Notes: generated by a model not told the origin, from the sequence alone. Counted from the first letter of the stretch, positions 1 to 64,000 are shown. The stretch: 64,000 bases of DNA from an uncultured Cohaesibacter sp. (GCA_963676275.1 OY781091.1:658775-722774); one strand, 5' to 3'. Made by a program: numbers and translations.

Positions 1-623
1 ATCTCGTCGATGGCACTTTCAAGACGTTCCCGCGCCGCCAGACGGTCTACCGGGGTATCCTTGTAGCCATCGGGAACCCAGATATTGTCAACGCATGGGC
101 TGGAAAGCTCCTGCCCAAACCGGGCGGCAATGGCACGACAGCACTGGCCATGGCGGATCCAGAAATCGCGAATGCCTCTGTCCGGGTGGCTGAGTGTGAG
201 ATTTTCATGCACTCTGGGGTGGGCAAAGAAGGTGGGGTTGAAATCGAGCCCGAGGTCATTCTCTTTGGCCCAATCCACCCAACTGGCAAAATGGCTGTAT
301 TCCAGTTCGTCGCGGGCTGGCCTCTCATCTGTATCCAAATAGCTGGCATGCAGGTTGAGCCGATGGTTGCCGGCAATCTTGCCATAGGCAAATTCCAGAT
401 CCGCACGCAGCTCGGCTACCGTTCTGGCCCGCCCCGGATAGTTGCCGGTGATCTGGATGCCTCCGGCGCTGCCGCCTTCGCTCGCCTCGAAGCCGACCAC
501 GTCATCTCCCTGCCAGCAATGCATGGAAATAGGAATGCCTGCAAGGCTGGTCATGGCGGCTTCGGTATCCAAGCCCCATTCGGCAAAAGCCTCGCGGGCG
601 GCATCATAATCAAGGCGTGTCAT
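1..623 (-). CDS. rhaA: L-rhamnose isomerase, E. coli RhaA type (5' part; runs off the window edge, not in the ORF track)
   Basis: Hand translation from the ATG at 623, which overlaps the rhaB stop (TAATG): MTRLDYDAAREAFAEWGLDTEAAMTSLAGIPISMHCWQGDDVVGFE. ISMHCWQGDDV is the RhaA-family N-terminal signature. Confidence 0.9.
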   Translation of the reverse strand, partial: MTRLDYDAAREAFAEWGLDTEAAMTSLAGIPISMHCWQGDDVVGFEASEGGSAGGIQITGNYPGRARTVAELRADLEFAYGKIAGNHRLNLHASYLDTDERPARDELEYSHFASWVDWAKENDLGLDFNPTFFAHPRVHENLTLSHPDRGIRDFWIRHGQCCRAIAARFGQELSSPCVDNIWVPDGYKDTPVDRLAARERLESAIDE

Positions 624-2119
624 TAGGCCTGTTCCTTCTGTCTGTCGAGCAGCGCGTGGTAGCGCTGACGAATATTTTTCTGAATTTTGCGGGGATGGGG
701 CATATAGCGCGGCAAGTCCTCACTGTTGCGGATGATCTGGCGCCCTTCATCAAGATCGGCAATCCAGCCAAGGCCGATCATTTGCACAATCGCATTGCCA
801 AGCGCGGAGGCCTCAAACGGCCCTGCGATGACGGGACGACCCATAAAATCGGCCACCATCTGGCAGAGCAGGGCATTGCGCCCGCCACCACCCACGATAT
901 GCAGTTCGGGAATGGTCTCTCCCTTGGAAAAATCCTCCAGCACATCGGCAAAATTGAGCGCCAGACTTTCAAAGATGCAGCGGGCCAGCTCGCCCCGGCT
1001 TTCCGGCACAGGCTGCCCGCTTTCCCGGCAGGCAGCCTGAATTTCGCTCACCATCGAAGCGGCACGAAAATAGCGGTCATCCATCGGCTGGATCAGCGAA
1101 CGGCCCGGCTTGGCCTGCTCCGCAGCCTCCACCCATTCGGAAAAATCGCTCTCCGGATCAATCTCCTCGCGGACACGCTGGATCAGCCAGAGACCGGAGA
1201 CATTGCGCAATTGCCGAATGGTGTCGAACACGCCACCTTCGTTGGAAAGGCCATGCCGATAGGCATAATCGGAAAGATCGGGCACCTGTGCCTCGCGCCC
1301 CACAAGCGCCCATGTGCCCAGCGATATGAAATAGGGGCCACGGGTCAGCGAAGGCAGGGCAGCCACGGCCGAGGCCGTGTCATGGGTTCCGCAAAGCACG
1401 ATTTTCGGTGCCTGCCCATTCTCTTCCGAAAGCCCCCATTTGGCGCACCAACTGGCCTTGAGGGGGCCGAGTATCTCGCCCGCATTGCGGATTCGGGGCA
1501 TGACATTCTGGGAAAGCCCGATCTGCTGCAACAGGTCGGGATCCCAGCTCTTGTCATGCACACTGAGCATTTGCGTGGTTGTCGCGTTGGTATATTCGCA
1601 GGACCAGATACCGGACAGCTGGAAATAGACCCAGTCGGGAAACAGCATGAAGCGATCCAGCCGCTGGTAGCTTTCCAGCGGATGATCCTTGAGCGCATAG
1701 AGCTGATAGAGGCTGTTGAGTTCAAGCGACTGGATACCGGTTCGCTCGAACAGGGCGTGATCGCTCAGCGCGGTTGCTTGTGAAAATTTCGGCATGATGC
1801 CCTGGGTGCGTGCGTCGCGATAGCTGACAAATGGCAACAGGGCCACGCCATCGACATCGACCGGCACGAAATCAACCGCCCAGCTGTCCACCCCGATGGA
1901 TGCAATGGAAGGGTCATCGGCAAAGGCCATGGCAATGCCGCTCTCAATGCCGGCCCAGAGATAATCCAGATCCCAGCAGAGGCGACCATCGATCGATTTC
2001 GGGCCATGGGGAAACCGGTTGATTTCCTCCACAGAGAGCTGCCCCTCGGACAGTGAAACCTTGAGTACGCGCCCGGACGATGCGCCCAGATCAACCGCGA
2101 CAACGGCTCTCGAAACCAT
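623..2119 (-). CDS. rhaB: rhamnulokinase (FGGY family)
   Basis: DLGASSGR, GVDSWAVDF, YRDART, ERTGIQ and HDTASA motifs. Start moved to ATG 2119, which follows GGGAGG. Coupled to rhaA. Confidence 0.88.
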   Translation of the reverse strand: MVSRAVVAVDLGASSGRVLKVSLSEGQLSVEEINRFPHGPKSIDGRLCWDLDYLWAGIESGIAMAFADDPSIASIGVDSWAVDFVPVDVDGVALLPFVSYRDARTQGIMPKFSQATALSDHALFERTGIQSLELNSLYQLYALKDHPLESYQRLDRFMLFPDWVYFQLSGIWSCEYTNATTTQMLSVHDKSWDPDLLQQIGLSQNVMPRIRNAGEILGPLKASWCAKWGLSEENGQAPKIVLCGTHDTASAVAALPSLTRGPYFISLGTWALVGREAQVPDLSDYAYRHGLSNEGGVFDTIRQLRNVSGLWLIQRVREEIDPESDFSEWVEAAEQAKPGRSLIQPMDDRYFRAASMVSEIQAACRESGQPVPESRGELARCIFESLALNFADVLEDFSKGETIPELHIVGGGGRNALLCQMVADFMGRPVIAGPFEASALGNAIVQMIGLGWIADLDEGRQIIRNSEDLPRYMPHPRKIQKNIRQRYHALLDRQKEQA

Positions 2120-2833
2120 GATTGCCTCCCACTTGCTCAACGTCTTTTCTGCTCGGGATGATCGGCTGATCAGACGTTGCCCATTTAGTTAGCCACCGCT
2201 TTTCGGTTCCAGACAGGGCAAAAAAGTCCATATTTCGTAGAAGTTTGGCGAAAAATGACCGGTTTTGAAATTAGTCAATATTATTCAGTATCTTATGTAA
2301 ATTATCGACTTAAGTATGAAGTTTCTTGAAGACACAACCATATTTAGAAACAATGGGCGCGCTCCGCATCTTTACGGCTCGGAAAAAGCGGAAATTCCGG
2401 TTGTTATCCGGACGCTGCAAAAGCAGCTTCCAGCCCGCACGCAAAGTCTGATCAACGGCGGTTCAAGGATGATGAAGGCCGTATTCCAGACGGGATTTCG
2501 CCGAGAAGAGTGGGGGCTGAGAGCGCCGATCAATAGGCATGCAGTTACAATATGTTGATCATGATATGAAATGTGGGAGACAGATGCCGCACCCGTGGGG
2601 TAACCGGCGGGACGATTGGTTTCAAGACCATGGTCTGCAAAAAGGCAGCCGGGTGCCTTGCATTGGGCGGCAAGGGCAAGGCCTGCGGTCTTTTCTGGCA
2701 AGATGTCTGGAAATGTTCCGCCTCTTAAAGCTGCAGGTTTGAAAGCGCTGGCAAGACCGGCTGTGCTGTGGAGAAATTGCCGCACCGCCCCTTGTGCTTC
2801 ATGTCTTCACCAGCTGCAGCGCTTCACACGATG

Positions 2834-3781
2834 CTAGGGGCGGGTTAATTGCATTTCTGATGGCGAAGGGGGATTGGCCAGAAAATGCATGATCTTGTTC
2901 TGCACCTCTTTTGGCCGGAGCGTCAGAAATTGGCGACAGTTGCGAGACATGGAACGATAATCGGAAAAACCGGCTGAGATACAGGCTTCTTCGAGCGTTT
3001 GGTCGGGCTGATCCATGAGAAGGTTGAGAAAGGCAATGAAGCGGTTGCAAATGCACATTTCATGCGGCGTCAAACCGGCCATCTCCGGCAGAATGCGCTC
3101 GAAGCTGCGCCATGACAGGGTGTGGCATGTGACGACCTCTTGCAGCTCCTTTCGGCATCTGGCTTGAGCCAGAGCCGGATCGGCAAAAATCTTCAATATC
3201 TTGTTGCGCGCCAATTGCTCGGGATCCGTCAGGGTGAACTCTTCCTGACGCTGATATTGCCGAAGCACCAGCACGAAAAATTCGACCAGATGCGCCATGG
3301 CCGTATATTCCGAATAATCATCAGAACAGAAAGTCTCCACATCAAGAAGATCCGCAAGGCTCTTGAGACGAGCATAAGCGGTATAGTCGGTGAAGAGCTG
3401 GCTATTGCTGGACTGCAGGGCGTGGAAGTCTTCAACAAGGCTTTTCAGTTTGGGGAAATTTTCGATCAAGCGATCATGCACGAAGAAGATATTGAGTAGC
3501 CGCAAGGAATCCACCATCGGATAGGCGTGGGTGTCCTCGGCTCTCAGATAGGTGACATTGCCCGGCAACAGCAACTGGAAGCGGTTGCCCATGAAGGTGA
3601 TGCCATGCCCCTTCATGATATAGGCAACCTCATCAAAGTCATGATTATGCAAGGGAAAATGCGGCTGAGGGTCGCGGCGTGAAATCTGTATCGGCAGCCA
3701 GAGATTATGAAAATAACGCGAGCGCGTAACCTTGATGATCTGGTCGGACAGGGCAATATCCAGTTGCAATGGCGAAAGCAT
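2834..3781 (-). CDS. AraC-family transcriptional regulator (RhaS/RhaR-like, cupin N-terminus)
   Basis: FPLHNHDFDEVAYIMKGHG cupin motif; divergent C-terminal AraC HTH (SAGFSDYRSMSR). Start chosen at ATG 3781 after GAGGAA. Confidence 0.75.
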   Translation of the reverse strand: MLSPLQLDIALSDQIIKVTRSRYFHNLWLPIQISRRDPQPHFPLHNHDFDEVAYIMKGHGITFMGNRFQLLLPGNVTYLRAEDTHAYPMVDSLRLLNIFFVHDRLIENFPKLKSLVEDFHALQSSNSQLFTDYTAYARLKSLADLLDVETFCSDDYSEYTAMAHLVEFFVLVLRQYQRQEEFTLTDPEQLARNKILKIFADPALAQARCRKELQEVVTCHTLSWRSFERILPEMAGLTPHEMCICNRFIAFLNLLMDQPDQTLEEACISAGFSDYRSMSRNCRQFLTLRPKEVQNKIMHFLANPPSPSEMQLTRP

Positions 3782-4139
3782 TTCCTCACCTCGAAGGCGC
3801 GTCTGGCACAAGGCAGAACAGCGCATGCGCAGAGAGGATACGCCTGTTCCAGTGGTCAATTTACGCCACATGGCTGCAAATTCCAACCACTTCTCGACAG
3901 CGTGCCGTCACCGGGTGAGGCATCCATTTCCTCTCCGAATTCCGGCCTCAGCCCATATCAAGGGCAAATCGCCACCATCGCCGGATGGTGCGCGCGGCAT
4001 GCCCGGCCTGCGTCAGACCGGGATGGATGGAATCGTAACATCAACCCGCAAAAGGCCTTTTTTTGGTCATGGCCACCCGTAATTCATTGCGCCTATCATA
4101 TTCTATCGACCTTTGTGTCGACAGAGAGGAGAAATTTCC

Positions 4140-5675
4140 ATGCGCAACACCTGTTTGGCACTGGCGAGCCTTTGCGCGGCCGCCAGCTGGATTTCCATTG
4201 CCCAGGCACAGCAACCGGTCACCTGGGAAGAGGGCGAATTACACACTGTCTCGCTGATTCTGAGTGAACCGATGATGAAAGTGGACGGCGGCTATCACGA
4301 ACTGATCGACGGGCTTTATCTCAAGCCGAAAATGACCGAGGACAAGATCGTCACCGCTCCCTTGCGGGACATTTTCGACGAGCTTGCCGGTTCAATGCGC
4401 GTCGATGGTGACAAGGTGACCTATGCACTCAATGACAAGTCTGTCAGCATGACCCTTGGCAGCCTTGATGCAATGGTTGGCGACAAGGCGGTCAAGGCTC
4501 CCGTGGCGCCGGAGTTGGTGGATGGTGTCATCTATGTGCCCTTCCGCTTTGTCTTCGAGGCGCTGGGAGGCAAATATAGCTGGACCGGTTCCCGCGAGAT
4601 GGCCGAAGTGACCCTGCTGCGCCCCAAGGGAGCCATGTTCAAGGCCCGCAAGGGCAAGATCACGATGAAAACCATTCTTGATCAGGAAGCGGACTGGTAT
4701 GGCTCCGAGGAAGCCAAGGCGGTCGCAACCGGTATCATGGCCAACCAGAATGCCGATGGAGGCTGGTTCAAGCTTTCAAGCTCGAATGATCTTTCCGAGC
4801 CGTTTGATCGTGAGACCTTTCCGACCTATCGCCAGAAATCGACCATCGACAACAATACCACCAGCTATCAGCTGATCGCTCTGGCGCGCATCTACAAGGC
4901 TACCGGAGACGAGGCGCTCAAGGACAGCATCCTCAAGGGGCTCACCTATCTGCTCGATGGCCAATATGAGAATGGCGGCTGGCCGCAATTCTTCCCCGTC
5001 ACCGTCGGCTATCACCGTCACGTGACCTTCAATGACAATGCCATTTCAAATGTATTGGGCGTGCTGGAAGATGTTGCTGACAAAAGAGGCGATTTCGCTT
5101 TTGTCGATGATGCGCTGGCAAAACGCGCCGAGGCAGCCGTGGCAAAGGGCCTGCGTCTCATTCTCGACCGGCAAGTGGTGGTCGATGGCAAGAAAACCGG
5201 CTGGTGCGCCCAGTATAATTTCGAAAGTCTTGCCTGCGAGCGCGGCCGCTCCTATGAGCTTGCCTCCATCTCCGGTGGCGAAAGCGTCAATATCATCGCA
5301 TTCCTGATGAGCATTGCCGAGCCGGACAAGGAAGTCATCGATGCGGTGAATAGCGCGGTAGCCTTCCTCAAGAGCGAGGAAATCAAGGATCGCAAGCTGG
5401 TGCATGTCAAGGATGTATCGCTTGAATTCGGGCAAGACCGGCTGCTGGTCGAAAATCCCGGCAAGAGCGTCTGGCCCCGCTTCATCAATCTTGAAACGCT
5501 CAAACCGCTCTTTTCCAACCGTCAGGGCGAGCGCTTTGATGACTATATGGATGTGAGCTATGAGCGACGCGAGAAATATAGCTGGTATGTAACCGGACCC
5601 GGCAAGCTGTTCAGCAAGCCCTATCCGCAATGGCAGGAGAAATATTCTCCTGACTTCAACGCCCTGTCTGACTAG
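4140..5675 (+). CDS. secreted pectate lyase (PL10/PelA-like) with N-terminal copper-amine-oxidase-N-like domain
   Basis: Signal peptide ending AQA. APELVDGVIYVPFRFVFEALGG resembles Cu_amine_oxidN1. PL10 motifs: QNADGGW, STIDN, QYENGGWPQF, TFND, WCAQY, RSYE, WPRF. Confidence 0.82.
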   Translation: MRNTCLALASLCAAASWISIAQAQQPVTWEEGELHTVSLILSEPMMKVDGGYHELIDGLYLKPKMTEDKIVTAPLRDIFDELAGSMRVDGDKVTYALNDKSVSMTLGSLDAMVGDKAVKAPVAPELVDGVIYVPFRFVFEALGGKYSWTGSREMAEVTLLRPKGAMFKARKGKITMKTILDQEADWYGSEEAKAVATGIMANQNADGGWFKLSSSNDLSEPFDRETFPTYRQKSTIDNNTTSYQLIALARIYKATGDEALKDSILKGLTYLLDGQYENGGWPQFFPVTVGYHRHVTFNDNAISNVLGVLEDVADKRGDFAFVDDALAKRAEAAVAKGLRLILDRQVVVDGKKTGWCAQYNFESLACERGRSYELASISGGESVNIIAFLMSIAEPDKEVIDAVNSAVAFLKSEEIKDRKLVHVKDVSLEFGQDRLLVENPGKSVWPRFINLETLKPLFSNRQGERFDDYMDVSYERREKYSWYVTGPGKLFSKPYPQWQEKYSPDFNALSD

Positions 5676-5824
5676 CCCGGGCGTAATATCCAGACGGGGC
5701 GCAGCCTTAGGCCGCTTTTTGAGAGGCTTTTTCTGCCGCTCTTGCCAGCTGCCATTGGCGCGCCCCGTTCCAGCTTCATCCAACCCAGATCCTGGCAATG
5801 AGCTTCAAGATCCGATTGTACCCC

Positions 5825-6343
5825 TTACGCGCCCTTTGCGGTGCGGGCAGCGACCACAAGGCCGGTGAGCCATTCCTGATGGCCATTGATCATCGGGTTG
5901 GGAACGGCTGCGGCCATTTCCCTCGCCGGAGCGCCATTCTGGGTTTCCTGCGTGAGAATGCGTACCCGGCCATCGGCGAGATCCTCAATCAGCCAGGCAT
6001 GATGAACGTCAAGGCGCTCTGCCGTGCCTTCTTCTCCGGACCATCCATGCCAGGCAATGCGCGCTGGCTGGCCTTTGATCGGGGCGATGCATTCGACAAT
6101 GCGTGCCGGTACGGGAAAGCCGAAAGTGCGGAAGAAGAAGCTGTCGCCCAACGCCAGTTCCGGGCCCTTGCCTTCGTAAATCTCCACATCGGACGCATTG
6201 GCATAATAGTCTGGCCAATGGCTAGGGATCGCCAGAAAGGGCCAGATGTCCGCGCTCGAAAGTCCGCTGACAATCACTTCGTTGGAGCAGAAATTATCCG
6301 TAAAGCCGGGCACATAGCCCTCGGGCCAAAGGATGGAATGCAT
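5825..6343 (-). CDS. SRPBCC/polyketide-cyclase-like protein
   Basis: 172 aa; WPDYYANA, RIAWHGW, HAWLIE and QETQNG fit the START/Bet v1 fold; divergent from a LysR gene. Confidence 0.7.
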   Translation of the reverse strand: MHSILWPEGYVPGFTDNFCSNEVIVSGLSSADIWPFLAIPSHWPDYYANASDVEIYEGKGPELALGDSFFFRTFGFPVPARIVECIAPIKGQPARIAWHGWSGEEGTAERLDVHHAWLIEDLADGRVRILTQETQNGAPAREMAAAVPNPMINGHQEWLTGLVVAARTAKGA

Positions 6344-6432
6344 ATGTTTTTCTCCTGATTTGCGGGTCTGCTGGAGATATCGGGCAATATGGCATATAAT
6401 TCAAATCGCATTTTCTTACATGAGATATAACG

Positions 6433-7326
6433 ATGGCTAATATCAAAACTTTCGACCTCAATCTGCTGCCGGTCATGGATGCCCTGCTGGAGACCCGCTC
6501 GGTGAGCAAGGCGGCAGAGCGGCTTGGCGTTACACAGCCCGCAGTGAGCGGCATGCTGGCGCGCCTGCGGGACAGTCTTGATGATCCATTGTTTGTTCGC
6601 ACCCAGCGCGGCATTCTGCCAACGCCTCGCGCCGAGGCACTGGCCGCTTCCATCAAGACGGCGTTGGATGCGGTGGAGAATATCCTGCAAGAGCAGAGTT
6701 TTTCGCCCTCACAGGCCGCCTTCACATTGCGTATTGCTGCGACGGACTATGCACAAAGAGCGTTGCTTTTGCCCTTTCTTCGGCTGTTGCATGACGAAGC
6801 GCCCGGTATCCGCCTGTCGGTCTGCCCGGTCGCTCCGGATTTTGCGCGTCAATTGGCTGAAGGCTTGCTGGATATGGCGCTGGTAACGCCGGAAATGGCA
6901 CCGGAAAATCTGATGACACGGCGATTGTTTGACGAGACTTATGTGACCATCGCCAGAACCGATCATCCGCAGCGGCAGCGGCTTGATGATCTCGATGTCT
7001 TCTGTGGGCTCGATCACGCCATCATGTCCCATGACGGTACGGCCTTTTCCGGCAGCACCGATGAAGCGCTGGCCCATCTTCAGCGCCAAAGACGGGTGGT
7101 GGCCTCGGTGCCCAATTTCACCATTCTGATGGATCTGATCCGCCAATCCGATTTCATCGCCCTTGTGCCGCAAAGGCTGGTTGCCAACGAAGAGGGGCTT
7201 TTTATCGCGCCACCTCCCGTTGCCGTCAGGGGATTTCAAAAGATGCTTGTCTGGCATGAGCGCCTGCATCATGCCCCGGCGCAGAAATGGCTGCGGCAAA
7301 AACTGGCCGAGGTTGCCGGTTGCTGA
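6433..7326 (+). CDS. LysR-family transcriptional regulator
   Basis: FDLNLL...SVSKAAERLGVTQPAVSGMLARLR HTH plus substrate-binding domain. Confidence 0.92.
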   Translation: MANIKTFDLNLLPVMDALLETRSVSKAAERLGVTQPAVSGMLARLRDSLDDPLFVRTQRGILPTPRAEALAASIKTALDAVENILQEQSFSPSQAAFTLRIAATDYAQRALLLPFLRLLHDEAPGIRLSVCPVAPDFARQLAEGLLDMALVTPEMAPENLMTRRLFDETYVTIARTDHPQRQRLDDLDVFCGLDHAIMSHDGTAFSGSTDEALAHLQRQRRVVASVPNFTILMDLIRQSDFIALVPQRLVANEEGLFIAPPPVAVRGFQKMLVWHERLHHAPAQKWLRQKLAEVAGC

Positions 7327-7373
7327 TCCCATGGCTGTCTTTCAAGCCATGGGACGTCATCACAAGATCAATT

Positions 7374-8486
7374 TCAGGCTTTCTTCTCACCGGTCAGAAA
7401 GCTGGGCCAGTCGATATAGCCCCTTGCGTCGCCGCCATAATAGCGCGCCGGATCAGGGGCTTGCAGCGGCCAGTCGTGACGCATCCGCTCCACCAGATCG
7501 GGATTGGCGATGAAAGGCACGCCAAAGGCGGCGATATCAATCAGACCCTCGGCAAGCATTGCGTTGGCTTTCTGCGCCGTCATGCCACCCGCGAGGATGA
7601 GGATGCCGTCAAAGGCCTTGCGGAATTTGGCAAGGAACCCCTCCGGCATCGCAGGCGCACCGCGGCTGGCCTGATCCATGATATGGACATAGGCAACCGA
7701 GCGTTTGCCAAGTTCGGCAGCAAGCGTGAGGAAGGTTTCCTCCTCATCGGCGAAATCACCCAGCTCATGCAGACGGCCAAAAGGCGACAGGCGGATGCCA
7801 ACCCTGTCGGCTCCGATCCGTGCGATGCAGGCGTCAACCACTTCGAGCGCAAAGCGGATGCGATTGTCGATAGACTGGCTGCCATAGCAGTCTGTCCGGT
7901 CATTCACCGCGCCGTTGAGAAATTGCTCGACCAGATAGCCATTCGCACCATGAATTTCCACCCCGTCAAAACCTGCCGCAACCGCATTGGCGGCAGCTTG
8001 GGCGAAGTCTTCCACCACTGGCGCAATCTCGTCAGTTGCCAGCGCATGGGGTTGGGAGGCCGGGACAAATCCGGGGGTGCCCTCTGGAGTGATGCCGAAA
8101 GCGGAGGATTTGACGGCCTGCTGTCCGGTGGCACTCACCGGCGCTTTGCCGCCGGGCTGAAGCGATGTGTGACTGATCCGGCCAACATGCCAGATCTGGG
8201 TGAAGATCGCCGCGCCCTGGTCATGGGCCGCTTCGGTCACTGGTTGCCAGGCGGCAATCTGCTCCCCAGACCATAGGCCCGGACAGCCGACAAAGCCGGA
8301 CCCTTGCGCAGAAATGACCGTGCCTTCGGTAACGATCAGACCCGCGCCAGCCCGCTGGGCATAATAGCGGGCGGTCTGTGCGGTCGGGATATTGTTCGGG
8401 CTGCGGGCGCGGGTCATCGGCGCCATTGCGACCCTGTTCTTCAGTTTCAGCCCTTTCAGGGCTACAGCGTCAAACAGATTTGTCAT
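7374..8486 (-). CDS. old-yellow-enzyme alkene reductase (NemA-like)
   Basis: MAPMTRAR, FDGVEIHGANGYL, RTDCYGS, FIANPDLV and YGG...GYIDWP motifs. Confidence 0.9.
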   Translation of the reverse strand: MTNLFDAVALKGLKLKNRVAMAPMTRARSPNNIPTAQTARYYAQRAGAGLIVTEGTVISAQGSGFVGCPGLWSGEQIAAWQPVTEAAHDQGAAIFTQIWHVGRISHTSLQPGGKAPVSATGQQAVKSSAFGITPEGTPGFVPASQPHALATDEIAPVVEDFAQAAANAVAAGFDGVEIHGANGYLVEQFLNGAVNDRTDCYGSQSIDNRIRFALEVVDACIARIGADRVGIRLSPFGRLHELGDFADEEETFLTLAAELGKRSVAYVHIMDQASRGAPAMPEGFLAKFRKAFDGILILAGGMTAQKANAMLAEGLIDIAAFGVPFIANPDLVERMRHDWPLQAPDPARYYGGDARGYIDWPSFLTGEKKA

Positions 8487-8494
8487 TTTGATCC

Positions 8495-8995
8495 TCAATC
8501 ATAGGCACCGGCAGAATAGGTCAGCTCGTAGCTGTGGGAATAGAGCTCGAAGACGATGCCAAACGGATCTTCGACATAGACCATACGGTAAGGCTTCTTG
8601 CCAGGATAATAGCTGCGCACGGGCATGCGCTGTTTGCCGCCAGCGGCAACGATCCGCGCCAGCAGATCCTCCACATCGGGAGCCTGAATGGCGAAATGGA
8701 ACAGCCCGACCTGCCGATAGGGAAGATTATTCTCGGGCTTGTAGGCGTTCGGGAATTCGAACAGTTCGAAACCGATGCGGTCGGCCGTCGAGAGATGGGC
8801 AATGCGGAATTTGCCCCAGCCGGCCCCGAATACGTCATCGCACATGATGCCGATATCGCTGTCATCCTGACTGATCTCTGTCGGCTCCATGATGACATAA
8901 AAGCCCATCACATCACGATAGAAGGCAACGGCGGCCTCAAGGTCGGGTACGGAAAGGCCAATATGGGAGAAGGTTCGTGGAATTGTCTGTGTCAT
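8495..8995 (-). CDS. VOC/glyoxalase (lactoylglutathione lyase family) protein
   Basis: Only the C-terminal 166 aa of ORF 8495..9676 look real: FSHIGLSVPDLEAAVAFY...FELFEF...FHFAIQ...DPFGIVFELY. Confidence 0.8.
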   Translation of the reverse strand: MTQTIPRTFSHIGLSVPDLEAAVAFYRDVMGFYVIMEPTEISQDDSDIGIMCDDVFGAGWGKFRIAHLSTADRIGFELFEFPNAYKPENNLPYRQVGLFHFAIQAPDVEDLLARIVAAGGKQRMPVRSYYPGKKPYRMVYVEDPFGIVFELYSHSYELTYSAGAYD

Positions 8996-9088
8996 GGGAC
9001 GCTCCTTGCTGGATGTCCGGAATATGGGGTGACAAATCTCACTCATCAAATTATCATTCATCCTCAAAATCATAACGAAATGGAATGA

Positions 9089-9973
9089 TTGATGCTGAAT
9101 GCAATCTGGCTGGACACCTTTGTTGCGCTTTGTGAGGCGGGGCATTTCACCCGCGCAGCTGCCGCGCTGAACATGACCCAGCCGGGGGTGAGCCAGCATG
9201 TCAGGAAGCTTGAGGCGCAAGTGGGCCAGCCGCTTCTTGCCCGCGATGGCAAGAGCTTTACCCTGACGCCCGCCGGAGACTATCTGCTGGCCATTGGTCG
9301 CCGTCGCCGGGGCGAGGAGCGAGAGTTGCGCCACGCTCTTGGTTTTGACGATCCGGATGTAGGCAAAGTGTCGGTTGCCTGTTCGGGCACCATGGCTCTG
9401 TTGCTCTATCCGCGCTTTCTTGACCTGATGACCACCGCCCGCTCGCTGGAGATCATGCTGGAGGCCACCCCAGAGGCGAACATTTTCACTGGTGTGATCG
9501 AGGGGCGGTTTGACATGGGCATCGTCACCCATGCGCCGGTCCATTCGCGGCTTGAAGGGGAAAGTGTCGGACAGGACGAATTGTGCCTGCTGCTGCCAAA
9601 GGACCATCCTGTGCCGGAAAGCCAGAAGGCGCTTGATGCCCTGGGTTTCATTGCCCACCCTGATGGCCTCACCCATGCTGACGAATTGCTCGGTGCCAAT
9701 TTCGACGATTATCCCGGTGTGGAACAGATCGTCCGCCGCAGCTTCATCAACCAGATCGGCCAGATTCCCGATCCGGTCGCACGGGGGCTGGGTTATACCA
9801 TCCTGCCGCGCAGTGGCATTTCAGCTTATGCCCATCATGACCAAGTGACCATCGCCGCACTTCCCAATGTCGTTAGCCATGATCTATGGCTGATCAAGCG
9901 CCGCAAGCGCGTCCTGCCAGCCCGCAGCCTGCGTATTCAGAAAGAAATCAAAGCGATTTTGCAAGAACTCTAG
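9089..9973 (+). CDS. LysR-family transcriptional regulator
   Basis: HFTRAAAALNMTQPGVSQHVRKLE HTH; divergent from the VOC-OYE pair. Confidence 0.9.
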   Translation: MMLNAIWLDTFVALCEAGHFTRAAAALNMTQPGVSQHVRKLEAQVGQPLLARDGKSFTLTPAGDYLLAIGRRRRGEERELRHALGFDDPDVGKVSVACSGTMALLLYPRFLDLMTTARSLEIMLEATPEANIFTGVIEGRFDMGIVTHAPVHSRLEGESVGQDELCLLLPKDHPVPESQKALDALGFIAHPDGLTHADELLGANFDDYPGVEQIVRRSFINQIGQIPDPVARGLGYTILPRSGISAYAHHDQVTIAALPNVVSHDLWLIKRRKRVLPARSLRIQKEIKAILQEL

Positions 9974-10102
9974 CGATTGACGGGCGCAAAGCTGATCAGG
10001 AGACGCTGAACGAGAGACGCCGAACAAGAGATCATGTCACGGGGGCGGGTAAAGGTGGTGGCCGCGCTCGATCTGCCAACATCCAGATCCAAATATGAAT
10101 AA

Positions 10103-10128
10103 GGCCTGCGATCCCGTGATCGCAGGCC
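10103..10128. terminator. hairpin between convergent LysR and hydrolase genes
   Basis: Perfect 11-bp stem GGCCTGCGATC-ccgt-GATCGCAGGCC. Confidence 0.6.
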
Positions 10129-10150
10129 CCTGTCTGTTGATGAGAGGCAA

Positions 10151-11248
10151 TCAGGCTGCCAGATGCTGCTCGAAGAAGGATTGCAGCTTGTCGAACGGGA
10201 TGACGTCCACCTTGTCATAAAGATCGGTGTGGTTGGCACCGGGAATGATCATCAGTTCCTTGGGCTCGGCTGCATTGGCATAGGCCGTTTCGCTGAAATA
10301 GCGCGAATGGGCCTTCTCTCCATGGATGAACAGGACCGGCCGCGGCGCGATCTCGGCAATATAGGTCAGGATCGGCATATTCATGAAAGACAGCGGCGTT
10401 GTGAGACTCCATGACCCATTCGAGTTGATCGATCGCGCATGGAAACCGCGCGGCTTTTTGTAATAGTCGGCATAGTCCACCACGAACTGAGGTTCGCCGC
10501 CCTTCAGCTCAAGCGACACCGGACCATAGGCCGGGCTACCATTTTCTGCATCCTGCCAGCGCTGCTGCCCCAGACCTGCAAGCGCCTGCGTGCGCTGCTC
10601 AAGGGTCACGCTGTCATTATAGCCCTTCGACATCAGGCGGGTCATGTCATACATGGTGCTTGCCACCACCGCCTTGACGCGCTTGTCAACGGCAACGGCA
10701 TTGAGCGCCATACCGCCCCAGCCGCAAATGCCAATGACGCCGATCCGCTCCCTGTCGACCATCGGCTGCAATCCAATGCAATCAACAGCGGCGCTGAAAT
10801 CTTCCGTATTGATGTCCGGAGAGGCGATGTTGCGCGGCTCTCCGCCGCTTTCCCCGGTATAGGAGGGGTCGAAGGCGAGGGTAACAAATCCGCGTTCCGC
10901 CATGGTCTGGGCATAAAGGCCGGAAGATTGTTCCTTGACCGCACCGAACGGGCCACTGACGACAATCGCTGCCAGCTTTTCCGCTGTCCGGTTTTTCGGA
11001 ACATAGAGATCACCCACCAGCGTGATACCGTAACGGTTCTTGAAGCTGACTTTCTGATGATCCACTTTTTCGCTTTGGGTAAATGTCTTGTCCCAATCCT
11101 TGGTCATAGTCTGCGCCTTTGCATCTGATATGTTGAAGATCGAGGACGCACCAAGAATAGCAACGCTTGCTCCGGCAAATTTCAGCAAGTCACGTCTTTC
11201 TGCATTTGCCGGTTTATCGGAATTCGGATTCTGATTATCTTTCGTCAT
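10151..11248 (-). CDS. alpha/beta hydrolase (dienelactone-hydrolase-like) with twin-arginine leader
   Basis: ERRDLLK Tat-like motif; GICGWGG nucleophile elbow; PFGAVKEQSSG and HTDLYD motifs. Confidence 0.82.
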   Translation of the reverse strand: MTKDNQNPNSDKPANAERRDLLKFAGASVAILGASSIFNISDAKAQTMTKDWDKTFTQSEKVDHQKVSFKNRYGITLVGDLYVPKNRTAEKLAAIVVSGPFGAVKEQSSGLYAQTMAERGFVTLAFDPSYTGESGGEPRNIASPDINTEDFSAAVDCIGLQPMVDRERIGVIGICGWGGMALNAVAVDKRVKAVVASTMYDMTRLMSKGYNDSVTLEQRTQALAGLGQQRWQDAENGSPAYGPVSLELKGGEPQFVVDYADYYKKPRGFHARSINSNGSWSLTTPLSFMNMPILTYIAEIAPRPVLFIHGEKAHSRYFSETAYANAAEPKELMIIPGANHTDLYDKVDVIPFDKLQSFFEQHLAA

Positions 11249-11499
11249 CGGCAGCCTCCTGGGCCTGTTACTCGATCATCCAACTGTTGAATTTCTGATG
11301 ATACGAATATGGGCGCTGGCAGGAGGGACGGTAGGGTGTGATTCTTGCTTGCAGTCATGAATGCACTTCATGAATGAGCATCAAGGCATGAATGTATGGT
11401 CCGGCCATCAATGGGGCGTCGGCGCAGCGGCTTTGCCAAATCCGCCGAGACCGGAATTGCACCGGAATTCTGCCCGAAGCTTTACAATGAGGCAGAAAG

Positions 11500-12591
11500 T
11501 CAGCCCTCAAGAATAAGGGCAGAGCCTATTCCGCCAGCCGCAGCGATCGCACAGAGAGCCTTGCCGGGATGTCGGCGCAATTCATGAAAGACCCTGCATA
11601 GAAGGATCGCCCCCGAAGCGCCGATCGGATGGCCGCGCGCAAGGGCACCGCCTGAGAGATTGGTCTTCTCGAAGGGAAGATCACACAAGCGATTGCAGGC
11701 AATCGCCTGAACGGAAAAAGCCTCCATCATCTCGATCAGCGACAGATCATCCGGCCTGATCCCGGCTTGGGCAAGAACCCGCTTGATTGCAGGGACGGGA
11801 GCCAGAGGCGGCTTGGTCGGATCAGCTCCGGCTGAATGCTGCGCCACTATTCTGGCCGCAAAATCCGTGTCAATTCCGATCCTGTCCGAAACGATCAGGC
11901 AGAAGGCCGCGCCATCGGCTTCCGGGGCCGTGGATGCGACGCTGATCGAGCCGGATAGAGCCTTGGTGCGGCGAGCAAGCGCCGGTGACAATCGTCTCGG
12001 GAAGGCATCATTGACGACCCCCGATATAGGGACGATCTCCTCTTGCAGCCATTCTCTGGCCACCATTGCCTTATGGTGGCTGCTGATTGCGAAAGCATCC
12101 TGCTCCTCGCGATCAATGCCGAGCAAGGTGGCAACATCATCAGCCGCCTTGACCATCTCCGGATCGCGATCTGGGAAAGGGCTAAATGGCGGTCGGCTAT
12201 AGAAGTCGGTGGTTCCGTCCGCCCTGTTCCATGCCCGCAAGGGGCGCTGCGAGAAGCTTTCGCTGCCGCCGGCAATCACCACATCCGCAAAGCCTGCATC
12301 AACATGGGCAATGGCCAGCGCCATGGCATCAAGCCCGCCCGCGCATTGTGCGTCGATGCTGATGCCCGAGATATGGTCAAGCCCTGCGGCCAGTGCCGTC
12401 ATGCGCGCCGGATTGCCGCCACCCCCCAAGGCATTTGCCAGAAAGATCTGATCAAGCCTGCCCGGCTCAAGACCGGCATCCTGCATCAGTTTTTGCACCA
12501 CTGGAGCCGCAAGGTCATGTGGGAAAAGCGCACCAAAGGCACCGTTTCTGGGAACGACAGCGGTGCGTTTTGCTCCGATAATCAGCGCCAT
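11500..12591 (-). CDS. thiolase-family protein (YhfS-like; second catalytic Cys absent)
   Basis: QCAGG, MEAF and GALARGHPIGASG motifs; C-terminal LCAIAAAGGIG in place of CIGGG. Confidence 0.85.
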   Translation of the reverse strand: MALIIGAKRTAVVPRNGAFGALFPHDLAAPVVQKLMQDAGLEPGRLDQIFLANALGGGGNPARMTALAAGLDHISGISIDAQCAGGLDAMALAIAHVDAGFADVVIAGGSESFSQRPLRAWNRADGTTDFYSRPPFSPFPDRDPEMVKAADDVATLLGIDREEQDAFAISSHHKAMVAREWLQEEIVPISGVVNDAFPRRLSPALARRTKALSGSISVASTAPEADGAAFCLIVSDRIGIDTDFAARIVAQHSAGADPTKPPLAPVPAIKRVLAQAGIRPDDLSLIEMMEAFSVQAIACNRLCDLPFEKTNLSGGALARGHPIGASGAILLCRVFHELRRHPGKALCAIAAAGGIGSALILEG

Positions 12592-13742
12592 GGGTGATCC
12601 TTCTGCAACTGTTTCAGGTCCGGTTTGCCCGAAGGCAAAAGCGCGAAATTCTCAACCATGACAATATGGCGGGGGATCATCACCGCACCGAGCGTTTCAA
12701 GGATCTCATGCCGCAGCGCCGCTTCATCAAGGGCGGTATCGCCAGCTTCAATATAGGCTGCCATGAAATGACCCCGCAGCTTGTCAGGGACGGTCATGAC
12801 CGCCGAGAGTCGTGTGGGGAGCCTTGAAGCAAGAAATGTTTCGAGCGCTTCGGGATGCACATTCTGATCGGCAATCGTCACCATCCGGTCGCGCCGCCCT
12901 TTGAGGAACAGGTTGCCCAGCTTGTCCAGATAGCCGGTCTCGCCAACCGTGACAAATTCCCCGTCACGCTCAAAGGAGCTGCTGTTGCCCTGCGCGTAAC
13001 CGTCAAAAATATAGGGGCTCTTGATCCAAATCTCACCGCTGCCATCATCGGCATTGCGAATCTCCAGCGTAACGCCGGGATAGCTGCGCCCGACGGACCC
13101 GGCCGGAGTTTGCCGGTCTGCCAGCGTGATGAAGCTTGTCTCCGAAGCGCCATAGAAAACCCGCAGATCGGCATTCGGGAATAGGATCGCGATCTGGTCT
13201 CTGGTTGCCGGATCAAGAGCCCCACCACCGCAGAGCACCAACCGGACCGTTTCCACCGGCTCGCCCTTGAGCATGCGCAACTGGGTCGGGGTGGCATAGA
13301 GAATGGTGATTCCATGCCCGACCAACTGGGACATTTGCGATTTCGGCCACAAACCGTGCAGCATATGGATGCCGAGGCCGCAGTAGAGCGCCTCTAGAAA
13401 TCCGTAAAGCGCAAGGGAATGGCTGATCGTGCCGAAAACCGCGACCCGATCCTGCGGTTGATAGGAAAAGATCTTCTGATTGATGGCAAAGCTGGAGAGC
13501 CAGGATTGCCAGCTGCGCCGAATGATCTTGGCCGGGCCGGAACTGCCAGAGGTGCAGCATTCAAGAATTTGCTGGCCGGCAATGTCCTGAATGAAAGGGG
13601 CATCCGGTTGCACCCGGAAGCTCTTGCCGCAAAGAAAATGATCCACCAGTCTGCCAAGAGCGTTGGCGGTCTCATCGGCACTTTGCGATGCGATAACGTC
13701 ACTGAGCAACCGATCACCGAGAAAGATTTCAGGCCTCATCAT
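12582..13742 (-). CDS. short AMP-binding/acyl-CoA ligase (YhfT-like)
   Basis: TSGSSGPAK, YGASETS, GRRDRM and LPSGK adenylation motifs; overlaps both neighbours. Confidence 0.82.
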   Translation of the reverse strand: MMRPEIFLGDRLLSDVIASQSADETANALGRLVDHFLCGKSFRVQPDAPFIQDIAGQQILECCTSGSSGPAKIIRRSWQSWLSSFAINQKIFSYQPQDRVAVFGTISHSLALYGFLEALYCGLGIHMLHGLWPKSQMSQLVGHGITILYATPTQLRMLKGEPVETVRLVLCGGGALDPATRDQIAILFPNADLRVFYGASETSFITLADRQTPAGSVGRSYPGVTLEIRNADDGSGEIWIKSPYIFDGYAQGNSSSFERDGEFVTVGETGYLDKLGNLFLKGRRDRMVTIADQNVHPEALETFLASRLPTRLSAVMTVPDKLRGHFMAAYIEAGDTALDEAALRHEILETLGAVMIPRHIVMVENFALLPSGKPDLKQLQKDHPWR

Positions 13743-14428
13743 GCTTCACCATCCCTGCCGAAGCCGTGAAATTCGCAATAGTCCTCGATCTCTGCCCGTT
13801 GCGTTCTGAAGCGGTTGACCGGATCTGAAATATTGGGCTTTCCAAGGGCAATGCCGCAGACAACCAATTCGTCCTCTGGCAGGCCGAGATGGTGATGAAC
13901 CGTGCGGCCGTGGTTGGCAATGGCACCAATGGCACAGCTGCCATAGCCCATGCTTTGGGCCTTGAGCATGAGCGCCATGATCGTCATGCCCAGATCCATG
14001 AAGCAACCCGAGCCAAGCTCTTTGCGCAGCGTTACGACGATGCCGACCGGCGCGTGAAAGAAATGGTAATTCCTCGAAAATTGTGCGCGTCTGCCAGCGA
14101 TGTCGCGTCGCTCAATGCCCAGCGCACTATAGAGAGCATAACCAGCGGCCTGTTGCCTGCGCTTCAGCTCGGCGGGCATTTTTTGCGGAAAATAGCTATA
14201 TTCAAGCGGTTCAACCGGCTCATCGGCAACCCGAGCCAGACTGTCGCAAAGCTGCTTCAAGGGATCTCCGGTCAGGACAATGAAGCGGCCGGGCTGCAGA
14301 TTGGCGCTGCTCGGGGCCTGCCTTGCGGCGCGTAAAATGGACCTCAGATCTTCGATGGGGGGAACTTCGTCAAGGAAGGATCGGCAAGAATGTCGATCCT
14401 GCAACAGAGATTGAATTGAGGATTTCAT
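13739..14428 (-). CDS. nitroreductase-family flavoprotein
   Basis: RHSCRSF, APSSANLQP and GYGSC motifs; 4-bp overlap with the ligase gene. Confidence 0.88.
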   Translation of the reverse strand: MKSSIQSLLQDRHSCRSFLDEVPPIEDLRSILRAARQAPSSANLQPGRFIVLTGDPLKQLCDSLARVADEPVEPLEYSYFPQKMPAELKRRQQAAGYALYSALGIERRDIAGRRAQFSRNYHFFHAPVGIVVTLRKELGSGCFMDLGMTIMALMLKAQSMGYGSCAIGAIANHGRTVHHHLGLPEDELVVCGIALGKPNISDPVNRFRTQRAEIEDYCEFHGFGRDGEA

Positions 14429-14444
14429 GTCGCTTGTCTAGGTG

Positions 14445-14462
14445 AACCTATGAAAATAGGTT
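14445..14462. promoter_or_regulatory. candidate operator upstream of the nitroreductase operon
   Basis: AACCTA-tgaaaa-TAGGTT inverted repeat 17 nt upstream of the ATG at 14428. Confidence 0.4.
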
Positions 14463-14655
14463 GTGCAGGATGGCGGCACTGATTGCCGCCTGATTGGTAC
14501 TTTTTCGTAACGCCGCAGCGCTTCAAAAGCAACCTCAATCTCATGGCCGCAATGAAAGCAGCTCAACAGGCGCGATCTGTTGGCGGCTGCCAGCCATGTC
14601 ATGTCCGATACCTCTGCGCGAATGGCCACCGCATCCGAGCGGCCACAGGATAGGC

Positions 14656-14692
14656 AAAAAGAGGCCGCCCGACAGAGGTCGGGCGGCCTTTC
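14656..14692 (-). terminator. rho-independent terminator of the galactoside operon
   Basis: 12-bp stem AGGCCGCCCGAC-agag-GTCGGGCGGCCT followed by a T run on the minus strand. Confidence 0.75.
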
Positions 14693-14721
14693 TCGATAGT
14701 CGGTCGGGCATGCTGTCAGGC

Positions 14722-16664
14722 TCAGCTTTTCCAGATGGCGAAATCCTGCGCTTTCAATATCCTGCTGCCGATCACCGGCTCTGCATCTTGAGGCAAGTGC
14801 CACTCGTCCGGACCATAATTGAAGGCATAGACACAGGAGCCATGACGGCGCAGGCGCACATGGTCAGGCAGCTTTATGGTCTCAAGTCCGGCTTTTTCTG
14901 TCACATGGGACATAACCTCGTTCAGCAGGGCTTCATCCGGCCAGCAGGCAAGATAATACTGCCCGTTCTTCTCGGTAAGGGCCGGATCGCCATTGGCAAA
15001 GCGGGCCAGAATGGTGGCGTTTGTCTCGACATATTCCCGCCAGCGCACGGCCGCGCCGGACGTCTCTCCGGATACCGGATCGCTGAGGCCCGGTCGCAAT
15101 GAAGAACTCTGGATGATGCGATTGCCCGTCAGTTGCTGCAAGGGGCCGGGGGGCAGGGCGTCGGCAATTTTCAGATGGAGATCCTTCGAACCGCTGCGCG
15201 GACCATAGAGCACCTTGCCGGTTGCCTTGGACAGGGCTGCCAGCATTTCCGGCTTCACATTGATGAGGCAGGGGACCAGCACCAGCGCATAGCCCTCAAG
15301 GGAAGCGCCGGGAGGGACGAAATCAACATCCAGCCCAAGCCGTCGAACCGCTTCATACCAGCGAAAGGCCAGCTCTTCATAGCGGAAATCCTGTCCCTGT
15401 GGCTGAATGACCGTGGCCCAGTGGCTGTGATAATCAAACAGCAGGGCAACCGGTGCCTTGGCGACGCTGGAAATGTCGCCAACCGCTTGCCGCAGGCTGT
15501 CGATGTCCCTTGCCACCTGCGCCGCCTCTTGCCCGCCGGGGGAGAGGCTGTCCGATTGCGGCAGATTGAGACCGGCGTGATTCTGTTCTTGCGCAAAATG
15601 CGCCTGCCGCCAGCGAAAATAGCTCACCAGCTCGGCCCCGTGCGCCAGCGCTTCCATGGTCCACAGACGCACCATGCCGGGTTTCGGGACCGGGTTCCAT
15701 GGCGCCCAGTTCACCGGACCGGGCTGCTGCTCCATGATCAGGAAACGCCCACGGCCAACCGCGCGATAAAGATCATGATGGAAGGGCGCGATATCCGGAT
15801 GGGATGTCTCCGCCCAGCGCACGCGCTCCTCTTGGCTGAAGGGAAATTTCTCGACAAAGCCGATGGGGTAGCTGTCCCAGCTTGCGATATCAAGATTTTC
15901 AGCCAGCTTGAAATGGTCGAAATCGCTGACGAACCCCATGAAATTATGCGTGATCCAGCGATCGGGAGAATATTGCCTGATGATCTCGCATTGCATCTGG
16001 TCATAGCGCGCCACCTGATCGGAGGAGAAGCGCCAGAAATCGAGGCGCGCTGCCGGATTGGGCTCGGTTACCGTGCCGTTGGGCAAAACGACGTCCTCGA
16101 AATCATTGAGTTCCATCGACCAGAAGACAGCCCCCCATGCCTCGTTGAGCTGCTCGGCGGACTGATAGTGAAAGCGCAGCCAATCCTTGTAGGCGCGCAG
16201 ATCTTCCGCCCCCCATGACAGCGTGGTGTCATGGCAGCCATATTCATTGTCGGTCTGCCAGCCCACAAGGCCGGGATGGGTGCCATATCTTTGCGCAAGG
16301 ATCTCGACGATCCGTCGGCTCTCGCGCCAGTAATCGGAGGAAGAAAAGCTGTAATGTCGGCGTGAGCCGAAGCCCCTTGTGCGCCCATTCTCATCAACGG
16401 CAGCAATGGCGGGATATTCATCCATCAGCCATTTGGGCGGCGTCGCAGTGGGGGTGCCCAGAATGATCTTCAATCCGGCCTGATGGAGAATATCCATGGC
16501 TTCGTCAAGCCACTCGAAGTGGAAATCGTCCCGCTTCGGCTCGATGCGGGACCATGCAAATTCACCGATGCGGACATAGTCGATCCCCAGTTCCTTCATC
16601 CGCAGGGCATCCCGGTGCCACCAGCTTTTCGGCCAATGTTCGGGATAGTAGCAAACACCCAGTT

Positions 16665-16668
<4 letters not shown>
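14722..16668 (-). CDS. beta-galactosidase, GH42
   Basis: LGVCYYPEHW, IGEFAW, GTPTATPP, WQTDNEYGC and MEQQPG motifs. Confidence 0.93.
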
Positions 16669-17754
<1,086 letters not shown>

Positions 17755-17762
<8 letters not shown>

Positions 17763-19893
17763 TGATGGAACCTCCCTTGACTTGTTCAATTTCGAGCATG
17801 ACCGCGCTTTCCGGCTGTTGCATCGGCAGCGGCAGGCCCGTTCGGGCCAGATCGGCAAGCGAGAACAGGATGTCGCCTGCCAGCAGTTTCTTTTGGGCCT
17901 CGGAAATGCGCAGGAACGCCGGATAGGCCGGATGGACAGCGCTAATGCGCCATTGCCCGTCCTGAGCGGTGATCCTCTCGGGCAGCAAGATGGGAGCGGG
18001 TTGCTCTGCCATCATTTGCGGCCCCTGCGCGACAAAAAGCGCGATGCGGCTTTCATCGCCAGCACCCCATATATAGCGCCCGTCCAGCGGCGGATGCTGG
18101 AAACTGGCCCCCGGTTTGTGCAGCAGTCCCCTCAGGCGCTTGTAGGTCGCGATATAGTGGGCCAGTTCCTGCCCCTCTTCGCGGCTGAGGGCCTGCGGGT
18201 TCAACTCGATGCCAAAATGATAGGCCATGGCCACCAGCGCCCTAAAGGCGAGGCTATGTCTGCGTCCGGTCTGATGGTTGGGACTGGCCGAGACATGGGC
18301 TCCAATCAGTTCGGGCGGCAGCAACTGCGATATGCCATGCTGGATGTCCAGTCGATCCAGAGCATCCGTACAATCCGAGGCCCAGACCCGATGGGTGCGG
18401 GCCAAAACGCCAAAATCGACCCGTCCGCCGCCAGAGGCGCAGCTCTCTATTTCAACGCCGGGATGCGCAGACCTGACCCTGTCCATCAGGGCATAGACTG
18501 CCCTTGTCTGGGTGGATGTTACTGCATGGCCATCGACCCCGCCCACATGGGTGAGGTCTCGATTCATGTCCCACTTGATATAGGAAATATCATGGCTTGA
18601 GAGGACCGCGTCGATCTTCTCGAACAGATAGTCGCAGACCTCTTTCCGGCTCAGGTCAAGCGCCAGCTGGTTGCGCGAAAGCAACAGGGGCCGCCCTTCC
18701 ACCTGCAAGGCCCAGTCGGGACGGGCCTTGAACAGTGCGGAGACGGGATTGACCATTTCCGGCTCGAACCAGATGCCGAATTGCATGCCAAGCCCTGTGA
18801 CATGCTCCACCAGAGGCGTCAGACCGTCGGGATATTTGCGCGGATCGATATCCCAGTCGCCAAGGCTCGTGGTGTCATCGTCCCGCTTGCCGAACCATCC
18901 GTCATCCAGCACGAACCGTTCGATGCCCAGCTTGGCGGCGGCGCTTGCCTGATCCTTGAGATCTGTGAGGCGGTGATCGAAATAATTCCCTTCCCAGGTG
19001 TTCAGCGTCACCGGCCTCGGTTTCATTTTCCCTTCCGGCCAGCGGAGAAGCTCTTCGCGCAGGAAGGCATGCAGGGCAGCGGTATCCGCTCCGGCATAGA
19101 GGGGCGGGCTTTGATAGCTCTGCCCGGGCTTGAGGATCACCTCGCCCGGTTCAAACAATTCTCCCGCATGGACAAGGCGGCGGCCGTCATCAAGCTTGTC
19201 GATGACGATCTGATGATTGCCGCTCCAGCCAAGCGAGACGGCGAATTTCGATCTGTCATGGTCAATGAACAGGGTCGGCACACAATCATGGGAGGTCCGC
19301 CCGCGGCGGCTCTGCCTTAGCCACATGCCTTCGCCAAGCGGCTCGCTGAAGGCGTGGAACTCGCGCCCCCACATGCCGCGATAGCCGCGAACCGACACAT
19401 CGCCCGCCGCAATGAGCAGGGAGCCTGCCATGCAGCGTTCAAGGCAATAGTCGCCATCGCCTTCATTGCCAAGACTGCTGGCGATGCTGATCACGCCAGA
19501 CGCAAAGGCCTCCAGCGTGATGGTAAGGCCCATATGCGCGACAGCATCTCGGGCCTTAAGCTTGGTTTGATGCCCATCCTCCTCGACTTGCCAGTCGGAA
19601 AATTGCAGGACGAAATCCCGCCCCATGCGATGGCCTGCGATGGCGGGCCAGCCGAAAAAGCCCATACCGCCGAGCGGCAGCAGAACCGCACCGGAAACGG
19701 CGACATCCATCCCGTTGGTCCGGCTGGCGCGCTCTATGTCGCCAAGGATACAGACTCCTTGCCCATGCGGGGGCGGGGTGGAGAGGCCTTTGGCAGGCTC
19801 GCTGTCAAAGGCAATGATTTCCGGCATGCCCACCTGTGGCAGCCGCAGGGTGAGGGCAAGGGCACCCTTGCCAATCGTGACAAGTCTGCTCAT
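17755..19893 (-). CDS. alpha-galactosidase, GH36
   Basis: NTWEG, FVLDDGWFG, FGIWFEPEM, YIKWDMNR, ESCASGGGR and WASDCTD motifs; start at 19893 overlaps the permease stop. Confidence 0.93.
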
Positions 19894-20741
19894 CCCTTGG
19901 TCGCTCCCAGTGTTAGGCCAGCGATGAAATGCCGCTGCATCAGAAAAAACATGGTCACTGGCGGCAGCGCGGCGAGAATGGAGGCGGCAGCGATCAGTTC
20001 CCAGGCCGCTTTCCACTGTCCCTTGAGTTCGTTCATGCCCGCCGTTACCGGCCGCACGTCAGCGGATTGCGCCATCACCGTAGCCCAGAAATAGTCGTTC
20101 CAGATGAAGGTGAAGACCAGCACCGATAGCGCCGCCAGCGCCGGACGCATCAGCGGCATCACCACATGGAGGAATATCTTCCATTCAGAGACCCCTTCCA
20201 CCCTTGCGCTCTCGATCAGGGCATAGGGCAGCCCCTTGATGAAGTTGCGCATGAACAGGGTGCAGAAGCCGGTCTGGAAGGCGACATGGAACATCACCAG
20301 TCCGGTGGTGGTATTGTAAAGGCCCATCTGTTGCGTCAGATCCCGCACCGGAATGGCAAGGATCTGGAAGGGCACGAAATTGCCTGCCACGAACATGAAG
20401 AAGACCAGCAGATTGCCCTTGAAGCGATAGACCGCGAGGGCATAGCCGGACAGGCTTGCCAGAGCGACCGCGCCGATGACGGTGGGAATGGTGATCTTGA
20501 AGGAATTGAGGATATAATAGCCGATATTGCTGCGTTCAAACACCGCAGTGTAATTCTCGATCCCGGCAAAGCTGGAGGGCATGCCGAAATAATTGCCCGC
20601 AGCCAGATCTGAGGCGGGGCGGATCGATGTGACGGCAATGCCGATCAGTGGCAGAAGCCAGATCAGCAGCGCGATGGGCAGCATGATCTTGTAGCTGGTC
20701 TGAACCCAGGGCGACATCTGTTGAATGGGTTTTGGAAACAT
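19890..20741 (-). CDS. carbohydrate ABC transporter permease
   Basis: Six hydrophobic segments; ESARVEG EAA loop; FTFIWNDY. Confidence 0.93.
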   Translation of the reverse strand: MFPKPIQQMSPWVQTSYKIMLPIALLIWLLPLIGIAVTSIRPASDLAAGNYFGMPSSFAGIENYTAVFERSNIGYYILNSFKITIPTVIGAVALASLSGYALAVYRFKGNLLVFFMFVAGNFVPFQILAIPVRDLTQQMGLYNTTTGLVMFHVAFQTGFCTLFMRNFIKGLPYALIESARVEGVSEWKIFLHVVMPLMRPALAALSVLVFTFIWNDYFWATVMAQSADVRPVTAGMNELKGQWKAAWELIAAASILAALPPVTMFFLMQRHFIAGLTLGATKG

Positions 20742-21637
20742 CAGCCATTCCTCTCCTGGCTCAGCATGCGGACAATGAAGATCGAGATGAAGACGAGCAT
20801 GATCGCGAACAGGACCACGGCAATGGCCGCGCCATATCCCATCGAATAGCCATATTCTGACAGCGCCTGCTCATACATGAAATAGGACAAGACGCGGGTC
20901 GAGCCGAAGGGGCCGCCCACCGTCATGATCGAAATCAGGTCGAAGGAGCGCAACGCACCGATCACCGTCACCACGATGGACATGAAGGTGGCCGGGCGCA
21001 ATTGCGGCAGGATCACATGCCAGAGCATCGACCAGCCCTTGGCATTGTCCATGCGGGCCGCTTCCACCTGCTCGGGATTGATATTGTTGAGCCCCGTCAG
21101 ATAGAGGATCATGCAATAGGCGATCTGCGGCCATAGACCGGCGGCAATCACCCCGAAGGTGGCATAGCGTTCATCGGCCAGAATGGCGATTTCCTCGCCC
21201 GAAAACAGCCCCAGAATCTTGGGCAATAGCCCGAAGTCGGGCGCATAGAACCATGTGAAAATAAGGCCTACCACCACCTGACTGATGACAAAGGGGAAAA
21301 AGAAGAGCGACTTGTAGAGCCGGATCCCCATGACCGTCTGATTGAGAAACAGGGCGATGCCCAAACCGGCTGGAACGGCCAGCAGATAAAGGATCAGCCA
21401 GATCAGGTTGTTCCAGAGCGATGTATAGAAGGAATCGTCGTCCAGCAGATCGACATAATTTTCCAGCCCGATCCAGGTCATCGCCCCCAGACCATCCCAG
21501 TCATAAAAGGAAATGCGGATCGACTGGAAGATGGGCCAGATCACATAGATCAGGAACATGAGAATGCCCGGTGCCAGAAACAGCCAGGGCGCCCATTTGA
21601 ATTGACTTTTTTTGCTCGATTTTGCTCGACCTGCCAT
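20741..21637 (-). CDS. carbohydrate ABC transporter permease
   Basis: WLFLAPG and EAARMDNAKG motifs; start placed at MAGRAK. Confidence 0.92.
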   Translation of the reverse strand: MAGRAKSSKKSQFKWAPWLFLAPGILMFLIYVIWPIFQSIRISFYDWDGLGAMTWIGLENYVDLLDDDSFYTSLWNNLIWLILYLLAVPAGLGIALFLNQTVMGIRLYKSLFFFPFVISQVVVGLIFTWFYAPDFGLLPKILGLFSGEEIAILADERYATFGVIAAGLWPQIAYCMILYLTGLNNINPEQVEAARMDNAKGWSMLWHVILPQLRPATFMSIVVTVIGALRSFDLISIMTVGGPFGSTRVLSYFMYEQALSEYGYSMGYGAAIAVVLFAIMLVFISIFIVRMLSQERNG

Positions 21638-21733
21638 AACAAGCCACTCTCTCTGGAATAATGGGAGAAATGCTGCACGGCATGTCGGGCGGATTGACCC
21701 GCCCGACATGCATTTTCTGTTTGTCAAAAGCCT

Positions 21734-22960
21734 TTACTTGTAGGCCTTGCCCCGGATTTTCTCGAGGCGTTCCAGAATTTTGTCCAGACGCTCCGGCTTG
21801 GTCATGAATTCCTGAAAGGCTTCCATGCCAGCCTTGGCCATGTCGGCAGGGGCGTCCCGGTCGAAGAACTGGGCGAGGGCATAGGCATTCGACAGCGCTT
21901 CAAAACCGGATTTGAGGAATGGATCATCATCCGCATGGGACTTGTTGTTCACCGGCAACTGGCCCAGCGTGATATTCATCTTGGTCTGGGCATCGGCAGA
22001 GGCCAGATAGGCGAGGAATTTCTTCGCATCGGCCTTGTTCTTTGCGCCGGACGGAATGTGGAAGGTGTCCGTTGGTGCTTCTTCTGCGCGCGGAATACCC
22101 GGCGTGATTTCCGGGAACAACATGAAGCCGAGATTGTCATTGGTCATGCCGCCCTGCTTGAAGGTGGCGACAGCGAAATTGCCCATGACATAATTGGCGG
22201 CTTTGCCCTGAACCAGAAGAGTTGCGGCTTCCTGCCAGTCAAGAGCGGCATGGTTCTTGGTTGTGTAGGGAACGATCTTGGCCCAATTGTCAAAGGTTGC
22301 CTTGACGCGATCATCGGTCCAGGCGACCTTACCTGCGGTCAGATCCATATGGAATTCATAGCCATTGGTGCGCAGGTTGATATAGTCGAAGATGCCTGCG
22401 CCGGGCCATAGATATTTGGTGCCGGTGGTCAGGCAGTCGATGCCCGCAGCCTCGAATTTTCCGCAAGCTGCAATGAATTCGCCCCAGGTCTTGGGAACTT
22501 CAACGCCCGCCTTTTTATAGGCGTCCTTGTTATAGTAGATGCCCCACTGATAGTAGGTGTAGGGAACGCCCCATTTCTTGCCATCAATGGTCATCGAGGC
22601 CGCGGCGGAATGCAGCTGTTCGTTGAGGCCATTCTCGTCCCAGACGTCGGTAATATCTTCAAACAGACCTGCCTTGACGAACGGGTCCATGCGGTTGCCC
22701 GCATACCATGCGGCAACATCCGGAGCATCGGCGCTCAGGAAATTGCGGATGGCCGATTTGTAGCCCTCGTGATCGAAGTTGTTCCACTTGACCTTGATGT
22801 CAGGATTGGCAGCTTCGAAATCGGCGATCAGTTCTTCCATTGCCTTCTTTGGTGCCGGGTCGGACTGGTCCGAGTTGAGCACCAGCTCACCAGCAAGGGC
22901 CGTGGATGAGACAAGGCTTGCGCAAAGGGCGATGCCGCCCAGTCTTTCGCAAAATTTCAT
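21734..22960 (-). CDS. carbohydrate ABC transporter substrate-binding protein
   Basis: Signal peptide; FEAANPDIKV and GKKWGVPY motifs; first gene of the operon. Confidence 0.92.
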   Translation of the reverse strand: MKFCERLGGIALCASLVSSTALAGELVLNSDQSDPAPKKAMEELIADFEAANPDIKVKWNNFDHEGYKSAIRNFLSADAPDVAAWYAGNRMDPFVKAGLFEDITDVWDENGLNEQLHSAAASMTIDGKKWGVPYTYYQWGIYYNKDAYKKAGVEVPKTWGEFIAACGKFEAAGIDCLTTGTKYLWPGAGIFDYINLRTNGYEFHMDLTAGKVAWTDDRVKATFDNWAKIVPYTTKNHAALDWQEAATLLVQGKAANYVMGNFAVATFKQGGMTNDNLGFMLFPEITPGIPRAEEAPTDTFHIPSGAKNKADAKKFLAYLASADAQTKMNITLGQLPVNNKSHADDDPFLKSGFEALSNAYALAQFFDRDAPADMAKAGMEAFQEFMTKPERLDKILERLEKIRGKAYK

Positions 22961-23132
22961 GATTTCCTCCCAATGGCCATCGGACACAAACAGTGTCTTG
23001 GCCGTGATTCGTCACCCGGACCCCCCGGATGTGCCAAACGAATGTATTGATGTTCGGTCCGAAATCCGAAATACTCTACCGGATTGTTGAAAAAATATTC
23101 CGGAATCCTAAGATATGAGGGGAGGAAAGGGA

Positions 23133-24086
23133 ATGGATAGCAAACAATATTTCTGGCTCGACGGTGCCATACCGGCCCATCCCGAACTCGGCCCGACCCA
23201 TCCTCTTGTTATCTTTGACGATCATCGCTTCTGTGCCGGTGCAACCACGCGCGTGCGGAAAATGGTTGGTCCTCACATGCACAGCCAGATCGAGATCAAT
23301 TTTGTGCTGGAAGGGCAGATGACCTATTGGTTCGATGGGCGCGAGCTTACCATATCGGCAGGTCGGCTGTGTCTGTTCTGGGGCATGAGCCCCCATCAGG
23401 TTACCGATCTGGAAGAGGGGACGACCTTCGTTTGCCTTTATGTGCCCATGTCCGCCATCCTCGGCATGGCCAACCTGTCCCGGCTGCGCGAAGCCATCTT
23501 TCGCGGTGCCGTCATTGAAGCGCTGTCGATCAGGCCCTATGACCGGGAAATCTTTCAGGGCTGGCGCGACGAGTTGCTGGCCGGGGATGCCAACATCGAG
23601 GATATCACGCGCTCCGAACTGATTGCCCGCCTCAAGCGCATCGAAAAGGATGGCTGGCGTGATCTGCGCGAGCAGGGTGAAGTGCTGGTCAATTTGCGCC
23701 AGTGGGATATCGAACGCACCCACCATATAGAGCAGATGCTGCGCTTCATCAGCGAAAATGCCCTGCGCAAGATAACCGTCGATGATGTTGCGGAGGCAAC
23801 GGGGCTGCATCCCAACTATGCCATGTCGGTCTTCAAGCGCGCCATGGGGGCGACCATCAATCAGGCGATTGTTCGCCACCGGCTCGATACGGCTCAATCC
23901 CTGTTGATTTCGACCGATTTGTCGATCGTTGAAATTGCCTTTGAGTCCGGCTTCGGATCGCTTTCCTCCTTCTACGAGGCCTTCCACAAGCGCTTTCAGG
24001 AAAAGCCCAAGCAGTTTCGCAAGAAAATGCGCTCCAAGAATATCAACAAAAGCCTGTCCCGGAACGGCAAGATTCATTTCATGTGA
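23133..24086 (+). CDS. AraC-family regulator (MelR-like)
   Basis: PHMHSQIEINF sensor domain; AraC double HTH (IAFESGFGSLSSFYEAF); divergent from the galactoside operon. Confidence 0.9.
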   Translation: MDSKQYFWLDGAIPAHPELGPTHPLVIFDDHRFCAGATTRVRKMVGPHMHSQIEINFVLEGQMTYWFDGRELTISAGRLCLFWGMSPHQVTDLEEGTTFVCLYVPMSAILGMANLSRLREAIFRGAVIEALSIRPYDREIFQGWRDELLAGDANIEDITRSELIARLKRIEKDGWRDLREQGEVLVNLRQWDIERTHHIEQMLRFISENALRKITVDDVAEATGLHPNYAMSVFKRAMGATINQAIVRHRLDTAQSLLISTDLSIVEIAFESGFGSLSSFYEAFHKRFQEKPKQFRKKMRSKNINKSLSRNGKIHFM

Positions 24087-24255
24087 GAGGGAAAGGGCAG
24101 CTGGAAAGTGAGAGGGAAACTGATGGCTCTGGCGAGAACCATGGTGGAAAGCAAAAAGGCGAACGCCGTTGATTTGTTCCGAAATAGTTGCTGTCCTTGA
24201 CGCGATGGCAAAAATTGGGGCCCATCGTGTCAAGGGAGTTCCTGTTATTCTTCAA

Positions 24256-26181
24256 TCAGATACGTGGATCACCCAGTGGTTTGCCCAGCTTGGGCTTGCC
24301 AGCAAAGTAAGTCGGGATATGGGGCTCATAAACACCATCGAGTTTCAGAGATAGATAGTTATATGCTTGGGTCAGGTAACCGTCATTGACAGTCGGTATC
24401 GTTTCAATGGCATCCCGGGCAGCCTTGGCATATTGCACAGGGATGTAGGTCAGGCTCTCCAGCGCCAATAGTTTGGCCCGTTTGGATGGCTCATCCAGAA
24501 GAATATTTGCGAGAATCTCGACCGCTTCAGGCGCATCGGAAGTCCCTCCGATCGCTTCTGCCAAGACACAGCGAACATGCGCACAGTCATCAGTTTTCAT
24601 GCGCTGTTTGACGGTTTCCTTGATATCGGCAGGAACAAAGCCAAGCATCAGAATGCCTTGAGCTGCCCAGAACCGAACAATCTCATTATCACTTTCAAGC
24701 GCCTTCATAAGAATGGGCATATTGTCTGGATTCCGCTCTATTCCGGTGCGGGCAACAGTCATCACCTCTTGAATGGGATAGGCGTCTTTTTTCCGGCTTG
24801 GCCAGTAGCCTTCCGCTTTGGTGCCCTCCGGAATGAGCCCATTGTCCATCACGTCCATCATATGCTCATCCAGCGCCTTGCTTAAGCAGTCGAGGCGATC
24901 TTCATAATCGGGATTGGAAGCCAGATTGATCAACTGATGTGGGTCATTCTTGAGGTCATAGAGCTCTTCAGACGGTTTGGGTTGCCAAAAACGATCCTGA
25001 ACCTGGCTTAGCGTTCCATTCAGATGCTGACGCTCCCATGCCTGATATCCAACCATCTGCCATTCATAGGCATTGTGAAGTCCGTAGATTCTGTGCGGCG
25101 AGTAATTGCGGATATACCGGAACTGTTCGTCACGAACGGTTCGAACCATGTCATATCGCTCATCCATGCGGTTGCGCATGGAAAAAGCAAAGGAGCGCTC
25201 TTGCGCATCTGTACCGACGATGGGTTTGCCAACCATGTGATCAGGAATGCCAATTCCGGCGATTGCCAAGGTCGTCGGGGCCATGTCAACGCTGCTTACA
25301 AGCCTCTGGCTGGATTTGCCCGGCTCAAGCTTACCCCTCAAATGAGCGAGCGCGTCAGGTATGCGCATGATGAAAGGAACATGGAGGCCCTCATCATAGC
25401 AATAGCGTTTGCTTCGGGGAGTGACGCCACCATGATCCGCCATGAACATCACGACGGTATTTTCATCCAGCCCGTCAGCTTCAAGCTGATCGAGAAGAGT
25501 TTTGAGCGCTTGATCCTGCCGGTTCACGACTTCGATATTCTGAGCGATTGTGTTTCTGATTTCCGGAATATCAGGCAGATATGGAGGAACAGGAACCGTT
25601 GCCGGATCGGTATTCAAATCTCCGTTAAAGTGGATGATACGGGATTCATGGGTGATCAAATAGTTATAAACGCAGAAGAATGGCTTGCCTGCCGGGCGGT
25701 TCCGCCAATGGGCTGTGATGGTGCATTCATCCCAGATTTTATCCGGATCCAGATCGCAGTTATAGTCGGTGAACACATTGTTCGTACAGTAATAACCGGC
25801 CTCACGCATCACCACTGGCAGCGACTTGAATTCATCCGGAACATGAGCAATGCCGCGCATTTGATCCGCAGGACCACAGCTGTCCGGATACATTCCTGTT
25901 ACCAGTGCAAACCGGGAAGGGGAGCAAACCGGCGCGACCGAGAAGCAATTGTCGAACCGTATTCCGTCCGTTGCAAGCTTGTCGATCACCGGTGTTTTGG
26001 CCAATTGATTGCCGTATGTTCCCAGCAACTCGGCATGAATATCATGACAGACTACCCAGACGATATTGGGGCGGGTGGGCATCGATTTACTCAAGGCAAA
26101 GCTTGGCAAAATTGCGGTTCCTGCTGTCGCTGCGGAAGCCAGCAAGAGATTTCGACGGGTCATTTTGAAAGATGCAGACAT
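24256..26181 (-). CDS. Tat-exported Cys-type sulfatase with C-terminal HEAT-like repeats
   Basis: TRRNLL leader; CSPSR formylglycine motif; GYYCTNN, ADHG and NRMDERYD motifs; EIVRFWAA and AHVRCVLAEA HEAT-like helices. Confidence 0.9.
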   Translation of the reverse strand: MSASFKMTRRNLLLASAATAGTAILPSFALSKSMPTRPNIVWVVCHDIHAELLGTYGNQLAKTPVIDKLATDGIRFDNCFSVAPVCSPSRFALVTGMYPDSCGPADQMRGIAHVPDEFKSLPVVMREAGYYCTNNVFTDYNCDLDPDKIWDECTITAHWRNRPAGKPFFCVYNYLITHESRIIHFNGDLNTDPATVPVPPYLPDIPEIRNTIAQNIEVVNRQDQALKTLLDQLEADGLDENTVVMFMADHGGVTPRSKRYCYDEGLHVPFIMRIPDALAHLRGKLEPGKSSQRLVSSVDMAPTTLAIAGIGIPDHMVGKPIVGTDAQERSFAFSMRNRMDERYDMVRTVRDEQFRYIRNYSPHRIYGLHNAYEWQMVGYQAWERQHLNGTLSQVQDRFWQPKPSEELYDLKNDPHQLINLASNPDYEDRLDCLSKALDEHMMDVMDNGLIPEGTKAEGYWPSRKKDAYPIQEVMTVARTGIERNPDNMPILMKALESDNEIVRFWAAQGILMLGFVPADIKETVKQRMKTDDCAHVRCVLAEAIGGTSDAPEAVEILANILLDEPSKRAKLLALESLTYIPVQYAKAARDAIETIPTVNDGYLTQAYNYLSLKLDGVYEPHIPTYFAGKPKLGKPLGDPRI

Positions 26182-26359
26182 GGTATCCTCCTCAAGAATT
26201 CTGCATTTTAGAAACAGGGTTGGAAAAACGCCCAAGCTGCAACCTCCATTGCAGGGCGCGCTGCCTGCCATTTCCATGGAACGGATGGCCTTTCAGGGTG
26301 GGGATGGGGCAGGAGCGAAGAATTGGAAAAAGGAACTGGCAGGTGAGCCCAATCTGCCT

Positions 26360-27709
26360 TTATGGTGCTCGGAGTTCTGCTATGAAGTTCTTGTCTTGCT
26401 TCTTCTTTTCGGGCCAGTTTTTTCCGGGCCAGTCTTTTTCGGGAGAGTTCTTTCCCTCAACACCTTTCTGCCTGATGGTGCTGACCGCGCTCATGACAGT
26501 GCTCGGTGGGCGTTGATTGCGGATCTGATCGGCCATGAAGGTCATATAGGGTGCCATATGGCCAAACATGGCCTGATAGCCATCGCACAGATGATTGTGC
26601 CAATGAGATCCCTGTCGGTGAATCCTGTGCTTGGGGCAGCCTCCCTGACAGGTAAAGCGCCATTCGCATTGAGCGCAGACATGGGGAAATTTGGCCTTCG
26701 CAGTCGCAAAGGAGCGCTGGGCCTTGCTGTCAACCAGTGTCGCGAGATCATCGCTCCGGACATTGCCAAGCCGGTTTTCCGGATAGACATAATGATCACA
26801 AGAGTAAATGTCGCCATTCATTTCAATGACAAGATTCTGGCCGCAGGTTGGCTGCATCACGCAAAGGGCAGGCTTCTGCCCCAGCCAGGCCGCGAGCGTG
26901 TTGTCAAACAACTGGACAAACACTTTGCCGACATCAGACCGAACCCAGATATCGAAGATCGCGCAAATGAAAGCGCCATAAGCTTTTCCGGATACCGACC
27001 ACGGCGTTAAAGCTGCGCCTTGCTCTTCATTCTGAGGATGCAATAGCTCGCCCGTTGGATTGTCAGGGCTGCGTTGCTCAACCGCAGGAATGAACTGAAT
27101 GAAGCGCATGCCGAGTTCGCCCGTCAGATAATGGTAGATCTCTTCTGGCTGGCTGGCGGTGGTTGCGTTGACGACACAGAGAATATTTGTCTCGACCTTA
27201 TGTCGCTTGAGATGCTCAAGGGCACGCAAGACCAGATGGTGCACGCCCTTGCCATTATTGGCCATGCGATGAGTGTCATGAAGTGCGGCCGGCCCATCCA
27301 GAGAAAGGCCAACCAGAAAATTGTTCCGGGCCAGAAAACGGGCCCAGTCATCATCAATAAGCAGCCCGTTGGTCTGAATGGAATTGAGGATTTTCTTGCC
27401 AGCAGCATATTGTCTCTGAAGCGTCAGGGCCTTTTCGAAAAACCCGATACCGGCGAGCGTCGGTTCTCCACCCTGCCAGGAAAATTCGATTTCTTCGAGC
27501 GGATTCGTCCGAATATAGGCGCGGATATAGGCTTCCAGCGTTTGATCATCCATCACGCGTTGATCATTTCCGGGGCGAAGGCTGCCTTTTGCCTTTTCAA
27601 GATAGAAACAATAATCGCAGGCGATGTTGCAGCGAAATCCGGTGGGCTTTGCCATCAGGTGATAAGGCATCCGCGCGATGCCTTTTACAGCGCTCTTTCC
27701 CTTGGCCAT
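26360..27709 (-). CDS. anaerobic sulfatase maturase (radical SAM/SPASM, anSME)
   Basis: CNIACDYC, WQGGEPTL, IQTNGLL, YSCDHYV and CxxCxWxxxCxGGCPKHR motifs. Confidence 0.92.
   Translation of the reverse strand: MAKGKSAVKGIARMPYHLMAKPTGFRCNIACDYCFYLEKAKGSLRPGNDQRVMDDQTLEAYIRAYIRTNPLEEIEFSWQGGEPTLAGIGFFEKALTLQRQYAAGKKILNSIQTNGLLIDDDWARFLARNNFLVGLSLDGPAALHDTHRMANNGKGVHHLVLRALEHLKRHKVETNILCVVNATTASQPEEIYHYLTGELGMRFIQFIPAVEQRSPDNPTGELLHPQNEEQGAALTPWSVSGKAYGAFICAIFDIWVRSDVGKVFVQLFDNTLAAWLGQKPALCVMQPTCGQNLVIEMNGDIYSCDHYVYPENRLGNVRSDDLATLVDSKAQRSFATAKAKFPHVCAQCEWRFTCQGGCPKHRIHRQGSHWHNHLCDGYQAMFGHMAPYMTFMADQIRNQRPPSTVMSAVSTIRQKGVEGKNSPEKDWPGKNWPEKKKQDKNFIAELRAP
26403..26456. repeat. imperfect 15-bp tandem repeat in the anSME 3' end
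   Basis: ttttcgggccagttt / tttccgggccagtct / ttttcgggagagttc, encoding KNSPE-KDWPG-KNWPE. Confidence 0.7.
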
Positions 27710-27829
27710 ATTGTCTCCTCCCTTGAATGCTCTGCATTCAGAGCACCCATTTTGTTTTACCGGACCACCATGCAGCATGCTTGTGTCAGTAAAGTGGAGG
27801 TTGGGACAAAATGAAGCCCATTACTTAGT

Positions 27830-27847
27830 ACTTGGTATGTGCTAAGT
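27830..27847. promoter_or_regulatory. palindromic operator, copy 1 (ACTTRG-N6-CTAAGT)
   Basis: ACTTGG-tatgtg-CTAAGT, nested in a larger inverted repeat CATTACTTAG...CTAAGTAATG (27819-27851). Confidence 0.6.
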
Positions 27848-28002
27848 AATGAGATGTTAGCGCTGATATTGTCAGCCGTCAACCACAAGTTTGTCCCGCG
27901 ATACGCCCCGCGCAAGGGAAGACTTCGAGATAAGACAGACCGGAGATCCTCCAATCGGATTCCCTCTTGACCTCGGCCAAAGATTGGATGTAGCTTATAT
28001 TA

Positions 28003-28020
28003 ACTTAGTGCATGCTAAGT
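28003..28020. promoter_or_regulatory. palindromic operator, copy 2
   Basis: ACTTAG-tgcatg-CTAAGT, just downstream of TTGACC-N18-TAGCTT and 20 nt upstream of the GH3 start. Confidence 0.65.
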
Positions 28021-28040
28021 ACAAAGTAAGGGAGGCTGTT

Positions 28041-30266
28041 TTGAGCGATACTCAACCGGATGCGCAACAGGTTGCACCCAAGCGAGCCGATGGATCTTCA
28101 TTTGAAGAGGCCGTTCTGAAAGTGAAGGCTGGTGCCTCAAGTGATGCGCTTGCCAGAGACCTTTATGACCAGCTGGAGCCGGGCGAACGATTGGCGCTGC
28201 TCCATGGCGATACCCCTTTCTGGGAAGGGCGCAGCGGGATCATGGAGTATGGCTATAATCACATTCCATATGTCATGGGATCCAACGCACGTCTTGGAAT
28301 TCCGGGCGTGAGCTTCATTGATGGCCCGCGTGGTGTTGTCGTGGGCAAGGCAACGGCCTTTCCCGTTTCCATGGCAAGAGGTGCGTCATGGGACATCGGT
28401 CTGGAAGAAGAAATAGGTCAGGCGATCGGGCTGGAAGTCCGCGCCAGTGGCGGTAATTTCTTCGGTGGCGTCTGCCTCAATCTGCCGCGCCATCCCGCAT
28501 GGGGCCGTATTCAGGAAACCTATTCCGACCAGTCCATCCTGATCGGCGAAATGGGCGCAGCGCTGGTGCGCGGGGTCAAGCCGAACGCCATGCCCTGTAT
28601 CAAGCATTATGCGCTCAACTCTATGGAAAATGCCCGTTTTGATGTCGATGTTCTGTGCGACCAGAAAACGATGCAGGAAGACTATCTGCCGCATTTCCTC
28701 CGGGCGCTGGAAGCGGGGGCAGACTCCGTCATGTGCGCTTACAACAAGGTCAATGGCTCCTGGGCCAGCGCCAACGCAAATTTGCTGACCGAGATATTGC
28801 GCGATCAATGGGGCTTTGAAGGCTTTGTCATCAGCGACTTCGTCTGGGCCATTCGCGATGCGGCTCAATCTCTTGACGCTGGTATGGATCTTGAAGCTCC
28901 GTTTGCCCAGTTGCGCGCCGATCAGTTGCCTGCCGCTCTGGAGAAGGGGGAGGTTGGCTGGGACAAGGTGAAGGCGTCGGGCTTGCGTTTGATCGCAACC
29001 CAGCTGCGTCACTATGCCAGCCGTTCCCAAACCGAACCTGACAAGAGCATCATCGCAAGCGCAGAACACAGAAAGCTGGCGCGCAAAGCCGCCGAGAAAT
29101 CCATGGTTCTGTTGCGCAATGAGCCCGTCGATGGCAATGCGGTTCTACCCATGAATGAGAAGAGCCTTGAAAGCATTGCCATAATCGGGCGCCTTGCAGA
29201 CTTGCCGAATACCGGCGACAAGGGATCTTCGAACGTGCATGCCGCCCATGTCGTGACGCCACTGGAAGGCATTACGGCCGCTTTGCCGGGTAAGATAATA
29301 AGCCATGCAGACGGAAGCGATCTGCAAGCTGCCGAAAAGCTGGCTTGCGAGGCCGATGTCGCCCTCGTCGTTGTCGGCTATACCGCCGCAGAAGAAGGAG
29401 AATGGGTGAACGGGCGCATTTACGCGCGCGATGACCTCATGAAGCTCTACCCCGAACCCAAGACAGATTCCGAGCGGGCTGTTCTGGCAACAATGCTTGA
29501 ACGCCTTGAAGCGGCCAAGGGAAAGCCGGAAATCGGTGGAGACCGCAAGAAGCTCGGTCTGTTGCCGCAAGATGTCGAACTGATCCGCAGGGTGCAGGCG
29601 GTCAATCCCCGCTGCGTCGTGGTCGTGCAGACAGCCGGTGCAATCATGATCACCGATTGGTATCAGGAAGTTCCTGCCCTGATACTGGGCTGGTATGCGG
29701 GCATGGAAGGAGGTCATGCTCTGGCCGATCTGCTTCTGGGCCGCAAGAATTTCGCCGGTCGCTTGCCCTATGCCATGGCGGCCAGCGAGGATGATCTTCC
29801 CTTCTTTGATGCCGCAGCAACAGAAATTACCTATGACCGCTGGTATGGCCAGCGCAAGCTGGCCCATGACGGCAAGCAAGCCTTGTTCCCGCTCGGTTTC
29901 GGCCTGTCCTATTCCGACTTCGCGATAAACGGGATTCAGCTTTTGGAAGAGAGAGCTGAAGACCTCATCCTGTCGGTCGATGTTGCCAATGTCGGCCCAT
30001 TGAACGGCCAGATCAATGTGCAGATCTATGGCACATGTCAGCAGGGGGAGAGGGCAGGCGAAAGAGAATTGCTGGGCTTCGCTCTTGCGGAGCTCACGCC
30101 GGGCCAGCATAGCCAACTGACAATCAAAGCCAGCCTTCAGCCTCTCTCCCATTGGGATCAGGACGGGCGGCGTTTCGTGCCGCCTGCAGGAGAGATATTG
30201 GTTGAAGCCTCCCCCTATTGGGGGGCTGCGCAGGGAGCCAGAACAATTCTAGAAATGCAAAACTGA
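28041..30266 (+). CDS. beta-glucosidase, GH3
   Basis: DGPRG, WGRIQETY, CIKHY, FVISDF and PLGFGLSY motifs; TTG start after GGAGG. Confidence 0.92.
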   Translation: MSDTQPDAQQVAPKRADGSSFEEAVLKVKAGASSDALARDLYDQLEPGERLALLHGDTPFWEGRSGIMEYGYNHIPYVMGSNARLGIPGVSFIDGPRGVVVGKATAFPVSMARGASWDIGLEEEIGQAIGLEVRASGGNFFGGVCLNLPRHPAWGRIQETYSDQSILIGEMGAALVRGVKPNAMPCIKHYALNSMENARFDVDVLCDQKTMQEDYLPHFLRALEAGADSVMCAYNKVNGSWASANANLLTEILRDQWGFEGFVISDFVWAIRDAAQSLDAGMDLEAPFAQLRADQLPAALEKGEVGWDKVKASGLRLIATQLRHYASRSQTEPDKSIIASAEHRKLARKAAEKSMVLLRNEPVDGNAVLPMNEKSLESIAIIGRLADLPNTGDKGSSNVHAAHVVTPLEGITAALPGKIISHADGSDLQAAEKLACEADVALVVVGYTAAEEGEWVNGRIYARDDLMKLYPEPKTDSERAVLATMLERLEAAKGKPEIGGDRKKLGLLPQDVELIRRVQAVNPRCVVVVQTAGAIMITDWYQEVPALILGWYAGMEGGHALADLLLGRKNFAGRLPYAMAASEDDLPFFDAAATEITYDRWYGQRKLAHDGKQALFPLGFGLSYSDFAINGIQLLEERAEDLILSVDVANVGPLNGQINVQIYGTCQQGERAGERELLGFALAELTPGQHSQLTIKASLQPLSHWDQDGRRFVPPAGEILVEASPYWGAAQGARTILEMQN

Positions 30267-30284
30267 TATTGGGAGGAAAATACA

Positions 30285-31562
30285 ATGTCAGCTCAAAATG
30301 TGAATGCCGGTTCTCCCAGTGAGTGGACCGGAAAGACATCCAATGATGACCAGCCGCATTTCCCGACGAGGATCGCGATCGGTCTTGCAATTGGAGCCTT
30401 TTGCTGGATCGTTGCCTATTTGGGAGCGGTTGCCGTATTGCTCCCGGCTCGGGTTGCCGAAATTGACTCCGTCGACAAGGCGGCAATCATCGCTCTCAAT
30501 TCAACCATCTCGATGGTTGTCGCAACCATTGCAAACCTGATCATCGGAGCTTTTTCCGATCTGACGCGCAGCCGGTTCGGGCGGCGCACCCCGTGGATCT
30601 GGGTTGGCGCCATCGGTTCGCTTGTGAGCCTCTTTTATCTGGGGCGCGTGACGACAGCCACCGGCTTGATCGCAACCTGGGCCATCTACCAGATTTTCCT
30701 CAACGCAATCATCGCCCCGCTCATCGCAACGATTGCAGACCGGATTGCGCCTCGCTATCGCGGTAGCGCCGCATCGGCCTATGCTTTGGGTGTCGGTGTC
30801 GGTGCCGGACTGGGGCAGGTCATCGGAGCGCAGTTTATCGGTGATATTTCCTTCGGTTTCATCATTCTTGGTGTTCTGACCGTGATCAGTGCCCCGGCTG
30901 CGTCTTTCTGCTTCAGAGAGCTTTCCAGCTTGCCCATGCCGAAAAAGACCTTCTCCAGAAAGATGGTCCTCGATCACTTCGTTTTTGCCCGTCATGATGC
31001 GCGCGACTATTATCTGGCCCTGTTTGGCAAATTCTTTATCATGGTCGCCAAATTCTCGGTTCAGGGCTATATCCTCTATATCCTGACCGACTATCTGCTG
31101 CTCGAAAGATCTGAAGCGGGCCACTATATCTCCATCACGGCGACAATCATCATGATTGCGGGCATTGCCATGGCCTTTGTGTCTGGCCCGATCGCAGACA
31201 AATTGGGCCGCATCAAACTGCCTGTGGTGCTTGCATCACTTCTTATCGCAGTTGGTGTCTTCCTGCCCTATTTTGCCCCGAACCCAACCATGATCATTCT
31301 CTACTCGGTTTTTGCCGGGCTCGGGCTTGGTATTTTCAACGCCGTAGATCAGGCGCTGAATATCGCCGTTCTGCCTGATCCGGAAACCTCGGCAAAAGAT
31401 CTTGGTATCCTGAATTTTGCGGCAACCGGAGGGCAGATCGCCGGTCCCTTGCTGGCCGCGGCTGCCATCACCACCATTGGCTATCACGCCCTCTTTCTGG
31501 TCTCCGGATGCACGGCAATCATCGGGGCAATCCTGTTCATGATGATCCGGCGCGTTCGCTGA
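30285..31562 (+). CDS. MFS transporter
   Basis: About 12 hydrophobic segments; GAFSDLTRSRFGRRTPW and SGPIADKLGR loops. Confidence 0.92.
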   Translation: MSAQNVNAGSPSEWTGKTSNDDQPHFPTRIAIGLAIGAFCWIVAYLGAVAVLLPARVAEIDSVDKAAIIALNSTISMVVATIANLIIGAFSDLTRSRFGRRTPWIWVGAIGSLVSLFYLGRVTTATGLIATWAIYQIFLNAIIAPLIATIADRIAPRYRGSAASAYALGVGVGAGLGQVIGAQFIGDISFGFIILGVLTVISAPAASFCFRELSSLPMPKKTFSRKMVLDHFVFARHDARDYYLALFGKFFIMVAKFSVQGYILYILTDYLLLERSEAGHYISITATIIMIAGIAMAFVSGPIADKLGRIKLPVVLASLLIAVGVFLPYFAPNPTMIILYSVFAGLGLGIFNAVDQALNIAVLPDPETSAKDLGILNFAATGGQIAGPLLAAAAITTIGYHALFLVSGCTAIIGAILFMMIRRVR

Positions 31563-31580
31563 ACCGAGCGGAGAAAATAC

Positions 31581-32312
31581 ATGTATCTCCTTCTGGCGTC
31601 GGTGTTTGTTGGTGCCATTTTGCAAAGGGTTTCCGGCATTGGTTTTGCCATGGTCGTGGCACCCTTCACAATCATCGCCATCGGACCCGCCCAGGGGGTG
31701 GTACTGGTGCAGATTTGCGGCGTCACATCAGCTATTTGTGTGATGACGCAAGTTTTCAAAAATGTAGACTGGAAGAGCTATTTGGCACTTTTGCCAGCAA
31801 GCGGTGCCGGCATTCTGGCTGGCACCTACCTTGTCTCCCTGTTTCCCAGCGCTCAGGCCGAAATGGTCAGTGCAATCATCATGCTCTTCATGCTTGCTCT
31901 GTCTGTTGCGGCGGGGCGTGCGCGGCAATATCCGCGCAATGGGACGAGCCTGTCCATTGCAGGCGGTCTGGCTGGCTCCATGACCGTTCTGGCCGGTGTC
32001 GGCGGTGTCGCCCTCACATCCCTCAAACAGGCAACGCGTTGGGATCAGACATCCTTCGTTGCAACATTGCAGCCTTATCTTGTCACCCTCTCAACCGGAA
32101 CCGTCATCGCGCGCGTTGCGGCCTCGCCTCAGGCTTGGCCGGTTCTTTCCTGGACAGTCTGGCTGATGATCCTGCTTGTCATGATTGTCGGAATGCTTCT
32201 GGGCTCGCGCCTTGCCCGGATCATGAGTGCAGCACATGCTGGGCGTCTGACGCTGCTCTTGTCTCTGATCGGTGCCGTTTCAGCCTGTCTGCATGGTCTG
32301 TCAAAGCTCTAG
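31581..32312 (+). CDS. TauE/SafE-family membrane protein
   Basis: GAILQRVSGIGFAMV N-terminus; GGLAGSMTVLAGVGG repeat; about 8 TM segments. Confidence 0.78.
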   Translation: MYLLLASVFVGAILQRVSGIGFAMVVAPFTIIAIGPAQGVVLVQICGVTSAICVMTQVFKNVDWKSYLALLPASGAGILAGTYLVSLFPSAQAEMVSAIIMLFMLALSVAAGRARQYPRNGTSLSIAGGLAGSMTVLAGVGGVALTSLKQATRWDQTSFVATLQPYLVTLSTGTVIARVAASPQAWPVLSWTVWLMILLVMIVGMLLGSRLARIMSAAHAGRLTLLLSLIGAVSACLHGLSKL

Positions 32313-32478
32313 GGCCGCATGTCCATTGCAATCTTGCCTCCGATAGAGGCCTGTCGATCAAGGCGAGAGGCTCTGCCGGTCACGCTGCAATCATCAAGTT
32401 GCAATGCTACTGTTTGACAAGGCTTGAAAAAAAGATACAAAAAGCGTGGCATTTGCGAACCGACTGGATAAAGAATTT

Positions 32479-33093
32479 ATGGGCACATTGGGCAAAGGGA
32501 CAGGGCGCAGGCTGAAAGCAGAAGAGCGAAAGCTGCAAATCATTGATGTCGCTTCCCTATTGATCTCACAGCGCGGCTATTGGGGAATTTCCATCCGCGA
32601 CATAGCTCTGCAGTGCGAAATTACCGATACGGCAATCTTGCATCATTTCGGTACCAAAGAGCATTTGTTGCTCGCGATCATCGAAAAACGCGATGAAGAT
32701 GATCGTTGTGCCTTTGCTGATGAACTGGGTGTAAAGAGAGACGAACTCTACACGTCGATCCCGCAAATCGATCTCGAAGCGGTTTGTTCTGCAATCGTCA
32801 AACGCAATGCCAAACAGCCCGAAATCGTGCGCCTTTATGCCTTGCTCAGTGCCGAGGCGCTGCAGCCCAACCATCCGGTTCATGACTATTTCGCGCAGCG
32901 AGAGCAACAGGTCATCAATACCTTCGCTTCGGCAAAAAGCGATATGGAGCTGCCACCGCTGGTCAGAGGGCGCCTTTTGCTTTCCTTGATGGACGGGGTT
33001 CAGTTGAGATGGTTGAGGGATATGCCCAACATCGATCTGATTACCGAATGGCAAACAACCTCTGCCTTTCTTTTCAAAAGAGCCTCCATCTGA
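32479..33093 (+). CDS. TetR/AcrR-family regulator
   Basis: GYWGISIRDIALQCEITDTAILHHFGTKEHLL HTH; SAEALQPNHPVHDYF C-terminal domain. Confidence 0.9.
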   Translation: MGTLGKGTGRRLKAEERKLQIIDVASLLISQRGYWGISIRDIALQCEITDTAILHHFGTKEHLLLAIIEKRDEDDRCAFADELGVKRDELYTSIPQIDLEAVCSAIVKRNAKQPEIVRLYALLSAEALQPNHPVHDYFAQREQQVINTFASAKSDMELPPLVRGRLLLSLMDGVQLRWLRDMPNIDLITEWQTTSAFLFKRASI

Positions 33094-33158
33094 ACAGCTT
33101 TACCGCATCCGGATGATAAATTGCTGGCGCTATCTGGGCACTTCTGGCCCAATCTGAC

Positions 33159-33190
33159 GCCTCCTGCCTCCTGCCTCCTGCCTCCTGCCT
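33159..33190. repeat. 7-bp tandem repeat (GCCTCCT)x4.5
   Basis: Directly visible perfect repeat in the intergenic region. Confidence 0.9.
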
Positions 33191-33531
33191 TCGGGCAAGC
33201 GGCGTGAGCCTGTGGTTCCAATCTCACCTTTCCCGTTGTCTATGAGGGCTGGCAATTGGCTCGATGCGATGCTGTCGTCTATCGGCCCTATGCCTTGATG
33301 AGAGCAGGAGGGGGCAGCACACCGCGACATGCTGTTTGGGACGGAGGAGAGCAAATATTCTGTTCTGCAGCTTTCATTGCATAGTCAGGCATTTGGTGTA
33401 AATTGTACGGCCAGATTAAGCAACCATTAGTATGTAATGTAATTTCAAAATGCCATCAATAGTAGTATATATTACGTATTTGTTAAGCATTACCATCGCA
33501 GGTAGCGTTATCCCTGATTGCGAGGTATGTC

Positions 33532-34998
33532 ATGACTTCGAAAGAGAATGGAGAAAGCGGTTCAGACCCGAAAAAGCCAAGAATAACCGACGTTAAGAAA
33601 GAAATGACCGGAAAAGGGTCGTCAGGTTTTGCTGGCAGCAAAAGCTTCTTTCACTGGGGCAAGATTTTTGCTGGTGCCTATTTGGCTTTTTTCTATGGCT
33701 TGGCCCTCTATTTGTCCGTCATGACGCTGGCAACGCACCAGATTCAGCAAAAAACCAAGGCATTGAGCACAGAATCTGTGCCGATCTATTTCTGGCTGCT
33801 GAAAGAAGTGGGTGACGAAGATCGCCGTTTGCAGGAATTACAACAAGATTCCGCAGATATCAAAAAGCTACGCGACGAATTAAATACTGCTTATCGTGAT
33901 CTGAAAAAAGTTGAACTGGAATATGATTTAAAGCGATTAGCTTACATCAACTTTATGAATGACACTCTGAAGCCCGCCGGGGTTGCCAAATTTAAATCAG
34001 AATATGTCGGCACCTATGCGCAACTGGAGAATAAATATACGTTCCTATATTCAAATATCGAAGATTATGTTGCAGAAAATTCGGATGCAGAACTGAAAAA
34101 GCTCGCGGATTTAAGGGGCGAATTTAACGCGATCAATGTGAAGAAAAAGGAGGCTGATGCCAATTACAATATTTTGCAAACATTATTGAATAATTACAAT
34201 GAATATGAAGAAGGTAGACGGGATGATGTTAAAGTTATTCTCGAAAAGGTTTATGGCAAAAATTACATTGATCACTTCAATCAAATTTACACGCTAGCTA
34301 AAGAATTCAGATCTTTGGAAGACAGTTTCTGCATTGAGCCTTTCGGTAAAAGGCTTTGTATAATGGAAACATTGGCTACCAAACAATCCGAAATCGTCAC
34401 GCTGGTTCTGGTTCTGATCATGGGCGCGCTGGGTGGGCTCATTCATCTGACCCAAAGTTTCCTCGATAATGAGGAAACGCCGGTCTCCTATTATATTTTC
34501 AGGCCAATCCTCGGAATTCTCGCTGCTTTCTCGATTTTTGTTCTGGTCAAGGCTGGTGTCTTGGTCGTGTCGGGAGAAGGGTTTGATGAAACCAAGTCGC
34601 TCAATCCCTTCTTCGTTGCCTTTCTCGGTATTGTCTCGGGCCTGATGGCTCAGAATGCAATCATGAATCTTCGACAGGCGGGCGCTAATCTGTTCCGCTC
34701 GCAAAATGCGCTGGAACAACCGCGATGGGCCATTGCCGATCCCGGCAACAGCGTCATGGACAAGCTTAAGCAACAACCGGACAAGGACATAGCCAAGCTG
34801 GCCAAGATTCTCGACAAGGAACAAGGGCAAGTTGAGGATTGGCTCCATGGTCGTAAATGTGCGCCACTGCATGTCCAGCAAGCCGTAGCATCGTGGCTGG
34901 ATAGCGATGTTCATGAGCTATTCCACGATATGAAGACTTTCAAACCAGATAACACGCTCCCAAAAACAGGGGGCCAAGAGCAAGATCCAAATTCTTGA
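33532..34998 (+). CDS. hypothetical 4-TM membrane protein with long coiled-coil loop and HTH-like C-terminus
   Basis: RBS GAGG. One TM near aa 45-67, heptad-rich loop, three TMs near aa 288-378, then DIAKLAKILDKEQGQVEDWLHG. AT-rich. Confidence 0.8.
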   Translation: MTSKENGESGSDPKKPRITDVKKEMTGKGSSGFAGSKSFFHWGKIFAGAYLAFFYGLALYLSVMTLATHQIQQKTKALSTESVPIYFWLLKEVGDEDRRLQELQQDSADIKKLRDELNTAYRDLKKVELEYDLKRLAYINFMNDTLKPAGVAKFKSEYVGTYAQLENKYTFLYSNIEDYVAENSDAELKKLADLRGEFNAINVKKKEADANYNILQTLLNNYNEYEEGRRDDVKVILEKVYGKNYIDHFNQIYTLAKEFRSLEDSFCIEPFGKRLCIMETLATKQSEIVTLVLVLIMGALGGLIHLTQSFLDNEETPVSYYIFRPILGILAAFSIFVLVKAGVLVVSGEGFDETKSLNPFFVAFLGIVSGLMAQNAIMNLRQAGANLFRSQNALEQPRWAIADPGNSVMDKLKQQPDKDIAKLAKILDKEQGQVEDWLHGRKCAPLHVQQAVASWLDSDVHELFHDMKTFKPDNTLPKTGGQEQDPNS

Positions 34999-35013
34999 TG
35001 CAAAGAGGTATCG

Positions 35014-35856
35014 ATGCTTAAGTTTCTCCTGGTTCTGGTGGCGCTGACTGTTGCTGGTTGTGCCACCTCCTCCGGTGTGAGGGAATTTCAGACCTATGCG
35101 AAGATTTTCGATGAGGTTGTCGAAGCATCTGACACGGTTTTGAACGAAATGGCCGCCCAAGAGCGCAAGCAAAGGATCAGGGCGCTTGACGGCAAGTCCA
35201 TCTCTGATCGCCTTGAGCGTGCGGATATTTCCGTCTTTGCGCCATCCGCAGATCCGCCCTTCGTGGCCTCCTTGCGTTTTGCCGTCCAATCGGTCGCGAC
35301 GATGAATGGCGTCCTTCTTGCCTATGCCGAGGGCCAGGCTCTGGAAGTCATGAAAGAGGATGTTAAACAGCTGCAAGCAGCAGGTATCGGTTTTGAAACC
35401 CTGCAAACCAGTGATCTGGTGTCCCCGCTGTTGGTAACAAGAATTTCCCAACTGGAGGAGGGGCTTGATGTTCTGATTGGCATCGGTTCGCGTGAAGCAT
35501 TCCGCAAGGAGCTGGCAAGCTCCTCTGACAAGATCAACAATTTGCTTGATGTTGTTCTCAGCCATTCAACAATCGCTTTTAGAACCCTGACCAGTAGCGA
35601 ATTCCGAGAATATCAAACCGTCCAATTCACGAATGCTGCCAGAGCAGCAGAATTGCGACAAAAGATAGCAACCAAACGCGAGATGTTGGCCGAATGGCTT
35701 CATTTGATCGAGCTTTCGCAACAAGCCCTGAACAAGGCAATCGCGGCGTCTGCCGAGAAATCCGGCCTTGAATACAGATTGGTCAACACGGCCGTTCTGC
35801 TGGGAGACATGAAAGCAAGAGCCGATCGTATCAAACGATTGGCAGCTCAGAATTAA
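35014..35856 (+). CDS. hypothetical alpha-helical lipoprotein
   Basis: MLKFLLVLVALTVAG-C lipobox; RBS GAGG; 15 nt after the upstream stop. Confidence 0.8.
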   Translation: MLKFLLVLVALTVAGCATSSGVREFQTYAKIFDEVVEASDTVLNEMAAQERKQRIRALDGKSISDRLERADISVFAPSADPPFVASLRFAVQSVATMNGVLLAYAEGQALEVMKEDVKQLQAAGIGFETLQTSDLVSPLLVTRISQLEEGLDVLIGIGSREAFRKELASSSDKINNLLDVVLSHSTIAFRTLTSSEFREYQTVQFTNAARAAELRQKIATKREMLAEWLHLIELSQQALNKAIAASAEKSGLEYRLVNTAVLLGDMKARADRIKRLAAQN

Positions 35857-35904
35857 CCACAAGAAGAGGAAACAAATCAAACGAGAGACGAGGGGAGCGG
35901 GAAG

Positions 35905-37725
35905 ATGAGCACGGAACTGGTCAAACTGGAAGAGACTCGGTCAAAGCTCAAGGATGCCATACAGAAAGTGGGGCAATCGGATTTGGCCGATGATGAAAAG
36001 CAAAGTCGCATTCTTGCCCTTGTCGATGAGATCGAAAAGCTCGACATCCTGCATATGAACCATGCCGCTAGTGAGATTAATGCAGCAGCTCAGGCTGTTC
36101 TCAACAAGGCGATTGAAAGCAGTGAAAATGCTCTGTCCAAGATTCTAGGCGGCCTTGTGAGCGAAGTGCGTGATATTTTGCGAGTCATTCGGGATGTCAC
36201 GTCAGATCCGGCTCCTGTCGTTCCCGTTCTGGAGCCGACGCCAGTCTATAAGGAAGCCGAAGCCGCAGATGACGACCCGGTTCTGATGCGCCAGGCCAAG
36301 GGCACGAGAGCCATTTACGGACATCTTGTCCGAGCGATACAATCCGCGCTCACCAGTTCGGGCCTCGATACCAAAGGCATCGACATGATTTTTGGTGAAG
36401 ATACCGAAGGCGCTCTGACCGTATGGCGATCCAGCACGGGACGGGATGCCCTGCAGGCCGTCATTCGCGTTTCAGACTGGAAAGACCTGACCGGTTTGCC
36501 CGAGCCCGACCTGTTTGATATTTGCGCTCAGGCAACGGCCGCTTTCGAAGGTCATGGCTTTGGCAAGATTGTCGGTGATTTCGATGGCGCGGTGATGACC
36601 TGGGGCTATCATGGTTTCACGCTCAAATATGGTCATTTACAAGCCGTTCTCTTGCTCATAGATCAAGCCGATCCAAAGATACTGGGCAGTGTCTTCGGAC
36701 AGGATCGAGCAAAGCAGTTGCGCAGCATGCTTGCGATGGATCTTGGTGATCAAATCGACTGGGCGCGGGAAACCGTGCTCGACGGAAACAACAAGATCAG
36801 GAATGACTGGTTTCAGCAATTCGCAGATCTTGGCGAACTGGAGGTCACACGCAAAGCGCAGTTGGCCTACAGTCGAAAAACCTATTGGCAAGCCATGGCT
36901 GTCCCGCAAGCTGCCGCAATGGGGCTCAGCGATCCTTTGAGCTTGGGAATGCTGTTTGATGCAGCCATTCAACAGGGAGGCGCATCAAGAAATACTGTCC
37001 AGACAGTGAAAGCCAAGAAAGAAGCCAATCCGTCCATGACCGAAATGGACCTGCGAGCTGAACTCGCCCACGCCTTGCGCAAACAGCTATCAAATTCGAA
37101 ATGGGCTGAAGATGTTTACGCTCGTCGCAAAACCTTCATTACGGGGCGCGGAAGAATACATGGTTACACTTATGACCTTGGCTATTGGGGCTTTTTTGCC
37201 TCCTATGACGAGAATGAGGGACGTCTCATACCGCCTCGTTCTGACACCATTTCCGCTTTGGCCGAGCCCATTGCGGCACAACAGAGTTTTGTCGACTTCT
37301 ATAATGCCAGAGTCCTGCCCTTGGCACCCAATTTTGCTGCCAAGGAATTTCTATTCAAGGGTGGTAGCAATCTTGTCGGGTCCTGCGCTAACCTGAACAC
37401 CGATCCGCCAGAGGAATTGTGGGAAAATGTAATAGAGCTTGCCAGACTCTTGCAGGCGATACGTACAAAGTTTGGCGTACCGGTGCGCATCAGCAGCTGC
37501 TACCGCTCGCCAGCTTATAATCGTTGTATCGGTGGTGCGAGCAAAAGCCAACATATGCGCTTTACGGCAGCCGATATAACCATTGCAGATACCGGCACAC
37601 CTTTGGCATGGTACAAAACCATTCTGCAAATGCGCAATGATGGCCTTTTCGAAGGCGGGATTGGGAGATATCAAACCTTTATCCATATCGATGTTCGCGG
37701 ACATAATTGCGATTGGGTGGGTTAG
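35905..37725 (+). CDS. multi-domain peptidoglycan hydrolase: helical N-domain, PG-binding domain, lysozyme/chitosanase-like domain, peptidase M15A
   Basis: IQSAL...G...IDMIFGEDTEGAL (PG_binding_1-like); AFEG...GDFDG...WG and FDAAIQQG (lysozyme-superfamily-like); SCYRSPAYN...SQH...AADI...FIHID (M15 Zn ligands). No signal peptide. Confidence 0.8.
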   Translation: MSTELVKLEETRSKLKDAIQKVGQSDLADDEKQSRILALVDEIEKLDILHMNHAASEINAAAQAVLNKAIESSENALSKILGGLVSEVRDILRVIRDVTSDPAPVVPVLEPTPVYKEAEAADDDPVLMRQAKGTRAIYGHLVRAIQSALTSSGLDTKGIDMIFGEDTEGALTVWRSSTGRDALQAVIRVSDWKDLTGLPEPDLFDICAQATAAFEGHGFGKIVGDFDGAVMTWGYHGFTLKYGHLQAVLLLIDQADPKILGSVFGQDRAKQLRSMLAMDLGDQIDWARETVLDGNNKIRNDWFQQFADLGELEVTRKAQLAYSRKTYWQAMAVPQAAAMGLSDPLSLGMLFDAAIQQGGASRNTVQTVKAKKEANPSMTEMDLRAELAHALRKQLSNSKWAEDVYARRKTFITGRGRIHGYTYDLGYWGFFASYDENEGRLIPPRSDTISALAEPIAAQQSFVDFYNARVLPLAPNFAAKEFLFKGGSNLVGSCANLNTDPPEELWENVIELARLLQAIRTKFGVPVRISSCYRSPAYNRCIGGASKSQHMRFTAADITIADTGTPLAWYKTILQMRNDGLFEGGIGRYQTFIHIDVRGHNCDWVG

Positions 37726-37962
37726 GCTCCGTATATACTGTCTAGGGGCGGGACCATGAGTGTTTGATTATCTGGGATCGTGGGAATGCCTGAGAGTGCC
37801 TGAGAGTGGAAGTGAACGGCTCCACACCATCAAGGAGAAGATGTGGGGTGGGGCGACGCAACCATCCGAGCGAGGCCGCGCAGTGAGCGGGATGCTTCGA
37901 ACTTACTGCGCGGGGAGAGGCGCAGCCTTTATCCACATGGGTACGCAATCCGGGTGCGCAGT

Positions 37963-37995
37963 AAAAAAACGTCAATCCAACCGATTGATGACGTT
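37963..37995 (-). terminator. probable terminator downstream of tRNA-Ala
   Basis: Minus strand AACGTC-atc-AATC-ggttg-GATT-GACGTT followed by a T run. Confidence 0.5.
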
Positions 37996-38019
37996 AGGCA
38001 AGTTTGAATAAGGGAAAAA

Positions 38020-38095
38020 TGGTGGAGCTAAGCGGGATCGAACCGCTGACCTCGTGAATGCCATTCACGCGCTCTCCCAACTGAGCTATAGCCCC
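38020..38095 (-). tRNA. tRNA-Ala (GGC)
   Basis: Reverse complement GGGGCTATAGCTCAGTTGGGAGAGCGCGTGAATGGCATTCACGAGGTCAGCGGTTCGATCCCGCTTAGCTCCACCA; 76 nt, CCA end. Confidence 0.98.
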
Positions 38096-38704
38096 ACTTA
38101 AGAAGCGTCATTCTCGCTTCGTGGTGAAGCGGAACATATTGAAGCGTCTATATGAAATCAATACCCAATTTCACGAAAATGTGGATTCTTTCCCCAGATA
38201 GATGATGCCACCCGAAGGGTATGCACCCAAAGGGGAAGGGTGGCTCCATCCGCAGGTGCAAAAACAAGGCGATTTGGCCATTCTGGTGGGAAAAATCATC
38301 CCGGTAGTCTTTGGCCTTGCTCAGCAAATGCTTCTCAGTGGGGATGTCATGGGCGGCGATTGGCTGGGGAAAAGCTCAGAACGAAACAATGTCTGCGCAA
38401 TGTGCGAACAGCGCCGGTCCATTGCAAAGAGCGATCGCCAGTGCCACCAGAGGCTGAAGGCAAGATTGGGGCGAGGCTGATTGCCAATTGTGGGCGAGAT
38501 GGCTTGGGCGCATAGCAGTCGCTGCGAGCAAGAAGCAGTCTCCCGCAGTCGACATGAGGCTCAAGATAGAGAAAAAGCGCAAACCGGTGTGGCTGCGCTT
38601 TGTTCATTCTCTCGTATCATATGCGCCTTGGTGCTGGCGTCCAGCAGATGAACCTCTGGCAAGGCCAAATGGATCATATTCTGACGACAGCAGGCGCCCT
38701 GATC

Positions 38705-38740
38705 TTACTCGTCGTCTTATTCGTCGTCTTATTCGTCGTC
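38705..38740 (-). repeat. 12-bp x3 tandem repeat encoding DDE-stop three times
   Basis: Minus strand GACGACGAATAA GACGACGAATAA GACGACGAGTAA. Confidence 0.9.
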
Positions 38741-39109
38741 TTCGTTCGGAACGGCGACGTCAAGACCGATGGCATCCAGAGCTTCTTCATCTTCTTCGTC
38801 ATCGAGGAAGACGTCTGCGTCGTCGCCATCATCATCATCGTCCAGATCCGGCACATCGATATCGGAAGCCTGTTCCGCATCTGCGTCTTCAAGGGAGATG
38901 ACATCGGCATCATCTTTGCCTGCACCGGATACGGATGCTGCGAGATTTTCTTCCGCTTCATCGACCTCCGCAACTTCGGCGACCATTGGTTTGGCCAATT
39001 CGAAGATGGTCCCGCATTTGGGACAAACAATAGGATCACGGTTCAGGTCGTAATATTTAGCGCCGCAATCTGCACAGACGCGTTTGGTTCCAAGTTCTGG
39101 TCGTGCCAC
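38729..39109 (-). CDS. TIGR02300 / FYDLN-acid family protein
   Basis: LGTKRVCADCGAKYYDLNRDPIVCPKCG followed by an acidic tail. Confidence 0.92.
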   Translation of the reverse strand: MARPELGTKRVCADCGAKYYDLNRDPIVCPKCGTIFELAKPMVAEVAEVDEAEENLAASVSGAGKDDADVISLEDADAEQASDIDVPDLDDDDDGDDADVFLDDEEDEEALDAIGLDVAVPNEDDE

Positions 39110-39354
39110 AGCTTTGCCTCTTCACCTAGCAAGGTTTTCGATTCATAGATTTGACCAACTCCATTAGCCAACCTTATGCGGCCTGTCAAAAGCTAAAAGT
39201 CGAAAAGGCTGCGAATTTGCTCTTTTCTTATGAAGTTGGCGTGACGTAGTGGGCAATATGGTGTAAGTCGGGTTCCGTTTCAACGAAGAAATGGCCTTTC
39301 TGGATTGCTTCCGAACCGGACAGTCGGGACGTTGGGCCCATTAGAGAAATTTAG

Positions 39355-40704
<1,350 letters not shown>

Positions 40705-40709
40705 AGCCG

Positions 40710-41474
40710 ATGCCGGACCATCTAAGGCGCGTGCTTTCTCTCGTCCCGAGCTGGACTGAAACCCTGCTGGCCGCAGGCATCATGCCTGTTGGCCGCACGC
40801 GTTTCTGCATCCATCCGGCAGATGTGGTGGCAGACATCCCGATTGTTGGCGGCACCAAGGATTGGGACTGGGGTAGGGTAAAGGCAGTCAGGCCGGATCT
40901 CATCTTGCTTGATCGCGAAGAGAATGCCGCCTTCATGGGCCAGCAGAAGGATATTGCATGCCATGTCACCCATGTCGGCTCACTGGCGGATATGGCGCAG
41001 GCTTTCGAAGACCTCGCCAGTCTGCTGGGCTCGCAAGAGCTTGATGCCATGGCTGCGCGCAGCAGGGCGCTGCTTGGCCGCGAATGTGGCTTCTGGTCAC
41101 CGCAACAGCCTCTGCCTGCGCTCATCGAATGGGGGCGCAAGCCTCGGCAACCGATCCGCCAGATCGTCTATCTCATCTGGCGCGAGCCATGGATGGCAGT
41201 GAGCGCGGACAGTTTCATCGGCGATTGCCTTGCCCGGCTTGGCGTCCACATCACCCGGTTTGACGAGAAATATCCGGTTATCGATCTTGCCGCTTTCGAT
41301 CCTGAAACGACTCTTTTATTGTGCTCTTCCGAGCCCTATCCCTTTCTGGAAAGAAAAGGTCGGCTGGAGGAACTTCCCTTCGCCCATGCCTTTGTCGATG
41401 GAGAGCTTCTGAGCTGGTACGGCATAAGGAGCCTTCGGTTTCTGGAGCAACATCTGCCCATCAGGTCTTTTTAG
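40710..41474 (+). CDS. helical-backbone metal/cobalamin receptor (BtuF-like)
   Basis: RVLSLVPSWTETL, VGRTRFCIHP, VGGTK, SSEPYPF and DGELLSWYG motifs; no signal peptide evident. Confidence 0.8.
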   Translation: MPDHLRRVLSLVPSWTETLLAAGIMPVGRTRFCIHPADVVADIPIVGGTKDWDWGRVKAVRPDLILLDREENAAFMGQQKDIACHVTHVGSLADMAQAFEDLASLLGSQELDAMAARSRALLGRECGFWSPQQPLPALIEWGRKPRQPIRQIVYLIWREPWMAVSADSFIGDCLARLGVHITRFDEKYPVIDLAAFDPETTLLLCSSEPYPFLERKGRLEELPFAHAFVDGELLSWYGIRSLRFLEQHLPIRSF

Positions 41475-41577
41475 ACATGCTTAACCTTGACTGAAAGAAG
41501 CTGGGGGTTGGGCGCTCGAATAATCATATATGCATCTTTTGATTGTATTCTTCCCGCATTGCTCTTGATGGAGAAGA

Positions 41578-42348
41578 ATGATGTTGCGGATTATGTATTT
41601 TGCCGTTGGGTTGATGGTTGGTGTCGCCTGGATGGGGTTGGGCGGATTGCCATATCGTCTCAGCCAGAAAGTCATGGCCCCGCTCGCGGCCTCCTTGCGC
41701 TCGGAAGTTGATCTGCATGCGCCTGCTGAACTGTCAGCTGGCTATGATCAGCCAAGAAAGATTTTCATCGACAAGAGCCTGATTGACGCACCTCTCAACT
41801 TCACCTGGAACTATATCTCGGACAATCCCTCCTATGGCAACGCAACCTGGATTCACTATGGATCTATTGGTGATGAAGAAGAGCAGTTTGTTTTGGGTTA
41901 TAACCTGCCGCCAATGCTCGGCGAGCGCAAGAAAGGCCTGCGGGCATCAATCGAGCAACTCAATGTATTCAAGAACAAGAAGATCAGGCTGGCATTCGGG
42001 GGAGCCAACCGCAAGCTTTTGACCGATTTCGGTGAGATGGGCTTTGCAAGCTTCGGCTACAAATATAATGGCCTGTTGAAGCTTTGCCTCGCATTTCAGA
42101 GTTCCGACTATCATAATGGCTTCCTGCTGGAAGGCTTCTATTGCGCACCAGCAAAAAAGGTGCCAGTCGATACGCGGCTGACATGCCTGATAAACTCTGT
42201 AAAAATTTATGACGAGGCCTATTGGTTGGCACCCGACTCTGGTAAAGCTGAGCGCAAATCCTGTGATCCGGCTCAGCAAGAGGGAAGCAACGAGGCAAAA
42301 GCCGCCGTGCCCCCCAAGGCTGGCCCCGATGGTGTAAACGGGATCTGA
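41578..42348 (+). CDS. hypothetical protein with N-terminal membrane anchor
   Basis: Hydrophobic N-terminus; co-oriented and closely spaced between its neighbours; no family recognised. Confidence 0.65.
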
Positions 42349-42397
42349 CCGGAGCCTCGGATCCGGGTTGGCACAACACAGACCGGATGGACATGCG

Positions 42398-43024
42398 ATG
42401 ATCATTGCAATTGATGGACCGGCAGCTTCTGGCAAGGGAACCATGGCACGCAGGCTGGCCGAGCATTTCAGCTTGCCTCATCTGGATACCGGACTGACAT
42501 TCCGGGCCGTGGCGCATGCACTGCTGCAAAAGGGCAAGCCTCTCGATGATGAGGATCAGGCCGAGGCGGCGGCCCGGGCGCTTGATCTGGGAGCGCTGGA
42601 TCGCTCTGTGCTTTCTGCCCACGCCATCGGCGAGGCAGCATCAAGGGTGGCAGTCATGCCGGCGGTGCGTCAGGCCCTGCTGGAAGCCCAGAGAGATTTT
42701 GCCAATCGTCCCGGTGGTGCCATTCTCGATGGCCGCGACATCGGCACCGTCGTCTGTCCTGATGCCGATGTGAAGCTGTTTGTGACCGCCAGCGCAGAGG
42801 AGCGCGCCCGGCGCCGGACCGATGAAATCCTCGCCAAGGGGGAAGAGGCTGACTATGCGGGCATCCTTGCAGATGTGAAGAAGCGGGACGAGCGCGACCA
42901 GAACAGAGCTGTGGCTCCTCTTGTCCCTGCCCAAGATGCCCACTTGCTTGATACAACAAAATTGGATATAGAAGGCGCATTCCAGCAAGCTGTTAGGATT
43001 GTTGAGGAAAAACGCGAAAGATAA
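42398..43024 (+). CDS. cmk: cytidylate kinase
   Basis: [27 protein letters not shown] and RDERD motifs; upstream of rpsA. Confidence 0.96.
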
Positions 43025-43360
43025 AAGAGTGGCAATCAGCGCGCTGATTGTTGCGCTTTGTGCTATGTATTCACTTGCATAAATTCCGTTATTTCTTATA
43101 ACTATCAGTCTGTTGCGTTGGGGGATGTCGCAGGCGAATTTTGCTTTTTAGGTATCTTTTCCTGTCGCCATGCCTTGGCAGGCGCTCCTTGCGAGTGCCG
43201 TTTAAAATTGAGCTCCCTACCGACCGCATACGCGCCGGACCACTCCTTTATACCAAAGGATGGACTTGTCTTTTTAATAGGACATGGTCGGGCAGGAGCA
43301 TGGTGAAACACGAACCAATTGGCGCGAGAGCCCTGAAACAGGGGTTATTTAGGAGTTTTT

Positions 43361-45058
43361 ATGAGCGATCTTAATCCGTCCATGGAAGATTTTGCCGCCC
43401 TTCTCGACGCGTCCTTTAGCGAAACCGAACCACATGAAGGTTCGGTGATCAAAGGCACCGTCGTCGGCATCGAAAAAGACATGGCTATCATCGATGTTGG
43501 CTTGAAAGTTGAAGGCCGCGTGGCACTGAAGGAGTTTGGTGCTCAGGCAAAAGACGGTGGTCTTGAGATTGGCTCCGAGGTTGAAGTCTACCTCGAGCGT
43601 ATCGAAAATGCGATGGGCGAAGCTGTTCTGTCTCGTGACAAGGCCCGCCGCGAAGAAAGCTGGGGCAAGCTGGAAAAAGCGTTCGAAGCAGAAGAAAAAG
43701 TTACCGGTACCATCTTCAACCAGGTCAAGGGTGGCTTCACCGTCGATCTGGATGGCGCCGTTGCCTTCCTGCCTCGCTCTCAGGTGGATATCCGTCCGGT
43801 TCGCGACGTGACCCCGCTGATGCATACGCCACAGCCTTTCCAGATCCTGAAAATGGACAAGCGTCGCGGCAACATTGTTGTTTCCCGTCGTGTCATTCTG
43901 GAAGAAACCCGCGCCGAACTGCGCACCGAACTGGTTCAGAACCTCAAAGAGGGTCAGACCGTCGAGGGTGTTGTCAAAAACATCACCGATTATGGTGCAT
44001 TCGTGGATCTGGGCGGCATCGACGGCCTGCTGCATGTCACCGACATTGCATGGCGCCGTATCAACCATCCGAGCGAAGTTCTGTCCATCGGCCAGACCGT
44101 CAAGGTTCAGATCGTTCGCGTCAACCAGGATACCCATCGTATTTCTCTGGGCATGAAGCAGCTTGAAGTTGACCCATGGTCTGAAATCGAGCAGCGCTAC
44201 CCGGTTGGTCAGAAATTCACCGGTCGTGTAACCAACATCACCGATTACGGCGCATTCCTCGAACTGGAACCGGGCATCGAAGGCCTGATCCACGTTTCCG
44301 AAATGTCCTGGACCAAGAAAAACGTTCATCCGGGCAAGATCGTTTCCACCTCTCAGGAAGTGGAAGTGATGATTCTGGAAGTCGATCCTGTAAAACGCCG
44401 CGTGTCTCTGGGCCTGAAACAGACCCTCGACAACCCATGGGCTGTTTTCGCAGAAAATCATCCTGCTGGCACCGTCGTCGAAGGCGAAGTCAAGAACAAG
44501 ACCGAATTCGGTCTCTTCATTGGCCTCGAAGGCGAAGTCGACGGCATGGTTCACCTGTCCGATCTGGACTGGAACCGTCCTGGCGAACAGGTTCTGGAAG
44601 AATTCAACAAGGGCGACGTTGTCAAAGCCGTTATCCTTGATGTTGATGTTGAAAAAGAACGTATCTCCCTTGGCATCAAGCAGCTTGAATCCGATCCGTT
44701 CGAAGACGCTTCCGGTGAACTGAAACGCGGTGCGATCGTATCTTGCGAAATCACCGAAGTGAAAGAGAATGGTCTGGAAGTCAAGGTTGTTGGCTCTGAC
44801 CTCACCTCCTTCATTCGTCGTGCCGATCTGGCCCGTGACCGCGCCGACCAGCGCACCGATCGCTTCCAGGTTGGTGAAACGGTTGACGCTCGCGTTACCC
44901 AGTTCGACAAGAAAAACCGCAAGCTCGGTGTTTCCATCAAGGCGCTTGAAGTTGCTGAAGAGAAAGAAGCCATTGCACAGTTCGGTTCTTCCGATGCCGG
45001 TGCTTCCCTTGGCGACATTCTCGGCGCTGCCCTTAAAGCCCGTGGCGATGACGAATAA
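43361..45058 (+). CDS. rpsA: 30S ribosomal protein S1
   Basis: Repeated S1 domains (NITDYGAF); highly biased codon usage. Confidence 0.98.
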   Translation: MSDLNPSMEDFAALLDASFSETEPHEGSVIKGTVVGIEKDMAIIDVGLKVEGRVALKEFGAQAKDGGLEIGSEVEVYLERIENAMGEAVLSRDKARREESWGKLEKAFEAEEKVTGTIFNQVKGGFTVDLDGAVAFLPRSQVDIRPVRDVTPLMHTPQPFQILKMDKRRGNIVVSRRVILEETRAELRTELVQNLKEGQTVEGVVKNITDYGAFVDLGGIDGLLHVTDIAWRRINHPSEVLSIGQTVKVQIVRVNQDTHRISLGMKQLEVDPWSEIEQRYPVGQKFTGRVTNITDYGAFLELEPGIEGLIHVSEMSWTKKNVHPGKIVSTSQEVEVMILEVDPVKRRVSLGLKQTLDNPWAVFAENHPAGTVVEGEVKNKTEFGLFIGLEGEVDGMVHLSDLDWNRPGEQVLEEFNKGDVVKAVILDVDVEKERISLGIKQLESDPFEDASGELKRGAIVSCEITEVKENGLEVKVVGSDLTSFIRRADLARDRADQRTDRFQVGETVDARVTQFDKKNRKLGVSIKALEVAEEKEAIAQFGSSDAGASLGDILGAALKARGDDE

Positions 45059-45095
45059 GTCGCACTTGCTATAAGTGATCTTGTAAATAATGCGG

Positions 45096-45132
45096 ATGCC
45101 GCAGGTGATAAAACCTGCGGCATTTTTATTTT
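45096..45132 (+). terminator. rho-independent terminator after rpsA
   Basis: ATGCCGCAGGT-gataaa-ACCTGCGGCAT followed by a T run. Confidence 0.85.
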
Positions 45133-45238
45133 GCTATTTCTTTTCAAACTCTTTTTAGAAAGCGCCCCTATATTGCCGTTGCAAATTATGTCGTCGCGGG
45201 CGATAAATCATCAAGGAACAGTCTGAGGAAACCCCACC

Positions 45239-46204
45239 ATGTCTTTCGATTTGGATCATTTGGTCGAGCGTCGCCAGCTCAAGCGCAAGCTTTCAGTCTG
45301 GCGTATTGTGGCCGTGCTGACGTTGATCATACTCGTCGCAGCTGCATCGCTCTCATTTGTCATGGATGATTCAGAATTGTCCCACAAGAGCGATCATATC
45401 GCCAAGATTGTCTTTGCAGGCACCATTCTTGGACAGGATCGCAAGATCAAGCTGATCCGTCAGGTGGCCGCATCAGACAAGGTCAAAGGGGTGATCGTCT
45501 CGATCAATAGCCCCGGTGGTGCAACCTCCGGAGGTGAGGCCATCTATGAAGAGCTGCAAAAGCTGGGCAAGAAAAAGCCTGTCGTCGCCAGTATGGATGC
45601 AATGGCGGCCTCAGCCGGATATATGATCGCGCTGCCCACCGAACGGATCTTTGCCCGCCGCACATCGATTACCGGTTCCATTGGTGTGCTCTTCCAATAT
45701 ACCGATATTACAAAACTGATGGACACGGTCGGCGTCGAGATGCGCTCCATCAAGAGCGCTCCTATGAAAGCCGAGCCGAACCCGTTTTCACGCAGGAATC
45801 CGGAAGCCGAAGCCATGATCGCCCGGATGATTGATGATTCTTTCCAATGGTTTGTGGATCTTGTGGCGGAAAATAGACCCTTTGACAGGGCGCGGGCTCT
45901 TGAACTGGCCGATGGACGCGTTGTCACAGGGGGGCAGGCGCTGGAGCTACAGCTCGTCGATGAACTCGGAGGTCCTGAGGATGCAAAGAACTGGTTGATT
46001 CAAAAGCATAATTTGGATAAGAATCTGAAGATCGTTGAATGGAAACCGGAGCCGATCAGCCAGAGCTTCCCGTTTGGTTTTGCAAGTGAGATGCTTTCCA
46101 GCTGGGTTCCTCAACCAATTATTGACCTATTTGCCCAACGAAATAGCGCGGTTCAACTTGACGGACTGGTTTCAGTTTGGCAGGCTCAAAAAAACGAACA
46201 ATAA
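45239..46204 (+). CDS. sppA: signal peptide peptidase SppA
   Basis: INSPGG, MAASAGY, ITGSIGV and DELGG motifs. Confidence 0.94.
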   Translation: MSFDLDHLVERRQLKRKLSVWRIVAVLTLIILVAAASLSFVMDDSELSHKSDHIAKIVFAGTILGQDRKIKLIRQVAASDKVKGVIVSINSPGGATSGGEAIYEELQKLGKKKPVVASMDAMAASAGYMIALPTERIFARRTSITGSIGVLFQYTDITKLMDTVGVEMRSIKSAPMKAEPNPFSRRNPEAEAMIARMIDDSFQWFVDLVAENRPFDRARALELADGRVVTGGQALELQLVDELGGPEDAKNWLIQKHNLDKNLKIVEWKPEPISQSFPFGFASEMLSSWVPQPIIDLFAQRNSAVQLDGLVSVWQAQKNEQ

Positions 46205-46287
46205 GAGCATTTTACGCTTAATATTATGTTGGGATCTGCTCGAAGGTAAATTGAATCTGTTTGGGTAGCAATGAAGGGGAGCGGACG

Positions 46288-46581
46288 ATGATCAAGTCCG
46301 AATTGGTACAACATATCGCAGAACAAAACCCGCATCTCTATCAGAGAGATGTCGAACATATTGTGAATGCCATTCTTGACGAGATTTCCGACGCTCTGGC
46401 GCGCGGCGATCGGGTCGAGTTGCGCGGCTTCGGTGCCTTCTCGGTGAAGAACCGTCCGGCACGCATCGGTCGCAATCCGCGCACCGGTGAGAAAGTCCCG
46501 GTGGCTGAAAAATATGTTCCTTTCTTTAAAACCGGCAAGGAAATGCGTGAACGCCTCAATGACGGGGACGGAAGCGAATAA
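46288..46581 (+). CDS. ihfB: integration host factor beta subunit
   Basis: [17 protein letters not shown] and GRNPRTGE motifs. Confidence 0.96.
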
Positions 46582-46611
46582 GCCTGCCGATCAAGACTGG
46601 AATTCCCGATT

Positions 46612-47001
46612 ATGAAAATAATCAAACGCTTTCTGCAGCTCATCATTCTGGTGCCTTTCGCCATTGTGGTGATTTCTCTGGCGGTGGCCAATCGACATAC
46701 TGTGAAGCTGGCTCTGGATCCGTTTTCTCCCGAGCAGCCGGTTCTCGATTTCACCGTGCCGCTTTATGTGGTGATTTTCGGCGCATTGCTGGTGGGCATC
46801 TTCATTGGCGGTTTCATGGCCTGGATGAAGCAGGGGCGCCACCGCAAGGCGGCACGCGAGAAACGCTATGAAGCGCAGAAATGGCGCAATGAGGCAGATC
46901 GTCAGCAGAAGCGGATCGAGAAAATGGCCGCCGATCCGAGAAGTGATCTTCCGGCTCTGCCCGCAGCAACAGGCACCGCTGTCACCAAGGTTGCCATGTA
47001 A
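46612..47001 (+). CDS. LapA-family membrane protein
   Basis: Two TM segments, AVANRH...LDPF, follows ihfB. Confidence 0.8.
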   Translation: MKIIKRFLQLIILVPFAIVVISLAVANRHTVKLALDPFSPEQPVLDFTVPLYVVIFGALLVGIFIGGFMAWMKQGRHRKAAREKRYEAQKWRNEADRQQKRIEKMAADPRSDLPALPAATGTAVTKVAM

Positions 47002-47301
47002 CCTGTAGCCTGAGGCTCATGAGAGCGGGGCGCACAGCATGTTGCGATGCAAATGTCGATGCTCGGCAGGTAAGGCTGCCGTGTGGCGACATGGAGATTA
47101 TGCCAGCCCGCGCGGCTGGCATTTCTGTTTTCTGCTGCCGGTTGAATTTGTGGTAGATATGGATTGGCTGGCTTGCGCAATCGGTGTGCAAGGAGAAAGG
47201 GCGCGGCTTTCCCGCTGGCCGGACAGGTCATGCTGAGCGAGGATGCTGACGGCCCTCAGCCGGGGCGAAACGACAAAGCCATTGCAAGGAAGGGTTTCTC
47301 A

Positions 47302-47955
47302 ATGTATGTAAAGATATGCGGGCTGTCGACGCCGGAGGCTATCGAGACCGGCCTGCAATGTGGTGCCAACTGGATTGGATTTGTATTCTTTCCGAAAAGC
47401 CCGAGGCATGTGGATTATGGGAAAGCGAAGGAACTGGTGGGTCCGGTACGCGGCAAAGCGTCCATAGTAGCCCTCACTGTCAATGCGAGTGACGATGAGC
47501 TTGAGGCCATCGACCGGTCGATCAATCCCGATATCTGGCAATTGCACGGCACGGAAACACCTGAGCGTGTTTCGCACATCAGAGCATGTTTCCAACGCCC
47601 GGTCATGAAAGCCCTGTCCATTCGGGATGAAGCGGATCTCGCCCCCATAGCTGCCTATGAGGATGTGTGCGATATCCTGCTGTTTGACGCCAAACCTCCC
47701 CGTGACATGAAGACGGATCTTCCCGGGGGCAACGGCATCACCTTCGACTGGCGCCTGATCCAGAATCTCAAGCTCAAGAAACCATTCGTCCTGTCAGGGG
47801 GCCTCAATCCCGACAATGTCGCCGAGGCCATTCGTCTGACCCGCCCGCAGGGAGTGGATGTCTCCTCGGGCATAGAAAGCGCGCCGGGCGTCAAGGACCG
47901 GCAGAAAATCATGGATTTCGTCCGTGCCGCAAAGGAAGCCGCCAAAGAGCTGTAA
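47302..47955 (+). CDS. trpF: phosphoribosylanthranilate isomerase
   Basis: VKICG, SPRHV, QLHGTE, GGNG and VDVSSGIE motifs. Confidence 0.95.
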   Translation: MYVKICGLSTPEAIETGLQCGANWIGFVFFPKSPRHVDYGKAKELVGPVRGKASIVALTVNASDDELEAIDRSINPDIWQLHGTETPERVSHIRACFQRPVMKALSIRDEADLAPIAAYEDVCDILLFDAKPPRDMKTDLPGGNGITFDWRLIQNLKLKKPFVLSGGLNPDNVAEAIRLTRPQGVDVSSGIESAPGVKDRQKIMDFVRAAKEAAKEL

Positions 47956-48006
47956 AGCCAAGGGAGTGCGGTCAGGCATGGACAGCTTTTGAACAAGGAA
48001 GCAAGT

Positions 48007-49239
48007 ATGACTGACCCGACCTCTTTGCCCAACAGCGTCAGCCAGGGCCCCGATGATCGCGGCTTTTTCGGCATATATGGCGGGCGTTTCGTCTCTGAAA
48101 CCCTGATGCCGCTCATTCTCGATCTGGACAAGGCCTATCGCGAGGCCAAGGAAGATCCCGAATTCCACGCCCAACTGGCCAAGCTGCACAAGGATTATGT
48201 CGGCCGCCAGAGCCCGCTCTATTTCGCCGAGCGCCTGACCGAGCATCTTGGCGGCGCCAAGATCTATCTCAAGCGCGAAGAGCTGAACCATACCGGCAGC
48301 CACAAGATCAACAATTGCCTCGGCCAGATCCTTTTGGCCAAACGCATGGGTAAGACCCGCATCATCGCCGAAACCGGTGCCGGTCAGCATGGTGTGGCAA
48401 CGGCCACCGTCTGCGCCCGTTTCGGTTTCCCCTGCGAGGTCTATATGGGCGCAACCGACGTCGAGCGGCAGGCCCCGAATGTCTTTCGCATGAATCTTCT
48501 GGGCGGAGTGGTCCATCCGGTCACCGCCGGAGCCGGTACCCTGAAGGACGCCATGAATGAGGCCCTGCGCGACTGGGTGACCAATGTCGAGGATACCTAT
48601 TATATCATCGGCACCGCCGCCGGTCCGCATCCCTATCCGATGATGGTGCGCGACTTCCAGTCGATCATCGGGCAGGAGACAAAGGAGCAGATGCTGGCTG
48701 CCGAAGGGCGACTGCCAGACATGCTCTGCGCCTGCCTTGGTGGCGGCTCCAACGCCATCGGCCTGTTTCATCCCTTCCTAGAGGACAAGGATGTGCAGAT
48801 TGTTGGTGTCGAAGCAGCCGGTTACGGCCTTGATACCGATCAGCATTGTGCCTCGCTCAATGCTGGCAAGCCGGGCGTGCTGCATGGCAACCGCACCTAT
48901 CTCTTGCAAGATCCGGACGGCCAGATTCTCGAAGGCCATTCCATCTCTGCCGGGCTCGACTATCCGGGCATCGGGCCGGAGCATTCCTATCTGCGTGACA
49001 CGGGGCGGGTCGAATATGTCTCGGCAACCGACACCGAGGCGCTGGAAGCCTTCCAGCTTCTCTGCCAGACCGAAGGGATCATTCCTGCGCTTGAAAGCTC
49101 CCATGCCATTGCCGAAGTCATCAAGCGGGCTCCGACCATGGACAAGGACCAGATCATCGTCGTCAACCTTTCCGGTCGTGGCGACAAGGATGTCAACACC
49201 GTGAGCAAGTTTCTCGGCAAGGGCCCCCTTGCGGAATAG
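48007..49239 (+). CDS. trpB: tryptophan synthase beta chain
   Basis: [17 protein letters not shown] and SAGLDYPG motifs. Confidence 0.98.
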
Positions 49240-49257
49240 ATGCAGGAGCAAAGAGCA

Positions 49258-50088
49258 ATGGAAAAAACACGCATTGATACCCGCTTTGCCACCTGCAAAG
49301 CCGAAAAACGCGCCGCCCTTGTGGGTTTCATCACCGCTGGCGACCCGGATCTGGAAACCTCGCTGGAAATTCTGAAGGCACTGCCCAAGGCCGGCGTCGA
49401 CGTGATCGAGCTGGGCATGCCCTTCTCCGATCCCATGGCCGAGGGCGTCCCGATCCAGCTGGCCACCCAGCGGGCGCTGGCAGGTGGTCACACCATGGCA
49501 AAGACCTTCGACATGGTGCGCGCATTCCGCAAGCAGGATAATGAAACCCCGATCATCCTCATGGGCTACTATAATCCAATCTATATCCGCGATCCGAAAG
49601 TCTTTGTAAAAGACGCCAAGGCAGCCGGAGTGGATGGTCTGATTGTGGTTGACGTGCCTCCCGAGCATGATGACGAGCTGTGCCTTCCGGCAAGAGAGGC
49701 TGGCGTCAATTTCATCCGGCTGGCAACGCCGACGACCGACGCCAAGCGCCTGCCGCAGGTTTTGGCCAACACATCGGGCTTTGTCTATTATGTCTCGGTC
49801 ACCGGCATCACCGGCACCGGGGCGCTTGATGCTGACAAGGTGGCCATCGCTGTCAAGGCCATCAAGGAGCATACCGAATTGCCGGTAGCCGTCGGCTTCG
49901 GGGTCAAGACCCCCGAGCAGGCCGAAGCGGTCGGCCGAAATGCCGATGGCGTCGTGGTCGGCTCCGTCCTTGTCAATGCCATCAAGGACAGCCTTGATGC
50001 TGAAGGCAGGGCGACGGACAAGACCGTCTCGGCTGTGACCGACATCGTGACGGGATTGGCCGAAGGCTGCAAACGCGCCAAGGCTTAA
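49258..50088 (+). CDS. trpA: tryptophan synthase alpha chain
   Basis: [18 protein letters not shown] and VGFG motifs. Confidence 0.97.
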
Positions 50089-50116
50089 GGCGCCACGCCA
50101 GATTGAAGAGATGATG

Positions 50117-50144
50117 AAGCCCCGGCTTACAGGCCGGGGCTTTT
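50117..50144 (+). terminator. rho-independent terminator after trpA
   Basis: AAGCCCCGGC-ttacag-GCCGGGGCTT followed by TT. Confidence 0.8.
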
Positions 50145-50482
50145 GTACAAGATGAAGATGGAGCTGGGATCGGGCCTTGCGGCTCTTGTTGTTAATCCTG
50201 AGGCGAAAAAAAGCTGTGCGTGCCTTATTTGGGCGTGTGCTGACCACAATTGAATGCTAATCCTGCAATTTCGAAAGTGTCTACGCCGGATATACCGTTC
50301 ATGGTCGTGCAAGGCTTCATAGCTGTTTGCAGGGATCGACGCCAACTGTGACAAGGCCTAGACTAATATCAGGCCTTGCTACCATCAGATTGCATCCATG
50401 GCTGCAATAGGCTAAGACAGGAAAGCAAAGGCGAGGGCGGCCTCGTCATGACTGTTTCAAGACTTAAAGCAGGAATTGGTTC

Positions 50483-51595
50483 GTGAACTGGATTAACACT
50501 GTCGTTCGACCGAAAATTCGTTCGTTTTTGAATCGCCGGGATGTCCCGGAGAATCTCTGGATCAAGGATCCGGTCACCGGTGAAATGGTGTTCCACAGGG
50601 ACCTTGAAAACAATCAGTATGTCGTTCCCAATTCCAACTTCCACATGCGGATCAACGCTGCCCAGCGGTTCCAGTATCTGTTCGATAATGGCGACTATTC
50701 CCTGCTGGAAGCTCCGGACGTTGCCGAGGATCCGCTGAAATTCCGTGACATCAAACGCTATTCAGAGCGCCTGAAAGAGGCGCGCTCCAAGACCGGCTAC
50801 AAGGATGCCGTGCAAGTGGCGCAGGGCGATGTCGAAGGCCTGTTGCTGACGGTTGCTGTTCAGGATCCCAATTTCATGATCGGCACATTGGGCATGGCTG
50901 CCGGTGAGGCGCTGATCGAAGGCATGATGAAGGCCGTGGAAGATGAAACCCCCTTCATCCTTTTCTCTGCGTCCGGCGGGGCTCGCATGCAGGAGAGTAT
51001 TCTTTCGCTCATGCAGATGCCGCGTGTGACCATCGCCGTGCAGGCGCTGCGCGAGGCCGGGTTGCCCTATATCGTTGTTTTGACCGACCCTACCACCGGC
51101 GGGGTGACCGCATCCTACGCGATGCTTGGTGATATCCATCTTGCCGAGCCCGGTGCGCTCATCGGTTTTGCCGGTCAGCGCGTGATCGAGCAGACCATTC
51201 GCGAGAAGCTGCCCGACGGCTTCCAGCGCGCCGAATATCTCAAGGATCACGGCATGGTCGACATGGTTGTCCATCGCCATGACCTGAAAAAGGTCATCGC
51301 GCGCCTCTGCCGCTTCTTCACCAACACCGACGTGCCCGAAGAGCTGGTCAAGGAATTGACCTCGGAGCAGGCTGCCATTGAAAAAGCCATGGCTGATATT
51401 GCTGACAATATGGCCGATGCGCAAAAGCCTGATGCGCAGGCCAAGGCCGCCGCGGCGAAAAATACCGCTGCCAAGGCAGCCGCGCCCAAGGCACCCCTGA
51501 CCATGACTGCCGCGCCCATGACAGCCCAACCCGATGATCCAAAGGTTGCCGGAAAGAATGACAAGGGCGCAGGGGCAGCCAAGAAAGCCGACTGA
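50483..51595 (+). CDS. accD: acetyl-CoA carboxylase carboxyltransferase beta subunit with Ala/Lys-rich C-terminal extension
   Basis: [20 protein letters not shown] and [11 protein letters not shown] motifs; GTG start. Confidence 0.96.
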
Positions 51596-51849
51596 CCAGC
51601 CATTCTTGCCCGCTGACAGCGGCGCTGCTGCTGATGTCGCCCTGTATCGGGGTTTGGGCGCGCCCTCAGCGAGCCTGACGAAATAATGCAAACGACATCC
51701 TGGGCCTTAAAGCTCGGGATGTTATTGCGTCGGGGCCACCGGTTTTGCGCGGCCCTCCTGCCTTGAGAAGAAGAGTATGGCTCCGGTTCTGCTGGCATGA
51801 ATATGCAAGGCCTGCTTTGATTTCTCCATCTGGATTGCGATAATAGACG

Positions 51850-53160
51850 ATGACCGAACAGACAGAAGCCATTCTGGAGCGCCTTGTCGGGCTCCATCCC
51901 AAAAGTATAGACCTGGAACTGGGGCGTATTGAGCGACTGCTGTCCAAGTTGGGGAACCCGCATCTTTCCCTTCCTCCCACCATTCATATTGCCGGCACCA
52001 ACGGCAAGGGATCCACATCGGCCTTTTTGCGCGCTATGACGGAAGCCGCTGGCAAGAAGGTGCATGTCTATACCTCGCCGCATCTTGTGAATTTTCGCGA
52101 GCGCATCCGCCTTGCTGGCGTGCTGGTCTCCGACGAAATTCTGATCGACGCCTTGCATCGCTGCGAAGAGGCCAATGACGGCGAGCCGATTACCCTTTTT
52201 GAAATCACCACCACGGCAGCCTTTCTGCTCTTTTCCGAGCATCCTGCCGACCTGCTGATTCTGGAAGTGGGGTTAGGTGGGCGTTTTGACGCGACCAATG
52301 TCATCAAGGACCCGCTGGCGACGGTTATCACCCCGATTGCCCATGATCATGAGGGCTTTTTCGGTTCCAAAATTTCCCGCATTGCCTGGGAAAAGGCCGG
52401 TATCATGAAAAAGGGCATTGCCGCCATCTGGGCGCAACAGGAAGAAGAGGTGCGCTCGGTTCTTGAAGCCGAGGCCGCAAAGGTTGGCGCTCATCCCCTC
52501 TCCATCGGTGGTCAGGACTGGATGAGCTATGAGGAACATGGCAGCCTGATCTTTCAGGGAGAGAGCGGCCTGATGGATCTGCCTTTGCCCCGACTGGGCG
52601 GGCGCCATCAATTGTCCAATGCAGGAACAGCCATTGCGACGATCAAGCAGGTTCTGCCGGAAATCACCGACGAACAGATTGCCAAGGGCCTGACAACGGT
52701 CGATTGGCCTGCACGCCTGCAGCGTCTCACCAGCGGTGCGTTGTTTGATCTTCTGCCCAAGGGCTCCGAATTCTGGCTCGATGGTGGGCATAATCCTCAT
52801 GCCGGTCTCGCCGTGGCTTCGGCCTTTGCCGATCTGGAAGAAAAGGCCCCGCGTGCGCTGCATATGATTGTCGGCATGCTCAACACCAAGGATCCGGCTG
52901 GCTATTTTGCTCCCTTCAAGGGGCTGGCCAAGGATATCATCACTGTGCCGATTGAAGGCAATGATGCAGCGCTGGATCCGGTGGAACTGGCGCAGATTGC
53001 CCAGCAGGCCGGAATTCCCGCCTCTGCTGCGGGCTCTGTTGAAGAAGCCTTCAAGCGCCTCACTCTGATGAATATGAAACCGGCCCCCAGAATATTGGTC
53101 GGCGGTTCGCTCTATCTGGCGGGCAATATTCTCAGGGATAATGGCACCCTGCCGCAATAG
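51850..53160 (+). CDS. folC: folylpolyglutamate synthase/dihydrofolate synthase
   Basis: IAGTNGKGS, YTSPHL, EVGLGGRFDATN and DGGHN motifs. Confidence 0.97.
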   Translation: MTEQTEAILERLVGLHPKSIDLELGRIERLLSKLGNPHLSLPPTIHIAGTNGKGSTSAFLRAMTEAAGKKVHVYTSPHLVNFRERIRLAGVLVSDEILIDALHRCEEANDGEPITLFEITTTAAFLLFSEHPADLLILEVGLGGRFDATNVIKDPLATVITPIAHDHEGFFGSKISRIAWEKAGIMKKGIAAIWAQQEEEVRSVLEAEAAKVGAHPLSIGGQDWMSYEEHGSLIFQGESGLMDLPLPRLGGRHQLSNAGTAIATIKQVLPEITDEQIAKGLTTVDWPARLQRLTSGALFDLLPKGSEFWLDGGHNPHAGLAVASAFADLEEKAPRALHMIVGMLNTKDPAGYFAPFKGLAKDIITVPIEGNDAALDPVELAQIAQQAGIPASAAGSVEEAFKRLTLMNMKPAPRILVGGSLYLAGNILRDNGTLPQ

Positions 53161-53590
53161 CGCCTCGCCAAACACAATCCAGATATCCTCTGCGATGCTG
53201 CGTCATATCGTGCGCGTCGGGCCAAAGCCTTGCACGATACCCTTTGATCTGGCTTGGGAGCCTGCCGCTCTGCCTCTTGCGCATCTCTGTTCCGGTGTGA
53301 GCCATGCGTTGGCCGCAGCGCGCAGGCCTTTTTGCGCTTCATGCGTCAAGACCTAAAATATTTATATCGATATAAATGATTTTCTTGCCCGCCAGATTGT
53401 GCGTAATTCGAGTCTTGGCGGGTGTTTTGCGGGTAGATTTGCACCGGGCAGCGAAGGTTTTGAACCGGTCCGCATCAGATTCTGATGCAAATTTGTCGAA
53501 TTGAGGAAAACACTTACTTCCTTAGTTTAGTATAGAGGGATTTTTAAGTCATTGAATTATAATGAAAAATTCTCCTTAAAAATCGAGACT

Positions 53591-53657
53591 TGCATAAAAT
53601 GCATGTCTAAAAAAATAGGTAGGCAGGAATTGCATGAACGGCAAGACAGCTATGCAA
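53591..53657. promoter_or_regulatory. candidate LysR-type boxes upstream of the DUF1127 gene
   Basis: TGCAT-aaa-ATGCA (T-N11-A) at 53591-53603 and TTGCAT-N16-ATGCAA at 53630-53657. Confidence 0.45.
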
Positions 53658-53799
53658 ACTTGAGGGGTGTAATTTTCTCAGCCATGTTCTATATACATAT
53701 TCAAGAAAGCGATGAGGAACTTTAAAACGAGTTACAAACCCGACGCTTTCGAAGAGCAGTTGAACCTGAAATGCCACATAGCAACAAAGGATGACGACA

Positions 53800-53955
53800 A
53801 TGATGAACACTGTTGTGAAGAACTACCGTCAGTGGCGCAACTACCGTGACACTGTTGAAGAACTGAACCGTTTGAGCAACCGCGATCTTAACGATCTGGG
53901 TATCTCCCGTTCGGACATCAGCGAGATTGCACGCGAAGCTGCAGCTGCAAAATAA
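53800..53955 (+). CDS. DUF1127 small protein (51 aa; below the ORF-track cutoff)
   Basis: MMNTVVKNYRQWRNYRDTVEELNRLSNRDLNDLGISRSDISEIAREAAAAK; the L..LS.R.L.DLGISR.DI signature; RBS AAAGG. Confidence 0.92.
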   Translation: MMNTVVKNYRQWRNYRDTVEELNRLSNRDLNDLGISRSDISEIAREAAAAK

Positions 53956-54010
53956 AAAAGTCTTTCGCTGACGATCAAAAGTCAAAGCGAAAGCCACGAG
54001 TTTCTAGAAT

Positions 54011-54120
54011 TCAGGCTTTACCTCCTCCCAAAGCCTGATCCGATCCAAAACTTCCTCCTCCCGGTTTTGGATCCTCCAACGAAGCCCACCGGTCCTCCTC
54101 CCCCGGTGGGCTTTCGTTTG
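54011..54120 (+). ncRNA. cuckoo-type (CcsR/alpha-r14) sRNA with three CCUCCUCCC hairpin loops
   Basis: TCAGGCTTT-aCCTCCTCCC-AAAGCCTGA; GATCCAAAAC-ttCCTCCTCCCg-GTTTTGGATC; CGAAGCCCACCGG-tCCTCCTCCC-CCGGTGGGCTTTCG; downstream of DUF1127. Confidence 0.88.
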
Positions 54121-54253
54121 TTTGGAGCCCTGTTTGTGGCTCATTTTCCCTGAAAATTTCCATTGCCATCCCGAAATAGCAGGCTGCCGTCAGCTAAAGC
54201 CCGCTTTTCGCCCGGTTTCAGCTTGTCTGCCGTCGGGCCAGATGTGGATCGGC

Positions 54254-54290
54254 AAAAGAAAACCCGGCCAAGAAAGCTTGACCGGGTTTC
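54254..54290 (-). terminator. terminator after trxA
   Basis: Minus strand GAAACCCGGTCAAG-cttt-CTTGGCCGGGTTTTC followed by a T run. Confidence 0.65.
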
Positions 54291-54315
54291 GGGATGTTAA
54301 AGGATCGGCTGACAA

Positions 54316-54633
54316 TCAGGCGCCGGTTTCGATCCATTTGATCAGATCGGTTTTCGGTGCTGCGCCAACTTTCATGGCAACGGCTTCGCCGCCCTTGAAG
54401 AGCAGCAGGGTCGGAATGGAACGCACGCCAAACTGGGCCGCGGTATTCGGGTTCTCGTCCACATTCACCTTGACGATCTTGACGTCGCCACCCTTTTCCT
54501 TAGAAATTTCGTCCAGAATTGGCGCAATCATCTTGCACGGACCACACCATTCTGCCCAGAAATCGACAACAACAGGAACATCGCCCTGAACTTCCTGAGT
54601 AAAGGTTGCGTCGGTAGCATTTACGATAGCCAT
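54316..54633 (-). CDS. trxA: thioredoxin
   Basis: WCGPC active site; VRSIPTL. Confidence 0.97.
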
Positions 54634-54764
54634 CTCTTGCCTCTTTTCAATGCGCCCCTTCCGACCTCCACAAGCGGACGGATCCGGGCTGGTTTTTTAT
54701 CAATATTCATTGATATCTGAATATTCTTCTGTTGCCATGAAGGTAGGTATTCACCTTTCCCACG

Positions 54765-57700
54765 TCAAGGAGCAATAGGTTGATTGACGCCAATCTCGTC
54801 GAGCGCAGATTGCCGCATTGCCTCTGAAATGCACATTATGCTTGGCGCGGCAGTCCACAGCAACAGGGTTTCTACAGTCTTTCCCGGATAAAGTGGCTGC
54901 AAAAGGCGTGCATAAAGAGCCATTTGGCTGCGATAGGCGAGGGGAGCCTCGGCCTCGGTCCTCGGCACAAGGCGATTCGTCTTATAGTCTATCACTATGA
55001 CCTTGTCCTCCCGCACCAGCAACCGGTCGATCTGGCCTGATACTGCATGCTCCTGTCCATTCACATGCACCATGCCGCTGATGGACAGCTCCGCCTGACT
55101 GTCGGCGCCGAACAGATCTGCAAAATCCGGTTGGGCCAGAAGCTGGAGAACTTCCTCCAATATGGCTTTGCGACTGGCAGCCGGCATGTCTTTGGCGACA
55201 TGCTCCAGATAGGCAAGACCTGCATTTTGTCTTTCAGAATCAGCGACTTGTGGCAGATGCTCGAACAGCGCATGGATGATGGTACCGCGCCGTCGCGGCT
55301 CCCAGTCATGCACCGGACTGCGGCTCTGCCCGCTGGCCACCAACTGCGGAGATCCATGTTCGCCCTCGATCCGCTCAGCCGCCTTTGATGGCTGCAAGAG
55401 GCTGACAGGGCTTGGAGCTTTGCTCGCCGGTCGCAAGGCCCAATCCGGTAGCTCGGACTGGGTGTCCTGATCCGTCTGGCTCGCTTGTGCTTGCGCCGCT
55501 TTCTCATGGAAGCGCCCTTCCAGATGCCAGCGATAGATCGTCTCCTCCGTCACCGGATGCGGCACTTCCTGCAATTGATCGGAAAGCGCCCGCCGCGTCA
55601 CCTCATACCAGCAATTCTCTGCCGGACCGCGCACTCCGGCAAAGCCGCAAAGATAAAGCCGGTCTTCTGCGCGTGTCATGCCTACATAAAGAAGGCGCAG
55701 ATATTCCTCCTCTGCATCCGCATCGAGTCTGGAAAGGCTCATGGCAACAGGGGAGGGCTGATTGGCCGAGGGCGCCTTCCAGGCCATTAGATTGGGGCTG
55801 CCATCGCCTGCATCCAGCTCTACCAGATGGGGGTGATGGCTGGCACTTGCCGGTTTGCCCGTGCCATCGATGAGGAAGACAACCGGAGCCTCCAGACCCT
55901 TGGAGCCATGCACGGTCATCACACGAATCTGGCCTTCTGCCGCGCCCATGTCGCGCTTGATCTCTGCTCCGCCCTGCCGCATCGAGGCGAGGAAGGCCTG
56001 CAGGTTTGGTGTCTGCTTTTTCTCGAAATCCAGAGCCCGTGACAACAGCTCGTCAATAATCTCGTCCGCTTCCGGCCCGAGCCGCTCGATGAAGGCGCGT
56101 CGCTTGCCTTCCGGCCCCAGAATCTGGGCGAAGAAATCAAACGGAGGCTGAAAGTCGACCTGCCCTTGCCAGCGGCTGAGATGGGCGAAAATATCGCAGA
56201 AATCCGCATCTTCCGGCCTGTTGGCTTCGGAGCGTTTTCGCAAGCAATCCCAAAGACTTGTCTTGCGCCCATGCGGATCGTGGGCAAGGTCGAAAAGGCG
56301 ATCGTCCGATAGCCCGAAAAGCGGACTGCGCAGCACAGCGGCAAGCGAGAGATCATCCTCGGGCAGCAGCATGATGTCGCCCAGAGCCAGTAGGTCCTGC
56401 ACCGCGATATGATCAAGCAGAGCGAGCCTGTCGGCACCCGCCACGGGCAAATCTGCCTCCTTCAGGGCCCGGTTCACCGCATTGACGAAGGCTCCCCGCT
56501 TGCGCACCAGAATGAGAACATCCCCTGCGGTTATCTTGCGCCCGCTGCCCTCCAGATGCTGACCGGTGTCCAGCCAGTGCTTGATGGTCCTGGCGATGGT
56601 CTTGGCCAGCCGCACCTGCGGATCGGCGTCTCCCTGAGCGTCGAGCGGCTTGGCCCAATCCTCGTCCATCTCCTGCTCGATCGGCTCATAGAGCGGCCAG
56701 ACCTCCACCAGACCGGGATCGCGCCCGCGTATCGGTTCATGGTCGGTCTTTTCCTTGTCCGAAGACAGCGCCTCATAGGTTGCGGCGACAGAGAAGACCT
56801 GATCGACCGATTTGAGCACATGCGGTGTTGAGCGGAAGGAAAGCCTCAGCTTGATGTTATGAAAGGGTTTGCCCGCCGCCACGGCCTTCTTGCGGAAGGC
56901 TTCCCGCATGTCGGCGAACCATTTGGGCTCTGCGCCCTGAAAGGAATAAATCGACTGCTTTTCGTCACCAACGGCAAAAATGGTTCGATTGACATCCCTT
57001 GCGCTGTCGCCGGAGAAAAATTCTTCTCCCAACTGCTGGATGATTTCCCATTGATAGGGGTTGGTATCCTGCGCCTCATCAACCAGAATATGGTCAATGC
57101 CCTGATCCAGCTTGTAATGCACCCAGGCTGCTGCCCGTACCGGCCGCAGCAACTGCGCCGCCTTCATGATCAGATCTTCAAAATCCATAAGCCCCCGCGC
57201 CGCCTTGGCGCGCTGATAATAGCCGATGACCCCTTCGGCCAGCGTGAAGAGCGCACGGCTGACCTCCAGCGTTGTCAATGCATTGCGTTTGTCAAACAGG
57301 GCGTCAAGGCGCACCTGTTCCCGCTCGATGGCATCGCCAAGCCCCGGATCACTCTCCAGCATCTTTTTCGAAGCCATATAGGAGAGCGATTTTGCCGCTC
57401 CGTCTTTCTTGCGAAAAAGCTCCAGCCAGAGAAGGATCTGCTCGCCAACTGGCGGACGGGCAACAAGCGCCCGCATCAGCGCGGCCTGTGCCTTGTCGCG
57501 CTTGCCGCCAGTTTCAAACAGCGGCGCCAGTTCGCTGATATAGGCGGCGGGGAAGTGGGGGCCGAAGGGAATCTCAGCTTCCAGCGCTTCCATGCTGTCG
57601 CTGGCCGAGAGACCCAGCGCGCGGGCGAGATTGGCAATGGCTGCCTCCAGTCCCGCCGAGCCACCGCCGACTGAGGAAATTTCGCTGCTTTCCATGAAAC

Positions 57701-58325
57701 GGCCAAAGCCTTCACGATCATGCACCAGTGAAATGAGGGCATTCTGGATATCCATATCGCCCATATGATCGACCAGCAGCGACAGCGCCGCCGTCCAATG
57801 CGGGCGGGTTTCCAGCCTTGCGGCGCGCATCACATGAGCAAGGGCGGCGGCCTGAATGTCGGCGGCGAGCTGATCGTCGAGAATCTCGAAATGCGCCGGA
57901 ACATTGGCCTCCAGCGGGAACTGGTGCAAAAGCCGCTCGGCGAAGGCATGGATCGTCTGGATCTTCAGACCACCCGGCGTTTCCAGCGCACGGGCAAACA
58001 GCCGCCGCGCCCGCTGCAATTGTGCCTCTGTGGGGCGTTTGCCATCCAGCTCATGAAGCTCGCCGCGCAAAGCCTCGTCAGAAAGCTCGGTCCAGCCACT
58101 CAGCAGCTTGAAGACCCGGTTCGACATTTCCGCAGCCGCTGCCTTGGTGAAGGTGAGGCAGAGAATCTTGGACGGTTCGGTGCCTGCGAGCAACAGCCGG
58201 ATGACGCGCCGCGCCAGCACGAAGGTCTTGCCCGAACCGGCATTGGCGCTGACCCATGCGGAATTTTCCGGGTCGGAGGCGCGGGCCTGCGCGTCTTTGG
58301 TTTCCTGAGGGATTTGCATGGCCAT
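54765..58325 (-). CDS. addA: double-strand break repair helicase/nuclease AddA
   Basis: ANAGSGKT, TFTKAAA, LVDEAQD, VGDEKQSIY, MTVHGSKGLE and DYKT motifs. Confidence 0.96.
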   Translation of the reverse strand: MAMQIPQETKDAQARASDPENSAWVSANAGSGKTFVLARRVIRLLLAGTEPSKILCLTFTKAAAAEMSNRVFKLLSGWTELSDEALRGELHELDGKRPTEAQLQRARRLFARALETPGGLKIQTIHAFAERLLHQFPLEANVPAHFEILDDQLAADIQAAALAHVMRAARLETRPHWTAALSLLVDHMGDMDIQNALISLVHDREGFGRFMESSEISSVGGGSAGLEAAIANLARALGLSASDSMEALEAEIPFGPHFPAAYISELAPLFETGGKRDKAQAALMRALVARPPVGEQILLWLELFRKKDGAAKSLSYMASKKMLESDPGLGDAIEREQVRLDALFDKRNALTTLEVSRALFTLAEGVIGYYQRAKAARGLMDFEDLIMKAAQLLRPVRAAAWVHYKLDQGIDHILVDEAQDTNPYQWEIIQQLGEEFFSGDSARDVNRTIFAVGDEKQSIYSFQGAEPKWFADMREAFRKKAVAAGKPFHNIKLRLSFRSTPHVLKSVDQVFSVAATYEALSSDKEKTDHEPIRGRDPGLVEVWPLYEPIEQEMDEDWAKPLDAQGDADPQVRLAKTIARTIKHWLDTGQHLEGSGRKITAGDVLILVRKRGAFVNAVNRALKEADLPVAGADRLALLDHIAVQDLLALGDIMLLPEDDLSLAAVLRSPLFGLSDDRLFDLAHDPHGRKTSLWDCLRKRSEANRPEDADFCDIFAHLSRWQGQVDFQPPFDFFAQILGPEGKRRAFIERLGPEADEIIDELLSRALDFEKKQTPNLQAFLASMRQGGAEIKRDMGAAEGQIRVMTVHGSKGLEAPVVFLIDGTGKPASASHHPHLVELDAGDGSPNLMAWKAPSANQPSPVAMSLSRLDADAEEEYLRLLYVGMTRAEDRLYLCGFAGVRGPAENCWYEVTRRALSDQLQEVPHPVTEETIYRWHLEGRFHEKAAQAQASQTDQDTQSELPDWALRPASKAPSPVSLLQPSKAAERIEGEHGSPQLVASGQSRSPVHDWEPRRRGTIIHALFEHLPQVADSERQNAGLAYLEHVAKDMPAASRKAILEEVLQLLAQPDFADLFGADSQAELSISGMVHVNGQEHAVSGQIDRLLVREDKVIVIDYKTNRLVPRTEAEAPLAYRSQMALYARLLQPLYPGKTVETLLLWTAAPSIMCISEAMRQSALDEIGVNQPIAP

Positions 58326-58327
58326 GA

Positions 58328-61300
58328 CTATTCCTCCCCGCCCTGCTGCGACCATTCCTTGACGCGGGCCAGATGATCATAAGGGCTCTCGAAGCGCTCG
58401 AACATAGGCCGGGCGCGGGAGGGATATGTCTTGGCCGGATCATCATAGGCGCTGATCAGCGCAAGCAGGCGTTTGCCGATCAGATCGACGATATCCTCGG
58501 CGGCATAATCCTTCTCGACGCCGGGCTTGCGCTCTCCTGCCTTGCGGCCACCGGAAAGGCGAATCCATGCCATATCGCTGACCTCAATACCGCGCGGGAT
58601 TTTCTCGAAGCCGCCCAGTCTGGCCATATAGCCCTCAAGCGCCAGCTGCGGGGCAAAGCCGGGCAAAACCTGCTTGGCGGAAGGTGGCTGTCCGGTTTTG
58701 AAATCGATCACCTCAAGCATGTCCTCGCTGGTGATGTCGAGCCGGTCGGCGCGGCCGCGCAACACGAAATCGCCTCCCCTTACGGGCAGGGTGATGCGGC
58801 CTGAAATCTCGGCATGACGGCCGGAAATTCTGCCATCGCGCTCCGCTTCCCATTCCAGCACGAACCAGCGGGCAATCCGCTCGAAACGCGGCCACCAGAA
58901 GGCAAGGAGATCGGGGAAATTTTCCCACTGCGCAAAAGCTTCACGGCCCATTGCGAGTAGGCATTCAACGGCACTTTCATCAAAGCTGCCGGTCCATTCC
59001 TCGGTGAAGCGCCCCAGAATATCGTGAATGATCGAGCCTTTTTCCGCGCCGCCGGGGGCCGAGCCGATCGGGTCGAGATCGCGCAAGCCCAATACATGCT
59101 TGGCATAGAGGGCGTAAGGATCGCGCACCCATGTTTCGATTTCTGTGACCGACAGCGAACGGGGGCGGGCCTCAAGAGGAGGGCATGGGGCAGGGCGTTC
59201 GATATTGATCTGCAAGCGCGGCGCATCCAGTTGACGTGCCCAGCGGGTCAGCTGATCGCCCCTTTCATGCATGGCCTCGCGCGCTTGCGCTCCGGCCACC
59301 GCCTCCAGCCTTTGCAGCCAGCGGCTGGGAACGCTTGGCTCGCCCCCCATCTTGACGGCGCGAATGAGCACGACTTCCCGTCGTCCCATCGCCTGAGCAA
59401 AGTCATGGGCGGCCAGCCCGATCCGGCGCTCGGGTGGCTCCAGCTTCATCTGTGCGCGCATGGGCCGGGAAAGCCATGCATCGGTCTTGGTTTCTGCTGG
59501 CCATGATCCTTCATTGAGCCCGCCAATGACAACGCGGTCGACATCCAGCAGCCGCGCTTCCAGAGTGCCGAGCAATTGCAGGCGTGGGTCGCCCTTGCCA
59601 TGAGAAAGCACCGTTTCGCCGGACATCATGGCCACCAGAAACGGCTCCAGATCCTGTGGCTCCAGATCAGAGGCAATGGCGGCAGACAGGGAGGCACGGT
59701 CAAAGAAATCCTGCATGGAGCGTCCGGCGGCCTCGTCATAAAGCCTGTCGGGTGCCCCATCCTTGTCTCGCGCCACCGCTTCGAGCGAGGCAATAACCTC
59801 TTCAAGCCATTTGGCAAAGGAGGGCGGCTCGTCAGCCTCGATCAGCGCCAGAAGCGGGGCAATGCCGTTGGTTAGCCTTTCAAGCAGTAGGGCGGTAATC
59901 GGCCAGATCTCGGGCAATGCAATCTCCGCCCCAAGCTTCTGCTGTTCCCTGTCTCGCTGGCGGGAAAACTCATCGAGCAGGGGTTTTAACCCGTCGCCAA
60001 GACGCGGCCCGCGCAACACGCGCAGCTCAAGAAAGCGGGCAGCCCGACGCACATCGGCACGCGGCATAGCGAAGGAGGCCAGCGGATGCTTGAGCAGCGA
60101 GAGCAGTTTGACCGGATCAAAGCCGCTGATCACGCAATCGATCATCAGGCGCATCAGCAACGCAGGCGGCGTTTCCGCCAGCGGCATCCCGGCGGTGTCT
60201 TCCACCTCGATGCCCCAGCGTTTCAGCTCCAGAAGAACCCGCCGCGCAAGGGCGCGATCTGGTGTGACAAGCGCGGCACGGGCATCGGGCCGTTCCAGCA
60301 CCTCGCGCAGGGCAAGCGCGGCGATGCGTGCCTCTTCCTGTTCGTTGCCAGCCTCGGCCAGAGCGACCCCTTGCAGAGCGCGGGCCCTGTCCGCAGGCGC
60401 TATGGCCTGAAGGCTTGATTGCCAATGCTCGGTCGTTTCCGCCGGACGCAAGGCCTCGCTGACCAGCGTCTCGCGCAGGGCCAGATCAGCCTCGACATCA
60501 GCCAGCGCGATGACGTCATCGCGCCGGAGCGCCATGCGGTCGAGCAACTGTTTGAGGTTGAATTGCGGATGGCCAGCCGCCGGTTCGCTCTGGCCAATCT
60601 CAGGATGCAGATGGCCGATCGCCTGCCAGCTTTCCTCGTCAAGGCTCATATCAAGTCCGGGCAGGATCAGCGCGCCTTTGGGATGGCGGGCAACCGCCTC
60701 CAGCAAATCGGCAGTGGCCGGAATCGACCCCGTCGACCCTGCCGCAATGACGGGGCCGTCATAGTGCCTGATGGCCATGATTTCGGCAGCGAGCACTGCA
60801 TTGCGCCGCTGCACCGGATCCACGAGCCCCAGCCCCTTGAGATGCTCGGGCCATGTGGCTGTGGCAATCTTGAGAAAATCGAGGCTCATCTGCCAGAAGG
60901 CGCCATAATCCTCGGGCACCAGATTGTCCAGATAGGCCCAGTCGGACCTTTCACGATGCACCGCATCAATCAGCGCCAGAAGGTCAATGGCGAGATAGGC
61001 GGCATCGGTCGGCCGACCGGAGACATGCAGCGGCTGGTCAGGTCCGAGCGCCAGCACCTGCCGGGCCACGGTTTCGGCCCAGTGATGCACCAGCCGTGTC
61101 ATGGTCAAGCGCCGCTCAAGGCTGTCCATCGCCGTGGGCAGACGGCGGAATTCATCGCCTTGGCTGGCCGCCACCTTGAAGGGCAAGAGATCTTCTTCGC
61201 TGTCGCCGATAACATGGATTTTGGGCAAAATGGCGCTTTTCCAACCCCGCTTGAGCATATGGGGAAGGAAGGCTGCCTTGAGGGCATCCGCCGTTCGTCT

Positions 61301-61450
61301 TGTGGGAACATAAATGATTGCGCGGCCAAGATCGGAGGGATTTTCCGCACTGAAACCCGCAACGAGCCTGCCCTCGATCAGCGCATCGATCAGAGCGGGC
61401 AGAAATGAGCAGGAAGGAGAGATGGTAAAAACATTTGCTGCGCCCTGCAT
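58328..61450 (-). CDS. addB: double-strand break repair protein AddB
   Basis: AGSTGSIPAT, SVTEIETWVRDPY, GRADR, DFKTG and QLALE motifs. Confidence 0.95.
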   Translation of the reverse strand: MQGAANVFTISPSCSFLPALIDALIEGRLVAGFSAENPSDLGRAIIYVPTRRTADALKAAFLPHMLKRGWKSAILPKIHVIGDSEEDLLPFKVAASQGDEFRRLPTAMDSLERRLTMTRLVHHWAETVARQVLALGPDQPLHVSGRPTDAAYLAIDLLALIDAVHRERSDWAYLDNLVPEDYGAFWQMSLDFLKIATATWPEHLKGLGLVDPVQRRNAVLAAEIMAIRHYDGPVIAAGSTGSIPATADLLEAVARHPKGALILPGLDMSLDEESWQAIGHLHPEIGQSEPAAGHPQFNLKQLLDRMALRRDDVIALADVEADLALRETLVSEALRPAETTEHWQSSLQAIAPADRARALQGVALAEAGNEQEEARIAALALREVLERPDARAALVTPDRALARRVLLELKRWGIEVEDTAGMPLAETPPALLMRLMIDCVISGFDPVKLLSLLKHPLASFAMPRADVRRAARFLELRVLRGPRLGDGLKPLLDEFSRQRDREQQKLGAEIALPEIWPITALLLERLTNGIAPLLALIEADEPPSFAKWLEEVIASLEAVARDKDGAPDRLYDEAAGRSMQDFFDRASLSAAIASDLEPQDLEPFLVAMMSGETVLSHGKGDPRLQLLGTLEARLLDVDRVVIGGLNEGSWPAETKTDAWLSRPMRAQMKLEPPERRIGLAAHDFAQAMGRREVVLIRAVKMGGEPSVPSRWLQRLEAVAGAQAREAMHERGDQLTRWARQLDAPRLQINIERPAPCPPLEARPRSLSVTEIETWVRDPYALYAKHVLGLRDLDPIGSAPGGAEKGSIIHDILGRFTEEWTGSFDESAVECLLAMGREAFAQWENFPDLLAFWWPRFERIARWFVLEWEAERDGRISGRHAEISGRITLPVRGGDFVLRGRADRLDITSEDMLEVIDFKTGQPPSAKQVLPGFAPQLALEGYMARLGGFEKIPRGIEVSDMAWIRLSGGRKAGERKPGVEKDYAAEDIVDLIGKRLLALISAYDDPAKTYPSRARPMFERFESPYDHLARVKEWSQQGGEE

Positions 61451-61619
61451 CTCGCTCTCCTAGCCGCTTGCCTTCGCCCGATATCCGGCAACAGGCCGGG
61501 CAGATCGCAGCGAAAGCTGATCGAGGCAATCAGTTGGCCGCGCTTCTTGGCCAACTGATTCATTCAAGGGGACATTTGAGAATAGATTGCCTCAAGACGC
61601 AAGATGCCAGAGGTGCAAA

Positions 61620-62363
61620 TCAGGGCAGGCGTCCACCGGTGGCGCTTTCCGCCAATGCGCGTTCGGCATAGCGAATATCCTTTGGTGTGCCGACATGAAG
61701 CCAGGTGCCATCCATGATAAGGCCGAAAAGGCGGCCTTCTTCAATCGCCTTGTCAAATTCGACATTGAGCGAGTGCTTCTTTTTCGACGCATCCTTGAAC
61801 ATCCGCGGATGCATGATGGCCGCGCCGCTATAGACATAGGGCGACACCTCATGCGCCTTGCGGCGGCGCAGGCGGCCATAGGGATCGAGCAGAAAATCGC
61901 CCCGACCCTTGTAGCCGACGGCTGTTACGGTTGGCGCCAGCAGCAGCAGCGCGTCCATCTCGTCGTCTTTCCAGTAATGGGCCAGCAGATCAAGATTGTT
62001 GACCGAGCCTTCCATCCAGAAACTGTCCGAATTGAGCAGATAGAAAGGCTCCTCGCCCAAATGTGGCAGGGCATTGACGACACCGCCACCGGTTTCCAGC
62101 AGCGCGTCGCGCTCATCGGAAATGACGATCTCGAAACTGTCATGCTGTTTGACATGAACCTCGATCAGGTCGGCCAGATAATGCACATTGATCACGGTGC
62201 GTTCGACACCTGCCTTTTCGAGAGCCGAGAGCGGACGGTCAATAATCGCCTTTCCTGCCACCGGGATCAGCGGTTTGGGGGTAATGGCAGAGAGAGGGCG
62301 CATGCGTTTTCCCATTCCGGCTGCGAGGATCATTCCGGTTTTGGGGCGGTTGAGCGTGGTCAT
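61620..62363 (-). CDS. nucleotidyltransferase (MurU-like)
   Basis: ILAAGMGKRMRPLS..TPKPL, LETGGG and WLHVGTP motifs; start uncertain. Confidence 0.88.
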   Translation of the reverse strand: MTTLNRPKTGMILAAGMGKRMRPLSAITPKPLIPVAGKAIIDRPLSALEKAGVERTVINVHYLADLIEVHVKQHDSFEIVISDERDALLETGGGVVNALPHLGEEPFYLLNSDSFWMEGSVNNLDLLAHYWKDDEMDALLLLAPTVTAVGYKGRGDFLLDPYGRLRRRKAHEVSPYVYSGAAIMHPRMFKDASKKKHSLNVEFDKAIEEGRLFGLIMDGTWLHVGTPKDIRYAERALAESATGGRLP

Positions 62364-62504
62364 GGTATCGTCCGTGCTTTGGTCGTTATTTTCCCCCGAT
62401 GGTGCAACAGGAATCACCGGGGCTTGGCTGTGGTTATCATTTTGTGCTCTCCATGTCTGCAAGTTACCGAGAGCAGGGTAAATAGTCTTGCCTTGATGTC
62501 TGTC

Positions 62505-64000
62505 TCACCCCGGAGGCATCAGCTTTTCGGCCTCATACCATTGCTTGAGAGACCCAAGCGATGGATGCTCCATGCTTCTTTGCAGATAGAGAAGGCTGCG
62601 CGGCACATGCGAGAGATAGTGGGGCCGTCCGGCCTGATTGGCCGCGCGGGCAAAAGCGCCCAGATTCTTCGATATGCGTTGCGCTGCGCAAAGGTGATAG
62701 TCCCTGTCGAAATCGGCTGCTTGCGCTTCGTCAAACCGGCGCAGGGCGCGATAATGTTGCAGCATTCTTTTCTCAAGGGCCGCCGGGATGGTCACGCGGG
62801 CATCCATGCAAAGGGCGGACAGATCATAGGCTTCAGGGCCGATCAGGCAGTCCTGAAAATCGATGAAGCCAATGCGCCCGTCTGTGCCCTCATTTGGCAG
62901 CCAGAAACAGTTGGGATCCTGCACATCGCGCAGGACGAGAGCCTTGTGGCTTTGCTCCAGTTGTTCCAGATGCGGCGCCCACAGAGCTTTGAAGGCGGCT
63001 CTCTTTTCATCCGGACAGGCGTGTCCGCGCACATGCGGCCAGTAATGGTCCAGAAATACGTCCAGCTCCACCTCAAAGGCGGCTCTCTCATAATGGCTCA
63101 AAAGATGCTGCCCACCGCTGCCGGAAAAGTGGGCAGGAAGCGGCTTTTGATGCAAGTCTGCCAGCGCCGTGACGGTCGCCAGATAACGGTTGGCGACCGG
63201 ACTCTCAGGCCCTTGCGCAAGGGTCATGGCGCCAAAATCTTCCCATAGCATCAGCCCTTCTTCGAGCGAATAGCCGAAGCGGGCGGGAACCCTCAGCCCC
63301 ATTGCTTCCAGCCCCTCACAGACCGTCAGCATCGGCGCAAGGGAGGTAACCCGATGGGCAACCAGATCATAAAGCCGTCCATCCTCAAGCTTCGGGCCGG
63401 GATCGCGTGCTGGCATATCCATCAGGATCGCCACATCGGTGCTGTTATCCGCATCGGACGGGATTTCAGTCTCGCAAGAAGCCACGCGGTAGACCCGGTC
63501 ATAGCTGCGCGGGGAGAGGTCGGAGGCAATCGGCTTGCGCTGACCATTTTCCCAGCCTGAGCGGATGAGCAATTGCCGCTTGGCGCAAAGGCGGGCGAGC
63601 CGCTCCTCCCAAAGCGCATCCCCGCTCAGGGTCAGGGACCGGGCATCATCCACCTTGGAAGGGGAGAAAGAAAGCCAGAGGGCGGAGGCGGGAATCAGGC
63701 CATCTGCCCTGTCGGGCCATTCCACAAGCGCTGCGCCACTTTCCCAGGCTTCTTCAAAGCCGATTTCATACAGCTCTTCGCTGTCGCTGATTCGATAAAG
63801 GTCGAAATGGGAAATTTCCAGACTATCCTCACCCGATGCGATGTCATAGCCCTGCACCAATGTGAAAGTCGGGCTGGGCACCTCCAGCAGGGGATCAGCG
63901 GCGCGGGCGCGCAACAGGGCGCGGGCAAAGAAGCTCTTGCCCATGCCCAGATCTCCCTCAAGGGCAATCACATCGCCAACCCGCAACAGGGGCGCCAGAT
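62505..64000 (-). CDS. tsaE: TsaE ATPase fused to AmgK-like aminoglycoside-type phosphotransferase (5' end beyond the window)
   Basis: GDLGMGKS, VPSPTFTLVQ and HFDLYR motifs, then SPRSYDR, WEDFG, RDVQDPN and DFQD. Confidence 0.88.
   Translation of the reverse strand, partial: LAPLLRVGDVIALEGDLGMGKSFFARALLRARAADPLLEVPSPTFTLVQGYDIASGEDSLEISHFDLYRISDSEELYEIGFEEAWESGAALVEWPDRADGLIPASALWLSFSPSKVDDARSLTLSGDALWEERLARLCAKRQLLIRSGWENGQRKPIASDLSPRSYDRVYRVASCETEIPSDADNSTDVAILMDMPARDPGPKLEDGRLYDLVAHRVTSLAPMLTVCEGLEAMGLRVPARFGYSLEEGLMLWEDFGAMTLAQGPESPVANRYLATVTALADLHQKPLPAHFSGSGGQHLLSHYERAAFEVELDVFLDHYWPHVRGHACPDEKRAAFKALWAPHLEQLEQSHKALVLRDVQDPNCFWLPNEGTDGRIGFIDFQDCLIGPEAYDLSALCMDARVTIPAALEKRMLQHYRALRRFDEAQAADFDRDYHLCAAQRISKNLGAFARAANQAGRPHYLSHVPRSLLYLQRSMEHPSLGSLKQWYEAEKLMPPG

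Follow-up and report, generated by a model that had tools for sequence, protein, structure and literature searches.

The region described here belongs to a 64,000-nt stretch of DNA from an uncultured Cohaesibacter sp. (the window) and contains three genes, A, B and C, which are real ORFs on the + strand separated by gaps of 15 nt (A-B) and 48 nt (B-C), exactly as claimed in the original prediction. The features of the locus are:

33360..33531, + strand: AT-rich region (37.8% GC) upstream of gene A, with a promoter-like match at 33444-33473
33532..34998, + strand: gene A, 488-aa membrane protein with four transmembrane (TM) segments, a coiled-coil loop and a Cro-like C-terminal tail
35014..35856, + strand: gene B, 280-aa lipoprotein (Cys16), all-helical bundle, the constant component of a two-gene module
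35905..37725, + strand: gene C, putative 606-aa leaderless wall hydrolase
35905..36147, + strand: C residues 1-81, N-terminal helical hairpin (the handle), without signal peptide
36307..36492, + strand: C residues ~135-196, PG_binding_1-like domain (weak in C; from structure matches and homologue L035)
36502..37194, + strand: C residues ~200-430, lysozyme-superfamily domain with GH46 chitosanase fold (phrog_30036, structure match)
37282..37725, + strand: C residues ~460-606, M15 (LAS) zinc peptidase (Peptidase_M15_3, 1lbu match)
38020..38095, - strand: tRNA-Ala(GGC)

The promoter-like match is the only one upstream of A, a count that is not above the shuffled expectation. B and C are preceded by Shine-Dalgarno-like sequences (AAGAGG and GGGGAG, respectively), and terminator-like sites were not found between A, B and C. 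GC content is 44.6% in A, 51.6% in B and 51.9% in C, compared with 55.9% in the whole window; the earlier hand counts in 60-nt segments (15/60 and 16/60 in the A-B-C region, 35/60 in trpB) were reproduced exactly, and the region beside the tRNA-Ala is low in GC, as had been stated. The three genes occupy the 3' flank of this tRNA, a hotspot whose gene content differs across the genus and which in sister genomes contains a type I restriction-modification system (one sister genome) or IS elements.

Gene A as a neighbour of the pair

Protein A has four hydrophobic segments (45-67, 285-311, 318-351 and 359-378) with a 217-aa coiled-coil loop, predicted to be periplasmic, between TM segments 1 and 2, in good agreement with the four TM segments and ~220-aa loop that had been anticipated; of the HTH-like tail also proposed, only weak Cro-like matches were recovered (YdaS_toxin in 3/10 family members). 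It contains a conserved 3-TM block that is weakly YLATT-like, and its comparison with the PADLOC-DB 2.0 profiles gave only coiled-coil noise (LmuB, 0.0024). Homologues of A are rare (10 clusters) and occur on their own in all the other genomes examined (L014, L026-L029), also in the one where identity to A is 63%. A homologue of A was never found beside B or C in other genomes, nor is there any in the other B-C loci (0/21), and the three-component system proposed originally did not survive this co-occurrence check. The GC content of A, below that of B-C, suggests a separate acquisition. A appears to be an independent neighbour outside the conserved module, probably an accessory membrane protein whose gene inserted at the tRNA-Ala hotspot that also holds B-C, and the annotation of the locus is corrected to a pair plus an unrelated neighbour.

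The lipoprotein B and its leaderless partner

B carries a VAGC lipobox (lipidation at Cys16) and its AlphaFold model is all-helical (pLDDT 86), which bears out its description as a helical lipoprotein. It has no match in Pfam, NCBIfam or PADLOC, its only PHROGs match is phrog_812 (E-value 0.28), over the signal peptide, and no phage homologue was found. B belongs to a large superfamily of predicted helical lipoproteins that has no name and comprises 453 clusters at 50% identity.

C was described as a 606-aa protein with two catalytic domains and no signal peptide, and all of this stands: it has no signal peptide or hydrophobic segment (top 19-aa Kyte-Doolittle score of 1.18). The handle is followed by a disordered, Pro-rich linker that extends up to about residue 125 and by the PG_binding_1-like region, which gives a weak Pfam match in C and 24.9 bits (cut-off 23 bits) in the homologue L035 and matches the structures 5tv7 and 1lbu. 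The middle domain has a two-lobe alpha-helical GH46 fold (TM 0.58-0.67 and Foldseek E 2e-4 to 8e-4 against 7c6c/6lwu) and matches phrog_30036, with no GH46 match in Pfam. GH46 chitosanases have a catalytic Glu and Asp in the N-terminal lobe, and in this domain of C E215 and D227 are invariant and D225 nearly so. The C-terminus of the protein is the M15 domain itself (Peptidase_M15_3, PF08291, 6e-21; structure match 1lbu), in which the metal ligands H550 and D557 (H-x6-D) and the distal H594 are all invariant. The catalytic residues of C are intact. C is thus a predicted leaderless modular murein hydrolase, composed of handle, Pro-rich linker, PG_binding_1, a GH46-fold glycosidase-like domain and M15. 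Its domains have relatives in phage endolysins (phrog_894 and the M15 endolysins of Flavobacterium and Vibrio phages), and Thermus phage MN1 carries a related GH46-like domain. None of the PADLOC-DB 2.0 profiles matched C or B, and the check for a known defence system therefore found no component of one.

At each of the 22 loci, a gene for a leaderless handle protein begins 5-122 nt after the B-type lipoprotein gene, a pairing seen in every B homologue examined (L019, L020-L025, L030-L034, L035, L037-L040, L053-L060 and L062). The partner proteins share a ~100-aa helical N-terminal handle and a Pro/Ala-rich linker, followed by variable wall-hydrolase domains, in nine architectures whose C-terminal modules are M15_3, GH46-like, an unnamed lysozyme-like domain, CHAP, SLT, GH24, SleB-like or only a Lys-rich tail; in the variant L040, B and the handle are kept and the enzyme domain is absent. 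No signal peptide was detected in any of the partners (0/22). BLAST links the handles across architectures (1.5e-10, 2.5e-5 and 7.8e-5), and the handle of the class found in the window shows moderate homology to the others (hhalign E 3.5e-4, probability 37%). Divergence is faster in B and the handle than in the enzyme domain: a comparison of architecture classes 1 and 3 gives identities of 23% (B), 21% (handle) and 47% (M15 domain). On the tree of B sequences every architecture forms a single clade and arose once, suggesting that domain exchange is old and rare, not rampant. The lipoprotein and the handle are the parts kept constant across bacteria, and it is the lytic domains behind the handle that are exchanged. 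No third gene is conserved with B-C across the loci, including any conserved downstream gene, and the functional unit appears to be the bicistron B-C and not the A-B-C trio. The trio had been proposed as an undescribed system, and this holds for the pair only: B is in no library searched (Pfam, NCBIfam, PADLOC, PHROGs), and both B and the hydrolases that carry the handle make up protein families of considerable size without a name or a studied member.

The pair is single-copy and patchy, being present in 1/20 genomes of the genus, 12/401 (3%) of the order and ~1/400 of the rest of the phylum. One pair is located on a conjugative Rhizobium plasmid, and some lie beside caspase/CHAT/TIR-type conflict genes (C14-PGB-FGE with a small TM protein, TPR-CHAT, TIR-STAND, and WYL plus methyltransferase genes), and the pair is often surrounded by housekeeping genes in a neighbourhood free of mobile elements. 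In L023-L025 it is divergent from an operon for an extracellular contractile injection system (eCIS); nothing of the kind lies beside the other loci, and ftsEX is not beside any B-C locus. TssC (PF05943, T6SS) is absent in 8/10 of the genomes that carry the module and VirB4 (PF03135, T4SS) in 7/10, in both cases including the complete genomes G000 (the window's own), G020 and G135. G000, the only genome checked for it, lacks the contractile sheath Phage_sheath_1C, and the eCIS proteins of L023 have no tblastn match there; these absences fit the earlier statement that no such machinery is encoded in the window. B-C does not depend on adjacent machinery and is present in genomes that have neither a T6SS nor a VirB4-type T4SS.

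Possible roles of the pair

We tentatively favour, among the possible readings, that C is a lytic toxin of bacteriocin-like type, self-contained, whose fast-evolving handle works with B as its cognate, protective lipoprotein; this reading is based on the conservation of the pair, the kinship of the handles across architectures, the fast divergence of handle and partner, the lack of need for a known machine, the accessory and patchy distribution and the intact catalytic residues. C would be made without a signal peptide, harmless in the cytoplasm of the producer, and be released by leakage or lysis of some cells; the handle would mediate its docking or entry at the envelope, and the catalytic domains would then cleave murein in its glycan as well as in its peptide part. 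B would face the periplasm and capture or exclude C through the handle, and not through a particular active site, thus protecting the producer and its kin. Several observations weigh against a toxin: C has no evident way of crossing the inner membrane, there is no gene for lysis or release, the N-termini read by eye share no TonB- or Tol-box-like motif, the multiple copies and orphan cassettes usual in polymorphic toxin loci are missing, the handle of the window class is only moderately similar to the others, domain exchange is old and rare, and B lies ahead of C and remains homologous although the catalytic domains paired with it are unrelated. Classical immunity proteins change along with the toxin domain, unlike B, and its immunity role is therefore uncertain; of the wall-degrading effector with lipoprotein immunity proposed at the outset, the pairing of effector and lipoprotein stands and comes near to this reading, and it is the assignment of B as immunity that is in doubt.

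A self-lysis or defence module of the endolysin style is somewhat unlikely. C would be stored in the cytoplasm, as a phage endolysin is, and gain access to the wall only after a phage, a pore-forming toxin or a membrane effector (A, for instance) has opened the inner membrane, and B would receive it at the outer membrane and help to complete envelope breakdown, leading to abortive infection or altruistic lysis. The leaderless state is how endolysins work, the catalytic domains of C are those of phage endolysins, conflict genes are among the neighbours (with the restriction-modification system in the same hotspot of the sister genome) and in the window the pair comes after a 4-TM protein with a YLATT-like block. 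However, the pair has no conserved holin or trigger gene, PADLOC gave no match, B has no phage or spanin relative and its role here is ad hoc, and a constitutively stored autolysin with no regulator nearby would be a risk to the cell.

It is rather unlikely that C is a docked enzyme that remodels the cell's own murein, in which B would be an outer-membrane docking or activating lipoprotein, like NlpI or the NlpD or EnvC partners, and the handle a regulatory arm as in EnvC, PcsB, CwlO and RipC, with export through an unrecognised route. A coiled-coil arm and a hydrolase with a constant envelope partner do parallel the FtsEX-controlled hydrolases, and the housekeeping neighbourhoods and the monophyly of each architecture would fit, but the known analogues all have signal peptides, which none of the 22 partners has, the low prevalence in order and genus argues against a core function, and nine lytic architectures, including a GH24 phage lysozyme, look like weaponry and not housekeeping.

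The lipoprotein and the handle might instead constitute a hitherto undescribed, self-sufficient, Sec-independent, Maf-like envelope-delivery route for folded signal-less enzymes, which we consider improbable; the outer-membrane B would recognize the N-terminal helical tag and deliver enzymes to the cell wall, the surface of the cell or the medium, and no fewer than nine kinds of murein hydrolase would travel this way.

Very improbable is a trio in which A and B bridge the envelope in a spanin-like manner and export or deliver C, or in which A regulates the pair: the 15-nt A-B gap without a terminator and the long, predicted periplasmic loop of A next to a lipoprotein speak for it, and the stand-alone A family, the B-C loci devoid of A and the lower GC content of A speak against it. 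It is scarcely tenable, and for the window's genome already contradicted, that one of the known contact-dependent machines (T6SS, antibacterial T4SS or eCIS) delivers C, with B as its lipoprotein immunity. In favour are the combination of a leaderless murein hydrolase and a periplasmic lipoprotein immunity, typical of T6SS and Xanthomonas-type T4SS effectors, and the eCIS operon at L023-L025; against are the TssC and VirB4 genes missing from the complete genomes, the sheath and eCIS homologues missing from G000 and the lack of such neighbours at the other loci.

The strict two-gene pairing offers a clonable system for studying how Gram-negative bacteria deploy signal-less wall enzymes without an injection machine. 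If it is a bacteriocin, it would represent a modular class of murein-degrading toxins of marine and soil Alphaproteobacteria with naturally interchangeable lytic domains; a lysis/defence module or a delivery route would be more unusual.

Comparison with known systems

One close organization is that of the Neisseria MafA-MafB system, in which an outer-membrane lipoprotein gene is located directly upstream of the toxin gene, the toxin MafB is constant in its N-terminal region and variable in its C-terminal toxin domains, and the lipoprotein works with its cognate partner (Arenas et al. 2020, PMC7738311). B-C resembles it in having, in 22/22 loci, a lipoprotein gene directly upstream of a partner whose N-terminal region is conserved. 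In the Maf system the toxin carries a Sec signal peptide and the MafI immunity genes come after it, whereas C has no hydrophobic N-terminus, no downstream gene is conserved and the cargo consists of murein hydrolases. Neither B nor the handle has a Pfam or NCBIfam match, and thus there is no link to a named family, including Maf.

The T6SS pairs Tae/Tge with Tai/Tgi and the Xanthomonas-type T4SS pairs X-Tfe/X-Tfi also combine a murein-hydrolase effector with a periplasmic or lipoprotein immunity protein, and the T6SS protein VgrG3 has a chitosanase fold. B-C shares with them a leaderless wall hydrolase beside an envelope lipoprotein and a GH46-type fold, in C presumably directed against murein, but the machines are absent in the genome, one lipoprotein family spans unrelated catalytic domains and the constant part of the toxin is the N-terminal helical handle. 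C was rejected as an X-Tfe, given that G000 has no VirB4-type T4SS and that C ends in the M15 domain and not in a secretion domain. Colicin-like bacteriocins such as pesticin (with Pim) and colicin M (with Cmi) have murein, or precursors of it, as their periplasmic target; such bacteriocins carry a TonB or Tol box in a disordered N-terminal translocation domain and come with a lysis or release gene. B-C is similar to them in being leaderless and modular, with a putative N-terminal uptake part and C-terminal killing domain, a co-encoded, presumably protective protein and patchy horizontal spread. It differs in having no lysis gene, the partner gene first, two catalytic domains and no sequence kinship, and no TonB- or Tol-box-like motif conserved at the partner N-termini was seen in alignments read by eye.

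Phage endolysin/holin/spanin cassettes and the holin-dependent 'type 10' secretion systems (ChiWXYZ, TtsA) provide another parallel, as B-C also combines a leaderless endolysin-type enzyme (M15, GH24, CHAP or SLT) with an outer-membrane lipoprotein gene; unlike these cassettes, it has no holin and no i-spanin, B (280 aa) has no phage relative and the pair is cellular, not prophage-borne. In the Rz/Rz1 spanins, encoded in a lysis cassette alongside holin and endolysin, the i-spanin crosses the membrane once, at its N-terminus, and forms a coiled coil in the periplasm, and its partner is a ~60-aa outer-membrane lipoprotein. The proposed spanin-like A-B bridge was discarded because A has four TM segments and not one, B is far longer and without phage homologues, and A and B do not co-occur elsewhere.

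EnvC, PcsB, CwlO and RipC are FtsEX-controlled coiled-coil murein hydrolases or activators that are Sec-exported, belong to the core genome and are paired with an ABC-type complex. C would be like them in its N-terminal helical hairpin arm and hydrolase-type domain, controlled through the arm by an envelope partner, and differs in that it lacks a signal peptide, has no ftsEX nearby and is paired with a lipoprotein. Finally, the Zn D-Ala-D-Ala carboxypeptidase of Streptomyces albus (1LBU) shares PG_binding_1 and the M15 LAS domain with C, and the GH46 chitosanases 7C6C and 6LWU share its GH46 fold; these are secreted single enzymes, whereas C fuses both domain types behind a helical handle, without a signal peptide.

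Gene layout and the proteins B and C

Genes A, B and C, coding for a membrane protein, a lipoprotein and a leaderless wall hydrolase, follow one another on the same strand of the window and end close to a tRNA gene:

33532-34998, + strand: gene A, membrane protein of 488 aa
35014-35856, + strand: gene B, lipoprotein of 280 aa
35905-37725, + strand: gene C, leaderless cell-wall hydrolase of 606 aa
38020-38095, opposite strand to C: tRNA-Ala(GGC), 294 nt past the end of C

The co-oriented arrangement reported in the original prediction was confirmed, with the same coordinates and intergenic gaps of 15 nt (A-B) and 48 nt (B-C), and its hand-counted GC values (15/60, 16/60 and 35/60) were exact on recount. 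GC content is 44.6% in A, about 52% in B and C, and 55.9% in the whole window. Ribosome-binding-like sequences precede B and C, no terminator-like site was found between the three genes, and A is possibly co-transcribed with B-C in this strain. Four tandem copies of the heptamer GCCTCCT lie at 33159-33186, between a TetR gene and gene A.

Protein B contains a lipobox (Cys16) and is modelled by AlphaFold as an all-helical bundle (pLDDT 86, pTM 0.82). A profile search of 1.84 billion representatives delimited a B superfamily of 453 clusters at 50% identity (245 below 1e-10), and 123 of the 148 representatives listed have a lipobox. Neither B nor the handle, the helical N-terminus of about 100 aa of C and C-type partners, matches a named family in Pfam, NCBIfam, PADLOC or PHROGs; no relatives of B were present in 50,697 phage records, and searches with B of the PDB (sequence profile and fold) and BFVD (fold) returned only generic helical bundles. 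Export of C together with B as a Tat 'hitch-hiker' was rejected, because a twin arginine is missing from the signal peptide of B in the window.

Protein C is devoid of hydrophobic segments along its whole length, and its AlphaFold model (pLDDT 78) and domain matches divide it as follows.

Domains of protein C (residues)
3-81: helical hairpin (model)
up to ~125: disordered, Pro-rich linker (model)
~135-196: PG_binding_1-like domain
~200-430: GH46 chitosanase fold (Foldseek E 2e-4, TM up to 0.67)
~433-459: second linker (model)
~460-606: M15 zinc peptidase (PF08291, 6e-21; 1LBU), with H550, D557 and H594 invariant

The metal ligands of the M15 domain are intact, and the domain-level relatives of C are the Streptomyces zinc D-Ala-D-Ala carboxypeptidase, GH46 chitosanases and M15 phage endolysins. 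The invariant pair C494/C541, considered as a sign of a periplasmic disulfide, was dropped because both cysteines are missing in some aligned M15 domains of architecture 3 (L056, L062; see the table below) and in phage domains. B and C share one reading frame in the window, and stop-codon read-through giving a lipoprotein-hydrolase fusion was rejected because the frames differ in L020, a Rhodobacterales locus. The window's own genome (G000) has, outside the window (C1:3100217-3100699), a second, short M15_3 ORF with an in-frame TGA, which shares 37-39% identity with the C-terminal domain of C.

Pairing, architectures and distribution

Close homologues of B form 22 clusters, and each one seen in context, in Rhodobacterales including Tateyamaria, precedes a gene for a C homologue of 604-609 aa. 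Remote B loci were drawn from a deltaproteobacterial MAG, an Oceanospirillaceae MAG, metagenome contigs, 401 genomes of the order and a conjugative plasmid of Rhizobium leguminosarum, and the pairing was kept in all 22 loci with enough flanking sequence, the partner gene lying 5-122 nt downstream of B. The partner protein lacks a signal peptide and consists of the handle, a Pro/Ala-rich linker and cell-wall hydrolase domains that vary by lineage, in nine architectures.

Architectures of C-type partners behind the handle and linker
1: PG_binding_1 + GH46-like + M15_3 (this window and close relatives)
2: M15_3 alone (L034)
3: unnamed lysozyme-like domain + M15_3 (L019, L056, L058-L060, L062)
4: lysozyme-like domain of architecture 3 + PG_binding_1 + CHAP-like (L037, L038, L053)
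5: CHAP (L054)
6: PG_binding_1 + SLT (L055)
7: GH24 phage lysozyme (L057)
8: SleB-like + DUF2272 (L039)
9: Lys-rich tail only, no enzyme (L040; B-type cluster of 11 members)

BLAST links the handles of several architectures (1.5e-10, 2.5e-5 and 7.8e-5), the link of the window-class handle to the others being weaker (hhalign E 3.5e-4, probability 37%). Between architectures 1 and 3, identity is 47% for the M15 domain, 23% for B and 21% for the handle. Each architecture forms a single clade on the B tree, suggesting that domain exchange is rare and old. B and the handle are the constant, fast-evolving elements, and the enzyme-less variant (L040) retains both; together these features suggest that B acts via the handle and not via a given active site. 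No conserved third gene was found on either side of the pair, whose flanks are mostly ordinary chromosomal genes, and literature searches retrieved no description of it; the undescribed system originally proposed is borne out in part, as a real module from unnamed families made up of two genes and not three.

From its distribution, the B-C pair is accessory: it is present in one of the 20 genomes sampled in the genus, in 12 of the 401 (3%) of the order, always as a single copy, and in about one further genome in 400 in the rest of the phylum. In the window it occupies the 3' flank of tRNA-Ala(GGC), the content of which differs in every sister genome examined (L063-L066), with a type I restriction-modification system (G017), IS21-/IS256-type elements (G004) or chemotaxis genes. 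In G017, G007 and G002, stretches of 27-34 nt that repeat the tRNA 3' end are located at a distance of 13-28 kb, and no att-type repeats of this end were found around the island within the window. By this comparison the flank is a variable hotspot in Cohaesibacter, the genus to which the names carried by homologues assign the window.

Elsewhere the pair adjoins conflict genes of caspase, CHAT, TIR-STAND and WYL type. In Rhodobacterales it is followed by genes for a 94-aa single-TM protein and a signal-peptide protein of 673-677 aa with Peptidase_C14, PG_binding_1 and FGE-sulfatase domains (L020 10790-13095; L023 10772-13089), which resemble in gene layout the two-gene EACC1-caspase conflict system that Kaur et al. 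(PMC7159879) predicted. On the conjugative plasmid pR132505 of R. leguminosarum WSM1325 (L062, 282424-284895), the pair is annotated as RLEG_RS35445 (hypothetical protein) and RLEG_RS35560 ('D-Ala-D-Ala carboxypeptidase family metallohydrolase'), with two caspase-family genes upstream and a Tse2-like fragment and an ankyrin gene downstream; this strain is cultured and sequenced, and experiments could conveniently start from it. Within one genus, two genomes have modules of different B clades, one with CHAP (L054, G165) and one with lysozyme-like and M15_3 domains (L056, G081), each adjoining a gene, homologous between the two, for a product of about 575 aa that starts M(E/R)RRL.AILAAD.VGYSRL.

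Candidate functions of the pair and the place of gene A

We tentatively favour, while holding it to fall short of probable, a reading of C and B as a bacteriocin-like lytic toxin with a protective lipoprotein. C would stay harmless in the producer's cytoplasm and be set free when some cells leak or lyse; the rapidly evolving handle would be its means of docking or entry, and the enzyme would cut murein at both glycan and peptide, while periplasm-facing B, by way of the handle, would capture C or keep it out and so protect the producer. This would explain why C has no leader, why machinery is lacking and why the lytic ends are modular, as well as the rapid evolution of the constant pair and its patchy occurrence on islands. 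However, a release gene is absent, no conserved TonB- or Tol-box-like motif was seen by eye in the N-termini, the B gene precedes C in the operon, and a single lipoprotein family serves unrelated catalytic domains.

An endolysin-style self-lysis or defence module is a more doubtful proposal, which would best fit the lack of a leader and the presence of conflict genes nearby, but it has no trigger and leaves B without a role. It is rather unlikely that C is docked and remodels the wall of its own cell, a reading modelled on EnvC, PcsB and CwlO, coiled-coil hydrolases that are controlled through their arm; the lack of signal peptides here and the rarity of the pair speak against it.

That A, B and C work as one system is very improbable. 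A has four hydrophobic segments, the first two separated by a 217-aa loop. Its family is tiny, with 10 clusters in a search of 5.8 billion proteins, and combines a coiled-coil loop that varies, a membrane block of three helices that is strongly conserved and matches YLATT weakly in 7 of the 10 members, and a likewise conserved tail for which the Cro-like matches are weak; Pfam, NCBIfam, PADLOC and PHROGs searches returned nothing, and a PDB profile search only coiled-coil noise. In five other contexts (two other Cohaesibacter genomes, one TARA assembly and two read-archive contigs, one of these with a 63%-identical copy) A homologues are solitary among unrelated genes, with neither B nor C nearby. 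No A homologue was found at other B-C loci, and that of Coralliovum lies about 1.5 Mb away from the B-C pair of the same genome. The three-component envelope system was thus not borne out, this failure of A and B-C to co-occur elsewhere being what the original prediction had itself named as speaking against it. Gene A codes for a rare membrane protein of marine Alphaproteobacteria that is accessory and separate from the pair. In another Cohaesibacter genome (L014, 9340-9819) an IS200-type transposase gene directly follows a stand-alone A homologue, which fits with independent mobility of A.

Delivery machines and the nearest known system

TssC is absent in 8 of 10 module genomes and VirB4 in 7 of 10, the complete genomes G000, G020 and G135 being among those without both. 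In one uncultured marine Rhodobacterales lineage (L023-L025, 1-7482), an eCIS operon encoding a sheath, a gp19-like tube, Pvc16_N and an AAA ATPase diverges from the pair; G000 contains no contractile sheath and no relatives of these flanking genes. C as cargo of a T6SS, T4SS or eCIS is barely credible, being contradicted for G000 by the absence of TssC, VirB4 and sheath, and on gene content B-C is independent of known injection machines.

The nearest precedent in logic is MafA-MafB of Neisseria, in which the MafB toxin carries a Sec signal and immunity genes lie downstream. MafA is an outer-membrane lipoprotein, encoded just upstream of MafB and required to secrete it, and MafB is conserved in its N-terminal part and variable at its ends (PMC7738311). 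In contrast, C has no Sec signal, no immunity genes lie downstream of B-C and the two systems have no sequence relationship, so that B-C is Maf-like at most in outline and not a member. In kind, B-C, with its unnamed families and its export problem, would be a lipoprotein of the envelope partnered with a wall-hydrolase toxin or enzyme.
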